A stretch of 64,000 nucleotides of DNA, from assembly GCA_024679065.1 (NCBI GenBank), contig JAGIQG010000005.1, positions 37,076,001 to 37,140,000 on the forward strand, read 5' to 3'. Under the pieces are notes generated by a model. The model saw nothing but the letters and a program-made list of their open reading frames with translations, made no database searches and had not been told where the DNA came from. A program made the position numbers and the translations under genes. The DNA comes from Sphyrna mokarran (lineage: Eukaryota). This document shows, piece after piece, positions 1-64,000 of the stretch. Position 1 is the stretch's first letter. Every line of letters starts with the position of its first letter.

Positions 1-1356
1 GACTGTATCCCAAAGGATTCACGAGGTTGCTCCCTAGCACTTAGTTATCAGCATTATTCAGCTCGCTAGCTGCTCTGAGCAGAATCCCACTGCTCATGGA
101 GCTTTCTTTTGCCCCAGCTGCCAGCTTCATAGAGCCGAAAAAGGCAGCTATTTACATTAGTTTTATTGGTCTGATAACTGCCCTGGGCTTCTCTTAGCCC
201 TAGTCTCTCCAGCGGCATTAAATCAGAAAAGTTCTGCCGCCTCTCCAAACCTGAGACTCATCCCAGACCCATCTGAGCGACCACTGCTCACTACACACTG
301 GTGTTCACTCAGCAGCAGAGCTAACAGCAGCTTTTCAGCTGTGTGGAGAACAATTGCAAAAGTTTTTGTTAAAGCCATTATATTATTAAGCAACTAACAT
401 AGCAGCTGATGAAGTTTTTGACGCAGAACTTAAATCAGATTGCGTATGAACCTAAACCTGTTGGCAATCTACCCTTTATGGAGACTGTCACGAACAGGCA
501 GGAGGTGGTTTGATGGTCCCCTATTATTTCCCACATCTCAATTGACTGCAATGAGATGTGTTTCTTAAAGGAGCATTTTAAACCCATGAGTGCTGTACTT
601 TCAAGAACAGGCGCAATATAGGTTTACTCAAGTTTTAAAAGAAAAAATATTCATTTCTCAAAATCCAAAATGTATTTGCAACAGCAGCCACTTACAAATA
701 TACACACCTACAAGAGAAGGTGATTACAAAAAAGGTAGCACGCAAAGTCCAGAAAAATCACTGCAACATTTGTGTCTTTTGAGGTGGAAGCTAGAATTAT
801 TGTCAGCCTGATCTCTCTCTTTTGTTTCATTGAGGAAATAGATTTGGAAGCTTCTGGTGAATTTTCTGTGGCCTATTCCTTGCAACAACAGATTTATGGC
901 TTTGATCCATCTGAGGTGTATTTCAACCCCTGTACTGAAGATCTGGCTTTGTTCTTCGAATCAGTAGATAATTTGCCTCTGCCCTGCCTGGTGGTGAACT
1001 CTAGGTATGGTCCTTCCTTTGTTGATTGATTCCTTTCCTCTTTGGTCGCCTTGTCTTCAATACTGACTGACAATTGGCTATTCTCCAAAGTATGTGTTAA
1101 TAAATGTTCCTTATCACAAGCTGGTGACCATAGTGTCAGTGTCCCCATTGGTGCTTGGCAATCTAAGCGTTGACACACAAAGAGGTTTGAATCTCAGCCA
1201 CTTGCATCTCCTTGCAATATAATGTAATTCCCGTTTTGTGGAATTTCATTCTGCAGCACAGCAATGATGAGTAACTTATCTCTTGGCTCCTCTTCACCTT
1301 GACTGATATTGGTAGGAGGAGGCAGAGCTCATTATTGACCAAAGGAAAATGCAATC

Positions 1357-1715
1357 AGGGGAGGTGATGGCCCAGTGATTTTATCGCTAGTCTATTAATC
1401 CAGAAACCTAGCTAATGTTCTGGGGCTGTGGGTTCAAATCCCGCCATGGCAGATGGTGGAATTTGAATTAATTAAATAGTATCTGGAATTAAGAATTTAC
1501 TGATGACCTCGAAACATTGTCAATTGTTGAAAAAACCCATCTGATCACTAATGTCCTTTAGGGAAGGAAATCCGTCATCCTTACCTGGTCTGGCCCACAT
1601 GTAACTCCAAAGCCACAGCAATGCGGTTGACTCTCAGCTGCCCTCCAAGGGCAACTAGGGATGGACAATAAATGCTGGTCAACCAGCGATGCCCATGTCC
1701 ATAAAAGAAATTTTT
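1357..1715 (+). mobile_element. tRNA-derived SINE (second family, SacSINE1-like) with a LINE-shared tail
   Basis: A-box-like tggcccagtg, B-box gggttcaaatccc; tail agggcaactagggatggacaataaatgctgg shared with the old LINE. Further copies at 8925-9295 (-) and 56280-56600 (+). Confidence 0.75.
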
Positions 1716-2181
1716 AAAATACCAATGTCATCATAGGATATCAATGTGTAGTTTACACAGACAAATGTACTGGTGAAGAGTTCCAGTTGGTAGTGGTAAG
1801 TCTAATGAAGATTGAGGACAGAGTAGGAATAAGGCAATAATTCATTTTCCTGTATGGGGACAACTGCTGCCCTGGTTCTGCTAGGTGGAAAGCCTTAAAA
1901 GCTGATGTTTTGTGTGGTGGTTATTTAAATGTTTCCTCCAAACAATCTCAGCATCTCAAGCTTCCTATTTATTTCCTAATGATTATGTTTCATTTGTACT
2001 TCATTGCATCTGCTTTATTTTGGGATTTAATACGTGTGAGTATTATCAACAAGAGTAAAGGTTTTCACAGGAACTATTCAGTTGGACCCTATTTTCAAAA
2101 AGATATGTCATACAGATTAATTCAGTTTGAAGATGCAGGAACATTTTCTACTACCTTAAAGGAATTGTTTTGGTATAATAT

Positions 2182-2473
2182 TATAGAATAGAATTCCTAC
2201 GGCGAAGAAGGAGACCATTTGGCCCATCAAGTCTGCACTGACCTATTCCCATAACCCAACATACATTGCTAATCTCCTAGTGCTAGGGGCAATTTAACAT
2301 GGCCAATCATCTAACTCCCGCATCTTTGGACTGTGGGAGAAAAACGGAGCACCCAGAGGAAACTCACGTAGACATGGGGAGAATGTGCAAACTCCACACA
2401 TACAGTGACTCAAGGCTGGAATTGAACATGGATCCCTAGGCGCTGTGAGGCAGCAGTGCTAACCACTGTGCCA
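2182..2473 (-). mobile_element. HE1-like V-SINE with a CR1-type tail
   Basis: Head tggcacagtggttagcactgctgcctcacagcgcc, core gtggagtttgcacattctcccc, tail gggccaaatggtctccttc...aggaattctattctat. Confidence 0.85.
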
Positions 2474-3632
2474 TTTGCCAGTATTTAATGAACATCCTTC
2501 TCCTAAAGAAGTTGAGCATCCATCACCTGCTATACACAATTTGACAATGTGGTGTGACAGTTCCCGTGATGGGCTGGATGGGAAAATTCTGCCCACTAAC
2601 TCAAAGAGATAACATAGAGGGAGAAAGTGAGACAGAGAGTAGTGTTGGAGACAGAAAAAGGGAAAACAACAGTTGCTTTGTATAGCAGAAGATTACTTTC
2701 TGTTAGCCAATGAACAAGATATTGGCGGGAGCTCATTCTCTGATCAAAGAGATGGAACTTGTGGAGGTTTAAGGACACTGGAAGATTTAGCCTGGTGTGT
2801 GGCTCGGATAAGGAGTCACCAGATTGAGCTTTGCTGCTGGAAGTCAATTCAGGGATTCTCAGAAGACTGAGGGAAATGTTTTTCACTAGACAGTAAATTC
2901 AGGAGAAGGAAGCCTGTTGGAAGCTGGGAGTAAAATTGGATTGGTTCCTGCAAAGTCATGTTACGTATAAATATAGAATGGGTTTACTGTCATGTCAGAA
3001 AGTAAAGGAGGAATATTTTTGTGAGTTGAGTGTATTAGTTGCCTATTAAATAATGTTTAGTTGGTAGTTTTAGTCTGTTTGTTGCAACGAAAGTTTTAAA
3101 AATGAAATTTTGTGTAATCTTTTGAGTCAGTGACTGGGACTCCAAATTGCTTTTATGGGATAATACAGACTGTAGGACAATGTTAAAAACCTTGTGCAAC
3201 TGCAATTCTTTCCATCCATACTCTTACTGGGTGCCATTTTCATAGCAGAGGTTTCTCCACTGAGCTATTCAGACACCAACTCTGGCTGCTCAGCTGTTTC
3301 TGACTAACATCGTCTAGTTTTTAAGACTACGAAGGGCCCTCCGAAGGCTACCTGGAGAAATATACCCAACACATATTATTTCACAAGATGCGAGCATCGC
3401 TGGCTAGGCCAGCATTTATTACCCAGCCCTTGAGAAGTTTTCTTGAACTATACCCTTGTGGTATAGTTAGTTAACATCAACGTGGGTATATTTTTTCCAA
3501 GCAGATCTTTAAACGAGATGCACACATCAGTTCTATTGTTAAATAAGAAAGCAGTGATCTGTGCAAAATGCAGAAGTTGAAATACCATTCCCTTTCAAGC
3601 GATGATCTTGTAATGTTTTTCACATCTCCACG

Positions 3633-3833
3633 TGGCAGCATGGTGGTTAGCACTGCTGCCTCACAGTGCCAGAGACCCAGGTCCAATTCTGGCCTCAGGT
3701 CACTGTCTGTATGGAGTTTGCACATTTCTCCCCGTGTCTGCATGGATTTCCCTCTGAATGTTTCAGTTTCCTTCCACAATCCAAAGATGTGCAGGTTAGG
3801 TGCATTGGCCATACTAAACTCTCCCTCAGTGTA
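3633..3833 (+). mobile_element. HE1-like V-SINE, 3' truncated
   Basis: ggcagcatggtggttagcactgctgcctcacag head plus core. Confidence 0.85.
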
Positions 3834-3837
3834 CTGC

Positions 3838-5215
3838 TTTTGAGAAGGTGGTAGTGAGTCACCTTCTTGAACCACTGCAATCCATCTAGTCCAGATACTT
3901 CCTGAATGCTGTTAGGAAGTGTTCAGGCATTTGACTCAACAACAGTGAAGAAATGGCAATAAATTTCTAATCAGCATGCTGTGCACCTTGGAAGGGAACT
4001 TGCAGGTGATGGTGTTCCCCATACATCTTCTGCCCTTGTCTTCTAGGTTGTAGAAGTCATGGGTTTCAAAGGAGCTTTAGTGAGTTTGCTGCAATGCATC
4101 TTGTATGTAGTAGAAAATGCTCCATTATGTGTAAGTGGTGAGGAGAATACATGTTTAAGTTGTTGGATGGAGTGTTGATCAAGCAAGCAGCTTTGCCCTG
4201 GATGGTGTTGAGCATTTTGAGTGTTATTGGAGTTTGCTCATCCAGGCAAGTGGAAAGCATTCCAGCACACTCCTGACTTATGCTTTGTAGATGGTGGGCA
4301 GGTTTTGGGGAGTCAGGAAATGAGTTAATCACTTCAGGATTCCCAGTCTCTGACTTCCTCTTGTAGTCAAGTATTTATTTTTTGCTCCAATTCAGTTTCT
4401 GGTCTATGGTAATCCCAAGATGATAATGGAGGTTTTAGAGATAGTAATTTCATTGAATGTCAAGGGGAGATTGTTAGATTCTGTCTTGTTAGAGATGGTC
4501 ATTGCCTGGCACTTTTGTGGCACAAACATAACTTGCCACTTATCAGTCCAAGTCAGAATGTTATCTGGATCTTGTTGCTTATAGGTAAACACTGCTTCAG
4601 TATCCGAGGAGTTATGAATGGTGCTGAAAGTTATGTTACCATCGGCAAACGTCTCCATTTTTGACATTATGATGAAGAGAAGGTCATTGTTGAAGCAGCT
4701 GCAGATGATTTGGCCTAGCATACTACCCTGAAGAACATCTGCAGTGATGTTCCGGAAATGACTTGATTGACCTCCAACAACCACAACCGTCTTCCATGCT
4801 GTCAGATGTAACTCCAATTGCTGAAGAGTATTGAACCTGATTCCCATTAACTTCAGTTTTGCCAGGACTCCTTGATGCCACAGTCAGCCAAATGTTGCCT
4901 TCATATCGAGAGCAGTCTCTTGAATTCAGCTCTTTTGTCCAGATATGGACCAAGGTCATAATGAGGTCAGGAGCTGATTGGCTCTAGTGGAACTTAACCT
5001 GACCATCAGCGAGCAGGTTATTACAATATAAGTCACACATGACAGCACTGTCAATGGCCCTTTCCATCAATTTGCTGATTATTGAGAAGAGGCTGGTAGG
5101 AGAAGATAATTGGCTGAATATAATTTATCCTGTCTTTTGTGGATATGACCTATCTAGATAATCTTCCACATTATCAGATAAATGCCAGTGTTGTAGCTGT
5201 ACTGGAACACCTTGG
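3838..5215 (-). mobile_element. Old CR1/L2-superfamily LINE fragment (RT region and 3' end)
   Basis: Minus ORF VVVGGQSS...QGSMLG...FADG...WTDKWQVMFVPQKCQAMTIS. Its 3' part recurs at 8570-9500, 17770-18175, 23410-23830 and 25265-25812. Confidence 0.8.
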
Positions 5216-5559
5216 AATTTCAATTGGAATGATTGATTGTAAAACTTGTCACCATTTGACCTTTGGCCAAGATAAAAGTTGATTTTTAGAGGATAATCCT
5301 TTGTTGTTAAAAATAATAGAATGTATAAAGAACCTCTATGGAATCTGAAGATAGTTGGAATAATTAATGGCTAATTTATATGTTTCCTTGATTTGTTTGT
5401 ATATAACAGAGATCAGAGACATAATTCAACACAATCTGAGCTGTATCCTGTTATCAGATTCAGGTGAAGTGTATAATCAAATATTATCTGTATTCCACAT
5501 TCGGTAGCCTCTTTAGCCCAAGTAACACATTCTATTATCTTGGCAATTTTGCACCTCAT

Positions 5560-5852
5560 TGGTTAGATATCATTATTAACACTGCTGCCTCAGTGCCAGG
5601 TATCCAGTTTCAATTCCAGTCTCGGATCACATCAAACCCATGTCTCCATGGGTTTCCTCCAGGTGCTCTGGTTTCCACACACAGTTCAAAGCTGTGTAGG
5701 TTAGGTGAATTGGCCATGCTAAATTGCCTCTTATTATCAGGATGACAAGCAAGGTAAATACATGGGCTTACAGGGATAGGCCCTGAATGGGATTGTTATC
5801 AGTATTGGCTCGATGGATTGAATGGCTCCCTTCTGCACTGTGTATATTCTGT
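5560..5852 (+). mobile_element. HE1-like V-SINE with a CR1-type tail, decayed
   Basis: cactgctgcctcag...gggtttcctccaggtgctctggtttc...aatggctcccttctgcactgtg. Confidence 0.75.
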
Positions 5853-5861
5853 AAACTGGGA

Positions 5862-7040
5862 CTTGGATCCTTTCTGGATCTGTGACTGGATCCTACACTT
5901 CCTAACCGACTGACCAAAATCAGTAAGGATAGGTAATAACACCTCATTCACAATCATCCTCAACACCAGTTGCCCACAAGACTCTGTCCTCAGCCACTTA
6001 CAGTATTTCTTATACACGTATGACTGTGTCACCAAATTCCATTCCAACTCGATTTTCCAGTTTGCTAATGACACCACTGTAGTGGGTTGGATCTCAAACG
6101 ATGATGGGACAGAGAACAGGAAAAAGAGAGAACGTAATGAACTGGTGCAACAACTATAATCTCTCCCTCAATGTCAAAAAAATGAAGGAGCTAGTCACCG
6201 ACTTCGGAAAGCATACAGGAGGATATGCCAATGTCTACATCAATGAGGATGAAGTGAAAATGGCCAAGAGCTTCAAGTTTATAGATGTCTAGATCACCAA
6301 AACATGACCTTTTCCCTCAATGCTGACACAATAGTTAAGAAAGCCTACCAATGTCTTTACTTTCTTAGAAGGCTAAGGAAATTTGGCATGTCCACTACAA
6401 CACTCACCAACTTTTGCACCATAGAAAGCATTCTTTCTGATTGTATCACAGCTTGGTATATCTTCTGTTCTGCCCAAGACCACAAGAAACTACAAAGGGT
6501 CATGAAGTCATAATGTGGAAATGCCAGCATTGGACGGTGTATGCACAATAAGAAGTCTCACAACACAAGGTTAAAGTCCAACAGGTTTATTTGGTGGCAG
6601 AAGCTTTCGGAGCACTGCCCCTTCATTAGGAGAGTGGGTTATGAACAAAGAGTCATAAATGAAGCCCAGTCCTTTATGCAAAAAAGACACATTGACTCTA
6701 TCTGCACTTCCTGCTTCCTCAGTAAAGCAGCCAGCATAATCAATGATCCCATGCACTCCAGACTTAGTGCCTTCCACTTTCTTCCATCGGGAAAAAGATA
6801 CAAAAGTCTATGGTCACGTACCACCAACTCAAGAACAGCTTCTTCTCTGCTGCTATCAGCCTTTTGAATGGACCTACCTCATGTTGAGTTGATTTTTCTC
6901 TACACCCTAACTATGACTGCAAAACTACATTCTGCACTCTTTCCTTTCCTTCTCTATGTATGGTATGCTTTGTCTGTATCATGCATAAGAAACAATATTT
7001 CTCAGTATACCAATACATGTGAAAATAATAAATCAAACAA
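5862..7040 (+). mobile_element. Rex1/Babar-clade LINE 3' fragment with a nested Penelope-like end
   Basis: FANDTTVVG, WCNNYNLSLNVKKMKELVTDF, KKAYQCLYFLRRLRKFGMS, IESILSDCITAWY and LPSGKRYKSL motifs; tail acatgtgaaaataataaatcaaac. Confidence 0.85.
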
Positions 7041-8569
7041 AATGATACATAAATATAGTTTTGAAATTTCTGTGTTGTATGCTTGGAGTAAGAGTGAGCA
7101 AAATCATGACAATATTAAACACAATGGCTTCACCTCAAAGACCATTTCAAAGCAATTTCCTTCATTTATTATGGAAAAAAGGTTCATTATAACATTTTTG
7201 CAAGATCTACCACAAATCCAACATTATTCAGTACACACCTATAAAGTATGAAGTGTAGGAACATAAAGGAATTATTGGATGAAAAAGACAAAAGTCTATT
7301 TTGTTTACCTTCTGCCATCCTGGCAATTGCATGATACCACGATAAAGGAATTGTTAATTAATTACAATATCACTGTTGTATAGGATAGTAAGTGGGATTG
7401 TCCAGATTAGTTGTTTACGATCTCTAATGTGTGATTTTGTTTCTTTCAAACAATGAAGCTGCACCATAAATCAAAGACAGGCTACAAAATGTGCTGTGAT
7501 TAAAATGTACTAACTCAGATCCTGTCTGCTGCCATACAAGGTCATACTGCCAAGAAGGAACACGGTCCATCTAGCCAGATATATCAACTCACAAATCAGA
7601 TTTTTCTGGAATTCAAGCTTCACAGAAGGGAACTTGACACTTCGCAAACACTGCATTGAAAGTCAGAATATTAGGATGTTAATTCAAATTCACCAGAGAG
7701 ATTTGCAGTACATGGGAAAATAATATGTGAGACCTGCTGACGTCTGTTGTCTTTTCGCCCACATTTATTTCAACAGCTTTAAGAGTTATTTTTCTCTTGA
7801 GTTATGATAGATGTTGCCACCCACCTTACTTCTTCCTGCTTGTGCTTCATACAAAACATCTTTGTTATTTCTTATAATCAGATTCAGAGGCCCCTTTACA
7901 GCTGCGTCTTCAAGAACATTCTAACAGCGTGGATCCTGCACTTCCCAGGCTTCCAGGAACTAAAAATAACCACACCAAAATCTCTGTGAACTGTCCGAGG
8001 AGCAGGAACATTTGATCCTAACAAAACAATGGAGCACAGTATTTCCTCCATCAAAGCCTGTGATTTCAAGATGCGACTTTTTGCAATAATCTTGAAGGGA
8101 ATCAGTATTTCTTTCAGAGAGGAGTCATAAGTATTCCAAAAACAAGTGTCTCTTGGACCCAAATGCCTTTTAACTCCCAAAAACAATAGTCCTTTCACAC
8201 ATCTGCAGTTCCTTGCCAAGATTTCAATACCGGTGCTGTTACTTCTTTTTTCTTTTGATTTGCTCCTTCACATCTGTAGCATAGGGTTAACTGCTCAGGG
8301 CCCCATGATCGTACTTGCACAAATTGCAATCCAATTTATTCTTTCCAATCATTGCTTTCTCCTGTTTCTGGTGTTACTGGTTGGCAATGAGAACAGCTTA
8401 AATATTATCTTTTCTGTTTCATCCTATTTATCCATTTGATACATTATACTTTCCTGTCACTTACAGCATTCCAGTTCGCTGCTATTAGATTCGCTTGATG
8501 GGGCAACTATTTTTGTGAGGAGCACCACTTTGATGTCGTGCATCTTGCAGATATTTGCCTTGCACAGCA

Positions 8570-9500
8570 TCTTGTTTAATAATCACCATTCAGAAGAAAC
8601 AAGTAGAAGGTGTGATGCAATATTTGCCTGGATGAGTGCAGCTCCAAGAAGACTCAAGGGGCTCTACACATTCCGACATAACAGCCCATTTGATTTGCAC
8701 TCCATTCACCGCTGCAAACATTCACTCTCTCCACTACTAGCACACAGCAGCAGCCTTCATGGGTACCATCTACAAAATACACTTCAGCAATTTGCCGAAG
8801 CTCCTTTAAAGCACCTTCCAAATCTGTGACCTCCACCACCTCGAAGGAAAATGACAACACGGAAACACCAGCAGCTGCTTGTTCTCCTCCAAGCCCCATG
8901 CCATCCTGACTTGGGGATATATATTTTATTATTCATTCATGAGACATAGGCGTTCAGTGGTTGGCCAACATTTATTGCCCTTCATGAGTTGCTCATGAAC
9001 TGAGTGGCTTTCTAGGCCATTTCAGAGGGAAGTTGAGAGTGCTGTGGATCTGGAATCGCATATAGGCCAGAGCAGGTAAGGACAACAGATTTTCTTCCCT
9101 AAAGGACTTTAGTGAACGAGATGGATTTTTTCAACATTTAACAACGGTTTCATGATCATCAGTAGATTCTCAATTCCAGATATTTTTTATTGAATTCAAA
9201 TTCCACGTTCTGCCCTGGCCCGAGTCCCCAGGACAGTCGCTGAGTTTCTGAATTAATAGTCATGCAATAATACTACCAAGCCATTGGCCCCCCCTAATAT
9301 TGCCCTCTCTTCACTGTCACAGCACCAGAATCCTGGAACTCCCTTCCTGACAACATTTTCGTGCACCCACACCACATGGATTGCAGCAATTTAAGAAAAT
9401 GGCTCATCATCACTTTCTCAAAAGCAATTAGGGATAGAACCTCTAGGGATAGATGGTTCACCTTGTCAAAGACAGTTGCGCAAAACAATGAATAATAAAA
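8570..9500 (+). mobile_element. Old LINE 3' fragment (family of 3838-5215) split by a SINE at 8925-9295
   Basis: WMSAAPRRLKGLYT...HSLSPL...HLPNL; tail caattagggatag...aatgaataataaaaaa. Confidence 0.7.
8925..9295 (-). mobile_element. SINE, same family as 1357-1715
   Basis: Reverse-complement similarity along its length. Confidence 0.75.
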
Positions 9501-9721
9501 AAAAACTTGATGTATACTGTTTAAAAAGTCAATAAACTATAATTACAAACAAAGTAAGTTTTGTGAACAGACAGCTTTTTGTTAAATTTTTGTTAAAGGA
9601 TTTGTTAAATTACATCGCTACATTGAGTTCTGTGATTCAACTTCATTCATCCAATCAGTGTATTCAACATGAGCTGTGAAAGTTAAACAACACATTTATG
9701 GTTGGCTGGAAGAGTTCTTTT

Positions 9722-10005
9722 AACTTTATTTATTATTGTCACAAGTAGGCTTATATTAACATTGCAATGAAGTTACTCTGAAAAATACCTAGTCGCCACA
9801 TTCCGGTACCAGTTAGGGTTCGCTGAAGGAGAATTTAGCATTGCCAATTCACTTAACCAGCACACCTTTCAGACTGTGGAAAGAAATTGGAGCATCTGGA
9901 GGAAACCCACGCAGACACAGGGAGAAAGTGCAGACTGTGCATAGACAGTGACGCAAGCTGGGAATCGAACCCACGTCCCTGGTGCTGTAAGGTGGCAGTG
10001 CTAAG
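9722..10005 (-). mobile_element. HE1-like V-SINE with the alternative (Rex-like) tail
   Basis: Same head and core; tail gaatgtggcgactagg...aagcctacttgtgacaataataaataaag. Confidence 0.85.
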
Positions 10006-11441
10006 CAAATATTAGTATATGCCTTTAGAATATGACAGAGTAAAAATGCAGAAAGGTTGAATCTTTCTCAAAGAAGCACTTTTACTAATTTTCTGTGCAG
10101 ACTAAACAAAGAGCTTTGTAGGAGTGCCATTCTATGGAAAGCTCTGTGCACTGAAAATTGTGTGACCCGATAGCACTTTAAAAGCCGCCTCCAGCACAGC
10201 TGCAGAATTGCATTTGATTCACTGTGGAATAATTCATGTAAATGATACAGAATTTTCACTCTGACCCCTTTTGAATAGAAACCTATCTCTTGAGACATGT
10301 TTTTGAATAATAGAGGACAAAGATTAGTAAATTTATGATATTTCATGGTTTCTCCACAAGATACTGGAGCAGTCATGCGAAATAGATTCTGGCAAAAACT
10401 AGTTGATAGATTTTACAATAAAAAAGGCACAAAAGCTGTTGAAAAATGGATTGAAGTTCATAATCTGTGTTATGAACAGATTCATAATACAGAATTCGAT
10501 ATCCAATTCACATAAATATCAGGGAGGTAAATGTGATGGTGAGGAAGATGGATACATACAAGATATCCATGTACAAACAAGTCCTGCTAACTTAAATTTG
10601 TTAGTGCCTAAATATTTCAGAGTACCCAGAAACAACTTAAGTAAAAATATTACCTTTTTGTTTTCAGAAAGATTTCAATAAACCATCTCAGCCAGTGTAT
10701 ATATAAAATCTAGGTTTTTTTAAAGACATCTCAAAACCTATGTCAATTTGACTTAGACAAGTAATGTGAATCTCTGAATAAAGGTAAATGTCTTGTTGAA
10801 GGTAACTCTGCATTTGAAGTGGTTGCAAATATTGCCTGGATCATGGAGGTTTTGAAACAGCCTAACCAAAAGCCAAGACCTGACTCAAGGGTATGCTTGT
10901 TAGTTGAGACTTATAAGAAGCACAACACTGTATGTGAGAAGTAACACATGAGGGTTCACACATAGAGCCCTTGAGATTTTTGGTGTATATGCTGTAGCTT
11001 AACATGCTGACGCATAAAATGATAAAATCAAATACAACACTAAATGGATAATACAACAGAAAGTATCATCAAACCACTTTTTGGTGCTTGAGTTTTGACA
11101 TTAAGTATAAAATTTTGCTGTTCAGATTGCATTCTCTAGTGGGTCAGTTTATTGACTTATCATACATTGTTTATGGCTGTAGCACTGAGGTACTTTTTGT
11201 TAAAATCAGTGAAAATAATGGCATCTCAGTTGATGCATTAAGGTTCACAATGTAAATGTTTCACTTGTGCTCAATTTAGCCTCAGTCTAAGAGTGTATTT
11301 TAGTCATCTTGGACGGCCTCCGTTGGCTTCAGATCAGACAGCACAGTTAGGCTATTTGCAATTCAGACTGAAGTTAACTGTAGGTCTGTTGACATTATAG
11401 AATCTCACTTAGCATTTATGCTCAAGATTCCTACTTATTGA

Positions 11442-11728
11442 TGGCATAGTGGTTATCACTCTGGCCTCGCAGTGCCAGAGACCTGTGTTTGATTCCTTGC
11501 TAAAGTACAGAGTCTGTACGTTCTCTTTGAGACTGTGTGGGTTTCCTCCAGATGCTCCAGTTTCTTCTCACAGTCCAAAAGACATGCTGGTTAAGTGTAT
11601 TGGCCATGCTAAATTCTCTTTCAGTGTACCTGAACAGGCACCAGAGTGTGGCGACTAGAAGATTTTCACAATAACTTCGTTGCAGTGTTAATGTAATCCT
11701 ACATGTGACACTAATAAATAAGCTTAAC
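11442..11728 (+). mobile_element. HE1-like V-SINE with the Rex-like tail
   Basis: Head, core and gagtgtggcgactag...acatgtgacactaataaataag tail. Confidence 0.85.
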
Positions 11729-12361
11729 AAAAAAAAACTCTGTTTTTGTCTCAGATTTGAGCATCTGCACTATTTTATTTTTAAACCAAAGGCTGCCTTG
11801 TCTGTCATTAAAATCAGACATTGATGAAATGGAGCAGGAAATGCAGTCTCTCTATTTAAATCACTTGCCCCACTCTATTCCCACTGAGCAGGGACAAAAT
11901 TCTTCTTTGAGCGCCAATTCTCCAAGCACAAATCTAAGCAGTAATTGTTCACAAGTGATTTCATCTTGAAGGATATCGTGGCTAAACTGGTTCCAACCTT
12001 ACCTAGTGTTTTGCAACAAACAATATTGGATTGCAATTAGAAAATGCTTATTTACCTTGGAGGAATCTACTTTAAGTGATTTCTGAAATCAGCCATTATG
12101 CACAGCAAAATGAGAAAATTTGTTCTGTTCTTGGCAGCTATCCATCTCAGAAGACAATGGATTGCATCTTGGCAATCAATCCTGTATTAAATATCTCTTC
12201 TTATGGCTGAAGAGTTCTAATCTACAATAGGAATCTCAGCAAAACTTGCCAGTAATGAAGACAGTGGGATGAGGGAGTACAGTATTTGCTAGGCTCTGTT
12301 TGTCTCTGGACGTTTCTCTCAGCTAGCTTCTCCTCAACTCTTCCAGAGCCCCTCTAGAGTT

Positions 12362-12625
12362 TTAAGTTAAGCTTATTTATCAGTGTCACAAGTAGGTTTC
12401 CATTAACAGTGAAGTTACTGTGAAAATCTCCTCATCATCACACTCCAGCGCCTGTTCAGGTATACTAAGGGAGAATGTAGCATGGCCGATTTACATAACC
12501 AGCATATGTTTCAGACTGTGGGAGGAAACCAAAATACCCTGAGAACACCTCAAGACATGAGGAGAATGTGCAGATTGCTCACAAACAGTGACCCAAGCCA
12601 GGAATCAAATGCTGGTTCTCGGAGG
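12362..12625 (-). mobile_element. HE1-like V-SINE with the Rex-like tail
   Basis: Reverse complement of the 11442 type. Confidence 0.75.
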
Positions 12626-12704
12626 TCATGGCCATCAGCATTAAACAAGAAACTTTTGGAGCTTGTAACCAAGTTGCAAGAATATGTACTGTGTACCAGG
12701 TACA

Positions 12705-13345
12705 CGGTACATATTCTTGCAACTCGGCCAATATTGTCTATCTAATATGCTGCAGGAAAGGATGTCCCAAGGCATGCATGGTACAATAGGGAGACCATGC
12801 AGACACTACGACAACGAATAAATGAACACCGCTCAACAAGCACCAGGCAAGACTGTTCTCTTCCTGTCGAGAAACACTTCAGCAGTCACAGGCATTCGGC
12901 CTCTGATCTTCAGGCAAGTGTTCTCCAAGACGGCCTTGACAACATACGACAGAATTGCTGAGCAGAGACTGATAGCACACATTCCACCATATGAGGATGG
13001 CCTCAACCGGGATCTTGGGTTCATATCATACTATCAGTAACCCCCACAACTTGCCTGGACTTGCAAAATCTCACTAACTTTCCTGTCTGGAAACAATACA
13101 CATCTTTTTAATCTTGCTTAATGCACTGTCCATTCACATTGTCCGTAGCTTTAAGACTTGATTAGCTATAAAGGCACATTCCAATCTTTATTCATGTAAA
13201 TTGAGTTTGTGTTCTTATATGTCCTGTTTGTGATCAGAACTCCCAACCACCTGATGAAAGAAAAGCTGTTCCGAAAGCTAGTGGTGTTGGTTACAAATAA
13301 ACCTGTTGGACTTTTTCCCTGGTGTTATGAGACTTCTTACTATCT
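12705..13345 (+). mobile_element. Penelope-like element 3' part (GIY-YIG endonuclease and pseudo-LTR)
   Basis: YSCNSANIVYLICCRKGCP...GETMQTLRQRINEHRS...DGLNRDLGFISYY; terminal cctgatga...ccgaaagctagtgg...aataaacctgttggacttt...gagacttcttact. Confidence 0.85.
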
Positions 13346-13679
13346 GTATACACAGGGCTCTGTTCTTAACAGAAAGAACATGTGTACACATTGTACCTGT
13401 TTCAGCTAAACAAAATGAGTGATAGCCATTCATGTTCAGAGTAATGCCTTCGTCAATCAGAGTCAAGCTGTCTGATTAATATTCAAACAATGCTTGTCAG
13501 TTACCATGACAACATCTCCGTCAATCAGAGTCCACTTGCCAACCATTTAACAGTCTTTTATCATGCAGTATAAAGTTGTTGTTTCCCCTGACATTGGTAT
13601 TCTTGTGATTGTCTTGATGCATGTAAGATGGAAAGCTTTGTCAAAATGTCTTTTATCAGCAATAAACTTGTAAGTACTG

Positions 13680-14120
13680 ATATTAAAGGTGACTTGGATC
13701 CAATTATACAAGGAAAGCAAAAAGTTAGCATATAGGGGCAGCGAGCAATTAAGAAGGCAAGTGGCATGTTGGCCTTTATTATCTGGGGATTTAAGTACTG
13801 ATATAAAGGATTCTTGCTATTATTAAACAGGGGTTTGTTGAGACTACATCTGGAATATTGTGAGCAATTTTGGTCTCTAAATGTAAATAAGGATTTACTT
13901 GCATTGGAGACAGTACAACGGTCCCAAATTAGCCCCTGGGATGAGTACGTCATTGAATATATTTAAGGGCTAGGCAGATCTCTCAGGGAATTAAGGGAAA
14001 GTGGGGGTGATGTACTGAGTGGGAAAATTGAATTGAAGTCCATGATCAGACATGATAGTATTGAATGGAGGAGCAGGTTCAAAAGGCCTGATTGTCTATT
14101 CCTGCTACCATTTCTTGTGT
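13680..14120 (+). mobile_element. Decayed CR1 3' fragment
   Basis: Sequence resembling KKASGMLAFI...RLHLEYCEQFWS...LETVQR, then a CR1-type 3' UTR. Confidence 0.7.
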
Positions 14121-14507
14121 TAAAATACTCATTATTTATCACTTATTCTTCATGGTATTTCATTTTCATGGTATTATTAAATGAAATTAAAGCTCAGAAA
14201 CAACTGCTTTCCACTCTGCCTATCCTCATTTATATAGCCTTCAATCCGATCAATAACTGGATATTTATCCAAATCTCACTTTAATGCATTAATCAATTGC
14301 TTTTGCTAAAAATCTGGTCCAAATGTCCACAATTTCTTGTCTTGATCATGGCATGCTAACTTCAAAACTGTATAATGTAGTTTGTGGTGTACAGTTCAAT
14401 TTACTTCAGCCTTTTTCAATCTCTAATGATCTGGGTCAAATGTTTTCTTCCCAGATTTTCACTAATGATCAAAGTTCAGCTCTGAGTGCATCTTCATAAT
14501 TATAAGA

Positions 14508-16360
14508 CCAAAAGAGAGAATGCTGGAAAACCTCAGCAGGTCTGGCTTCTATAAGGAGAGAAAAGAGCTGACGTTTCAAGTCCAGATAACCCTTTCTCTA
14601 AACTAAAAAGCATAGAAATTGGGAAATATTTATACTGCAGGCTGAGAGAATGAAAGATGAGTCATAGCTACATAAACCAGGGGAAAAGAGTGCCTGACCA
14701 CAGACAGAATAAAAGGTGTGAATGGCCAAACCACAGACTAAGGTAGCTGTGACAAATGAAGATGTTGAGGGAAGGGGGGAATGGATGGGACAGAGGTAAA
14801 ATTTAGAAAAAGGGAAACAAAGGGGGAGAAAAGATCTTCACCTGGTCCATCTCAGACACTTCTCTTCCCTTCCTTGAACTTTCTGTTTCTATTTCCGGCA
14901 ATAAACTATCTACCAATATTCATAGCAAACCCACTGACTCCCACAGCTATCTGGACTACAGCTCTTTGCACCCTACATCCTGTAAGGACTCCATCTCTTC
15001 TGCTCAGCTCCTTCACCTCCAACATATTTGTTTTGGTGATGCCACTTTCCAAAGTGTAGCTTCTTATAGTGCTCCTTTTTCCTCAACCGTGGATTCCCAC
15101 CTACAGTTGTAGACAGGGCCCTCAAAAGTATACAGTCCACTTCCTGCACCATGATCCTCACTCCCTCCCTCTCTCCCAGAACAAGGATACAATCTCCCTT
15201 GTTCTCAAATTTTATCCCACCAGCCTCAAAGCATAATCCTCCACCATTTTCACCAACTTCACTGTGATGCCACCACCAATCTCATCTTCCCTTCACTCCT
15301 TTTGTCAGCATTCCACAGAGATTATTCCCTCTAGGATAATCTAGTCCACTCCTCTGCTATACCCAACACCTCTTCCATCATTCATGGCACCTTCCCGTGC
15401 AATTGCAGAAGGTGTAATACCCCTGTTTCTTTACTTCTTCTTTGCTTGCCATCCAAGGTCCAAAATAGTCATTCCAGGTTGAGCAGCATTTCACTTACAC
15501 CTCTTTCAGTTTGATGTATTGCATTTGCTGCTCCCAATGTGGTCTCTTCTATGTCAGAGAGACCAAGCATAGATTGGGTGATCGCTTTGCTGATCATTTT
15601 CAGTCTGTGCACAATCAGGAGCCTGACCTTCCAGTTGCTTGCCATTTTAACACATGATCCTGCTCCCTTGCCCACATGTCTGTCCTTGGCTTGTTGCAAT
15701 GTTCCAGTAAAGATCAATGCAAACTGGAGGAAGAGTATCTCATCTTCTTTGAGTCTTGAAGGCACTTTACAGCCTTCCAGTCTCAACATCGAATTCAATA
15801 ACTTCAGAAGATTTGTTCTATCCCACCTTGATCCCTTAGTTTTCATTCTATTTTCTTTAACTTTTTACTGTTCTCTACTTTTTATTTCTTTATTGTTTTT
15901 CTTCATTTTTCTTCCCCTCCCAATTCTTTCCTCCTACTTTATCCCCCTTCCCTTTCCTTTTCTCTCCCTTTGCTTCCCCTTTTCTAAATTTTGCCTCTGT
16001 TCCATCCATTCCTCCCCCCCCCCCCCCCCGCCCCACCACCCCCCCCGACATCATAGGTCATAGTTTAGCCTCTCATTTTAGTTTCTCTGCTGTTTGGCCA
16101 TTCATGTCCTTTATTCTGTCTGTGTACAGCTAATTCATGCTTTTTCCCTGGTTTCTGTGGTTACGACTCATCTTTCATTCCTTCACCCTGCAGTGTAATT
16201 ATCTCCCACTTTTAACGCCTTTTAGCTTTGACAAAGGGTCATCAGGACTTGAAACATCAACTCTTTTCTCTCCTTACAGATGCTGCCAGACCTGCTGAGA
16301 TTTTCCAGCATTTTCTCTTTTGGTTTCAGATTCTAGCATCCGCAGTAATTTGCTTTTATT
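14508..16360 (+). mobile_element. Penelope-like element (RT C-terminus and GIY-YIG) flanked by an inverted copy of its own 3' end
   Basis: KPTDSHSYLDY-like RT end near 14920-14960; CICCSQCGLFYV.ETK.RLGDRFADH GIY-YIG near 15515-15600. 14508-14740 is the reverse complement of ~16085-16325. Confidence 0.85.
16011..16046. repeat. Poly-C / C-rich tract inside a Penelope-like element (G-rich on the minus strand)
   Basis: Long C runs read directly. Confidence 0.8.
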
Positions 16361-17394
16361 CGTCATTATGAAATCAGTCCAGTTACTGTCCCAAAATGCT
16401 TTCCAAAATATCAGTCCTTAAATTATGTAAAAACATCCATGAAAAACTTGCAGGTTCCTCCTAATATCTTGTATGGTGGCTGCTTTATACTCAGAACACT
16501 GTCTCAGATTTATGGTTCTGTTGACACCTACTGATTGTTTATACCCATGCACAGTTGCAGCTTGCACTGTGTGATAGCTTTTGGTTACTACCCTTGGGTA
16601 ATGCCCTAATGGAGATGAGGAAATTCATGTTTCACTGCAGTCCGTTGTGTTCACATCTGCATTAATCAATCCATGCTGAACAGTCTGAAACAAGACAGGA
16701 ATTTAACTAAGGCAGAGGTGACAAATAGCTTTGCCAGAGTGTGGTTTCTAAACACAGCAGAAATAATTGACACTTACCCAAGGAACTTGTGATAACTGAA
16801 CTCAGTGGCTCTAAAAGCACCTTTCAGGGGAAAAAAAAGACTAGACTTATGAATAGTTGAACAGTGATGATTGCAATAGAAGTACTGTTTTGGAGCCAGC
16901 CCATGGTACTGTGAGAATTTAAACAACCCAGTTTCAAGGTTAAAAATGTTTGACTTTCACATTGTGGCATTGTTCCAGCTTTATAACCCACACTGTGAGG
17001 AACATAAAAAGCTGACCAGTTTCTTTGGTAAGATAAGCAGATAAAAGATTCAGTTTCAAAACTGAACTCACAAATATGTGAAAGCAGAGACAATGACAAT
17101 AAATATCTATATGTTCTCTATGTGGTAGTGTTTACACATAAGGTTCACAGCTTAGTGTTCACCAAAGAGCAAACAAATACAGCCAGTCTGAACATTTAAC
17201 ATTAAATTTCATTTGTTGGAGAAGAATTAGGAACAAAAAGAATTTCCAAAGGGACTACAAATGTACATGCCACACTTTGCAAGAGCACTGAGAAGGTCAG
17301 CATTTGTGTGAATAATATCTGGTTCTTCTGTCAATAGTTAATGTCTGCTTTTTCACAAAGATACTGTTAATCTATTATTTTTGAGTGCCCATAT

Positions 17395-17660
17395 TTAAAG
17401 TTTATTAGTCACAAGTAAGGCTTACATTAACACTGCAATGAAGTTACTGTGAAATTCCCCTGGTCGCCACAGTCTGGCACCTATTCAGGTCAATGCAAAT
17501 GACCAGCACATCTTTCAGCATGTGGGAGGAAACTGGAACACCCAGAGGAAACCAATGCAGACATGAGGAGAATGTGTAAACTCCACAAAGACAGTGACTC
17601 AAACCGGGAATTGAACCCGGATCCCAGGGCTGTGAAGCAGCAGTGCTAACCACTGTGTGA
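17395..17660 (-). mobile_element. HE1-like V-SINE with the Rex-like tail
   Basis: Reverse complement of the 11442 type, with a clear B-box ggttcaattccc. Confidence 0.85.
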
Positions 17661-18764
17661 CTGTGCAACAAGGAAATTTTATCCATCTGAGGAAAATTCT
17701 GTCCATCGTGACTGTCTCAATGGAATAGGAAAACCTAAACAACTGATTAGATATTGACAAGTTGAGCAAAGTTTGCAAATATAATTTGCATGACCTACAT
17801 TGCCTAAGAAGACGATCGTTACCATGTTGAACATCAATCCCTCCATCACTGGCACTCTGGCTGTGTAAAAGATGCAACTCATTCTTTCAGCATCACCTTC
17901 CAAACCTGAACATTCTAACAGCTAGAAGGGTAAGAGCAGGGAACACTACCGCTTCCAAGTTCCCCAAGTCACACAACATCCTATTTCCTGGCTTGCAAAT
18001 CCTTTTCTGTTGCTAGGTCAAATTCGAACTCCATCCTAACAGCACAGTTGGTGTACCTACACTAGATGGACTGCAGTGGTACAAGGTTTCATAGATCATC
18101 ACCATTTCAAAAGCAATTTGAAATGGGCAATAAATGCTGTTCTTGTCAACAAAGTTCACATTCTGAATGAATTATAAATCAAATTCTGAAGGTGCAACTT
18201 CTTTTACAGTTCAATTTAATGAAATACAAATATACCATTGCAAAATGTTAAACAGGGTGACTTCCCTGAGATAAAATACACTAAGTCGTTGTGGTCAATA
18301 GCATTTGGCATAAGAGGTCAAATGATAAAAATTACATTTTATCATAACTAAATTTTACATTTTGCAGTGGTGAGCTTTGAGGATCTTAAGTTTGGTTACA
18401 TTCAGATATGACTTAAGGCAGAAAGCTTTAGTTACTGTTACATGAGATAGAAGATAGTTGAAACGAATATTCCACTTTGAATATGCTATGGCTTTGTCTT
18501 TTCAGATTCTCATATGAAGTGAAAGTATATACAAAATGTTTGATAAATAGATTTTCAAAATTTTAACACCAAATGTGAATTTTCACAGAAGCTCGCCCAT
18601 TCATTTTCATTGCTTCAATCGAAGAGCCATTGAAACCACAGATAAGTAGCACATGCACCATTTATGTCATTATCCCAAAGTTTGGGTATTCTTCTGTCAA
18701 ACGTATGATGGACAAGCACAAAAATCCCATGGAATTTCATCTCCGACATGATTAGGATGCATAT

Positions 18765-18990
18765 CAAAGCAAAATACTGCAGGTGCTGGAAACCTGAAAT
18801 AAAAACGGAATGTGCTGGATAAATTCAACAGGTCTGACAGCATCTGTGGAGAGAGAAATAGAGTTAATGTTTTGAGTCCATATGACCCTTCTACAGAACT
18901 GAAGAGGGGATACAAATGTGATGAATTATACTTGAAGAGTGGAATGGAGCAGAATGCAAAGTCAGTGATAGTGGCATTTAAGAAGAGATT
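18765..18990 (-). mobile_element. Penelope-like 3' end fragment
   Basis: aaagcaaaatactgcaggtgctgga...aggtctgacagcatctgtggagagagaaa matches the reverse complement of 16260-16360. Confidence 0.7.
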
Positions 18991-19587
18991 GGCAAAGACA
19001 TAGTAGGCATATTTAAGAAGCAGTGTGAATAGTGAATTAAAAAATAATATTATAGACCTTGAAACCCAACCTGACCAACAGCAAGTTTCACAACCTTATG
19101 AATGTTGATTTTAAAGATCCCATGAAAAATGAATTTTGGGCAGGTTGAGGCATAAATTTTCAGTCATTGATACAGTGTTGGTGTATATGCATTTTCCACT
19201 GCAAGAGGTGTCAATTTTAAAAGCATAAAATTAGGTTAGATGTTAGGAGATTGCGCCACCAACTCCCCTCCAGAGTTAGAGACATTTAAAATTGTTTGCT
19301 GCTAATGCAATGAATGCGGATTTGTTGCAACCATTTAATAGAAAGCTTGATGAGTTCCTGAGAGTGGCCAACATATTGACACACAGCAGGTAGGGAGGAT
19401 ACTGGGGGTTGTATAACATTATTCTTTTGTTGGAAGGAAGGGTAATGAAATCAATTACCATGCATTTTAAGAGACCTGCATCAAGCCAGAAAGATAATGC
19501 GGTATTTGGGAAGTCACAATGTGAAAACACAAAAGAAATTACCAGCAGTCCAGCACAACTAAAGGTTTACAAAGTACTTTGATGATA

Positions 19588-19862
19588 TTAAGTTTAAGTT
19601 TATTTATTAGTGTCACAATAAGTTTATATTAACACTGCAATGAAATTAGTGTGAAAGTCCCTTAGTCGCCACACTCCGATACCTATTCAGCCTAACCTGC
19701 ACATCTTTCAGACTGTGGGAGGAAACAAGAGCACTGGAAGAAACTCATGCAGACATGGGGAAAACATGCAGACTCCACACAGATAGTGACCCAAACCAGG
19801 GATTAACGTGGGTTCTTGGCACTGTGAGGCAGCGATGCTAACCATTGTGCCACCATGCTGCC
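19588..19862 (-). mobile_element. HE1-like V-SINE with the Rex-like tail
   Basis: Full head to tail. Confidence 0.85.
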
Positions 19863-21489
19863 CATCGATAGAAATGTTTTAATCTGTCCATTTGGTGATC
19901 TTCTGTCCACTGTTTTAGTAGTAATGTAAATTCACCTAAAATCAATAGATTAATGCCCCCATTAAAATAACAGACAGCGGAGGAATGTATTTCCAAGGAA
20001 TTGTGTATTTACTTGCTGTTGATGCGAACAGCAATTACCAGCAATTAAATTGATAATCTCTCTATGAAGTGTCATAAAAACAACTACATGTAAAATGAAA
20101 AGAAACTGCAACAGTCAGCAACTTTTCTGGACAAAGGTAACTCTTGGAACACCAGTATATCCAGTGCAGTGTATTTTTCACCCTCTGGGACATATCATTT
20201 CATAAGATTTTGCCTCGGGGCTTTTGGGTTCAACAATTATTTAGTAATAAAGCTAAGATGTTGGGAATGAGCATTACTGTGGCAATAATTGATGTAACAA
20301 TGATACATGGTTATAACATGAACAAAATAATCAAACAATTCCAAATCATTTCTCCTGTTTTGCTTTTTCTTTTGTCTTTACTTTCTCATTACTTGACTGG
20401 TGTTCTATTTCGAAGTTTCAGAACTGAAACCATTTATTGCTTAAAGTTTAAGAGTCATGTCAGCAATCTGGAGAGATGAATGGGGGATATTGCAGGACAG
20501 GAGCGAGTGGGAGTGAGGGTTAGTTGCTTGTAACAGAGGCATGAAAAGTAGGCGAAATATTTCTACCCGGTGAAAAGCATTTACCTAGTGGATCTGGCTG
20601 CTCTTGCATCTCTGGGAATCATAGCTGACAATATTAAATTTAAACAGAACCTCCTTTTCAGATAATGAGGATGGACCCAGTGCTGGGTAACTGGGTTTCT
20701 CCCGAAATGGTTAAAATGGAAGCAGAGGTGCTCAAGTCTGGGTTCAGGTTTATCATACTTGCTGTTTTAAACACCTCCTTGGTCTGCTGCAACCTGCCCT
20801 TGGTGTGATTAAAACTCCCCTCTCTTTCTTTTCATAATCTTGACCTACTTTCTAAATATCGTTCCCAAGAGCACACAGGTTTCATAGAATGTACAGTGCA
20901 GAAGGAGGCCATTCATCCCATCGAGTCTGCACCAACCACAATTCTCCCATAACCCCATGTATTTACCCTAGCTACTCCTCCTGACGCTAAGGGACAATTT
21001 AACAAGGCTTATTCACCTAACCCGCATAGGTTTGGACTAACAGTTTTTTAACAGCAGTCTCCCCAATGATTTTATTTTAGTATTAGCACTTTTATAAACG
21101 GGAGTAAAACTAAAGTTAAGAGCCTAAGCCAAGGGCTACCTTTACAACTTTATCAGTTTCAAAATATGTATGTATCTGAATCCTAGTTAACCACATTCCT
21201 CATTTTGTTTGTCAATTGCAACTTTTGATATTATGCTCCCAGACCCAAGTTCAGATCATTGATGTCAATTGAGAAGATCAATAGTCCTAACTGAACTGAA
21301 CTATAGGAGGTGGTATTGATACTTCCTCCAAGCTGGAAAACATTAATCAGCCATTACAAAAGCATATATCAATAATTCTGGTAGTGTTATTTTCTTTAGA
21401 TAGTTAAAATTTTTGCATTAACTTCACATGCAATGTTAATATAAGCCTACTTGTGACACTAATAAATAAACTAAAACTTTAAAAGTGTC

Positions 21490-22280
21490 TTCAGGTAGTC
21501 AGCACCAGTCTCCAACATTTCCTCCTTTCTTCCCACCCTGGCCAGTCAGCCTGATATAGTTCCATTCACTGTGTTAAGTCCAAGGGGTGCAAAATTGACT
21601 GTAGATAGAGCATCATAGATTTGTCATTCATTTCCTAATGTAGCTGGAATACATTAATTAAAACCAGGCCCAGCTCTCCTCTGCCAAAACTGCCCACTAC
21701 TTTAAAATCACCAACCATTTCCTTAAACACTGCTCCTCTACCCGCTCCATCTTCTCCATGAACATCAGAGGGAAGTTTATGGACTTCTTCATTATTAAGA
21801 TCAAATACTTTCTTCAGTTGCATCTACCAGATTCCTCCAGTTCACTTTTGTCCTTTAAACCAAGATTCTCCCAAGCCCTAGTTCTGAACCTTCTTTATTT
21901 ATTTTCTCTTTTATTGATCTCATTCGCTGTCTGAAGTCATCTCGTCTATGAGAAATAACCTCCTCCTCTCTCGGTCCCACTCTCACCAAATCCCGGGCAA
22001 CTTCTCCAATGGCCCACAAGTTAGCTGATATTATAAATAGTTTCGTCTCCTCAAGTACTGCCCACCTCCTTTCAAATCCCAAGTCATCATCCCTTCTTCA
22101 AAAGAAACTATCCCTTGCTTCACTGCGCTCAAAACCAACCAAAAGTGTTGTGGCCTCCAAAACCCTTGCCTATCTTTCCTGCAACTCCATATTTGAACTG
22201 TTCCAATTGGGTTTATGCCTTGCCACAGCCTTTCTCAAAGTAATAAATTAAATCGTCTGTCTCATACCATCACCCTTCTC
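21490..22280 (+). mobile_element. Highly decayed L2-like LINE fragment
   Basis: Pyrimidine-rich decayed ORF2-like sequence (LADIINS..., LFQLGLCLATAFLKVIN, resembling the L2 FQSGF...ETAL.KV.N region). Confidence 0.45.
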
Positions 22281-24199
22281 TGTCTTTAAGACAGAGATAG
22301 ATCAATTAATAAGGGGATCAGGGATTATGGGAAAACACAGGAGAATGGGGATGAGAAAAATATCAGCCATGATTGAATGGCTGAGCAGACTGGATGGGCC
22401 GAGCGGCCTGATTCTGCTCCTATATCTTATGGTCTTATGGTCTTCATGAGTTGTCTACAGTCTCCGACACAGATGATTCTACCGACCTTCGCCAGTGCCT
22501 GCCAGTTAAACATTGGAAAAATTAATGTCATTGTCTCTTTCTTTGGCTCAGTGTCCATTTTACCAGGTTACATTCCTATGAAGTACCTTGAGATGTTTTA
22601 TGACTTTAAAGGTGTTATATAAATACACGTTAATGTAGTTTTAGCAAAGCAGTAAAAAAAAAAGAAAATCCACTCTGGCTATAAAACTTGCAATACTGAC
22701 AGCTTCTTGGGAACAACTGTAAATATTTTATGGTGTTGTCAAGTTATTCCAGTTATTTGGCTAAATAAGTCCTTGTTTTAAGTTTTTACTAAAACAAGAA
22801 AGGAAACTTTAACATCTGATCATTTTCACATGCTTCACTGAGCTATTGCTGAGGCAATGTCTGCTGAAATCACTAGAAAACTTTGGAAATGCTTTAGTGG
22901 TCTCTTGTGGCAGCTGACAGATACTACAGCCCTGCAATTTATTACTCACCAGAAACATGCCTGCCTGATCCAAGTACAAATTTGATCCAATTATATAATT
23001 CCATTGGAGCAAAGCACTTTCCATTCACTTTCATTACAAATAATTCCTGAATCAAGCATAACACTTCAAACACGACACCCCATCCAAACAATACTCCTCA
23101 ATCAAAATCCGGCTTTCATTTCACAATGCACTCAAATTCAAACCAGCACCAAGGAACAGAATGTTTCACGTGAAAGGTTGGTTTTAATTCATCTTTATTC
23201 TGTTTAACTAGGAGCATTAGCAAACAGGATGATGTGTGACTTGGGGCAGGAGGTAGAGTGGATCTGGTGGAATTTGACAGCCGCAGTCGTCCCAAGACTG
23301 GGAAATCCCACCCAAGGTCAACAGATCTTTCCATGGTCCGTCCCTAGCCTGCTGCAATTCCCATGGTGAATGGAACAGGAAAATTCACCCCAATATGCTC
23401 TTGCTACATGCAAGTTTAGGCGATGGAGTTTGCAGGTTTGGAAGGTGCTGTCAAAGAAGTCTGGGTGAGTTGCTGCAGAGCACCTTGTGGATGTGTTTAG
23501 TGTAGCCATAGTGTGCCGATGGTAGAGTGAGTGTATGTTTAAGTTAATGACTGGGCTGACGATCAAGAGGTTTGTTTTGTCCTGGATTGCGTTAGTGTTC
23601 TTGAATGTTATTGCTGCTGCAATATCTAAGCAGGTGGAGAATATTCAGTTACCTTCCCGAAAGCCTCTTCAGCATTTTTGTAGGTGGTGGAGAGGCTTTG
23701 TAGGGGTCAAGAGGGGAGCCTTCGCCACAGAACACCCAGCTTTGATGTATTTTGGTTGCACAGTATAAATGTGGCTGATCCAATTGAATTTCTATTCAAT
23801 GGTAATGCCAGAATATTTCATCCAATTGCTATTTGTGGAATCTTGCTGTACACACATGGTTTGCTGTTTCTATCCCTATAATAACATATTTTCTTTAAGA
23901 TAGTAGTTCAGAAAGATCACAAAAATATAGGGCAAGTTATGTTGGGATATTTGGTTTACTAAACTCATTCATCAACAGGAACACACCTACTCAGAGTTAC
24001 AGAATCCAAATGCTTCATGAATGACTCCAGAGTTTTTGTCTCCACTATTCTACCTGGATGACCAGATTTTGATAGGACTGCACGAACAAGTGCTTTCTGA
24101 CATCTGACATTAAGTTTGAACTTTCCTTCATCAATTTATACCCACATCTTCTTGTCCTATGTCACCCATTAACATAAAATAGCTTTCCAACTTTAGTTG

Positions 24200-24740
24200 A
24201 TGCTTTTTTTTAATAAGGTTAGGATTGTAATTTACAGTCTATCCAATCTCTCTTCATAACTAAAACTTTCCAGCCCAGACAATATCCTGGCAAATCTCCC
24301 CTGCACCCTTTCCAATGCCACCACATCCTTCCTATAATGTGGATTCCAGAACTGCACACAATACTCTAGCTATGGCTGAATCAACATTTTATACAGTTCT
24401 AGCATAAGTGCATCATCTCACAATCATCTGGATTGAATTCCATTTGCCACCGATCAGCCCATCTGACCAGCCTCCTGTAATCTAAGAATATCCTCTTCTC
24501 TTCCAACCCACTAATTTTCATATCATGTGCAAACTTAATGATCAGCCCTCATATATCCAAGTTTAAGTCATTTATATAAACCACAAACAGTAAGTGTTCC
24601 AACATTAATTCCTGCAGGACCCCACTAGACATTGTCTTCCAGTCAGAAAAACACTCCTCAACTATTAACCTCTGCTTTCTGCAACTCAGCCAATTCTCAA
24701 TTCAATTTTTTTTGGATTCCATGAGCTCTTGCCTTCACTA
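24200..24740 (-). mobile_element. Decayed CR1 fragment
   Basis: Reverse-complement matches to EYCVQFW and WQMEFNP-type motifs. Confidence 0.65.
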
Positions 24741-24929
24741 GAGCATATCAAAGTCATCCTGTGGCACAAAGGTTATCCTGATCAGATCATTATTCATCGT
24801 AGTTATGTAGATGTGTTAAATACAATATTAATTTATAAAGCCGTCAGCTGGACATATACATATTGAACATGTTGAAAAGAACACTTTCACTAAGCAAAGG
24901 GAACTGGTGCAGTTCTAATGCTGCAAGGA

Positions 24930-25250
24930 CTGTCTTACGGAGACTGGAGTTCTCAGGGACAATGGCTAAACTCGGCCCAGATTGGAACCAGAGAGAGTTC
25001 TTGTGTCCTGGATGTAGGATACATTGGATTTGAACTAAGAATTAGAGCCTAGGTTCATGGAAGATGGTCAGAGCAATCCTTAGTCCAAATGGTATAACTT
25101 GGCATTGGGAAAAGAAGTCTGTGTTGATGAAGATTGTTATTACTTTAGACGGAGGTGTTAAGGGGATCTGCCCATATCCCTTTGACACATCTAATTTTGT
25201 AATGAACATGGCAATTTTTAGCATGTCGATAGTCTTCCAGCTGAGGAATT
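24930..25250 (-). mobile_element. Gypsy RT fragment
   Basis: FITKLDVSKGYGQIPLT...CQVIPFGLRIA matches the Gypsy RT motif LDL.KGY.Q.PL...MPFG..NA. Confidence 0.75.
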
Positions 25251-25264
25251 GGATAAATATATTT

Positions 25265-25812
25265 TAAATTCATTTATGGGATGTGGGCACAACTAGTTAG
25301 ACCTCTATTTATTGCTCATCCCTAGTTGCTCTTCCGACGATGGTGGTGAGCTGATTTCTTGAATCGCTGCAGTCCTCAACATGTAGGTGCACCAACACTG
25401 GGTTAGAGAAGGAGTTCCAGGATTCTGATCCAGCTACAGTGAAGGAATAGTGATATGTTTCCAAGTCAGGACGGTGAGTGACTTGGACGGGAGGCCCCAA
25501 GTGATGACGTTCCCTTGTGTTTGCTCCTCTTATTCTTCTAGATTGTAGTGGTCAGGAGTTGAAAAGTGTTGCCTAAAAAACCTTGGTGAGATTCTGCAGT
25601 GCATCTTGTAGATGGTACACGTGGTTGCCATAGTTTGTCAATGGGGGAGACATTGGACGTTTGGGCAAAAGGTAGCAATCGAGTAGGCTGCTCTGTCCTG
25701 AATGGTGTCAAGCCTCAAGTGTTCTTGGAGTTGCACTCATCAGGCAAGTGGAGAGTATTCCATCACACTCCTGACTTGTGTATTGTAGATAGTGGATAGG
25801 CTTTGGGGAGTC
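25265..25812 (-). mobile_element. Old LINE 3' fragment, same family
   Basis: Tail tttattgctcatccctagttgc; body collinear with 3840-4320. Confidence 0.7.
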
Positions 25813-26594
25813 TGCTTTTGTCACTGCATTAACATTTCTGTGGTTGATTCATTGGGCTTAGACCCTAGCATGGCTGGACAACTCCAGTCACAGGGCTAGA
25901 AGGGATGACAGCATTACACTCCACCCACCCACCCCCATTTCTCTTTCTCTGACATCTCTTTCTTTAAAGCTGAGTTGTTTGTGATTTGAAAACTAGTCAG
26001 ATCTCATTGTTGCGAACTGAGAGTTCGTACTAGAGGATTCCAAAAACATTAATATCTCCTAGATTGCTTGAGAAAAACTTTTATCAACGGCTACGGTGGA
26101 AAGTGACCCTTCAGCTATAAACAAGCATCTGGACAATCTGTGAATAATATTTTATCTGACTTTAACTTTGACTTGGCCAAGTTTTAAAATCTGATATTCT
26201 ACAGGTTTTGTTTTGCAGACCCGGGTGTGGAGGTTGGGCACAATAGTTGGGTGGGCTTTGTTTGTGCTGTTTTTGCATTTATGAGTAGATGGACAGTTTT
26301 TGTTTTAAATCTTTTGTTAATAATTTCTGCATCTTTGTTTGAGTGAGATTTAGCAACAAAACGATCTCTTGTTAATTAAAGAACCTGACTGGCTTACTTC
26401 TTAATGAATCACACAGAATTAAATATTATATATGGAGTTGGCAATATCACTTTCTTTTTAAATTCAAACTCTGTTCTAATTAACAAAGCAGTGAGACAAA
26501 GAGGAATCAATTTACTCCTCCTAACCTGGTTACAACAGTGTATCACACTAACTTGCAAGTAGGAAAGCTGTCACTTTTGGATATTAAAGTGCCT

Positions 26595-27285
26595 TGTTTA
26601 CCTCAAATTACTCTGGAAAAATAAAATATCTCAAAAGTTTGAAAAGCAGGGTAAGCAAGCCGTTTCACCGTGGTTACACAAATGGTATTTTCCACCATCA
26701 GCATGCTGCCATCTATCCAAAATGACCTTCTGCCTACTACACAATAAGCAATGTTATGAATGAATTTCTTTACCGATGCAAGGCCAGCTACATAAGCAAT
26801 ACCTCCCAATGAATACTTGATTGAATCAAAGAACATATTGCTTTGGTTGTTCGTAACATATGGAGAACAACCTATACTCAAGCCACACTTACAAATACCT
26901 AATGCTAGATATGATTCTACAATTGGGCAGCACTTGCTGAATAATTTTGAGTGCACTAATAGCCACATCCAATTTAACATCCAGCCAAGCTCACAAAGTG
27001 GCTCATCTATGCTTACCGGAAGCAATATACATTCATCGTCAGGGAATCCATTTCCTACAAATAAAATATATTCAAGGTTATTTTTTCTTAAATTACCCAG
27101 AACTTGGGGAACATATAGTTCCCTGTTGCTTTCTCCGTAACAATATCTTGGCCAATCAAAATCAGCTTAGTAACCAAGCAACTGCCTTCTTTTCCTATGT
27201 ATAAATTGTTAGGATTACTTGAAATTTGGCATTCATGTGTTTGTCCTGATGAGTGCAGAATGAGAAGCTGCCTCTATTTTCCACA
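26595..27285 (+). mobile_element. Second Penelope-like family, decayed GIY-YIG region and 3' end
   Basis: Remnants YLKLLWK.KISQKFEK, MLPSIQNDLLPTT and DSTIGQHLLNNFEC; 3' end cctgatgagtgcag is similar to 13350-13670. Confidence 0.6.
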
Positions 27286-29193
27286 ACATTAAAGGTAACA
27301 TTATAATTAGATAGGTTTTAAAGGTGAAGCAATAAGCTCAGGACAGAAATCTAGTTTTTAAAATTCATTTTTAGGACATGGACAACTCTATTAACAGTGT
27401 ATAGTTTTCTTTTTGATCCTTCAGCAATCTTGTGTTTCTCATTGCTGATTAGTATTTCACAATGTGCTTCAACACACTCATACTTAAAACATTCTGCTAT
27501 AAACAAAATGTCTATTTATTCCTTGACACTTTTATTCTGCAATCTACCACCAATCACTCCTCCACAAAGTCAGATTTTTTACTAGAAAACATTTATAAAT
27601 AAGTTAATCGCTGCAAACTCCTTTAATCTTGCATTAAATGACAGGCATTACTGCACATGCCTTACTGCACCGCACATACTGAGACAACTGTCTCAGCTAA
27701 AATGCGATATATGCCTGGAAGAATCACTTTGTTTAGTGGAGAGAAAGTACTTGACAGAAAAATACAAACCAATTGAACAAATAAAACCAGTTTAATATTT
27801 GTTGTGAAACATGTTATATTGATTTACAAGGGATGTGCATCATCAATTAAATTAGACTTCATAGGATTAGGATGTTGTCACTGGAGAATGCATAGACATT
27901 ATAAAATGCAGATGGGTTGTTCAACCGAATCAGTCTGTGTCTATGCTTTATACTAATCCTATGTTCTGTTACCATATTCCTTATATTCACTCTTTTTCTT
28001 CAATTAACTTGTAAACTATTAGAGCAGATAATCAAAAGCTCAATCAAAGAGGTAGGTTTTAAGGGACAAATGAAACCAATTTATTGTTTATTATTTGTTG
28101 TGAAACAAGTTGACAATGGATGTGCCTCTAAACGACACTTGATAGAATCAGGATTTTATCATTGGAGAATTACATATAAATTATAAAATGCAAATAGGAG
28201 TTATTATTTTATTGCAGTAATAAGAGCTGAAGAGAGCTATTTACTGAGGGAATTTCATGAGCTTAGCATCTTGGCAGGTCAAGGCATGACCATTGCTGTA
28301 GGGCAAACCCAGGAAGTATAAGCTGCAGCAGGACAGGAATGAATGGAAAGGGTTAATCAGACAGCCTGACTATAGTATTCACACTCACTCTGGGCAGATA
28401 TGACAAATTACCAGACCATACTAACACAGTCACATCCTCAGCGAGATCTTACTGAGGTTATAGCAACAATAAGAGAATCAATATTTTATCAAGGCTCCAA
28501 AAGGCATTGTGCCTCTGGAAAACTGATCAAGAGGGAGAATTTAGCATGGCCAATGCACTACCTCCCACAGATCTCTCCACAGATGCTGCCAGACAAGCTA
28601 AGTTTTTCCAGCATTTTGTTTTTAATTCAGATTTTCAGCATCAGCAGTATTTCTTGATTACTTTCTTCAGACTCTTGATTAATGAGACAATCAGGGATTA
28701 TGGGGAAAAGGCAGGAGAATGGGGGATGAGAAAAATATCAGCCATTTTTGAATGGCAGAGCAGACTTGATGGGCCAAATGGCCTAATTCTACTTCCATGT
28801 CCTATGGTCTTATACTTTATCCATCCTTAGCCCGTCTTCCAGTTCTGGGTCTATATCTACGTAGATTATTGCACCTCAAGTCCATGTTTTTTTTTAAATA
28901 TGATTAAAGTTTTTGCCTCTAACAGCGAATTTTAGATCACCACCATCCTCTGGATGAAAAAAAAAATTAAATGCTTCCAATTCTTCAATGGACACCTCTT
29001 TCTTGTTTCTTGATTTGTCGAGTTAGCACTCTGCTATCTTGCAACGCCAGCAATTTTGATCAATAGATCCCTCTAACTCTCCAACTATGTTTTTTTCTCG
29101 TTTGTTCGACTCTGAATCTGTATTCATACATCCCAGTTCCAGCCGCCGCGCATGCGCGTCTATCTTACTCCACCCCCTCCCGGGGCGGGACTT

Positions 29194-29375
29194 GTTGCCA
29201 CGGCAACAGTGCCACGCCACGTCCCTTCGCCCACGCGGGAGAGGAGGGGTGATTGCCATGGCAGCGCAGCAACGGCATGCTTCCTCCCCGATGGTTGCCA
29301 TGGCAGCTGGTCCAGGCCACGCCCCCTCCTCCTCCTCGCCGCCATTTTCCGCGGCGGTTTGGTAACCATGGCGAT
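29194..29375. promoter_or_regulatory. Cluster of four RFX X-box-like palindromes
   Basis: GTTGCCACGGCAAC 29194-29207; ATTGCCATGGCAGC 29252-29265; GTTGCCATGGCAGC 29294-29307; GTAACCATGGCGAT 29362-29375 (overlaps the start codon). Compared with the X-box consensus GTTGCCATGGCAAC. Confidence 0.7.
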
Positions 29376-29661
29376 CACTCCAGCTCAGGTCTTCGCGGTG
29401 CTGTTGTCGGATCCGGAGAAGAGTAAACGGTGTCGGACCGAGGACTGCCCCGTTAAATCGCCTGCGCCATCCTCGTTACCCTCTCCGGCCGGCGAGCGGG
29501 AGGTACAGGTCAGCGCCTCAGCCGAGGTGTCGGCGCCCCCTAACCGGGCCCGGCTGTGCGTGCTGGTGAGCAGTAGCAAGGAGGCAGCGGCGGCGGCCAA
29601 GAGCAGCGTCAACCGGCGGCTCGACTACATCTTGCAGAGCGTCCGGGCCCACGGCGTGCGA
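29368..29661 (+). CDS. IRAK1BP1: IRAK1BP1 (interleukin-1 receptor-associated kinase 1-binding protein 1, SIMPL domain) coding exon 1
   Basis: ATG in Kozak context (accATGG) inside a CpG island. Encodes MAITPAQVFAVLL...REVQVSASAEVSAPPNRARLCVLVSSSKEAAAAAKSSVNRRLDYILQSVRAHGVR, matching the recalled IRAK1BP1 N-terminal SIMPL region. Phase-0 donor CGA|gtaagg at 29662. Confidence 0.93.
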
Positions 29662-29894
29662 GTAAGGGAGAGAGTACCGGTGGGGAGCTGCTTGCAGCCC
29701 TCCCTCTCTGTTTCTTTCTTAAAAGTTACTCTATTCTTATGGTTACAAAACCAGTACACAGAGCCCTGATCCATCTCATTAATCCAAAAAACAATTCGTG
29801 ACCCTCACAAGAGATCCAAGCTAACAAGAAAAGGCATCTGATATTGGGTTTGATCTGATTCTTTAATCTGTTGTTGTTAGACTGCTTACTAAGA

Positions 29895-30802
29895 TTTAAG
29901 TCCAACAGGTTTATTTGGTGGCAAAATCCAATGGCTTTCAGAGTGCTGCTCCAGATAAATGGGAGTTTTGTTCACAAACAGGGCATATAAAGACACAAAC
30001 TCAATTTACAAAATAGTGGTTGTAATGTGAATCTTTATAGGCAATCAAGTTTTAAAGGTACAGACAGTGTGAGAGGCGAGAGCGTTAAGCACAGGTTAAA
30101 GAGATGCGTATTGCTTCCAGACAGGTCAGTTACTGAGATTTTGCAAGCCCAAGCAAATCGTGAGGGTTACAGGTAGTGTGACATAAACCCAAGATCCCGG
30201 TTGAGGCTGCCTCATGTGTGCGGAACTTGGCTATCTGGCTCTGCTCAATGACTGCGTTGTCATATGTCGTGAAGGCTGCCTCTGATCTTCGCTTACCCAA
30301 AGATTAGAGGCCGAGTAACTGTGAGCGGTCATGGGCATTTGGCCTCTGATCTTCAGATAAGCCTTCTCCAAGGCAGCCTACATGACAATGCAAAATCACT
30401 GAGCTGAGACTGGTAGCCAAGTTCCGCATACATGAGGACGGCCACAACCGGGATCTTGGGTTCATGTCACGTTATCTGTTACCTCCATGATTTGCCTGGG
30501 CTTGCAAAATCTGTCCTGCCTGGAGACAATACACATCTCTTTAAACTGTGCATAATGCTTTCTCCACTCACGTTGTTTGTACTTTTAAGACTTGATTGCC
30601 TATAAAGATTTGTATTTCAACCATTATTTTGTAAATTGAGTTTATGTCTTTATACGCCCTGTTTGTGAACAGAACTCCCACTTACCTGACAAAACAGCAG
30701 CGCTCTGAAAGCTAATGGCTTTTGCTACCAAATAAATCTGTTGGACTTTAAGAAGCCAGGTTAATGTGTTTACTCCAGTCTAACATTGGCATCTCCGTAT
30801 CT
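29895..30802. mobile_element. Penelope-like fold-back (two 3' portions in inverted orientation) in IRAK1BP1 intron 1
   Basis: The left arm (29895-~30310) is the reverse complement of the right arm (~30340-30750). The right arm matches 12890-13310. Confidence 0.85.
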
Positions 30803-32026
30803 TAAACCTTAACTAGAAACCCGAAAGTGATCACACTGGGCTGCCTTCAGGTCCCCACTGCACTCTGGATAAAGTCAAAATACAGCAATGTTGGAAACTG
30901 AAACAATAACAGAAAATGCTGGAAAATCTCAGCACATTTGACAGCATCAGGATCCTGACTCCAAATATTGGCTCCATTCTCTCTCCACAGTTGCTGTCAG
31001 ACTTTCTGAGATTTTGCAGCATTTTCTGTTGATGTTCCCACTCCATTTTATCCAGACTGGATTTGAGTGCAGGTCCAGGCAGATCCTACACTGTTCAAAG
31101 TATGACAATTATCCCATGATCCTATTTCAAAGCAGAGCAGGACTCTTGGTCCATATTTATCTCCCAACCAATCACACTAAAGCATATATTATGGTGTTTG
31201 ATTATTGTGGTATCTATTGTATGCAAATTGGCTGCTGCATATCCTACTTTACAATGTAAAGATGCCGGCGTTGGATTGGGGTGGTAAGAACTCAGTAAGA
31301 ATTTAGCAACACCACTTTACAACAGTGACACCCATTTCAGAATTACCCAATTGACTGTAAAGCACTCTGCATCATTCAGACACCCAGAAGGACATTTTAA
31401 AAATGTTTTTCTTTTTCCTCCATTGCTAATTCTAATATCTAGAGAAAGAACTTGGAATCCCATTCCAGAGTTAATATTTCATTTGAGTTAAATTAGCAGC
31501 CAGAGAGTGAGACATGTCAACATTGATCACATTTTTTACAAATGCATAAAGGAAGAGTGGTGATTTTATTCATTATGATTGAAAAACTGGCACAGACTCT
31601 GGAGCTGCACCATTCCATCATTCATCATCAATATAGGTTGGCTGCAGTTGTTAATAGTCATCTAGTTAAATCTGACACAATAATAAACTGACTATTGAAA
31701 ATACAGTCAATTTGCAGCTACATGCAATTACTACCATGTTTGGTAATGGTAAGTGTCGCTAATGATTGCAGCTGCTGAACATCAGGGAGCCGAGTTAATA
31801 TTTGACGATTACTTGGCGAAACCCTATCCAGTATCCTGTGTTAGCTGTGTTTGAAAAATTGGTAGCATGATAGACTAAAGAATGTAAGCTTGTTTTTGTT
31901 GACTTTTCATCTAGTGATCACAAAGTAATAATTGTTTCCCCTGCTGACAGTTTGTCTATTCTGAGTAGGTATTTAGTGTGCAATCCCCAATTAAAGGAGT
32001 ATATTATTTACTTAAATAGGGCCATA

Positions 32027-32050
<24 letters not shown>
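32027..32050. repeat. (AT)n microsatellite
   Basis: 12 AT units read directly. Confidence 0.95.
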
Positions 32051-32057
<7 letters not shown>

Positions 32058-34039
32058 GATGCCTTGATGCAAAATGTAAAATTGTAAAAACAACAATTGC
32101 AAAAAGGTACTTGGTGATTTGCTGAAAATTGTAACTTCTTTAGTAGTGCCATCAGCAGTACCTAGTGTTACCCACTACTGATTAATATACAAATTATGTA
32201 CATTTATTTTGAGATATAGAAGTCAGTTTAGCTCAATTGGCTGGTTAGCACAGATTCAATGCCTGTACTGGCTGAGGGTGATTCGTGAAGGCCCACCTTG
32301 CACCTCACCCAAGGTGTGCTGATCCCCAGATTAAATCACCACCAATCAGTTCCTTTGGTCATCTGGGAGTCTGGTGATTTCATTTATTTGAATCTGTACG
32401 ATAGTGATCTGTAATGGTGAATATGTTAAATTATGAATAGTCCAATATAAATTCTGAATCCACTATGGTAATTGTGAAAGTGTGAAATTGGTGAGAATAA
32501 AAAGAACAAGAGTCTCAACCTTAATGGGTGAATTAGAGGTGAAAAAATATATGGTTTAAAAAGATGGATTTTTAAGAAATTTTTCTAATTTGGGAAGTTG
32601 AGGTGTCTAGGGAAACAATTCCAGAGTGCAGCTTAGTTATATGAAGTCTGTCCCACAAATCTTGGGTTCAAGACTTTAGGCAGAAGACTGAGCATGTGGG
32701 AACAGTCAAATGGCTGAAACAGAGTCCAGTGGTAACGTTGTAACGTTGTGGAGGAATTTCATGATGAATATTTTAACTTGCATTAGAAAACTGCAAAGAT
32801 AGACGATCAAGAATGGGCAAATGGCATTTCATGAACGGGATATATGTAGTTGAAATTTGAGCAAATTGTAGTTTATGACTAAGGCAAAATAGTAAGAAGG
32901 CATGAAAAAAATTTAGTCTTGATCTACATATGAAAAGTGAAGCACAGGAAAGCACTTTGGTCTATTCAGCTGGTTCCATACAATTGTGATACCTTGTGTA
33001 TTGCAATGTATACACTGGTCCCCCCGCCAAAAATCATGTTATTTGGTGAAGTATAAAATGACAGGTCAATCTGCAGGAGTGGGAGAAATTTTAACCATTT
33101 CTGCCCAAATTAATGAACATTTCTCCCTCAGTAGGAGGGAGGTGAGAAAAGATATGTGGTATTATAATGAAGTAAGCTGATGGATAGTAGTGGAGTTTGA
33201 ATCTATTTTTTGGGATTAGGAAGAGTTCTTAGGTTTTGCACAGACCTGGTCGATCTTGAGGAATTGACTAGTAAGGACTATCCAGTGAATGCAGTGGAGC
33301 AAATGAACATAGCTTCAATTAGAAATTTTGACTGCTTCATAGGGAAGCCAACTGAGCAGTCTGACACTACAGATGTCAATGTGGAATTACGAGGAAGTGG
33401 TGGAAAATAGACCTGAGTTGTTAGCTCACAATAAAGCTGACCTTATGTTGATGGGTAACATCTCTCAGGGGGAACATGTTAATGAGGGGCCAAGAATAAA
33501 TTAATTATTGCTAAATAGCATAACAGAGCATTGTTAAAAGATTTTGGGGCCAATTTAACATTGGCAGCAAGCATTCCATTTCATTAATGTCCAGAATGTT
33601 CATTTGTACTCGACAACCATATAGATCAGCATTTCCAAGCATTGTTTCTGCATCTGAGAGAAAATCAATAATGAATGTTAACCACACTCAATTTCCATGA
33701 ACTAATTAAAGCAATGTTAAACCAATTCAAACTAAATTTTAAGCATTTAAAGTGCCTGTTTGTTTTGAAACTGAACTTGTTGTCCAGTGGGAAGTCCCCA
33801 TGTGCTGTTGCTGAACTGTGCAGGCCAAAGTAGTCCCAGGCTCAAACCGTGCTGAGTTAGCTTTGCTCGGCTAGAGTAGCAGTGGAGCACTTAACCTGTA
33901 AGGGAAGGGAAATCAGCTATAGAAACAATATGTTGATGTCCTTGCCATTCCTCTCCCCAAAACAATTCTTTGCCAGCTCCAATTCTGATATTTTCTTCAT
34001 CTTTGCTGCTTCAAGTCTAAGGACTGTGGGTTTGAGTTA

Positions 34040-34700
34040 TGTTACAGAGAATTACAGTATACTTGCAGCAGGCAATTTTGGTGCAATAGATCCATGCTGT
34101 GTGTGTGCAGCTTGCAAGCTTCCTCCAATCCTTCTCCATTTATCCCCATCAGCGTATGCTTCCATCCATCTCTCTCTCATCTGGATTCTCTTTAAATGCA
34201 TCTGTGCTGTTTATTGTCTCAACAATCCTTAAGAGCGAGTTCCACGTTCTAACCACTCTGTTGTTGAGGAGGTTTCTTCTGAATTGCCTTAGTAATTATC
34301 ATATATTTATGGCTCCTAATTTTGGTGTCACCTGCAACTGGAACCATCTCCCATATTGATTCTTATCATACCCTTTTGTAATTTTAACATTCTATTTCAG
34401 GTCACCCTGCAATATTTTGCTGGAGAAAAGAGTCCCACCATGTTCAGTTTTTCCTGATAGATAAAACCTCTGAGTTCTGGTAGTATTTTATAAGTCTGTC
34501 TTGCACCATCTTCAATGCCTCTATTTTTTACAACCAGAACTGTTCACAATACTCCAAATTTAGTATAATCAAGGGTTCTATACAAGTTTAACATAATTTT
34601 TCTGCTTTTGCTTTGTTGGCACTTATTGTGGGCTTATTTTGTGGTTACTTTGTGACTTGTTCACCTGCACCCCCAGATTCCTCTTTGTCAATCCCATTAA
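34040..34700 (-). mobile_element. Decayed CR1 3' fragment
   Basis: Minus strand gives EYCEQFWL-like and RVVRTWNSL-like motifs (ccagaactgttcacaatactccaa; gagttccacgttctaaccactc). Confidence 0.65.
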
Positions 34701-34911
34701 ACACTTGTCCGAAAGCAAAATAGGGTGGCTATTAGAAACCTAATGCAAAATGCAGGAAACACACGGCAGGTCTGTCATCATCCGGATAGAGGAGTAAAAC
34801 TAACCTTTCAGACTGTCACCTATCATTAGCATCATCTGTCCAAATCACCGAATACTCTGGGGAGCATGCTTGATTGAAAAAATATCCACTAACCGTTTTC
34901 CCCCCTACCAA

Positions 34912-35838
34912 CTAGTAAATTAGTAAATTTGCGGATGACACTAAAGTTGGTGGAGTGGTAGATAGTGAAGAGGGGTGTTATAGTTTGCAGAGAGACTTGG
35001 ACAAGTTGCAGAGCTGGGCTGAGAGATGGCAAATGGAGTTTAATGTGGAAAAGTGTGAGGTAATGCACTTTGGCAGGAATAATAAATGTGTAGAGTATAG
35101 GGCTAATGGTAGGATTCTTAATAGTGTTGATGAACAGAGGGATCTTGGTGTATTTGTGCATAGATCCCTGAAAGTAGGCAGTCAAGTCTATAAGGTTGTT
35201 AAGAAGGCATACGGAGTCTTAGCTTTTATTGGTAGGGGGATTGAATTTCGGAGCCGCAACGTCATGTTGCAACTGTACAAAACTCTAGTGCGGCCGCACT
35301 TGGAGTATTGTGTGCAGTTCTGGTCCCCACATTATAAGAAAGATGTGGAGGCATTGGAGAGGGTACAGAGGAGGTTTACCAGGATGTTGCCTGGTATGGA
35401 GGGCAGGTCTTATGAAGAGAGGCTGAGGGATTTGAGGTTGTTTTCGTTAGAAAGGAAGCGGCTAAGAGGGGACCTTATTGAAACATATAAGATGATTAGA
35501 GGTTTAGATAGGGTGGACAGTGATAGCCTTTTTCCTAGGATGGAGAAAGCTAGCACGAGGGGACACAGCTTTAAATTAAGGGGTGATAGTTATAGGACGG
35601 ATATCAGAGGTAGGTTCTTTACCCAGAGGGTGGTTAGGGAGTGGAATGCCCTGCCTGCGGCAGTTGTAGATGCGCCAAGTTTGGTGGCGTTTAAGAGGTT
35701 AGTTGATAAGTTTATGGAAGAGAAGGGAATGGTTTAGTTTGGAGAGTCATTGCTTTTTTCATAATTGGTCGGCGCAACATCGAAGGCCGAAGGGTCTGTT
35801 CTGCGCTGTAATGTTCTATGTTCTATGTTCCATGTTCT
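34912..35838 (+). mobile_element. Young 5'-truncated CR1-clade LINE (RT C-terminus and 3' UTR) in IRAK1BP1 intron 1
   Basis: Open frame SKFADDTKVGG...WQMEFNVEKCEVMHFG...RPHLEYCVQFWSP...RRRL/KRLRGDLIE...FFTQRVVREWNALP, followed by a (GTTCTAT)n tail. Confidence 0.95.
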
Positions 35839-36331
35839 AACTCCCCTTCTTTTGACGCTTCGATAAAATGTGAGTATATGAACTTTTTTGTCTTTGGGAT
35901 TCTGTGTTTAGCTGCCAGTGATTGTTTCCACATGCCACTTTTCCCCTGCCTGCCAATCAAATACTTCCTCTTAGGCTCAACCCTAGAAGAAAAGGTGAAA
36001 TTTTGTCTTTGGAGCAGGACTTCAGGTTGTATTGCTCCTGTAGTTAGAAGAAGCACACACCTGGAAAAACCTCAAATCTAAATAAGTCCACAAGGGATTC
36101 AGGTAACAGCTCAGTTTCACTATTAGCAGGGGTCAGCACTTCTAGCAGAATTGAAATAAATGTCTTCTCTTCAATGGGAGATACTTTGGAATTGAAACAC
36201 AAGACTACTATTATCTATTTGCAATAAGAAATTGTATCTGCTCATTGCGGTAATGATTTTATGTAATCCTACACTATTACCCTTTTAGAAGTAATACTAT
36301 CTAATTGCATACTTGTTTGCAAATGTTCCAG

Positions 36332-36397
36332 GAGGACAGTGTTACCGTGACTAAGGATTTTCGACGAGTTGAAAATGCCTTTCAAATGGAAGCAGAG
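36332..36397 (+). CDS. IRAK1BP1: IRAK1BP1 coding exon 2 (66 nt)
   Basis: Acceptor ttccag| and donor |gtacta. Encodes EDSVTVTKDFRRVENAFQMEAE, close to the recalled mammalian EENITVTKDFRRVENAYHMEAE. Phase 0/0. Confidence 0.93.
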
Positions 36398-36679
36398 GTA
36401 CTAATTAGTTCTAAATTTTCATTCATTTGTTAATGTTGTATAAACATGTTGTATAAACAATACCTGTAGCGTTAGTATATTACTACGATGAAGAACTAGT
36501 TGTTATATTCAGTTTTTGGTTTTATTGGAATTGGTGATTGTTAAATGTACCTTAATCCAGTTACAAACATAACATTAATAATATATTAATGTAGGTGGAA
36601 ATATAAGCTAAGCTGTGAGGAGGACACAGAGACTATAAAGAGCTCTTTGCAGGTCAAGTGATTAAGCAATAAGGAGCAG

Positions 36680-36928
36680 ATTTGATTTGATTTTATTTAT
36701 TATTGTCACATGTATTAGTATATAGCGAGAAGTATTGTTTGTTGCGCAATATATAGACAAAGCATACCATACATGGAGAAAGAAAGGAAAGGTGCACAAT
36801 GTAGTGTTACAGTCCTAACTAGGGTGTAGAGAAAGAGCAATTTAATATACAGACGAGAGTAAAAGATAGAATTGGAGAATATGCCGGGCACAGCTTCCAA
36901 GAAGTCGCAACACTCCGGTGCCATTTTG
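36680..36928 (-). mobile_element. Short non-autonomous element carrying the Rex-Babar 3' tail
   Basis: 36680-36850 is the reverse complement of the Rex 3' UTR at 6890-7040. It is preceded on the minus strand by AAAATGGCACCGGAGTGTTGCGAC and sits in a CR1 remnant (36590-37070). Confidence 0.7.
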
Positions 36929-37223
36929 GATCAGAACCAGGTGAAGTATAATGTGGAGAAGTGTGTGAGATTATTCACTTTGGTTGTAAGAATAGAAAAG
37001 CAGATTTTTTTTTTAAAAGATGTGAAACTTGTAAATGTTGATGTTCAGAAGATTAGGGTTTACCCATACAAGAAACACAGGCCAGAATTTTAACATCCTG
37101 CCCACCATGGGAATTGGAGTGAGTGAGGGTGGACCAGGAAAGGTTTGTTGACCTCGGGCAGGATTTTATGGTTTCAGGACAAGCGAGACTGTAAAATTGC
37201 ACCCATGAACATAGCATACAGGT

Positions 37224-39886
37224 TGTGATAATTATCCCTTTAAAGATCACGTGACCTGGGAAACCAGGTAGGGATCAGGTTGAGGATTCACTCTGGTAAG
37301 CGGGGATTTCTATTCCAGAACCGCCTGGAGAACTGGCATTAGCCTTGAGACTGCAAGACTTTCTTTGCATAGCCTTTACCTGTAAATAAATGTGCTGTTG
37401 TTTTTCCCTTAACTGGTGAACAAGAATTATTACATTTGCGACAAGGGTAAAATTGCGCATTGAACTGCGAGTATACAGTTTCTGTTGAAGTTGAGTTGAA
37501 GAAGAGTAATTACAAAAATGCCCCTATTGGATGGATAGATTTTTTTTTTGATGCCTCTGTGGAATACTGGACACAATATATAGAGCGTTTGGGCTATAAC
37601 TTTCAGGCCAATGGAATAGAGGACAACAGAAAGTCTGTTGCAAGAGCTGTTACGAGTTAGAGTATACCTTTATATTATAACTGGGTTGACAGAAGTCAAA
37701 TGCCTTAGCTAACTTAGAGGAACTATTAAAGAGATTTCAAGAGGCTGGAATTCACCTCGAGAAGGAGAAATGTGCTTTTCAAGCCACTAAGGTAGCCTAC
37801 CTGGGATACTGTGTAGATCCACAATGATTATAGTCCATGGAAAACAAGGTCAGAGCCATAAAGGAGACATTCGCTCCCAAAAACACATCTGAGCTCAAAT
37901 CGTTTATAGCATTAGTGGGTTTTTTTTTAAACCAAATTTGTTGAAGTATTGGTCCCTTTGCATGTGCTGCTAAAGAAGATGTCCCGGAAAGAAGCCTTTA
38001 ACAGGTTAAAGTAATTGCTACATTCTTCGAATTTGTTCATGCATTTTGACTCATCTACAAAATTAGTTTTAATCTACAATGCCCCTCAACATGACATTGG
38101 TGCAATCCCATGAGAAGGATGACAAATCTGAGAGGCCATTAGGTTATGCCTTGAACCCTCTCAGAAGCCAAAAAAGGCTACTCACAGATTGAGAAGGCAG
38201 GATTATGAATAATTTTTGTTGTCAAGAAATTCCACCAGTATTTGCACAGTAGGCACTTTACCATTGTTTCTGATCACAAACCACTTTTGGATTTTTTTAA
38301 AGATGAGGCTATTCCACCAAACACTTCAGCAAGAATTCAACATTGGACATTAATCCTCTCTGCTTCCAGGTATCTTCAAGCAAAGGCCTAGAATTTACGT
38401 TTGAATGAAGATGCACGTGGTCACCTATCTTTGCAAGAGAATTGTATAGCGTTGAATTTCTTAGATGTGTTGGCAGTCTTGGTGAAACAGACCAAGAAAC
38501 CATCGGGATTCACTAATGACCAATGTGAGACATAGGGCATTAATGGATTGGGCAAATGAGCTAATGACTTTCTGAAGAGTTGAAAGCAAATCTTGTACAA
38601 AAAGATGAGTCGAGTTGCCAAAATGGCATCATACTTTGGGGAGCAAAACTGGTCATTCTGTACCAGGTAGTGAGTTGAGTTGATTTACACAATGCCCATC
38701 CGAATATATCTAAGATGATGATGCTTGCCAACAATTATATCTGGTGACCTGGCATTGATTGCGACATGGAGAGCCAAGTCAAGCACTGAACGGTGCCAAT
38801 TTCATTAAAAGTTGTCTGTTACAGCCCCACTGCACCTTTGGGAGTGATCTGGCCAGCCATGGAACAAGCTCATGTTGAGGATGTTGGTTCATTTGTGGGT
38901 GCAATATTTTTCCTCCTTGTCAACGCAGGTTCAAAGTAGATGAAAGTGTTTAAGCTAAAGTCTCTGACATTGCATGCTGCAATTGAAAAATCATGTTTTT
39001 CCAGCTACAGAGTACCTGAAGTCATCATGCCTGTTAATGGAACTGTCTTCATGAGGGCCGAATTTCAGAATTTCACCATCCTGAATGGCATCAAGCCCAT
39101 TAGGGCTGTACCTTACCATGCTGAATCTAACAGATTAGCTGAACAAACAATCCAAATCTTTAAGTCTGGCTTAAAGAAGCAGTCAGGAGGGACTCTGAAG
39201 ATCAGAATTTAATGATTCCTCCTGAGCTAAAGGACCACTCCATATGCAGCAAGAAGAAAATTGTTAATAAACCGTTGTCTCAGAATGAGACTGAGCCTCC
39301 TGTTTCCAAATTTGTCAGGGAGGATATAGGCCAACTAATGTAGTTAGAAGACAAACCATGATTCATATAATTCAACACAGTAATTTTCAATGCATGAAGC
39401 TGTGAGAGATTTTGAAAGTAGGTCAAGTTGAGTCCCTGGAATTGTCCTATTCAAAACTGGACCACTGTCTTGTCAAATGGAAGGAAGAATCATCTAGAAA
39501 CACATTTGAAAGAACAAAAGTTGCCCCAGCAGCCAGCACTGACAGCAGGAGCTTATATTGCCATCTGGGAATGTTATCAACTATCCAGGCATTGTAGTCA
39601 CCTATTACAGGCACAATTGACATTCCCATGGAAGCAGATGGAATTGCAATGCCTGTGCCTGAAAAGACATCTTTCTGCAATATGGAAATCAGTGTACACA
39701 ACAGCAAACTGATGATTCTACATATACTTTTTACTCCACGTAAAGAAATCGTTTGTCTGTGCTCAGCACTCCATCATTCATGAATATTGAAAGTTGACCT
39801 TTAATTTCTATATGGGTGGAAGTTTCAGTTCATCTTGACTTAAAATATTCAAGTCCAAAACCAATCAGAAATCAGGATAGGGGAAT
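37224..39886 (+). mobile_element. Decayed Gypsy/Ty3 LTR retrotransposon (5' LTR, PBS, gag, RT/RNaseH, integrase) in IRAK1BP1 intron 2
   Basis: LTR TGTGATAATT...AATTATTACA (37224-37434) with internal AATAAA; PBS-like TTTGCGACAAGG; gag EYWTQYIERLGYNFQANGIED; RT EKCAFQATKVAYLGY; RNaseH YSQIEK...KKFHQYLHSRHFTIVSDHKPLL; integrase PYHAESNRLAEQTIQIFKSGLKK; purine tract near 39874-39885. Many stops and frameshifts. Confidence 0.88.
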
Positions 39887-40508
39887 TATAGAACCTAGAA
39901 CAGTACCGCGCAGTACAGCCCCTTCGGCCCACGATGTTGCACCAACCAGTGGAACCATCTAATGACCATCTAACCTAAACTATTCCCTAAACTATGGCTT
40001 AAGTTTCTGTTATTGTATTAATAAAAAAAATGTACATCTTTCTTAAAAAAAAGATAGAAACGTAAGTGGAAAAAAGTTTATATTTCTAATCAAAATCGTT
40101 CATGTCTACTTTGCATTTTAAGAAGCTGAGAGATAACCAATTCAAAAAATTTGAAGATATCCAAAAGTGAAAACCCCCCCACAAATGGAAATATCAATAT
40201 ACTTCAACATTACCTATCTCAGCCAATAGTTGGAGCAAATAAAATGCATCATCTTGCAGCAAGCATACATCTTGTGGGCTAAGCTGGTATTTTGTAATTT
40301 TTAAACAAGAAATTGGGAAGGAAATGATAAGAACTGTTTCCATTGTCCAGCGTAATAGTCCTGGTAAAATAATTACCAACCAACCTAAATTAAAAAGCGT
40401 GATGTGTATTTGTACTATTGAAAACCTTCACTTTATCTGTATCATAGTTAAGCCAAAAACTTCAATGCCACATTACGTTTTAAAGAAGGGCTTTTTTTTC
40501 TTCCCTAG

Positions 40509-40639
40509 GTCTGTATTATATTCAGTGACTTTGGCAAGATGGAGAATTTGTGTAACTTGTTGGTGGAGAAGTTGGACAGTTCCGTTGTTGTTGGTTTACC
40601 TCAGTTCTTTCACACAACTGAGGCTGTGGAAACTCTCAG
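40509..40639 (+). CDS. IRAK1BP1: IRAK1BP1 coding exon 3 (131 nt)
   Basis: Polypyrimidine tract with ccctag| acceptor and |gtaaca donor. Encodes VCIIFSDFGKMENLCNLLVEKLDSSVVVGLPQFFHTTEAVETL(R). Phase 0/2. Confidence 0.93.
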
Positions 40640-41294
40640 GTAACATGGACAATTTTATACATTTATTACCCTGCAGCAAAACGTATGTAATGGTTTGAGA
40701 AATTGTCGAAGATAACTGTTAAGATTATTTCTCAAAAGAAAGAAAGCTTTTCCATAGTAAGAGTTTTGACGAGTATTTAAAAATGAAAAGAGTAACTCAA
40801 GCGAGGATTGGTCCTTTACAAGGTGAGATGGAATTAATGACAGGTAATGAAGAATTATTGGAAGTGTTGAACAGGTATTTTGTGTCTTCTCTGTAGAAGA
40901 TACAAGAGATACTTGGAAATCAGCAGGTAAAAGAGGAGGAACTTTAAATGATCACAATCACAGGGAAAAGATATTGAAAAAACTGAATTAAAATTTGTCA
41001 AGTTGTCTGGATTTTCATCCTATAATTTAAAAGAAGTGGCTGCAGAAACAATAGATGTATTGACTGTAATTTCCCAAAATTCTCTGGATTTTGGAAAGGC
41101 CCCAGTGGATGGGAAAAAGTTGATAATGTAACACTCATATTCAAAAAAGGAGAGAGACAGAAAGCAGGACACTATCAACCAGTTAGTCTCACACCTGTCA
41201 TAGGGAAAATGCTGGAATCCATTATTAAGGAGATAATAACAGGATATTTAGAAAATTAGCATAATCAACATGATTTTGTGAAAGAGAAATCATG

Positions 41295-41952
41295 AGGCGA
41301 TTCTGCCAATACAGCAGCAGCAGGCCTGGCATCTCAAGCAGAGGCTGTGTAAGGGCTTCCTGCTGGATGCCATAGCCTCCGCACAACTTTGGCCACCAAC
41401 AGATTTCTAGCGTCATCAGCTCCATGCCGATTTCTGGTGCAGAGCTCTATAAATTATTTAAATGGTGCTTTTAATGTAATTAGTGGGCCCAGGACTGATG
41501 TCTCCTGGTCCACTAACCCACTCTGCATTTGGCAGTGACGTAGAGAGGGAGGCCAGTGATTTTGGGACTGTCTTTTGTGGTGGGAGTCAGGACTGCCCAG
41601 AGGGTAGGATCAGCGGGCGTCAGGGCTGGTCTAGGGGCCATTGTTCGGAGTGTGGGGTTGATTGATGGGATAGTGATGCAGGGTTGCAGAAAAGGCCAGT
41701 GATTGTGCAGTGCAGGGCTACAGCGCATGTGCTGATCTTGGCACTGACAGATTGGCACATGCACAATGGTCTGCTCAGCATTATGGTGCCAGCCTCTCGG
41801 GCAGGAATAGGCCCCATCCACAGATATTTAATGAGATTCACACTTGGCTCTTCTGTGATGTAGATGTGGGAGATTCAGGAAAAAATCAGCAGGATTTATT
41901 CCAGTTTTTACTCAAATTCGATTCTTAGAATGTTTTTGGAGAACTCCACCCC
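41295..41952. mobile_element. MITE-like GC-rich insertion
   Basis: Interrupts the CR1 motif EKS|CLTN. Ends ggcgattctgccaa ... ttggagaactccacccc form a degenerate inverted repeat. Confidence 0.5.
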
Positions 41953-42236
41953 ATGTTTGACTAATTATTAAGTTCTTTGAGGAATAACAAATAAGCTAAA
42001 TCCATTGAAGTAATATATTCAGATTTCCAAGAGGCATTCAATTGGCTACCACATCAAAAATTGCTGCACAAAGTAAGAATTTGTGGTGTTGCGGGTAACA
42101 TATCAGGACGCAGAAGCGGGGATAAATGGGGTTTTTTTTGGGTCGGTAAGCTTTTACTAGCAAAGTGCCACAGGGATTAGTGTATAGTTTCAGCTATTTA
42201 TAATCTCTATCAGTGACGTGGATAAAGGGACCAATT

Positions 42237-42532
42237 GCGGTGGCACAGTGGTTAGCACTGCTACCTCACAGCGCCAGGGACTCTGGTTCAATTCCGGCTT
42301 GGGTCACTGTCTCTGCGGAGTTTGCATGTTCTCCCCGTGTATGTGTCGGTTTCCTCTGGGTGATCCAGTTTTTTCCCACACTCTAAAAGCGGTGCTGGTT
42401 AGGTGTATTTTCCATTCTAAATTCTCCCTCAGTGTACCTGAATAGACACTGGAGTGTGGCGACTAGGGGATTTTCACAGTAACTTCACTACAGTGTTAAT
42501 GTAAGCCTAACTTGTGATTGATAAATAAACTT
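42237..42532 (+). mobile_element. HE1-like V-SINE with the Rex-like tail
   Basis: gcggtggcacagtggttagcactgc...ggagtgtggcgactaggggattttcacagtaac...ataaataaac. Confidence 0.88.
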
Positions 42533-42601
42533 CAATTTTGCGTGGTAGCTAAATTTGTTGATGACACAAAGATAGGTGGAAAGTAAATTATCAAGAAGAC
42601 A

Positions 42602-42870
42602 TAAAAGAACAAAACAGCATGGAAAACAGGCCCTTCGGCCCAACGAGCCCGCGCCGCCACTCGATGTTCCCACTTCTACACGCAATCCCTGTCCATGTTT
42701 ATAGATCTATGGATTAAAAACCAAATTTGAGACAATTTAGGGAGAATTTGTTTTGCCAATTAGCCTAAGAGCACATCTTTGGGATGTGGGAGGAAACTGG
42801 AGCTCCCGGAGAAAACCCACGCCAGCACGGGGAGAATTGCAAACTCCCACAGACACAAGCCCAAATCCAG
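42602..42870 (-). mobile_element. V-SINE subfamily with a third tail type
   Basis: Inverted near-copy of 58488-58778; tail gggccgaagggcctgttttccatgctgttttgttc. Confidence 0.8.
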
Positions 42871-43617
42871 AGATCGTACCATAAAAGAGGAGATCGTACC
42901 AAAAAACTAAGTGTCAAATGAGTGTGAAAACAGGAGAGAATTGCACTCATTTTTTGGGCAAGCTCCCAACACAATTGTATGGCAACTAGCAAAAAAAAGG
43001 CAAATGTGATTTTCACCAGTGTGATTCTCATTAGGAGTGGACAGAGCCTATTCAGGATGGGAAGCCAGCCTCTGAGCTGTAGGAGTGCTATTGTGCATAT
43101 ATCCCGATCTGTACGTAGTACATGAGGAGAGTTCTCACTCTCCCAGACATTGGCCAATCCTTAATGTAGAGCACCCCTCACCCACCGCCCTGTCCTTTTG
43201 GGCCTCACGGGCTGAGCGAGACTGGCCCTGTCCAGCCTTGCTCCCAACTACCTAGCATCTTCAAGCGCTCATAAGTTAACCCTCTGTTTCCAAAACCGTT
43301 AAATTTGTTGGCACTAACTTCGAACAGCCTTTTGTCAATTCCATCATATCACAGATTCCCGTAACATCCCTTTCCAATATATACAAAACAATTGCTTGTC
43401 AGGTCACCTGGGCATATGATGAAGAGAAACAATGACCTTTAGACTATGCCTGCAGGAAAGATTGTGGGTTTGAATGGAAAGGAAAGGAGTGTTTCTGGTG
43501 CTGCTAATTTTGTCTATTGGAGGAAGAATAATGAAATTGTACTCTGTCACAAGGGAAGAAAATTAATTTCAATGTTTTAGCTTTTAATTATGTTGAAATA
43601 ATTGTGGAAATATGAAA

Positions 43618-43898
43618 AAGTTTAAAGTTTATTAATATCACAAGTAGGCTTACATTAACACTGCACTGAAGTTACTGTGAAAATCCCCTAGTTGCCACAC
43701 TCCGGCGCCTGTTCAAGTACACTGAGGGAGAATTTAGCCAATCCACTACTCTAGCACATCTGTCAGACTGTAGGAGGAAACCCATGCAAACATGGGGAGA
43801 AAGTACAAACTCCACACAGACAGTGACCCGAAGTCAGAATAAAACCTGGGTCCCTGACACTGTGAGGCAACAGTGCTAACTGCTCTGCCATTGTGCCG
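43618..43898 (-). mobile_element. HE1-like V-SINE with the Rex-like tail
   Basis: Reverse complement of the 42237 type. Confidence 0.82.
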
Positions 43899-44673
43899 TG
43901 AAATAAAGATATTGTACAAATTGTAATAGCATGTGAATTTATCATTGAGTGGGAGATTTTATTAATGCAGAAATTTGGATATCTAGCAGATTAATAAAAC
44001 CATGGCCATTTACACAAGTACCTCAGAGAATCGCCAATTCCCTGCCACAACTTAGATGGAAGATTCCTAGTATTTATTCCAGAGATCCAGAGTTTGTTTT
44101 ACTCCAGATAAGGCCAGTGCGCGAGCTGACAAGAGTGAATAACAAAGTTAACTCTTGTGTCTCATTTACATCTCCCATGCAACTCACTGCCCGGTTATGT
44201 AACAGAAATTTCAGTAGCAAGTATTATGACCTCAGGTACTGGTCCTCATTCAAGTCCAACTGAGTATTCTAAGCAGGGGAGGCCCGAGATTTCCTTTTGC
44301 AACTCTGAGGAGAATTTATGTTCTGGCCCCAGCAACTTTGTCTGATATGTTTCACTCATTAGAGGAGTCACCACTGTTACCCTGCTCTTGTTACAAAATC
44401 AGATTGGATTTGATGATATTAGAGTGCAACTGCATATTTGTAGAGGACCTTGATAACTTGAAGCAGGTGCCCTTGCTTTCCACAATGTAAAAAGGGAATC
44501 ATCCAAATTAGGACTGATGAGGACTAGATAAATCCCCTGCTCCTTTTTAACTACTCTGCTGTCTATTTATTAATGGGACATTAAAATCTGAGGCCTTAAT
44601 ATCACCTACAATATCTTTCAACTAAAAGTGCATAAAATAAAATTTAATCCAAGTTCCTGTTTGTTTCATATAG

Positions 44674-44944
44674 ACGACAAGCATGTCTTCGAGCTGTTGC
44701 TAACTCTCGGCGTAAAGCATTTGAGGTGTGCCGATTGCTTGGCCAGACTCTGGGCAAACCTTTGATTGTCCGGGAAGAAGAAACCAAAGAAAGTGAAGGT
44801 CTAACTACCGAAGCACCGTCATCAGACAATATGAGGTCATTGACAATTCAGCAGCAAATTAGCAATGCATCTGTGACTGTTTGTTCCAAAGTGTTTGTGA
44901 CTTTTGAGCTTAAATCAAAAGATAATCTCAAAAGGAATAATTAA
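44674..44944 (+). CDS. IRAK1BP1: IRAK1BP1 coding exon 4 (terminal, to TAA)
   Basis: Acceptor ttcatatag| in phase 2, matching exon 3. Encodes RQACLRAVANSRRKAFEVCRLLGQTLGKPLIVREEETKE...SKVFVTFELKSKDNLKRNN*. Total CDS 294+66+131+271 = 762 nt = 253 aa plus stop. Confidence 0.93.
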
Positions 44945-45550
44945 GTAAATCACTTTTGAATTTACAAATGAAAGCTTTTCAGAAAACCAGCTGCATTTTT
45001 AAAAATGCCAATGAAGGTTTTAAATCTGCATAAAATGCAGTTTTATGAAAGGCAATCTAGAGATATAAGTGCTATGTTAGCTAATCCTTAGCGGTGCTAA
45101 TTTTTAATATGCAGCTTAATATAAGTAAAATGGATCCATTGGTCTTATGCATAACAGCACCTGCTACTTCTACTTATTCAGTTTCTCACCAGTAACCAAA
45201 GACAACATGGAACTGATGTCAACTTGTGGCAATCATTATCAAAAATCCTTAGGAAAAAGTTATTGATGCAGTTTTTATTCATTTGCCTGACTGTGAGGCA
45301 AATTATATTTTTATACAACAGTTGGTATTATATCTTTTTCAGCCATTTCCCCATTAGTTGACCTATCTTCATTACTGTGTAAATAGTAAATGCAGAAGAA
45401 AACTAATGATGGTGCAGATCCGTTTTGGGTTGTGAAGTTGCTGGTGCCATGGATCTGAATTAATGTGGAATGCAGTCGGTTAATTGCAGCACCATTAAGC
45501 TTACTACTGCACACAATAGAATTTGCATAGGCCTAGCTGACAGGTGTACG

Positions 45551-45745
45551 ATGTAGAGATGCCAGTGTTGGACTGGGGTAAACACAGTAAGAAGTCTGAC
45601 AACACCAGGTTTAAGTCCAACTAATTTATTTGATAGTAAACTCACAAGCTTTCGAGGCTGCGCTCTTCACGGCCTCGAAAGCTTGTGAATTTACTATCAA
45701 ATAAATCAGTTGGACTTAAACCTGGTGTTGTCAGACTTCTTACTG
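45551..45745. mobile_element. Short young Penelope-derived palindromic insertion downstream of the IRAK1BP1 stop codon
   Basis: 76-bp inverted repeat at 45585-45745. Terminus atgtagagatgccagtgttggactgggg is shared with other copies. Flanked by an imperfect duplication acaggtgtacg/acaggtatatg. Confidence 0.85.
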
Positions 45746-47823
45746 ACAGGTATATGTTAGGCACCTACCTGTCACAGTGAAGATGGAGTACCTTAGCATC
45801 TGGAATACTTGCCCCTCCACTTTACAGACCAGAACGTATGCTGCCACCCTTTCCTGCCAAACTTGTACAGGGAGCCACTGATAGAACTATTTTTTTAAAT
45901 CATGTTTCTATCGTCTGGGATCCCGCTGTCACTTTGGGAACACATGTTCGTTTGCAAGGTGGGCTCCATCATCTCATTACTTGTTTTGGTCCTTGGAGAT
46001 ATGTCAAACAAGGACCCAGGAATATCTCAGTTTAAGAAGATCCTCCACCACGTTCTCTTGTCATTGAACTTTTAAAAAAAGGAGACTCTTCTATTTACAA
46101 AGTCAAGCAGGGAATCCCATTTTAGGCTGCTTGGTATATCCACATCCTGCCTCTGACTAGTACTTGTCAAGATAATGGTAGGTGTCTGCTGAGTAACTGG
46201 AAAAAAAATACCTGGTGTCCTCCACAGTTTCTAACAATTGCCATAATATTCAAATTCAGCAGATTCTGCTGAGTTAGGATAATGTGCCAGAAAAACATAT
46301 TCCCTGGTTCACTGTTGAGAACCAATACCTTGTCAATGACATGACAATATTTTTACAGTTTTAATGGGGATGAGGAAAGAATACTTGATAAAACAATTTT
46401 AGACAATATGAAAAACTTTTGCTTTGCAAATAAAAGCTTTTTCTGAAAAGATAAAGAAATTTTACAGCCATGCACATATTGATATTTATTTTGTTCCTCA
46501 ATTCGTTGTAATGTGCAATAATTTGCTCAAGTATCACTAAAGTTATTTACATCTGTGCATCTACTTTGCAACATACTGCTTCACACTTAGTAATTGGTTA
46601 TTAAATATTCTCAGGAATTTGCACCAGCAGAATTAGCTCATTTTCCCATTCTGATGTAGAATCATTAATGCCCATCTTGTTTTAAGTTAGAACAGCTAAT
46701 TAAAAATCAAGTTTTCCATGGTTGAAATCCTTGGCACCAGTTTGTTAGAGCAGGAGTTCCACACAATCATTTAAATTTAATTGAGGTAATTTTCCATGGT
46801 TATTTTCACATGTTTTGTGGCTGTCCAATCTCAGGCAAGGTACAGGAGAAATTATGAAAATTTATTGCTACAGTTGTGTGAATTTTTTTTTTTTGTAAAA
46901 ATGTGCTTTAAGCTTGCAATTGATTTAGATGCCTGCTGCACTGTGCATAGCAAAACAGAACATTCTACACACTGGTGTTCCTCACACCAAGCACGGCTAA
47001 GGCATAAATGAGAAAATGTGCATGATATTGAAATACACCTGCAACCAGCTTATGGCAAACCCACACCTATCACCTTTGGCAGAAAATCTAGAACAAAGGA
47101 CAACACAACATGGGAAACAGGCCCTTCGGACCAACAAGCCAGCGCCGCCATTTTAACATTGTGAGTGCCCTCCTCTACCTATGACCTTTGTCTACACCTA
47201 TTGGGGAAGATTGAGAGAAGACTAATTTAGGGACAATTTGTTACACCAATCAACCTGAGAGCACGTTTTTGGGGTGTGGGAGGAAGTATTGCAAACTGTC
47301 ACTTCCTCATGAAGAATCTCCTATTCAAGTTGTAATGGGGAGCTAATGGGAAAATCTTAAGTCAGGAATATGATGTAGGAAATTTTGATCTGTATAATAC
47401 CCAATGGTTGCTTTCTCCATGGGGTTAATCATGGGAATTCATAAACACATTTTCAAACTCAGTTTTTGTTATTGCTCATGGAGGTAATGAGTTAGGTGTA
47501 AATGGACTGATTATACTGGGAGTTCAAGGTCTTGTCTGTCAGCTGAGCAAAGCAGACCATTCCCTTTCAGGAATAAAATTCAACCATCTCATTAGAGATT
47601 TAAGTATTGAACTGTCGCCAAAGAAAGAACTGGAAAGCTCCCTCTGGAAAATGTGCTTCTCCTCGTCATGCCTTATTCTATATACATCTTTGCATACAAC
47701 TGGGCCCCCAAAATTCTCCTGCCAAAGTCAGTTTGAAATTCTACTACTAAAATAATGAGTAATAAATTATTTGCATGGCTATTATACAGCCTTGCATTAA
47801 TTTAGCCTTTCCTTGCTTCTCTA

Positions 47824-49078
47824 TCATAATGGGTAGGTCGTGCCTTACTAACCTTATTGAGTTTTTTGAAAAAGTGACCAAAGAGGTGGATGGGGTAAGG
47901 CGGTTGATGTATATATGGACTTTAGTAAGGCATTCGATAACGTGTCCCATGGAAAGCTTCTGCAGAAAATGCAGATGTATGGGATAGAGGGTGATTTAGC
48001 TAATTGGATTAGGAATTGGCTAGCAGATAGAAGACAGAGGGTGGTGGTTGATGGGAGATATTCATCGTGGAGTTCGGTGACAAGTGGTGTACCTCAGGGG
48101 TCTGTTTTGGGGCCCCTGCTGTTTGTAATTTTTATAAATGATCGGGAGGAGGGTATTGAAGGATGGATTAGTAAATTTGCAGATGACACTAAAGTCGGTG
48201 GAGTGGTAGATAGTGAAGAGGGGTGTTATAGTTTGCAGAGGGACTTAGACAAGTTGCTGAGCTGGGCCGAGAGGTGGCAAATGGAGTTTAATGTGGAAAA
48301 GCGTGAGGTAATGCACTATGGCAGGAATAATAAATGTGTAGAGTCTAGGGCTAATGGTAGGATTCTTAGTAGTCTTGATGAACAGAGGGATCTTGGTGTG
48401 TATGTGCATAGATCCCTGAAAGTAGGCAGTCAAGTCGAGAAGGTTGTTAAGAAGGCATATGGAGTCTTAGCTTTTAATGGTAGGGGGATTGAATTTCGGA
48501 GCCGCAACGTCATGTTGCAACTGTACAAAACTCTAGTGCAGCCGCACTTGGAGTATTGTGTGCAGTTCTGGTCCCCACATTATAAGAAAGATGGGAGGCA
48601 TTGGAGAGGGTACAGAGGAGGTTTACCAGGATGTTGCCTGGTATGGAGGGCAGGTCCTATGAAGAGAGGTTGAAGGATTTGAGGTTGTTTCGTTAGAAAG
48701 GAGGCGGCTAAGAGGGGATCTTATTGAAGCATATAAGATGATTAGAGGTTTAGATAGGGTGGACAGTGATAGCCTTTTTCCTAGGATGGAGAAAGCTAGC
48801 ACGAGGGGACACAGCTTTAAATTAAAGGGGTGATAGTTATAGGACGGATATCAGAGGTAGGTTCTTTACCCAGAGGGTGGTTCGGGAGTGGAATGCCCTG
48901 CCTGCGGCAGTTGTAGATGCGCCAAGTTTGGTGGCGTTTAAAGAGGTTAGTTGATAAGTTTATGGAGAAGGGAATGGTTTAGTTTGGAGGGTCATTGCTT
49001 TTTTCATAATTGGTCGGTGCAACATCGAAGGCCGAAGGGCCTGTTCTGCGCTGTAATGTTCTATTCTATTCTATTCTC
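47824..49078 (+). mobile_element. Young 5'-truncated CR1 LINE, same subfamily, with frameshifts
   Basis: GRSCLTNLIEFFE, DFSKAFD, SGVPQGSVLGPLLF and FADDTK RT motifs; (TTCTA)n tail; near-identical to the 34.9 kb and 59.1 kb copies where they overlap. Confidence 0.95.
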
Positions 49079-50614
49079 TAATAGCCTAGTGCCAAATTGC
49101 CTGAGTATTCACAGTTTTGTGTTTTGCACCAAATAATTGATTTTAAAATCTAAGGAGCTAAAAGCAAGACCTACCTCAAATGATGGACTGATTTTATACT
49201 TGGGTCTTAAAATGTGTTGCATTTTAAATCAAAGCTTAAGTTTGGGGAATTTCCAATGTGACATTGAAATATCTCTGAATAAAGATGAGACTATCAACCT
49301 TTTGGGTTTTTGCTGTTCATTTAAGTTAACTTTTTGCAAAATGAAGACTTAATGGAGCAGACAAATACATTCACTAAATGTGCGTTCATCCTCTGTTTTG
49401 GTCATTTACGTCTCAGTCTTTAACTCTGGGTCTGTTGGGCTGCCAGATGTTAAGTAAACCAATAAACTGTTGATAAAACAAAACACTGTGGAAAATCTTA
49501 GATCTGCCAGCATCTGTGGGGAGAGAATAGAACCAATGTTTTGAGGCTGGATGACCCTTCGTCAGCTAAGAGCAAAGAAAATCAGCAAAGATTTGTAGTA
49601 TGAAGGTGGTGGAATGGGACAAAAAGATTGTAAATGAGGCTACAGAAGGCTGAGAAGATGCTAAAAGTGCCCATCAAGTGATCAGAACTGTTTGAATGGC
49701 AGACAAGGTACAGATGGTATAGGGATTGCCTGAGGATTAAGGCAGTTGCTCTGAAAGGGGAAGGGCAGGAAGGAGAGTTGGAATGGAGAAGTGGAAAAAC
49801 GGAAGTGACAAAGAAGGATGATGAACTGGATGAATGAGATGAAACAAAATGAAATAAAATAAATGGAAATGGGATGGTTTAGATGAGAAATCATAAAAAA
49901 ATCACAGAATTCTACAGTGCAGAAAGTGGCCATTGGGTTTGCACCGACCACAATCCCACCCAGGCCCTACCCTCACATCCCTACATATTTACCCACTAAT
50001 CCCTCTATGCATAGAATGGCCAGTCAACCTAGCCTGCACATCTTTGGACTGTGACTGAGTCATAGAGTTCATGCTCTGAAGTCATTGAAATCAACATTCA
50101 GTTTTATGATGTGCCCAATCCTATTCCTCATTTGTGCTACGCTTCATTGGAATATTGCAGCAGGCCAAAGATGTACATGTGCACATGAGAGCAAGGTGGT
50201 GAATTGAAAGTGACCAGAAGGTCAGGGTTATGCTTGTGGACTCAGCAAAGATATTCTGCAAAGTGGTTACCCAAACTATGTTTAGTTGTCCCATTGTATA
50301 GGACGTGGCCTTGGGAGCAGTGAATACAGTAGCTCAGATGAAGGAGATGCAATTGAAACATTTCTTCACCTAAGTGTTTGGGCCCTTGAACAGAGAAGAG
50401 GTAAATGGGCAGGTGTTGCACTAATGGAATTGCAGTAGGGAAGTGCTTAAGGAAGGAGGATTTGGGGCTAATGGGGGAGTGGACCAGGGTGTCAGTGAAG
50501 AGCAATTCGGAATACTGAAGCAGGGCTGGTAAGGGAAAGATATTTGGTGATGGTATCATGTTGGAGTTGGCAGAAATGGCAGAGGATGATCCTTTGAATG
50601 TGGAAGCCGAGAGA

Positions 50615-52850
50615 GTCACATAGGTTAACAGCATGGAAACAGGTCTTTTGGTCCAATTTTTCCATGGTGCCCAGTTTTTACACTAAACTAGTCCCAATTG
50701 TCTGCATTTGGCCCATATCCCTTTAGAACATTCTTAACATTGAAAGAGCTTTTAGAACATTACAAAGACAAAGGTTATATCCCCCTCTCCTGCTATCTCC
50801 AGTAGCTTTTTCCAGACATTCACCACCGTCTGTGGAAAGAAAAACTATCTCTCTGGACTCTTTTGTAGCTCTCCCATCTCACCATAAACCTATGCTCTCC
50901 AGTTTTAGACTTCTCCTTTGGGAAAAAATGTTCACTATCTAGCTGATCTATGCCCCTCATTATTTTACAGATCACTATAAGATCACCCCTAAGCCTGCTG
51001 TGCTCTAGGGAAGAACGTCTCAGTCTATCCAGGCTCTCCTCATAACTCAAACAATCAAGTCCCAGGAATATCCTGGTAAATCCTTTCTGCACCTTTACTT
51101 CGATAATGTCCTTTTTGTAATAGGGTGACTAGAACTGTACACAATATTCTAAGTGTGGCCTTAGTAATGTCTTGTACAACTTCAACAAGATGCCCCAATT
51201 CCTGTATTCAATATTCTGACCAATGAAGCCAAGCATGCCAAATATCTTCTTCACCACCCTATCCACCTCTGACTCCACTTTCAAGGATCTCCTAGATCTC
51301 TGTTTTCTAACTCTCCTCAATGCCCTACCATTAACTGAGTAGTCCTGACCAGATTTGATCTATCAAAATGCATTATTTAAATTAAGCTCCATCAGCCCAC
51401 TGGCCCAACTGATCAAGATCCATTACAGTCCGAGATAACCTTCAGGTCCACTGTGCCACCAACCTTGGTGTCATCTGCAAACATACTAACCATGCCTCTT
51501 AAATACTCATCCAAATCATTAATATAAATAAGAATTGTGGACCCAGCATTGATCTCTGAGGCACACCTCTGATCACAAGCCTCCAGTGTGGAAAAACAAT
51601 GTGCTATATCCATCCTCTCCCTTCTGTTGTCAAGCCAATTTTGTGTCCAATTTGTTCCCTTAGCCTGGATTCTGTGAAATTTAATTTTAGCAAGGCCTTT
51701 GACCAAGCACTGCATTATAATTTGCATAAAATCCATGTAGACAACATCAACTGCACTGCCCTCATCCACTTTGGTTAACCCCTTTAAAAAACTCAAATTT
51801 GTGAGACAGAGGGCCCAATTTTACCATTTTCATTCCAAGTGCTGAATCTGGGCATAATACAGATCCGATTTGGACATCTGTTTTCAAACACTTTTTCCAA
51901 AAGCACTCAGCCTGAAAATAAAAATTGCCAGTTCCATTCACACTGTGGGCAGGGCTCAGCATGCTCCTCCTCCATCCCCCAACCATGAGTTAACAATCAG
52001 ATCTCCCCCCCGCCCACTCCCCCTTAGTTACAGACAATGATCAGCCCTTGCCCCCTCCACTACCAACACCCCTAACCAGAGATCTATCTAATCTGCTTCT
52101 TCTCCTCCCCCCACAACCAGACAACAATGTGGCCTCATACCTGTCCACCCCCCCTCAGAAAATGATCTGACCTCCCTCCCCCCCCCCATTGATCTGACTC
52201 AGAGATATGTTGCAAGCTCTGAACTCACTCTTCAGCAGCTGGAGCGCCCAATTCAGGCTTTTATTCAGCAGGTCCATTTTGGAACAATTCCAGATCGGTG
52301 TACATGGAGGTAAAGGTGGAAATAAAGTTGGGTAGGTTGTTCACTAATTCAATTTAAAGGCATTTAAATCGACATTGTGCCTATTGCCACCATTCCTAGG
52401 TTTCGTTAAAGTGGCAATCTGTGCAGACGCAAGCAAGGATCACATTAATGGCCTCATACCCAATTTTACCACATTTTCACGCATGTTTCACGATGGTTAA
52501 ATTGGGCCCATAGTTTTTAACTCACAAAGTTATGCTGTCCCTAATCAGTTCTTGCTTCTCTAAATCATGCTACTCTCTTCTTCAGGCATCTCACCTGTGG
52601 CTGTTAGTGATTCAAATATCTCTGCTTAGAGACCCACGATTTCCTCCCCAGCCTCCCACAATATCCTGGGATACATTTCATCAGGTTCTGGGGATTTATC
52701 CACCTTGATGTGCTTTAAGATTTTCAGCACCTCCTCTTTAATATATACACTCTTCAAGATATTATTTATTTCCCCAAGTTCCCTAACATCCATGCTTTAT
52801 CAACAATAAATACAGATGAGAAATATTCATTTTTGATTTCACCAATGTTA
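50615..52850 (-). mobile_element. Decayed CR1 LINE inserted into a Penelope-like element and itself interrupted by a MITE
   Basis: Minus-strand ORF fragments VDVVYMDF, MFADDTKVGG, RPHLEYCVQF and RLRGDLIVICKIMRG; 3' tail near 50615-50670. Confidence 0.85.
51811..52509. mobile_element. MITE-like non-autonomous DNA transposon
   Basis: 17-bp terminal inverted repeats GGGCCCAATTTTACCAT / ATGGTTAAATTGGGCCC (1 mismatch); interrupts a collinear CR1. Confidence 0.7.
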
Positions 52851-54959
52851 GGACAAATAGTGAGAACAAAGGAGGCAGGGAAAGAGTAGATTAAAGTACA
52901 ACAGGTTTATTTGCTATCATGAGCTTTCAGAGCACTGCTCCTTCAGCAGGAGAGTGGTATTCCAACACTATCTTGCAATTGAGCCTGAACACATATGTCC
53001 CGTTTGTGAACTCAACTCTCCACTCATCTGCTGAAGGAACAGTGCTCCAACAGCTCATGGCTACCACTAAACCTGCTGGACTTTAACCTACTGTTGTGAG
53101 ACTTCTTACTGTACCTACCCCAGTCCAATGCAAGTATCTCCACAACAGTGAAAGAGGTGAAGGCAGAGGTGTGGGAGATGGACCAGACATGGTTGAGTGC
53201 CCTGTCAACCACACTGACGGGGTAGGGTCGGGGAAACCTTGACTAGGAAAATGGAAAACTTATCAGGAGTATTATTTTGAAAGGTAGCATCCTAAGAACA
53301 GATGAGACGAAGAAACTGGGAGAATGGGAGGAGCCCTTGCAGGAAGCAGGCTGTGGAATCTGTAGTCGTTAGCTGTGGGAATTGTTGGGCTTGTGATGAA
53401 TATTGGTGGTTAGGCTATCACCTAAAATGGAAACAGAGATGAATGAAGAGAAACAAGAATTGGAGATGGACCATGTGAAGGTGCGAAAGGTGGAAATTGG
53501 AAGCATATCGATATATTTTTCCAAGTACAGACAAAAGCATGAAGCAGTCATTGATGTAATGGAGCAAGAGTTATGAGAGGGGACCTGAGTAAGACGACTA
53601 TCAACATCATCTTTAGTCTTCAACGCTACACTAACATTCCCTTTGTTTAGTGCCCATGACATCTTTATCATCTCTCCTAGCTCCCACATAGCTCTGACCT
53701 AATTTGCTCCATCTCCTTAGAATAAAATCCATCACATTTCTCCATCTCTTTAGTTCTGAAGGATACCACCTAATGAATGGCACAGTGGCGAGCACTGCTA
53801 CCTCACAGCGGTAGGCACCCAGATTCAATTATTGCCTTGGGTGTCTGTGTGGAGTTTGCACCAGAGTGGGTTTCCTCTGGGTGCTCTGGTTAGTTTGAAT
53901 ATTTAGTTTTACAGTCAGTGGATCCACAGTTACAAAACTTATGCAGATTTCTTAGAAAAACCATGATATTTTCTAATTTCTTGCATAGGTGAACACGGGA
54001 TTGTTCTGACCTGAAAAGAAACAGCCTTGAAAACTCAAATTTTATCAGAGTTACAAAATGAGAGCAAAGACACCAGACTTACAGCTCATTTCAGTGATAT
54101 AATCCATTAGCATGAAACACGTAAAATTTTCTATTATCAAAAATGTTTAACAATCTCATCTTACACACAGTCAATGCATATGCAAAACAGATCACACATC
54201 AATAGCTAATTATGACCTTTTATTCACAGGAATTCACAATAGAACAGAAAGTTCTTGAACAATGTGTATTACAGTAGAAATCTGCACATTTGTCAAACTT
54301 TTTTAAACAAGGGTGATGTGACAGCAATGGTACAGAATTTAAACCTAGTTTATTTTAACCATCAACAATACTGTTACATGTTCTGTTCCAATGGAGCAGT
54401 TTTAGAAGATAAATGCATTTTCTCAACATATGTATATGAAGTATCAAAGATGCATTTGATCAGCTGTTTGACCAAACATGCGGAATCAGATTTTTTGAAC
54501 ATACAAGTTGGAACAGTTTAGACTTAGATTTCCTCATGCTTGGTCTGAGAATGCCTGCGTCTAATATACATGATACTTGAATGTGCAAGCTAAACTAGAG
54601 TTCTGTCAAGTGAAGTTACTCACAATATATAATTTTAAATGTTATGCTAACGGTTGAGTGCTTAATTACCTACGTTTAAGTCATCCCCACACTCAGGTGC
54701 ATACTGCTGTGGTAGACACCAGATATCAATCACCAAGACCTGTACCTTCTGGTGGTATGGCAATTGGGTTGGATTGCCATCTGCTCATAATTACCTCAAA
54801 ATTAATTTGGGCCTGGGGAGGGGTTCGGATCAGTTTGGCTGTGGGGGTGGGAGATAGTTACCCAGAAGCTTGAATTGCTTTTAATTCTAACATTTTCTGA
54901 GTAACTACAGATGTAAGAGTTGAAACCATCTGAAGTTTGCGATTTAAATCACATTTGCA

Positions 54960-55672
54960 TTGACAGCACCTCAGAGAAAGTTTATTAGATTAATACCTGG
55001 AATGGGTGGGTTTTCTTACGAGAAAAGGCTTGACAAGCTAGGTTTGTATCTACTGGTGTTTAGAAGAAAAAGAGGCAACTTGATTGAAAACATGCAAGAT
55101 CCTCGGAGGACTTGAGTTTAAGTTTATTTATTAGTGTTTCAAGCAGATTTACATTGACACTGCAATTAAGTTATTGTAAAAATCCCCTAGTCACCTTTTC
55201 TGGTACATACACAGAATTTAGCATGGCCGATGCACCTAACCAGCATGTCTTTTGGGCTCAGAGGAGACCCACACAGACATGTGGAGAATGTGCAGACTCC
55301 GCACAGTGAAGGAATCAAATCTTGGTCCCTGGTACTGTGTCACCCAGTGAAGGTGGATGCAGAGAGGATGCTTCCTCTTATGGGAAAATCCAGAACTAGG
55401 GATCACTGTTTCAAAATATGGGGACTCCTATTTCAGATAGGGAAGAAGAAAAATATTTTCTGGCAGATGATTGAGAATTTTAGAAACTCTTTTCCTCAAA
55501 AGGCAGTAGAAGCAGAGTCTTTGAATATTTTTAAGACAGAGCTGGACATATTCTTGAAAAGGAGGTGAAAAGTTATGTGGAGTTGAGGTTAAAATCAGAT
55601 CACCCGTGAACTTACTGAACGATGGAGAGGATTGAAGCACTTAGTGGCCAACTCCTGTTCCTAATTCATATG
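54960..55672 (+). mobile_element. Decayed CR1 3' fragment with a nested SINE
   Basis: RLIPGMGGFSYEKRLDKLG...; MGKSRTRDHCFKI...NSFPQKAVEAESLNIFKTELD; 3' UTR ending ctcctgttcctaattcatatg. Confidence 0.75.
55113..55340 (-). mobile_element. HE1-like V-SINE with the Rex-like tail, nested in CR1
   Basis: Tail and core motifs; interrupts a collinear CR1. Confidence 0.75.
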
Positions 55673-56279
55673 CTTGGATAATTCCCACCGCACAGCAATT
55701 ACCCAAAAGAAATTCGAACTTTGCAGGCAATTGCTATGCAATCTGACTTGGGAACTTCTGGAGGCAGCAGTACCCCAATGTATCTTTAGGGCACTGCTCC
55801 AGATACATTGCTCTGGAACTCAGCAAGTTATGGCTACATATTACAGAGAAGGGGACAACTGTCTTTCTACGATTCTTGTATAGTTCCTGGCAGCCAAGTC
55901 AACACAAGCAGCAGGTCATTCATTTATACTCGCATATAAAAGTGCTGCTGAGTATTGCAGAGGGGAAAAGGGGTGTTGCTGAAAATATAGCTTTGCGCTG
56001 AAGAATTCTTCAAGATACAGCTTCCCAAACAAACTCTTCAGGATACTACCTCCCTGAAGGCTAAGCTGCTTTGCATAAACTAGGTGAGCCATATAGACCA
56101 AGAAGATAATAGGCTTGAACCATACTCAATTGCTACATTTAGCTGATCTGGGTCAAGTTAGCAACAGCTTGCATTTACACTACAATCATTAGAAAATAAA
56201 AGTTCCAGTGATAATGGAAATTAAAACCCAGCAAGAGTCAGGAAGAGTAAAGCTATGGGCCTGAATTTTTCAGATGGCG

Positions 56280-56600
56280 GGCGTATTGTCGTTGGCCTAC
56301 TAATCCAGAAACCCAGTGTAATATTCAAGGATCCAGGTGAAATTTGAATTTTATAAAAATCTGGAATTAAAAATTTAGTGATGACTATGAAACCATTTAT
56401 CAATGGTTGTAAAACCCATCTGTTCACTAATGCTTTTGGGGGAAGAAAATCTTTCATCTTTACCTACTCTGACACTAGATATGACTCCAGTCTCTCAACA
56501 ATATGGGTCTAGCAAACCAGCCATTCAATCCAAGGCCAGAGGTAATTAGGGATGACCAATAAATGCTGGTCAACCCAGTGATGCCACCATCATTCCATCT
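56280..56600 (+). mobile_element. SINE, same family as 1357-1715
   Basis: taatccagaaaccc...aaaacccatctgttcactaatg...aattagggatgaccaataaatgctgg. Confidence 0.7.
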
Positions 56601-57166
56601 ACAAACCAAAAAAAGCAGTTAGGGATGTCTATAAAACTAACCATGGTTTTTAATGTATTACAATGTAAAGTTAAAGGCCTACTCACACACAGAAACAATG
56701 GAGGCCTCATTTTTTCCTTATTTTGTGATACTACACTATTTTTGTTATAGAAAGGACATTCTGCAAAGTACTAGAGATAAAGTATCCCTTTGATTTTTTC
56801 TCTCATTCTTTAAGCTAACAGAATGTCTGTGAATGATTATCAAGGTTTGGCAACAGGAGTCTTGTGTACAGGCTAGAAGTCTGTATTAAACTGTGTCACT
56901 GTTAAAGGAAGATATGAATTGAATAATTTTCTCAAAAAATATACATTTGATTTTTGTATAGTAATGGAATCATCTTGCAATTATTTCAAAAGGAAATATC
57001 AACAAATGAGTCTGTGGTAGTAATATTTTAAAAACTTTCCTAAAAGAGTTTTGGCTTGGAATTTTAAATACATTATATATTTCAAGGCCTTCATGAATTT
57101 CAAGTTTTCATATTAATTTCCCTGGTGCAAATTATAGTCTGTGCATCATTTGGCATTTAACACCAT

Positions 57167-57262
57167 TCAGTCATGTGGGTAGATTTGCAACAGCCATGGC
57201 ATCATTATGTACTGGTCTCCAAAATACATGCTGAAATAATACGTTAACAGAGGATGGAACAC
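57167..57262 (-). CDS. YccV/HspQ-like domain protein, terminal coding exon (to TGA)
   Basis: Acceptor ttatatttttag|. Encodes VFHPLLTYYFSMYFGDQYIMMPWLLQIYPHD*, with the YccV C-terminal HP..YF..[FY]xG..Y...YPxD pattern. Phase 0. Confidence 0.85.
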   Translation of the reverse strand: MFHPLLTYYFSMYFGDQYIMMPWLLQIYPHD

Positions 57263-57832
57263 CTAAAAATATAACAACAATGCAAAATTGGTCAGATTTC
57301 AGTGAATAAATAGCACGTGGATAACAAATCTGAAGGCCTATAAGCAGCCTTGAAGTCCTGGAGTAATCTCTACGTGCATGTTGATGTTGAATGAAGGCAG
57401 TATTGGATCTCAGCTGTGACGCAGTATTTAATTACATGGACTAGCAACACATTCTATCAAAGCCCACACGTGACTAATGGGTACTAGGGAGAGGTACTAT
57501 GGAATTGTATCCCAGGAAGTAGGTCAATGTTTCTGGGAAAGAACAGAAGGAAACTGATAGGAAAGAGGAAAAACTCTGGAGTCCATAACCAGCAGTAATT
57601 TAGACAGAAATATGATTAGCTGTCCAATCTTTGCAGTTTTCTATTTCAAGGTCTCAATGGACACCCAAGGCATCTTTAATAAAGGAGATTACAAGGCTTT
57701 CAAGTTTCTATCTTGGTTTAGCATTATTTTCTTATACTTTAACAAGGTCAGGCATCTACACCAGTCCTGAATCACTCACTTCATAAGTGATATACATCAT
57801 TCAATAGCTTTTCACCATAACAAATGAAGTTC

Positions 57833-58290
57833 ATTTGGAATACTGCGTCCAGTTCTGGTCGCCTTACTACTGGAAGGATGTGGAGACTCTGGAGAGAGTG
57901 CAGAGCACGTTTATCAGGATGCTGCCTGGTATGGAAGGTCTGAGTTACGAGGAGAGGTTAGGCAAATTGGGACTGTTTTCCTTAGAAAGACGTAGACTTA
58001 GAGGAGATCTAACAGAGGCGTACAAGATTATGAGGGGTATAGATAGAGTAAACAGGGTTAAGCTTTTTCCTAGGATGGACTCGAATAGCACGAGGAGTCA
58101 CGGGCTTAGGGTGAGGGGGGGGGTAAGGTATAATTTGAATGCTAGAGGGAGTTTTTTCACACAGAGGGTGGTGCGGGTATGGAATGCGTTGCCAAGTGGT
58201 GGAGGCAGGTACTCTGGAGTTATTTAAGAAATACTTAGATAGGCACATGAACAGAATGGGAATGGAGGATTACAGAAAACTGATTTAAAA
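57833..58290 (+). mobile_element. CR1 LINE 3' fragment, different subfamily
   Basis: EYCVQFWSPYY...ERRRLRGDLTEAYKIMRG...FFTQRVVRVWNALP. Confidence 0.88.
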
Positions 58291-58487
58291 TAGGGATCGT
58301 GAGCCTTGGGAGTCCCTGGGAAGTGTGTAAATAGATGATGATATTGATGTACTTGTTTTTATCCTACAGGTGCTTTGGTCTACACATACACGCGATGGAT
58401 CGTGAGAGGGCCGCTCTTGGATTTTTTTTTTGGAGAGTATCCTAGTGCTTCACGTCGTTACTGTACACTTGACCTGTACCATTTGAT

Positions 58488-58778
58488 GGGCAACATGACA
58501 GCTCAGTGACTATCGCCGTGCTGTGCAGATACATGGATTTGGGCCTGTGTCTGTGGGAGTTTGCACATTCTCCGGGCGCTCCAGTTTCCTCCCACATCCC
58601 AAAGATGTGCTCTTAGGTGGATTGGCAGAACAAATTCTCCCTAAATTGTCTCAAATTTGGTTTTTAATCCATAGACCTATAAACATAGACAGGGATCACG
58701 GGTAGAGGTGGGAACATCGGGGTGGCGGCGCAGGCTCATTGGGCCGAAGAGCCTGTTTCCCGTGCTGTTTTGTTCTTT
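58488..58778 (+). mobile_element. V-SINE subfamily with the third tail type
   Basis: Core gtgggagtttgcacattctcc...ccagtttcctcccacatcccaaagatgtg; tail gggccgaagagcctgtttcccgtgctgttttgttc. Confidence 0.8.
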
Positions 58779-59087
58779 GTATCAGTTTGAGTTCAAACTT
58801 TTGGCATTGATTTTTTCTTCTCCTTCGCTGAGGCACTAAGATTTATGTGATAAGTTAACAGCTTATTTCATTTCCACCCTAAGATCAAGTAAGAATTTGC
58901 TTTGCAAACTACCTTCAATATGGCAGTTGTTTGAATAATTCACCCAGTCGGATCTGAAACATTGAAATAGTGTATCAAGATCATGATCAAATGCAAAATT
59001 AAATCCTGATAAGTTTCTGGAGATCATTTTTCAATAATTGAAGCTTCTCTGATCACAGAATAAAATGAAACTCCAAAGATGTGCACT

Positions 59088-60087
59088 TGTCGGTGACAAG
59101 TGGTGTGCCTCAGGGGTCTGTTTTGGGGCCCCTGCTGTTTGTAATTTTTATAAATGATCTGGATGAGGGTATTGAGGGATGGATCAGTAAATTTGCAGAT
59201 GATACTAAAGTTGGTGGAGTGGTAGATAGTGAAGAGGGGTGTTTTAGTTTACAGAGTGACTTGGACAAGTTGCAGAGCTGGGCCGAGAGGTGGCAAATGG
59301 AGTTTAATGTGGAAAAGTGTGAGGTAATGCACTTTGGCAGGAACAATAAATGTGTAGAGTATAGGGCTAATGGTAGGGCTCTTAATAGTGTTGAGGAACA
59401 GAAGGATCTTGGTGTATGTGTCAATAGATCCCTGAAAGTAGGCAGTCAAGTGGATAAAGTTGTTAAGAAGGCATATGGAGTCTTAGCTTTTATTGGTAGG
59501 GGGATTGAATTTAGGAGCCGCAGCATCATGTTGCAACTGTACAAAACTCTAGTGCGGCCGCACTTGGAGTATTGTGTGCAGTTCTGGTCCCCACATTATA
59601 AGAAAGATGTGGAGGCATTGGAGAGGGTACAGAGGAGGTTTACCAGGATGTTGCCTGGTATGGAGGGCAGGTCCTATGAAGAGAGGTTGAAGGATTTGAG
59701 GTTGTTTTCGTTAGAAAGGAGGCGGCTAAGAGGGGATCTTATTGAAGCATATAAGATGATTAGAGGTTTAGATAGGGTGGACAGTGATAGCCTTTTTCCT
59801 AGGATGGAGAAAGCTAGCACGAGGGGACACAGCTTTAGATTAAGGGGTATGAGTTATAGGACGGATATCAGAGGTAGGTTCTTTACTCAAAGAGTGATTA
59901 GGGAGTGGAATGCCCTGCCTGCAGCTGTTGTAGATGCGCCAAGTTTGGTGGCGTTTAAGAGGTTAATTGATAAGTATATGGAAGAGAAGGGAATGGTTTA
60001 GTTTGGAGGGGCATTGCTTTTTATTTTGGTCGGCACAACATCGAAGGCCGAAGGGCCTGTTCTGTGCTGTAATGTTCTATGTTCTAT
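59088..60087 (+). mobile_element. Young 5'-truncated CR1 LINE, same subfamily, antisense in the last intron of the YccV-like gene
   Basis: Uninterrupted ~300-codon RT C-terminus (VTSGVPQGSVLGPLLF...EEKGMV*) and a GTTCTAT tail. Confidence 0.95.
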
Positions 60088-60311
60088 TAGGTTGAGTGGC
60101 CGTATTAAAATTGACCATTAGTATCGGCGAGATTAGCAGGATAAATATGTGGGGGTTATGGGGATAGGGCTGGATAGGATTGTTGGTGCAAGCTCAATGG
60201 GCTGAAAGGCCTCCTTCTGCATTGTAAGTATAGTATGAAACTTCAGGTATCCTTCACTTCCACTTTTACACAGCACCTCACCCACAAGTCCACCCGCACT
60301 CAAACACATAC

Positions 60312-60422
60312 CTGTACACCAGTCACTATGACAATTTCACTCTCTGGAATATAGGCTGTTTTTGAAGTTCCTCCATCAACTGCATTAATCAGAACTTTAT
60401 AATGAGGAGTATTTCTCAAATT
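60312..60422 (-). CDS. YccV/HspQ-like domain protein, penultimate coding exon (111 nt)
   Basis: Acceptor tttttatctatag| and donor |gtatgt. Encodes NLRNTPHYKVLINAVDGGTSKTAYIPESEIVIVTGVQ, with the YccV-type P-x-Y-x-VL and Y-[IV]-x-[EQ] motifs. Phase 0/0. Confidence 0.85.
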
Positions 60423-62084
60423 CTATAGATAAAAATATATCAGTGGTTATGTGTCTGTGCAACAAAAAGGTAAAGCATTACCCACTTGCATAATTAAAAA
60501 CGTTCCAGTAGAATATAAGCAGGATTTTATTCTGTGGTCCTTAATGGCTAATTCCAATGTGACACAGAGAAACAAAAAAGTGAAGATTACATTTTAAACC
60601 ATGGATGGAATTTTCCAGTAAAAAAATGGCAACATGCCAAGTTCTGATTGAAAACTGGCATGTTTCTCCCCAGAAACAGTTGGGTTTACACTCCAGATCT
60701 TCTGACACTTCATTAGAAATAAAACAGGAGCTCATTTTTTGCACCATCATTCTGGTGGTGCGACGCCACATAGAGCTGGTAAGGTTGGCTCCACAGAGAT
60801 CAGGATGACATTTTTAAAGGGTGGTCCAATCTCAAAGTAACAGGCCCCCTCTCTCCACTCCCCCACCACCCTTCCACACACACATGCGCGCGCGGAAAAC
60901 ACAGCAACACCTTGACTACAAAGGTATAATATTCCCCAGTGCTAAATGTTGGAAATACACCCCCCCCAACCCCAGCAGCATTTGGGCTTCGGGGTAATAG
61001 AGATTGGTCTGCTGCAAATCCCATTATGGCCCTCTTGTGAAAGCTTGTGGCCTTAACAAGATTTGCGGCCATGGAGAACAGACCCTGAAAAGTCCTCCAT
61101 TAAAGCAAAACATACATTAGGGCTACTTGTCCTGGATTATCTTTCCTTCCCTTGAAAAATATTCCTCATCTCTGAAGTAATGCAACGTCCAAAATATATT
61201 TTCCGTCTGCCTTTAGCAACACGGGCTGAACATTGGCATCATGATTAAAATGTAAATTGAAATCTTTTGGGGTTTTGGACTCTGAGTCCCTGACCCCCTT
61301 CTCCCACCCCCAACATAAAAGCCAGTCACAAGTCCATCTGTATTTGGCCAGCTAACCGGAGCTAAAATAACCAACAGGCTGTTTCTGTTCTAAGGCAGGC
61401 CTTCCACCCCATTGGAGAGAAAATCCACCTCTGAGAACTGCCAGAGGACTGATAGCACTGCTGAGACGAGGGAGCAATCGGGGGCACTGGCCACTGGCCA
61501 CTGCTGGAACTGCAGGCAGCCTCAGTGAGGAGCTGCCAAAGAAGCCCAGACTTAAAGATAAGTTTGATTTCTTGCCAGACTGAAGCTGGGATGGAAGAAT
61601 TACCACGGGAGTGGGGGTAGTGCTGTTGATGGGCTCCGGGTGATTAAAGGGGGCCCACCCACTTGACTGGTCACCAATTCATCAGTTTTCACCTGGTGGC
61701 CCAGACATCTGATGCCAGCTTTCCCAACTACTGCTAAATCACAGTGAGAGCACAGAGGATGGGCAAGCGATGACACGCTGCTACAGTCATGGTGCTCGAT
61801 TCCTCACCTGCCATCCCACTTCCATGGGTCTAAAAATTCTAATGTTTGAGTGCAATGGAGGTCAATAGCAGGCTAGATCAAGATCAAATTCATGGAGATA
61901 ATTTAGTGAGATTGAAAAAAAATAAATGGAAAGATAAACCGGGGAGCTCCTTTATTTTCTTGCAAAGCTTTTCTGCTGTTAACTTGGTATTGTCTTAGCA
62001 ATGACAAATAAATAGTATTTGGACAGATCCCTCAACAGATGCCAGTACACTCAACAAAATTTCCTTTGTGCATCCTTCTCATAC

Positions 62085-62248
62085 CTGCATGTCGGATGAA
62101 TATCTTTCATCAAGCCATTCTTCTGGGGCTCTGGCTTTTTCATCCCAGCCGACAATTACACCGTAGTATCCTTCCTGCTTGTGCGTGAAGACCTGTCCTA
62201 CCCTGTATTTGACAGTCAATGGCCTTGGAGACCGAGGCTCAGCTGAGC
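62085..62248 (-). CDS. YccV/HspQ-like (hemimethylated DNA-binding) domain protein, internal coding exon (164 nt)
   Basis: Minus-strand acceptor ttgtttaattag| and donor |gtatga. Encodes (x)SAEPRSPRPLTVKYRVGQVFTHKQEGYYGVIVGWDEKARAPEEWLDERYSSDMQ, containing the YccV signature KY/FxVGQVxxHxxxGYxGVIxGWD. Phase 1/0. Confidence 0.88.
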
Positions 62249-64000
62249 CTAATTAAACAAGTAGGAAATTGCATTTTTAAGAAGGGTGCATTGAAATTTA
62301 ATTTGGAGTCTTTGAAGAATTCTCTTAGTGGGAATACCATTCATCAATAAGTTTACATTTCAAACTGATGCTTCAAATTATTTTGATGCAATTGTATTAA
62401 AACCCGTTATTTTTGAAGATTGGATTAAAATTGGTTCCTCCTAGCAGTATGGGACAGATTTAGTTCATGGTCTTGGAAATGAAAGAACATTTTGGTAACT
62501 CAGTTTCCCAAGTTCTAAGCAGTCTTGTTAATGAAATCAGTATTTTTGCCCAAACGTGATGAACATTTGTCTTTACGCATTTAAATGCGCAAACTATCGT
62601 ATTCAGCTAAAAGCAGAAAGTTTCCTGAAGCACAACAAAGCTAAACATTGAATAGCGCTGAGATAGCAAAGCCCAAAGCAAATTAAGATTTTGGAGAGTG
62701 CACAGATCTTACTGTGGTCATCATCCTACATTTTGGCTTTGGAGAGAATACAGTGAAGGGCAACACAACTGATATCAGGGATCAAACATCCAAGATTAAA
62801 ATACAAGAGGAATCTGAGAAAATATGGAAATTACGGGTTCAATTTAGGACCAGGTTGTTTATGCAATCATGATTTGTGGACTCAAATTCGCAACAGTGAG
62901 AGTGAATCTCACTTGGGCCTGAATTTCTGCAGAGTTGGAGAGCCTCTCCATTGTTGGGAAATGGCAGGTGGGGCACAAATCTGGAAATCCTTCACCCGAA
63001 CACAATAAATAATTTTGCATGTTATGGTTCATGGCTGCAACTGGACACGTTAAAGTCCAGCTGTCTCAGGCAGATCTACTTACTGCTAGTGGAGTATTCA
63101 AAAACACAATCTGTGAACCTTAGACACGGTAGCAGAAAATTTAGAGATCACATTGTTCCTTAGAGGAATGGAACGCACTCTTTTGGATATAACCTGAAGA
63201 CATCTTTGGGAGAAGTAAAGTATCATTTGGGGCTATTAAAAGTAAACATAAGTGTGCATAAACTCATAAAGTTCTGATGAACTCGACCAATCAACAGACC
63301 TGTCATAAGGAATTGTTAGAAAGAACCTTTAGAAGGAATTCTCAGAAGAACTGCCAGAATGCTATCAAGCTGTCAAGGCACTTAAACATTTGAAAAAACT
63401 TGTGGTGTGATAAAAATCAATGCTTCCTATTTCTCTATCTGTATACACAAGTCAAAAGGAAGGCTATAAAGAGAGGATTTGTGCTGCATGATTGATTTCA
63501 CAATTTTCATTATCAGAGTGGGGTGTGTGTCAAATCACAGTTTGATTAGCAGCTTCAAGTGGTTGTAAACTCTTTGCAGTGAGGCTGTGAATTCCAATGT
63601 ATATTTTTATAAGAGATTAAAATAAGTTAAATGGAGTGAATAGGTTTTTAGTCAATAAGATTTTTTTTTAAATGTGAACTCATCAATAGACATTTAAGAA
63701 TGTTATTTAATCTCAGGACAGGTCTCAAGGTCTGCCCCCCCCGTGGGTACTGCATGGTAGGTGTAACAGCAAAGACTGCTAGCCCATGGGTTGCCATGAA
63801 TTGACACGGAGTTGTCATAGAGGCAATAAAGGTGATGGTGATGGGCAGAGGGACGTTAGAGCTATAAAATGCAACAGGGCTGGTGGAGGTACACGTGAAG
63901 GATAAAATGAGCCTGGAGTTGGGTAGGTGGACATGGAATGTATGGGGGGGCTATGTGAAAGCATGGGATGAGTATGATGGGTATATGGGGGAAAAGGTAT

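What the first reader, a model, noticed from the sequence alone, without database searches (positions are those of the whole stretch)
57167..62248. Spliced gene with a C-terminal YccV/HspQ-like domain, missed by the ORF track and convergent with IRAK1BP1
Seen: three minus-strand exons with canonical AG/GT sites and compatible phases (1/0, 0/0, 0/stop) splice into a stop-free 122-aa C-terminus: SAEPRSPRPLTVKYRVGQVFTHKQEGYYGVIVGWDEKARAPEEWLDERYSSDMQ-NLRNTPHYKVLINAVDGGTSKTAYIPESEIVIVTGVQ-VFHPLLTYYFSMYFGDQYIMMPWLLQIYPHD*. Established: this motif set defines the YccV-like fold of bacterial HspQ/YccV (a regulator of Lon and ClpS proteolysis, originally annotated as hemimethylated-DNA binding). In mammals it occurs in FBXO21 and POLDIP2. 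Inference: it is not POLDIP2, because no ApaG domain follows, and it does not resemble my recollection of FBXO21. It looks like the uncharacterised stand-alone YccV protein family of fishes and invertebrates. As I recall, the convergent neighbour of human IRAK1BP1 is PHIP with no such gene between them, so this may be an ancestral vertebrate gene lost in mammals, with unknown function.
Basis: partly seen in the sequence, partly recalled or inferred. Interest (0 to 1): 0.7.

Follow-up and report, generated by a model that had tools for sequence, protein, structure and literature searches.

The report
Membrane-anchored YccV protein, ancient animal family
This shark DNA holds a real, spliced gene for an unstudied protein, shared from single-celled relatives of animals to marsupials and likely lost in placental mammals, in which a likely membrane anchor carries a domain that in other proteins helps select targets for protein breakdown.

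Summary
The three exons are real. They are the last three of six coding exons of a 221-aa gene lying between IRAK1BP1 and PHIP; one contig from a probable RNA run supports three splice junctions. The gene is the shark orthologue of the uncharacterised gene named si:dkey-261l7.2 in fishes (a Brugia relative is named tag-229; bird and turtle copies are mislabelled FBXO21). It is neither FBXO21 (a separate gene in this genome) nor POLDIP2. It is not a stand-alone YccV domain: an N-terminal hydrophobic helix with a conserved P-x-Q motif and amphipathic helices precede the domain. The family reaches from choanoflagellates and an ichthyosporean to birds and marsupials, so it is older than vertebrates and was not lost in all mammals; loss in placentals is likely, not shown. 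Best reading: a single-pass membrane protein whose YccV domain binds client proteins for quality control, probably facing the ER lumen (one member has an inserted PDI-type domain). Location and function are inferred. No paper on the family was found in the library searched.

The parts
62249..64000 (-). In-window part of intron 3. The gene continues beyond the window's end (window numbering continued; G000:C1104 position = 37076000 + n): coding exon 3 at 64514-64435 (acidic linker), coding exon 2 at 66184-66095 (90-nt frame-preserving cassette, amphipathic helices), coding exon 1 at 74886-74762 (start codon, hydrophobic helix with P20-x-Q22), and a candidate CpG promoter near 80600-81200 (inferred)
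   Evidence: tblastn of 11 homologues and splice-site fit; end of exon 3 is the loose end of the RNA contig at 62250; CpG patch
62085..62248 (-). Coding exon 4 (164 nt, phase 1/0): family-specific lead-in and first half of the YccV-like domain
   Evidence: PF08755 E 1.5e-13; covered by RNA contig
60312..60422 (-). Coding exon 5 (111 nt, phase 0/0): middle of the YccV-like domain
   Evidence: PF08755 positions 49-80; joint 60422/62085 in RNA contig
57167..57262 (-). Coding part of exon 6 (96 nt with stop): end of the domain and conserved C-terminal Y-P-x-D
   Evidence: its start is the loose end of the RNA contig at 60310
   Evidence: contig arithmetic; poly(A) signal scan

Best explanation
A six-exon shark gene encodes a 221-residue protein with an N-terminal hydrophobic helix, amphipathic helices and a C-terminal YccV/HspQ-like domain; it is likely a single-pass membrane protein whose YccV domain likely faces the ER lumen and likely binds client proteins for quality control. 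Steps: (1, shown) gene, splicing, domain and family. (2, strongly inferred) residues 6-28 are an uncleaved signal-anchor; its conserved intramembrane Pro and Gln would dock the protein on a partner membrane complex rather than act as a disposable targeting signal. (3, inferred) helices 33-73 lie on the membrane surface, and skipping the in-frame exon 2 removes them, which would tune location or partner binding. (4, inferred, about even odds) the C-terminal part is luminal (type II topology). (5, inferred from the other four characterised YccV proteins) the SH3-like barrel binds a peptide of a client or of a chaperone/protease machine and so selects proteins for folding control or degradation; it is not an enzyme and not a DNA-binding protein.
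For: Gene and family: 204 of 222 columns identical to the Mustelus asterias protein; RNA contig junctions; 99 clusters at 50% identity with E up to 1e-30, mostly 210-265 aa and matched end to end. Anchor: 19-residue hydropathy peak 1.6-1.9 at the N-terminus in 11 of 11 first homologues; Q22 invariant and P20, Y23 at 90% or more in 55 sequences not chosen for the motif; 85 of 150 listed representatives carry a hydrophobic run plus P-x-Q; a profile of residues 1-45 built without them scores three choanoflagellate, two unnamed related and the Amoebidium N-termini at 23.5-38.8 bits, reached by 0 of 200 shuffles each, while 8 anchorless YccV proteins score 2.4 bits or less; one continuous helix 6-28 in a model of mean pLDDT 87.5; no consistent signal-peptidase site by the recalled -1/-3 rule (column counts). 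Amphipathicity: best 18-mer moment above own shuffles in 73 of 85. Lumen: Amoebidium member P0242 has a CxxC thioredoxin domain inserted between anchor and YccV domain whose best 27 PDB matches are all PDI-family or ERdj5 proteins (E 1e-24 against 2e-7 for plain thioredoxin); an N-x-S/T site at residue 56 in 21 of 33 ray-finned-fish rows, with x and S/T varying; sequons elsewhere are under-represented (linker 15 against 37 expected, domain 9 against 14; 16 non-family YccV proteins 27 against 21), which needs exposure to the glycosylation machinery if it is selection. Adaptor role: closest folds PDIP38 (Z 7.5, rmsd 4.5, 90 aligned) and HspQ (Z 6.4, rmsd 3.1, 71 aligned); PDIP38's YccV domain docks on CLPX (PMC7647994, passages), FBXO21's binds substrates (10.1101/2024.12.13.628427, passages), HspQ regulates Lon and ClpS (PMC6719616, passages), ClpF is a plastid Clp adaptor (10.1101/2024.07.05.602318, passages).
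Against: No localisation, topology or binding was measured, and no signal/TM predictor was on hand. The PDI insert rests on one transcriptome-derived sequence on a long branch. Lys/Arg are more frequent after the helix than before it (mean 1.69 against 0.74; net charge higher after in 41, before in 24, equal in 20 of 85), which by the positive-inside rule leans to a cytosolic C-terminus. The teleost site sits at a helix start where N, S or D exchange, so it may be helix capping, and it is one inherited event; the shark protein and its close relatives lack it. Sequon depletion can come from structure and shared descent, and it removes positive evidence of glycosylation: the shark protein has no sequon and no Cys. 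All characterised YccV domains work in cytosol, mitochondrial matrix or plastid stroma, and the ER lumen has no AAA+ protease (own knowledge). Both fold matches are under Z 8. No catalytic or docking residue was mapped.
Confidence: 0.35

Rival explanations
1. Signal-anchored protein with the opposite topology: short N-terminus inside, amphipathic helices and YccV domain in the cytosol, on ER, mitochondrial outer membrane or lipid droplets, recruiting cytosolic clients to ubiquitin/p97 or similar machinery as FBXO21's domain does for SCF.
For: More Lys/Arg after the helix; moderate hydrophobicity; a Pro-containing hydrophobic helix followed by amphipathic helices also fits monotopic hairpin anchors (own knowledge); no Cys or sequon in the shark protein; known YccV domains are non-luminal.
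Against: PDI-type insert in P0242; teleost sequon; charge bias is weak.
Confidence: 0.27
2. Mitochondrial inner-membrane protein that presents its YccV domain to CLPXP, LONP1 or the membrane AAA proteases, a membrane-bound counterpart of POLDIP2.
For: Best fold matches are PDIP38 and HspQ; POLDIP2 also arose within Holozoa (10.1101/2020.07.24.219980, passages); weak Pfam Tom6 hits in 5 of 55 members (best E 0.0018).
Against: The N-terminus is hydrophobic from residue 6, not an Arg-rich presequence; PDI-type insert is an ER feature; the Tom6 hits were not followed and may be chance.
Confidence: 0.15
3. Cleaved signal peptide: a soluble luminal or secreted YccV protein whose mature N-terminus begins near the P-x-Q motif.
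For: Short n-region, often with Arg, then a 10-12 residue hydrophobic run; small residue two places before the Pro in 81%; Ser/Thr-rich linkers in some members.
Against: Hydrophobicity continues several residues past P-x-Q; candidate -3 positions are large or aromatic; the small residue is not kept in the choanoflagellate rows read; one continuous predicted helix.
Confidence: 0.12
4. Hemimethylated-DNA-binding protein, as the Pfam/UniProt label suggests.
For: Database names only.
Against: Membrane anchor; net charge of the domain part is -5; characterised members act as protein adaptors.
Confidence: 0.03
5. A truncated or recent duplicate of FBXO21, as the bird, turtle and marsupial annotations imply.
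For: Automatic names 'FBX21' and 'F-box only protein 21-like'.
Against: No F-box or transglutaminase-like domain; this genome's FBXO21-type gene lies on contig C772 with other intron positions in the domain; 33 identities in 113 columns to it against 46 in 122 to a choanoflagellate member; AU test rejects grouping it with the vertebrate members, p 0.003.
Confidence: 0.02

Closest known systems
si:dkey-261l7.2 (fish, shark, coelacanth annotation) / BMA-TAG-229 (Brugia) / 'FBXO21-like' of birds, turtles, marsupials, lamprey
   Same: Same gene family, full length; 92% identical to the Mustelus asterias protein; nested in a lamprey-to-marsupial clade (97/84).
   Different: Nothing; the family is annotated in databases but no paper on it was found.
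POLDIP2/PDIP38 (mitochondrial CLPXP adaptor)
   Same: YccV-like SH3 barrel (best structural match); holozoan range.
   Different: No ApaG/DUF525 domain; hydrophobic anchor and amphipathic helices instead of a matrix presequence; domain is C-terminal.
FBXO21 (SCF substrate receptor)
   Same: YccV domain near the C-terminus, closing with Y-P-x-D.
   Different: No F-box, no transglutaminase-like core; separate locus and introns; grouping rejected.
Bacterial HspQ/YccV (Lon and ClpS regulator)
   Same: Domain above the TIGR02097 cut-off (57.3 against 38.05 bits); PDB 5YCQ matched by sequence profile (E 0.0014) and fold.
   Different: HspQ is a soluble 105-residue protein; the shark-type protein has about 95 extra N-terminal residues with a membrane anchor; far below the PRK14129 cut-off (27.4 against 135).
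Plastid ClpF (UVR + YccV, Clp adaptor)
   Same: YccV domain in a proteolysis adaptor.
   Different: No UVR motif; ClpF-like rows fall outside the family.

Membership tests
Pfam YccV-like (PF08755) | Score above the gathering cut-off | tested here: met
   Exon 4: 51.3 bits against 22.8; 55 of 55 aligned members match
Pfam YccV-like (PF08755) | SH3-like beta-barrel as in HspQ and PDIP38 | tested here: met
   Model of the 92%-identical P0001, block pLDDT 91-98 over 101-222; top two of 48,161 chains are PDIP38 (Z 7.5) and HspQ (Z 6.4); Z under 8, so it supports the sequence match rather than standing alone
si:dkey-261l7.2 / tag-229 anchor-YccV family | N-terminal hydrophobic helix with P-x-Q, linker, C-terminal YccV domain, about 210-260 aa | tested here: met
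si:dkey-261l7.2 / tag-229 anchor-YccV family | Groups with the named orthologues in a tree | tested here: met
   Vertebrate clade 97/84; all 48 anchor rows on one side of a branch at 92/80 with 15 ungrouped rows among them; 67/86 in a 37-row tree, so deep monophyly is only moderately supported
si:dkey-261l7.2 / tag-229 anchor-YccV family | Conserved position between IRAK1BP1 and PHIP in other vertebrates | not testable with these tools
   Shown for this genome only; no other vertebrate genome can be searched
FBXO21 | N-terminal F-box | tested here: not met
   Complete 221-aa reading frame; YccV is the only Pfam family in P0001
FBXO21 | Transglutaminase-like core (PF13369) before YccV | tested here: not met
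   Absent here; present in P0218, P0226, P0243, whose cores match exons at the C772 locus of this genome
FBXO21 | Orthology | tested here: not met
   AU p 0.003 against grouping
POLDIP2/PDIP38 | C-terminal ApaG/DUF525 domain | tested here: not met
   Stop codon follows the YccV domain in the exon the RNA contig enters
POLDIP2/PDIP38 | Mitochondrial matrix import and CLPX docking | not testable with these tools
   No targeting predictor; no binding assay
HspQ (bacterial) | Stand-alone soluble protein of about 100 aa | tested here: not met
   221 aa with hydrophobic N-terminal helix
HspQ (bacterial) | Activates Lon, inhibits ClpS | not testable with these tools
   Biochemistry needed
ClpF | UVR motif before YccV | tested here: not met
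   Found in P0240 and P0241, not in family members scanned
Type II single-pass ER membrane protein | One N-terminal hydrophobic helix of about 20 residues | tested here: met
Type II single-pass ER membrane protein | Anchor not cleaved | tested here: inconclusive
   Column counts against the recalled -1/-3 rule only
Type II single-pass ER membrane protein | C-terminus in the lumen | tested here: inconclusive
   PDI insert and teleost sequon for; flanking charge against

The most novel reading that the evidence does not exclude
A third, undescribed class of animal YccV protein, as old as Holozoa: the first YccV/HspQ client-recognition module placed in the ER lumen on a P-x-Q membrane anchor, coupling disulphide-isomerase-type folding control to membrane-bound degradation, switched by a conserved skip of its amphipathic exon, and lost specifically on the placental-mammal line from the IRAK1BP1-PHIP interval.
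Probability: 0.25. Interest if true: 0.68.

Novelty: new variant of a known kind. Interest (0 to 1): 0.43.

Why it matters
Every characterised YccV protein (HspQ, ClpF, POLDIP2, FBXO21) steers proteins to a degradation machine. This family adds an architecture not seen in the papers searched, a membrane-anchored YccV domain, kept from unicellular holozoans to marsupials and testable in zebrafish, chicken and nematodes. Many bird, turtle and marsupial copies are mislabelled FBXO21, which misleads expression and gene-family studies. If placentals lost it, it is a candidate old proteostasis factor that humans and mice do without, which would explain why it has gone unstudied. The gene itself is not newly discovered: it is annotated, unnamed by function, in many genomes.

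Tried and rejected
Homodimer prediction of the full protein gave no verdict (score 0.00, alignment not used): no evidence either way. ESM Atlas: the whole protein found only chordate YccV clusters; residues 1-100 gave no usable hit. Foldseek's nitrile-hydratase beta and PWWP rows, and VIA's helix-hairpin rows for residues 1-75 (for example chains of the multipass translocon, Z 6.1), were judged generic. Runs X2-X4 held about a tenth of the words but laid nothing on 60250-62300: not used. The junction into exon 6 and out of exon 3 is seen only as loose ends, as those exons lay outside the stretch laid; exon 1/2 and 2/3 junctions and the non-coding exon were not observed. A first PDB search with a BRWD_AD exon found nothing; a bromodomain exon then identified PHIP (46 of 52 identical to the human domain). 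Read-through from PHIP was considered and set aside: PHIP's stop is 28 kb upstream of the start codon and a separate CpG patch lies between. Absence in placentals: no placental name among 11 of 11, 103 of 103 and 120 of 169 listed hits or the 21 of 30 clusters that carried a taxon, but squamates, crocodilians, frogs and monotremes are not named there either, so the lists cannot prove loss. Earlier-findings look-ups returned nothing. PMC4517768 (passages) and PMC533870 (one passage) were read and bear little on the family.
Full report
Observation. The three exons, their AG/GT ends, phases and the spliced 122-residue peptide are exactly as reported. Exon 62085-62246 matches PF08755 YccV-like at E 1.5e-13 and the next exon continues the profile. 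The window is G000:C1104:37076001-37140000, and the exon has one match in the genome; a family search finds two YccV loci, this one and one on contig C772.

Full gene. I took 200 kb beyond the window's end. Eleven homologues found with exon 4 map three further coding exons there. The best splice fit gives six coding exons (window numbering continued): 74886-74762, 66184-66095, 64514-64435, 62248-62085, 60422-60312, 57262-57167, all with GT-AG introns, for a 221-residue protein with 204 of 222 columns identical to the Mustelus asterias protein P0001. The organism is therefore a shark. One 2920-nt contig of run X1 (RNA by guess) joins 62085 to 60422, and its loose ends are the neighbouring exons; 3 of 4 runs laid nothing. 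Contig length implies about 310 nt of 5' UTR and about 1.9 kb of 3' UTR. A CpG-rich patch about 6 kb upstream of the ATG (GC 0.48-0.53, CpG obs/exp 0.98-1.11, single copy in the 264 kb examined) is the likely promoter (inferred).

Neighbours. IRAK1BP1 (PF04402) runs on the + strand from about 29.2 kb to its stop at 44944, 12 kb from this gene's stop. A BRWD-family gene lies upstream on the same strand, its last coding exon ending 28 kb before the ATG; a bromodomain exon of it is 46 of 52 identical to human PHIP and scores above BRWD1. A paper on human 6q14.1 lists HTR1B, MEI4, IRAK1BP1, PHIP, HMGN3, LCA5 and SH3BGRL2 in the region, with no gene between IRAK1BP1 and PHIP (PMC5732689, passages).

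Family and range. P0001 finds 103 proteins of 604 candidates: sharks, rays, chimaera, coelacanth, lungfish, bichir, teleosts (named si:dkey-261l7.2), turtles and birds (named FBX21 or FBXO21-like), molluscs and echinoderms. A profile search of 1.84 billion representatives gives 99 clusters at E up to 1e-30, mostly full-length matches of 210-265 aa. Of 30 clusters looked up, 21 carried a taxon: lampreys, axolotl, two marsupials, a bird, a tortoise, tunicate, bryozoan, snail, sea spider, mayfly, rotifer, cestode, nematodes (a Brugia member is named BMA-TAG-229), the sponge Sycon, three choanoflagellates and the ichthyosporean Amoebidium. An amniote-weighted profile adds Tasmanian devil and a caecilian; 120 of its 169 hits were listed and none is placental. 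Squamates, crocodilians, frogs and monotremes are not named either, so loss in placentals is likely (with the human gene list above, and my recollection that FBXO21 and POLDIP2 are the only human YccV proteins) but not shown.

Not FBXO21 or POLDIP2. YccV is the only Pfam family above noise in the members, apart from the thioredoxin insert of one. The C772 locus carries transglutaminase-like exons plus YccV exons with other intron positions, so it is this genome's FBXO21. In a 74-row tree of the domain (118 columns; rows: 47 anchor-bearing proteins picked from the hits, 25 other YccV hits, the two genes of this genome; no POLDIP2 or HspQ row was on hand), the gene sits in a lamprey-to-marsupial clade (97/84) and all 48 anchor rows lie on one side of a 92/80 branch, with 15 ungrouped rows among them; a 37-row tree gives 67/86 for that branch, and an AU test rejects joining the vertebrate members with this genome's FBXO21 (p 0.003).

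Anatomy. AlphaFold2 on P0001 with 79 sequences (mean pLDDT 87.5) gives helices 6-28, 33-54 and 57-73, a loose acidic linker, a short helix 84-91 and a confident domain from about 96 to 222 (a first model from 55 sequences reached 75.1). The best fold matches are PDIP38 and HspQ. Helix 6-28 is hydrophobic and carries Q22 (invariant) and P20, Y23 (90% or more) in 55 sequences not chosen for the motif; 85 of 150 listed representatives show the hydrophobic run plus P-x-Q (many of the rest are fragments or other YccV proteins). The N-terminal profile recognises held-out choanoflagellate and Amoebidium N-termini far above shuffles and does not recognise anchorless YccV proteins, so the anchor is homologous across Holozoa. 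The next helices are amphipathic (73 of 85 above own shuffles). They are encoded largely by the 90-nt exon 2, absent from annotated isoforms in a horn shark, a turtle, two marsupials and several teleosts, present in Tasmanian devil.

Which side of which membrane. For the ER lumen: the Amoebidium member carries a PDI-type CxxC domain inserted in frame between anchor and YccV domain; 21 of 33 ray-finned-fish rows have N-x-S/T at residue 56 (6 of the other 12 lack that region); sequons are otherwise scarce in the family but not in 16 other YccV proteins. Against: more basic residues after the helix than before, helix capping as another reading of the teleost site, relatedness inflating all counts, a single PDI-bearing sequence, and no luminal YccV precedent. 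I put the lumen at about even odds.

Mechanism. The characterised YccV domains are protein-binding modules of proteolysis: PDIP38's docks on the CLPX zinc-binding domain (PMC7647994, passages), FBXO21's is its substrate-binding domain (10.1101/2024.12.13.628427, passages), HspQ activates Lon and inhibits ClpS (PMC6719616, passages), and ClpF serves plastid Clp (10.1101/2024.07.05.602318, passages). By extension, this protein is most likely a membrane-tethered adaptor: the P-x-Q helix seats it in a partner complex, the amphipathic helices hold it at the membrane surface, and the barrel binds clients or a chaperone/protease. This step is inference; confidence in the whole chain is 0.35, in a membrane-anchored protein-binding adaptor of any topology about 0.65, in the gene and its orthology about 0.98.

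Novelty. The gene is annotated in many genomes but has no functional name. Searches for dkey-261l7.2, tag-229, 261l7.2 and three LOC numbers, YccV with zebrafish, YccV-like / FBXO21-like terms, synteny and gene-loss terms and YccV with membrane terms (20 of 10,204 listed) showed, in their listings, no paper on this family; the library lacks most subscription journals, and supplements were not searched. The passages read of a POLDIP2 evolution study trace only POLDIP2 (10.1101/2020.07.24.219980). Verdict: a real, conserved, uncharacterised gene; a new architectural variant of a known adaptor domain; interest 0.43.

Noticed in passing
window 29116-29766 and 44648-44944, + strand: First and last coding exons of IRAK1BP1 (SIMPL, PF04402); the window's only clear CpG island (29001-30000) covers the first exon.
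   Followed up: partly
G000:C1104, window numbering continued about 102932 to beyond 190000, - strand (L005-L014): PHIP: WD40, BRWD_AD, two bromodomain and last-exon pieces seen; full exon map not built.
   Followed up: partly
G000:C772:20569400-20594700 (L024-L027), - strand: This genome's FBXO21-type gene (transglutaminase-like exons plus three YccV exons).
   Followed up: partly
P0242 (Amoebidium parasiticum), residues 78-213: PDI-type thioredoxin domain inserted between anchor and YccV domain; single sequence, not checked against a genome.
   Followed up: partly
P0006, P0111, P0251, P0372, P0086, P0089, P0094-P0096, P0164: Recurrent isoforms lacking exon 2 (the amphipathic helices) across sharks, teleosts, turtles and marsupials; the tammar wallaby entry seen has this form and no isoform label.
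   Followed up: partly
(P0015-P0036, P0289-P0363 and others): Dozens of bird, turtle, marsupial and lamprey entries are named FBX21 or F-box only protein 21-like; those scanned have no F-box.
   Followed up: partly
P0171, P0214, P0223, P0236, P0213, P0227, P0228: Other YccV architectures in the hit list: tandem YccV plus TPR, LYR-like plus YccV, F-box plus YccV without the transglutaminase-like core.
   Followed up: no
P0143, P0173, P0179, P0238: Family members with long acidic or Ser/Thr-rich linkers (up to about 300 extra residues) between anchor and domain, so the spacing is free to vary.
   Followed up: no
window 34919-35734, 47870-48670, 57808-58224, 59069-59998: Fragments of CR1/L2-type LINE reverse-transcriptase ends (recognised by eye from translations), two of them in intron 5 of this gene.
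   Followed up: no
window 60655-60706: A second contig of run X1 matches two 18-nt pieces here in opposite orientation, suggesting a short inverted repeat shared with another transcript.
   Followed up: no
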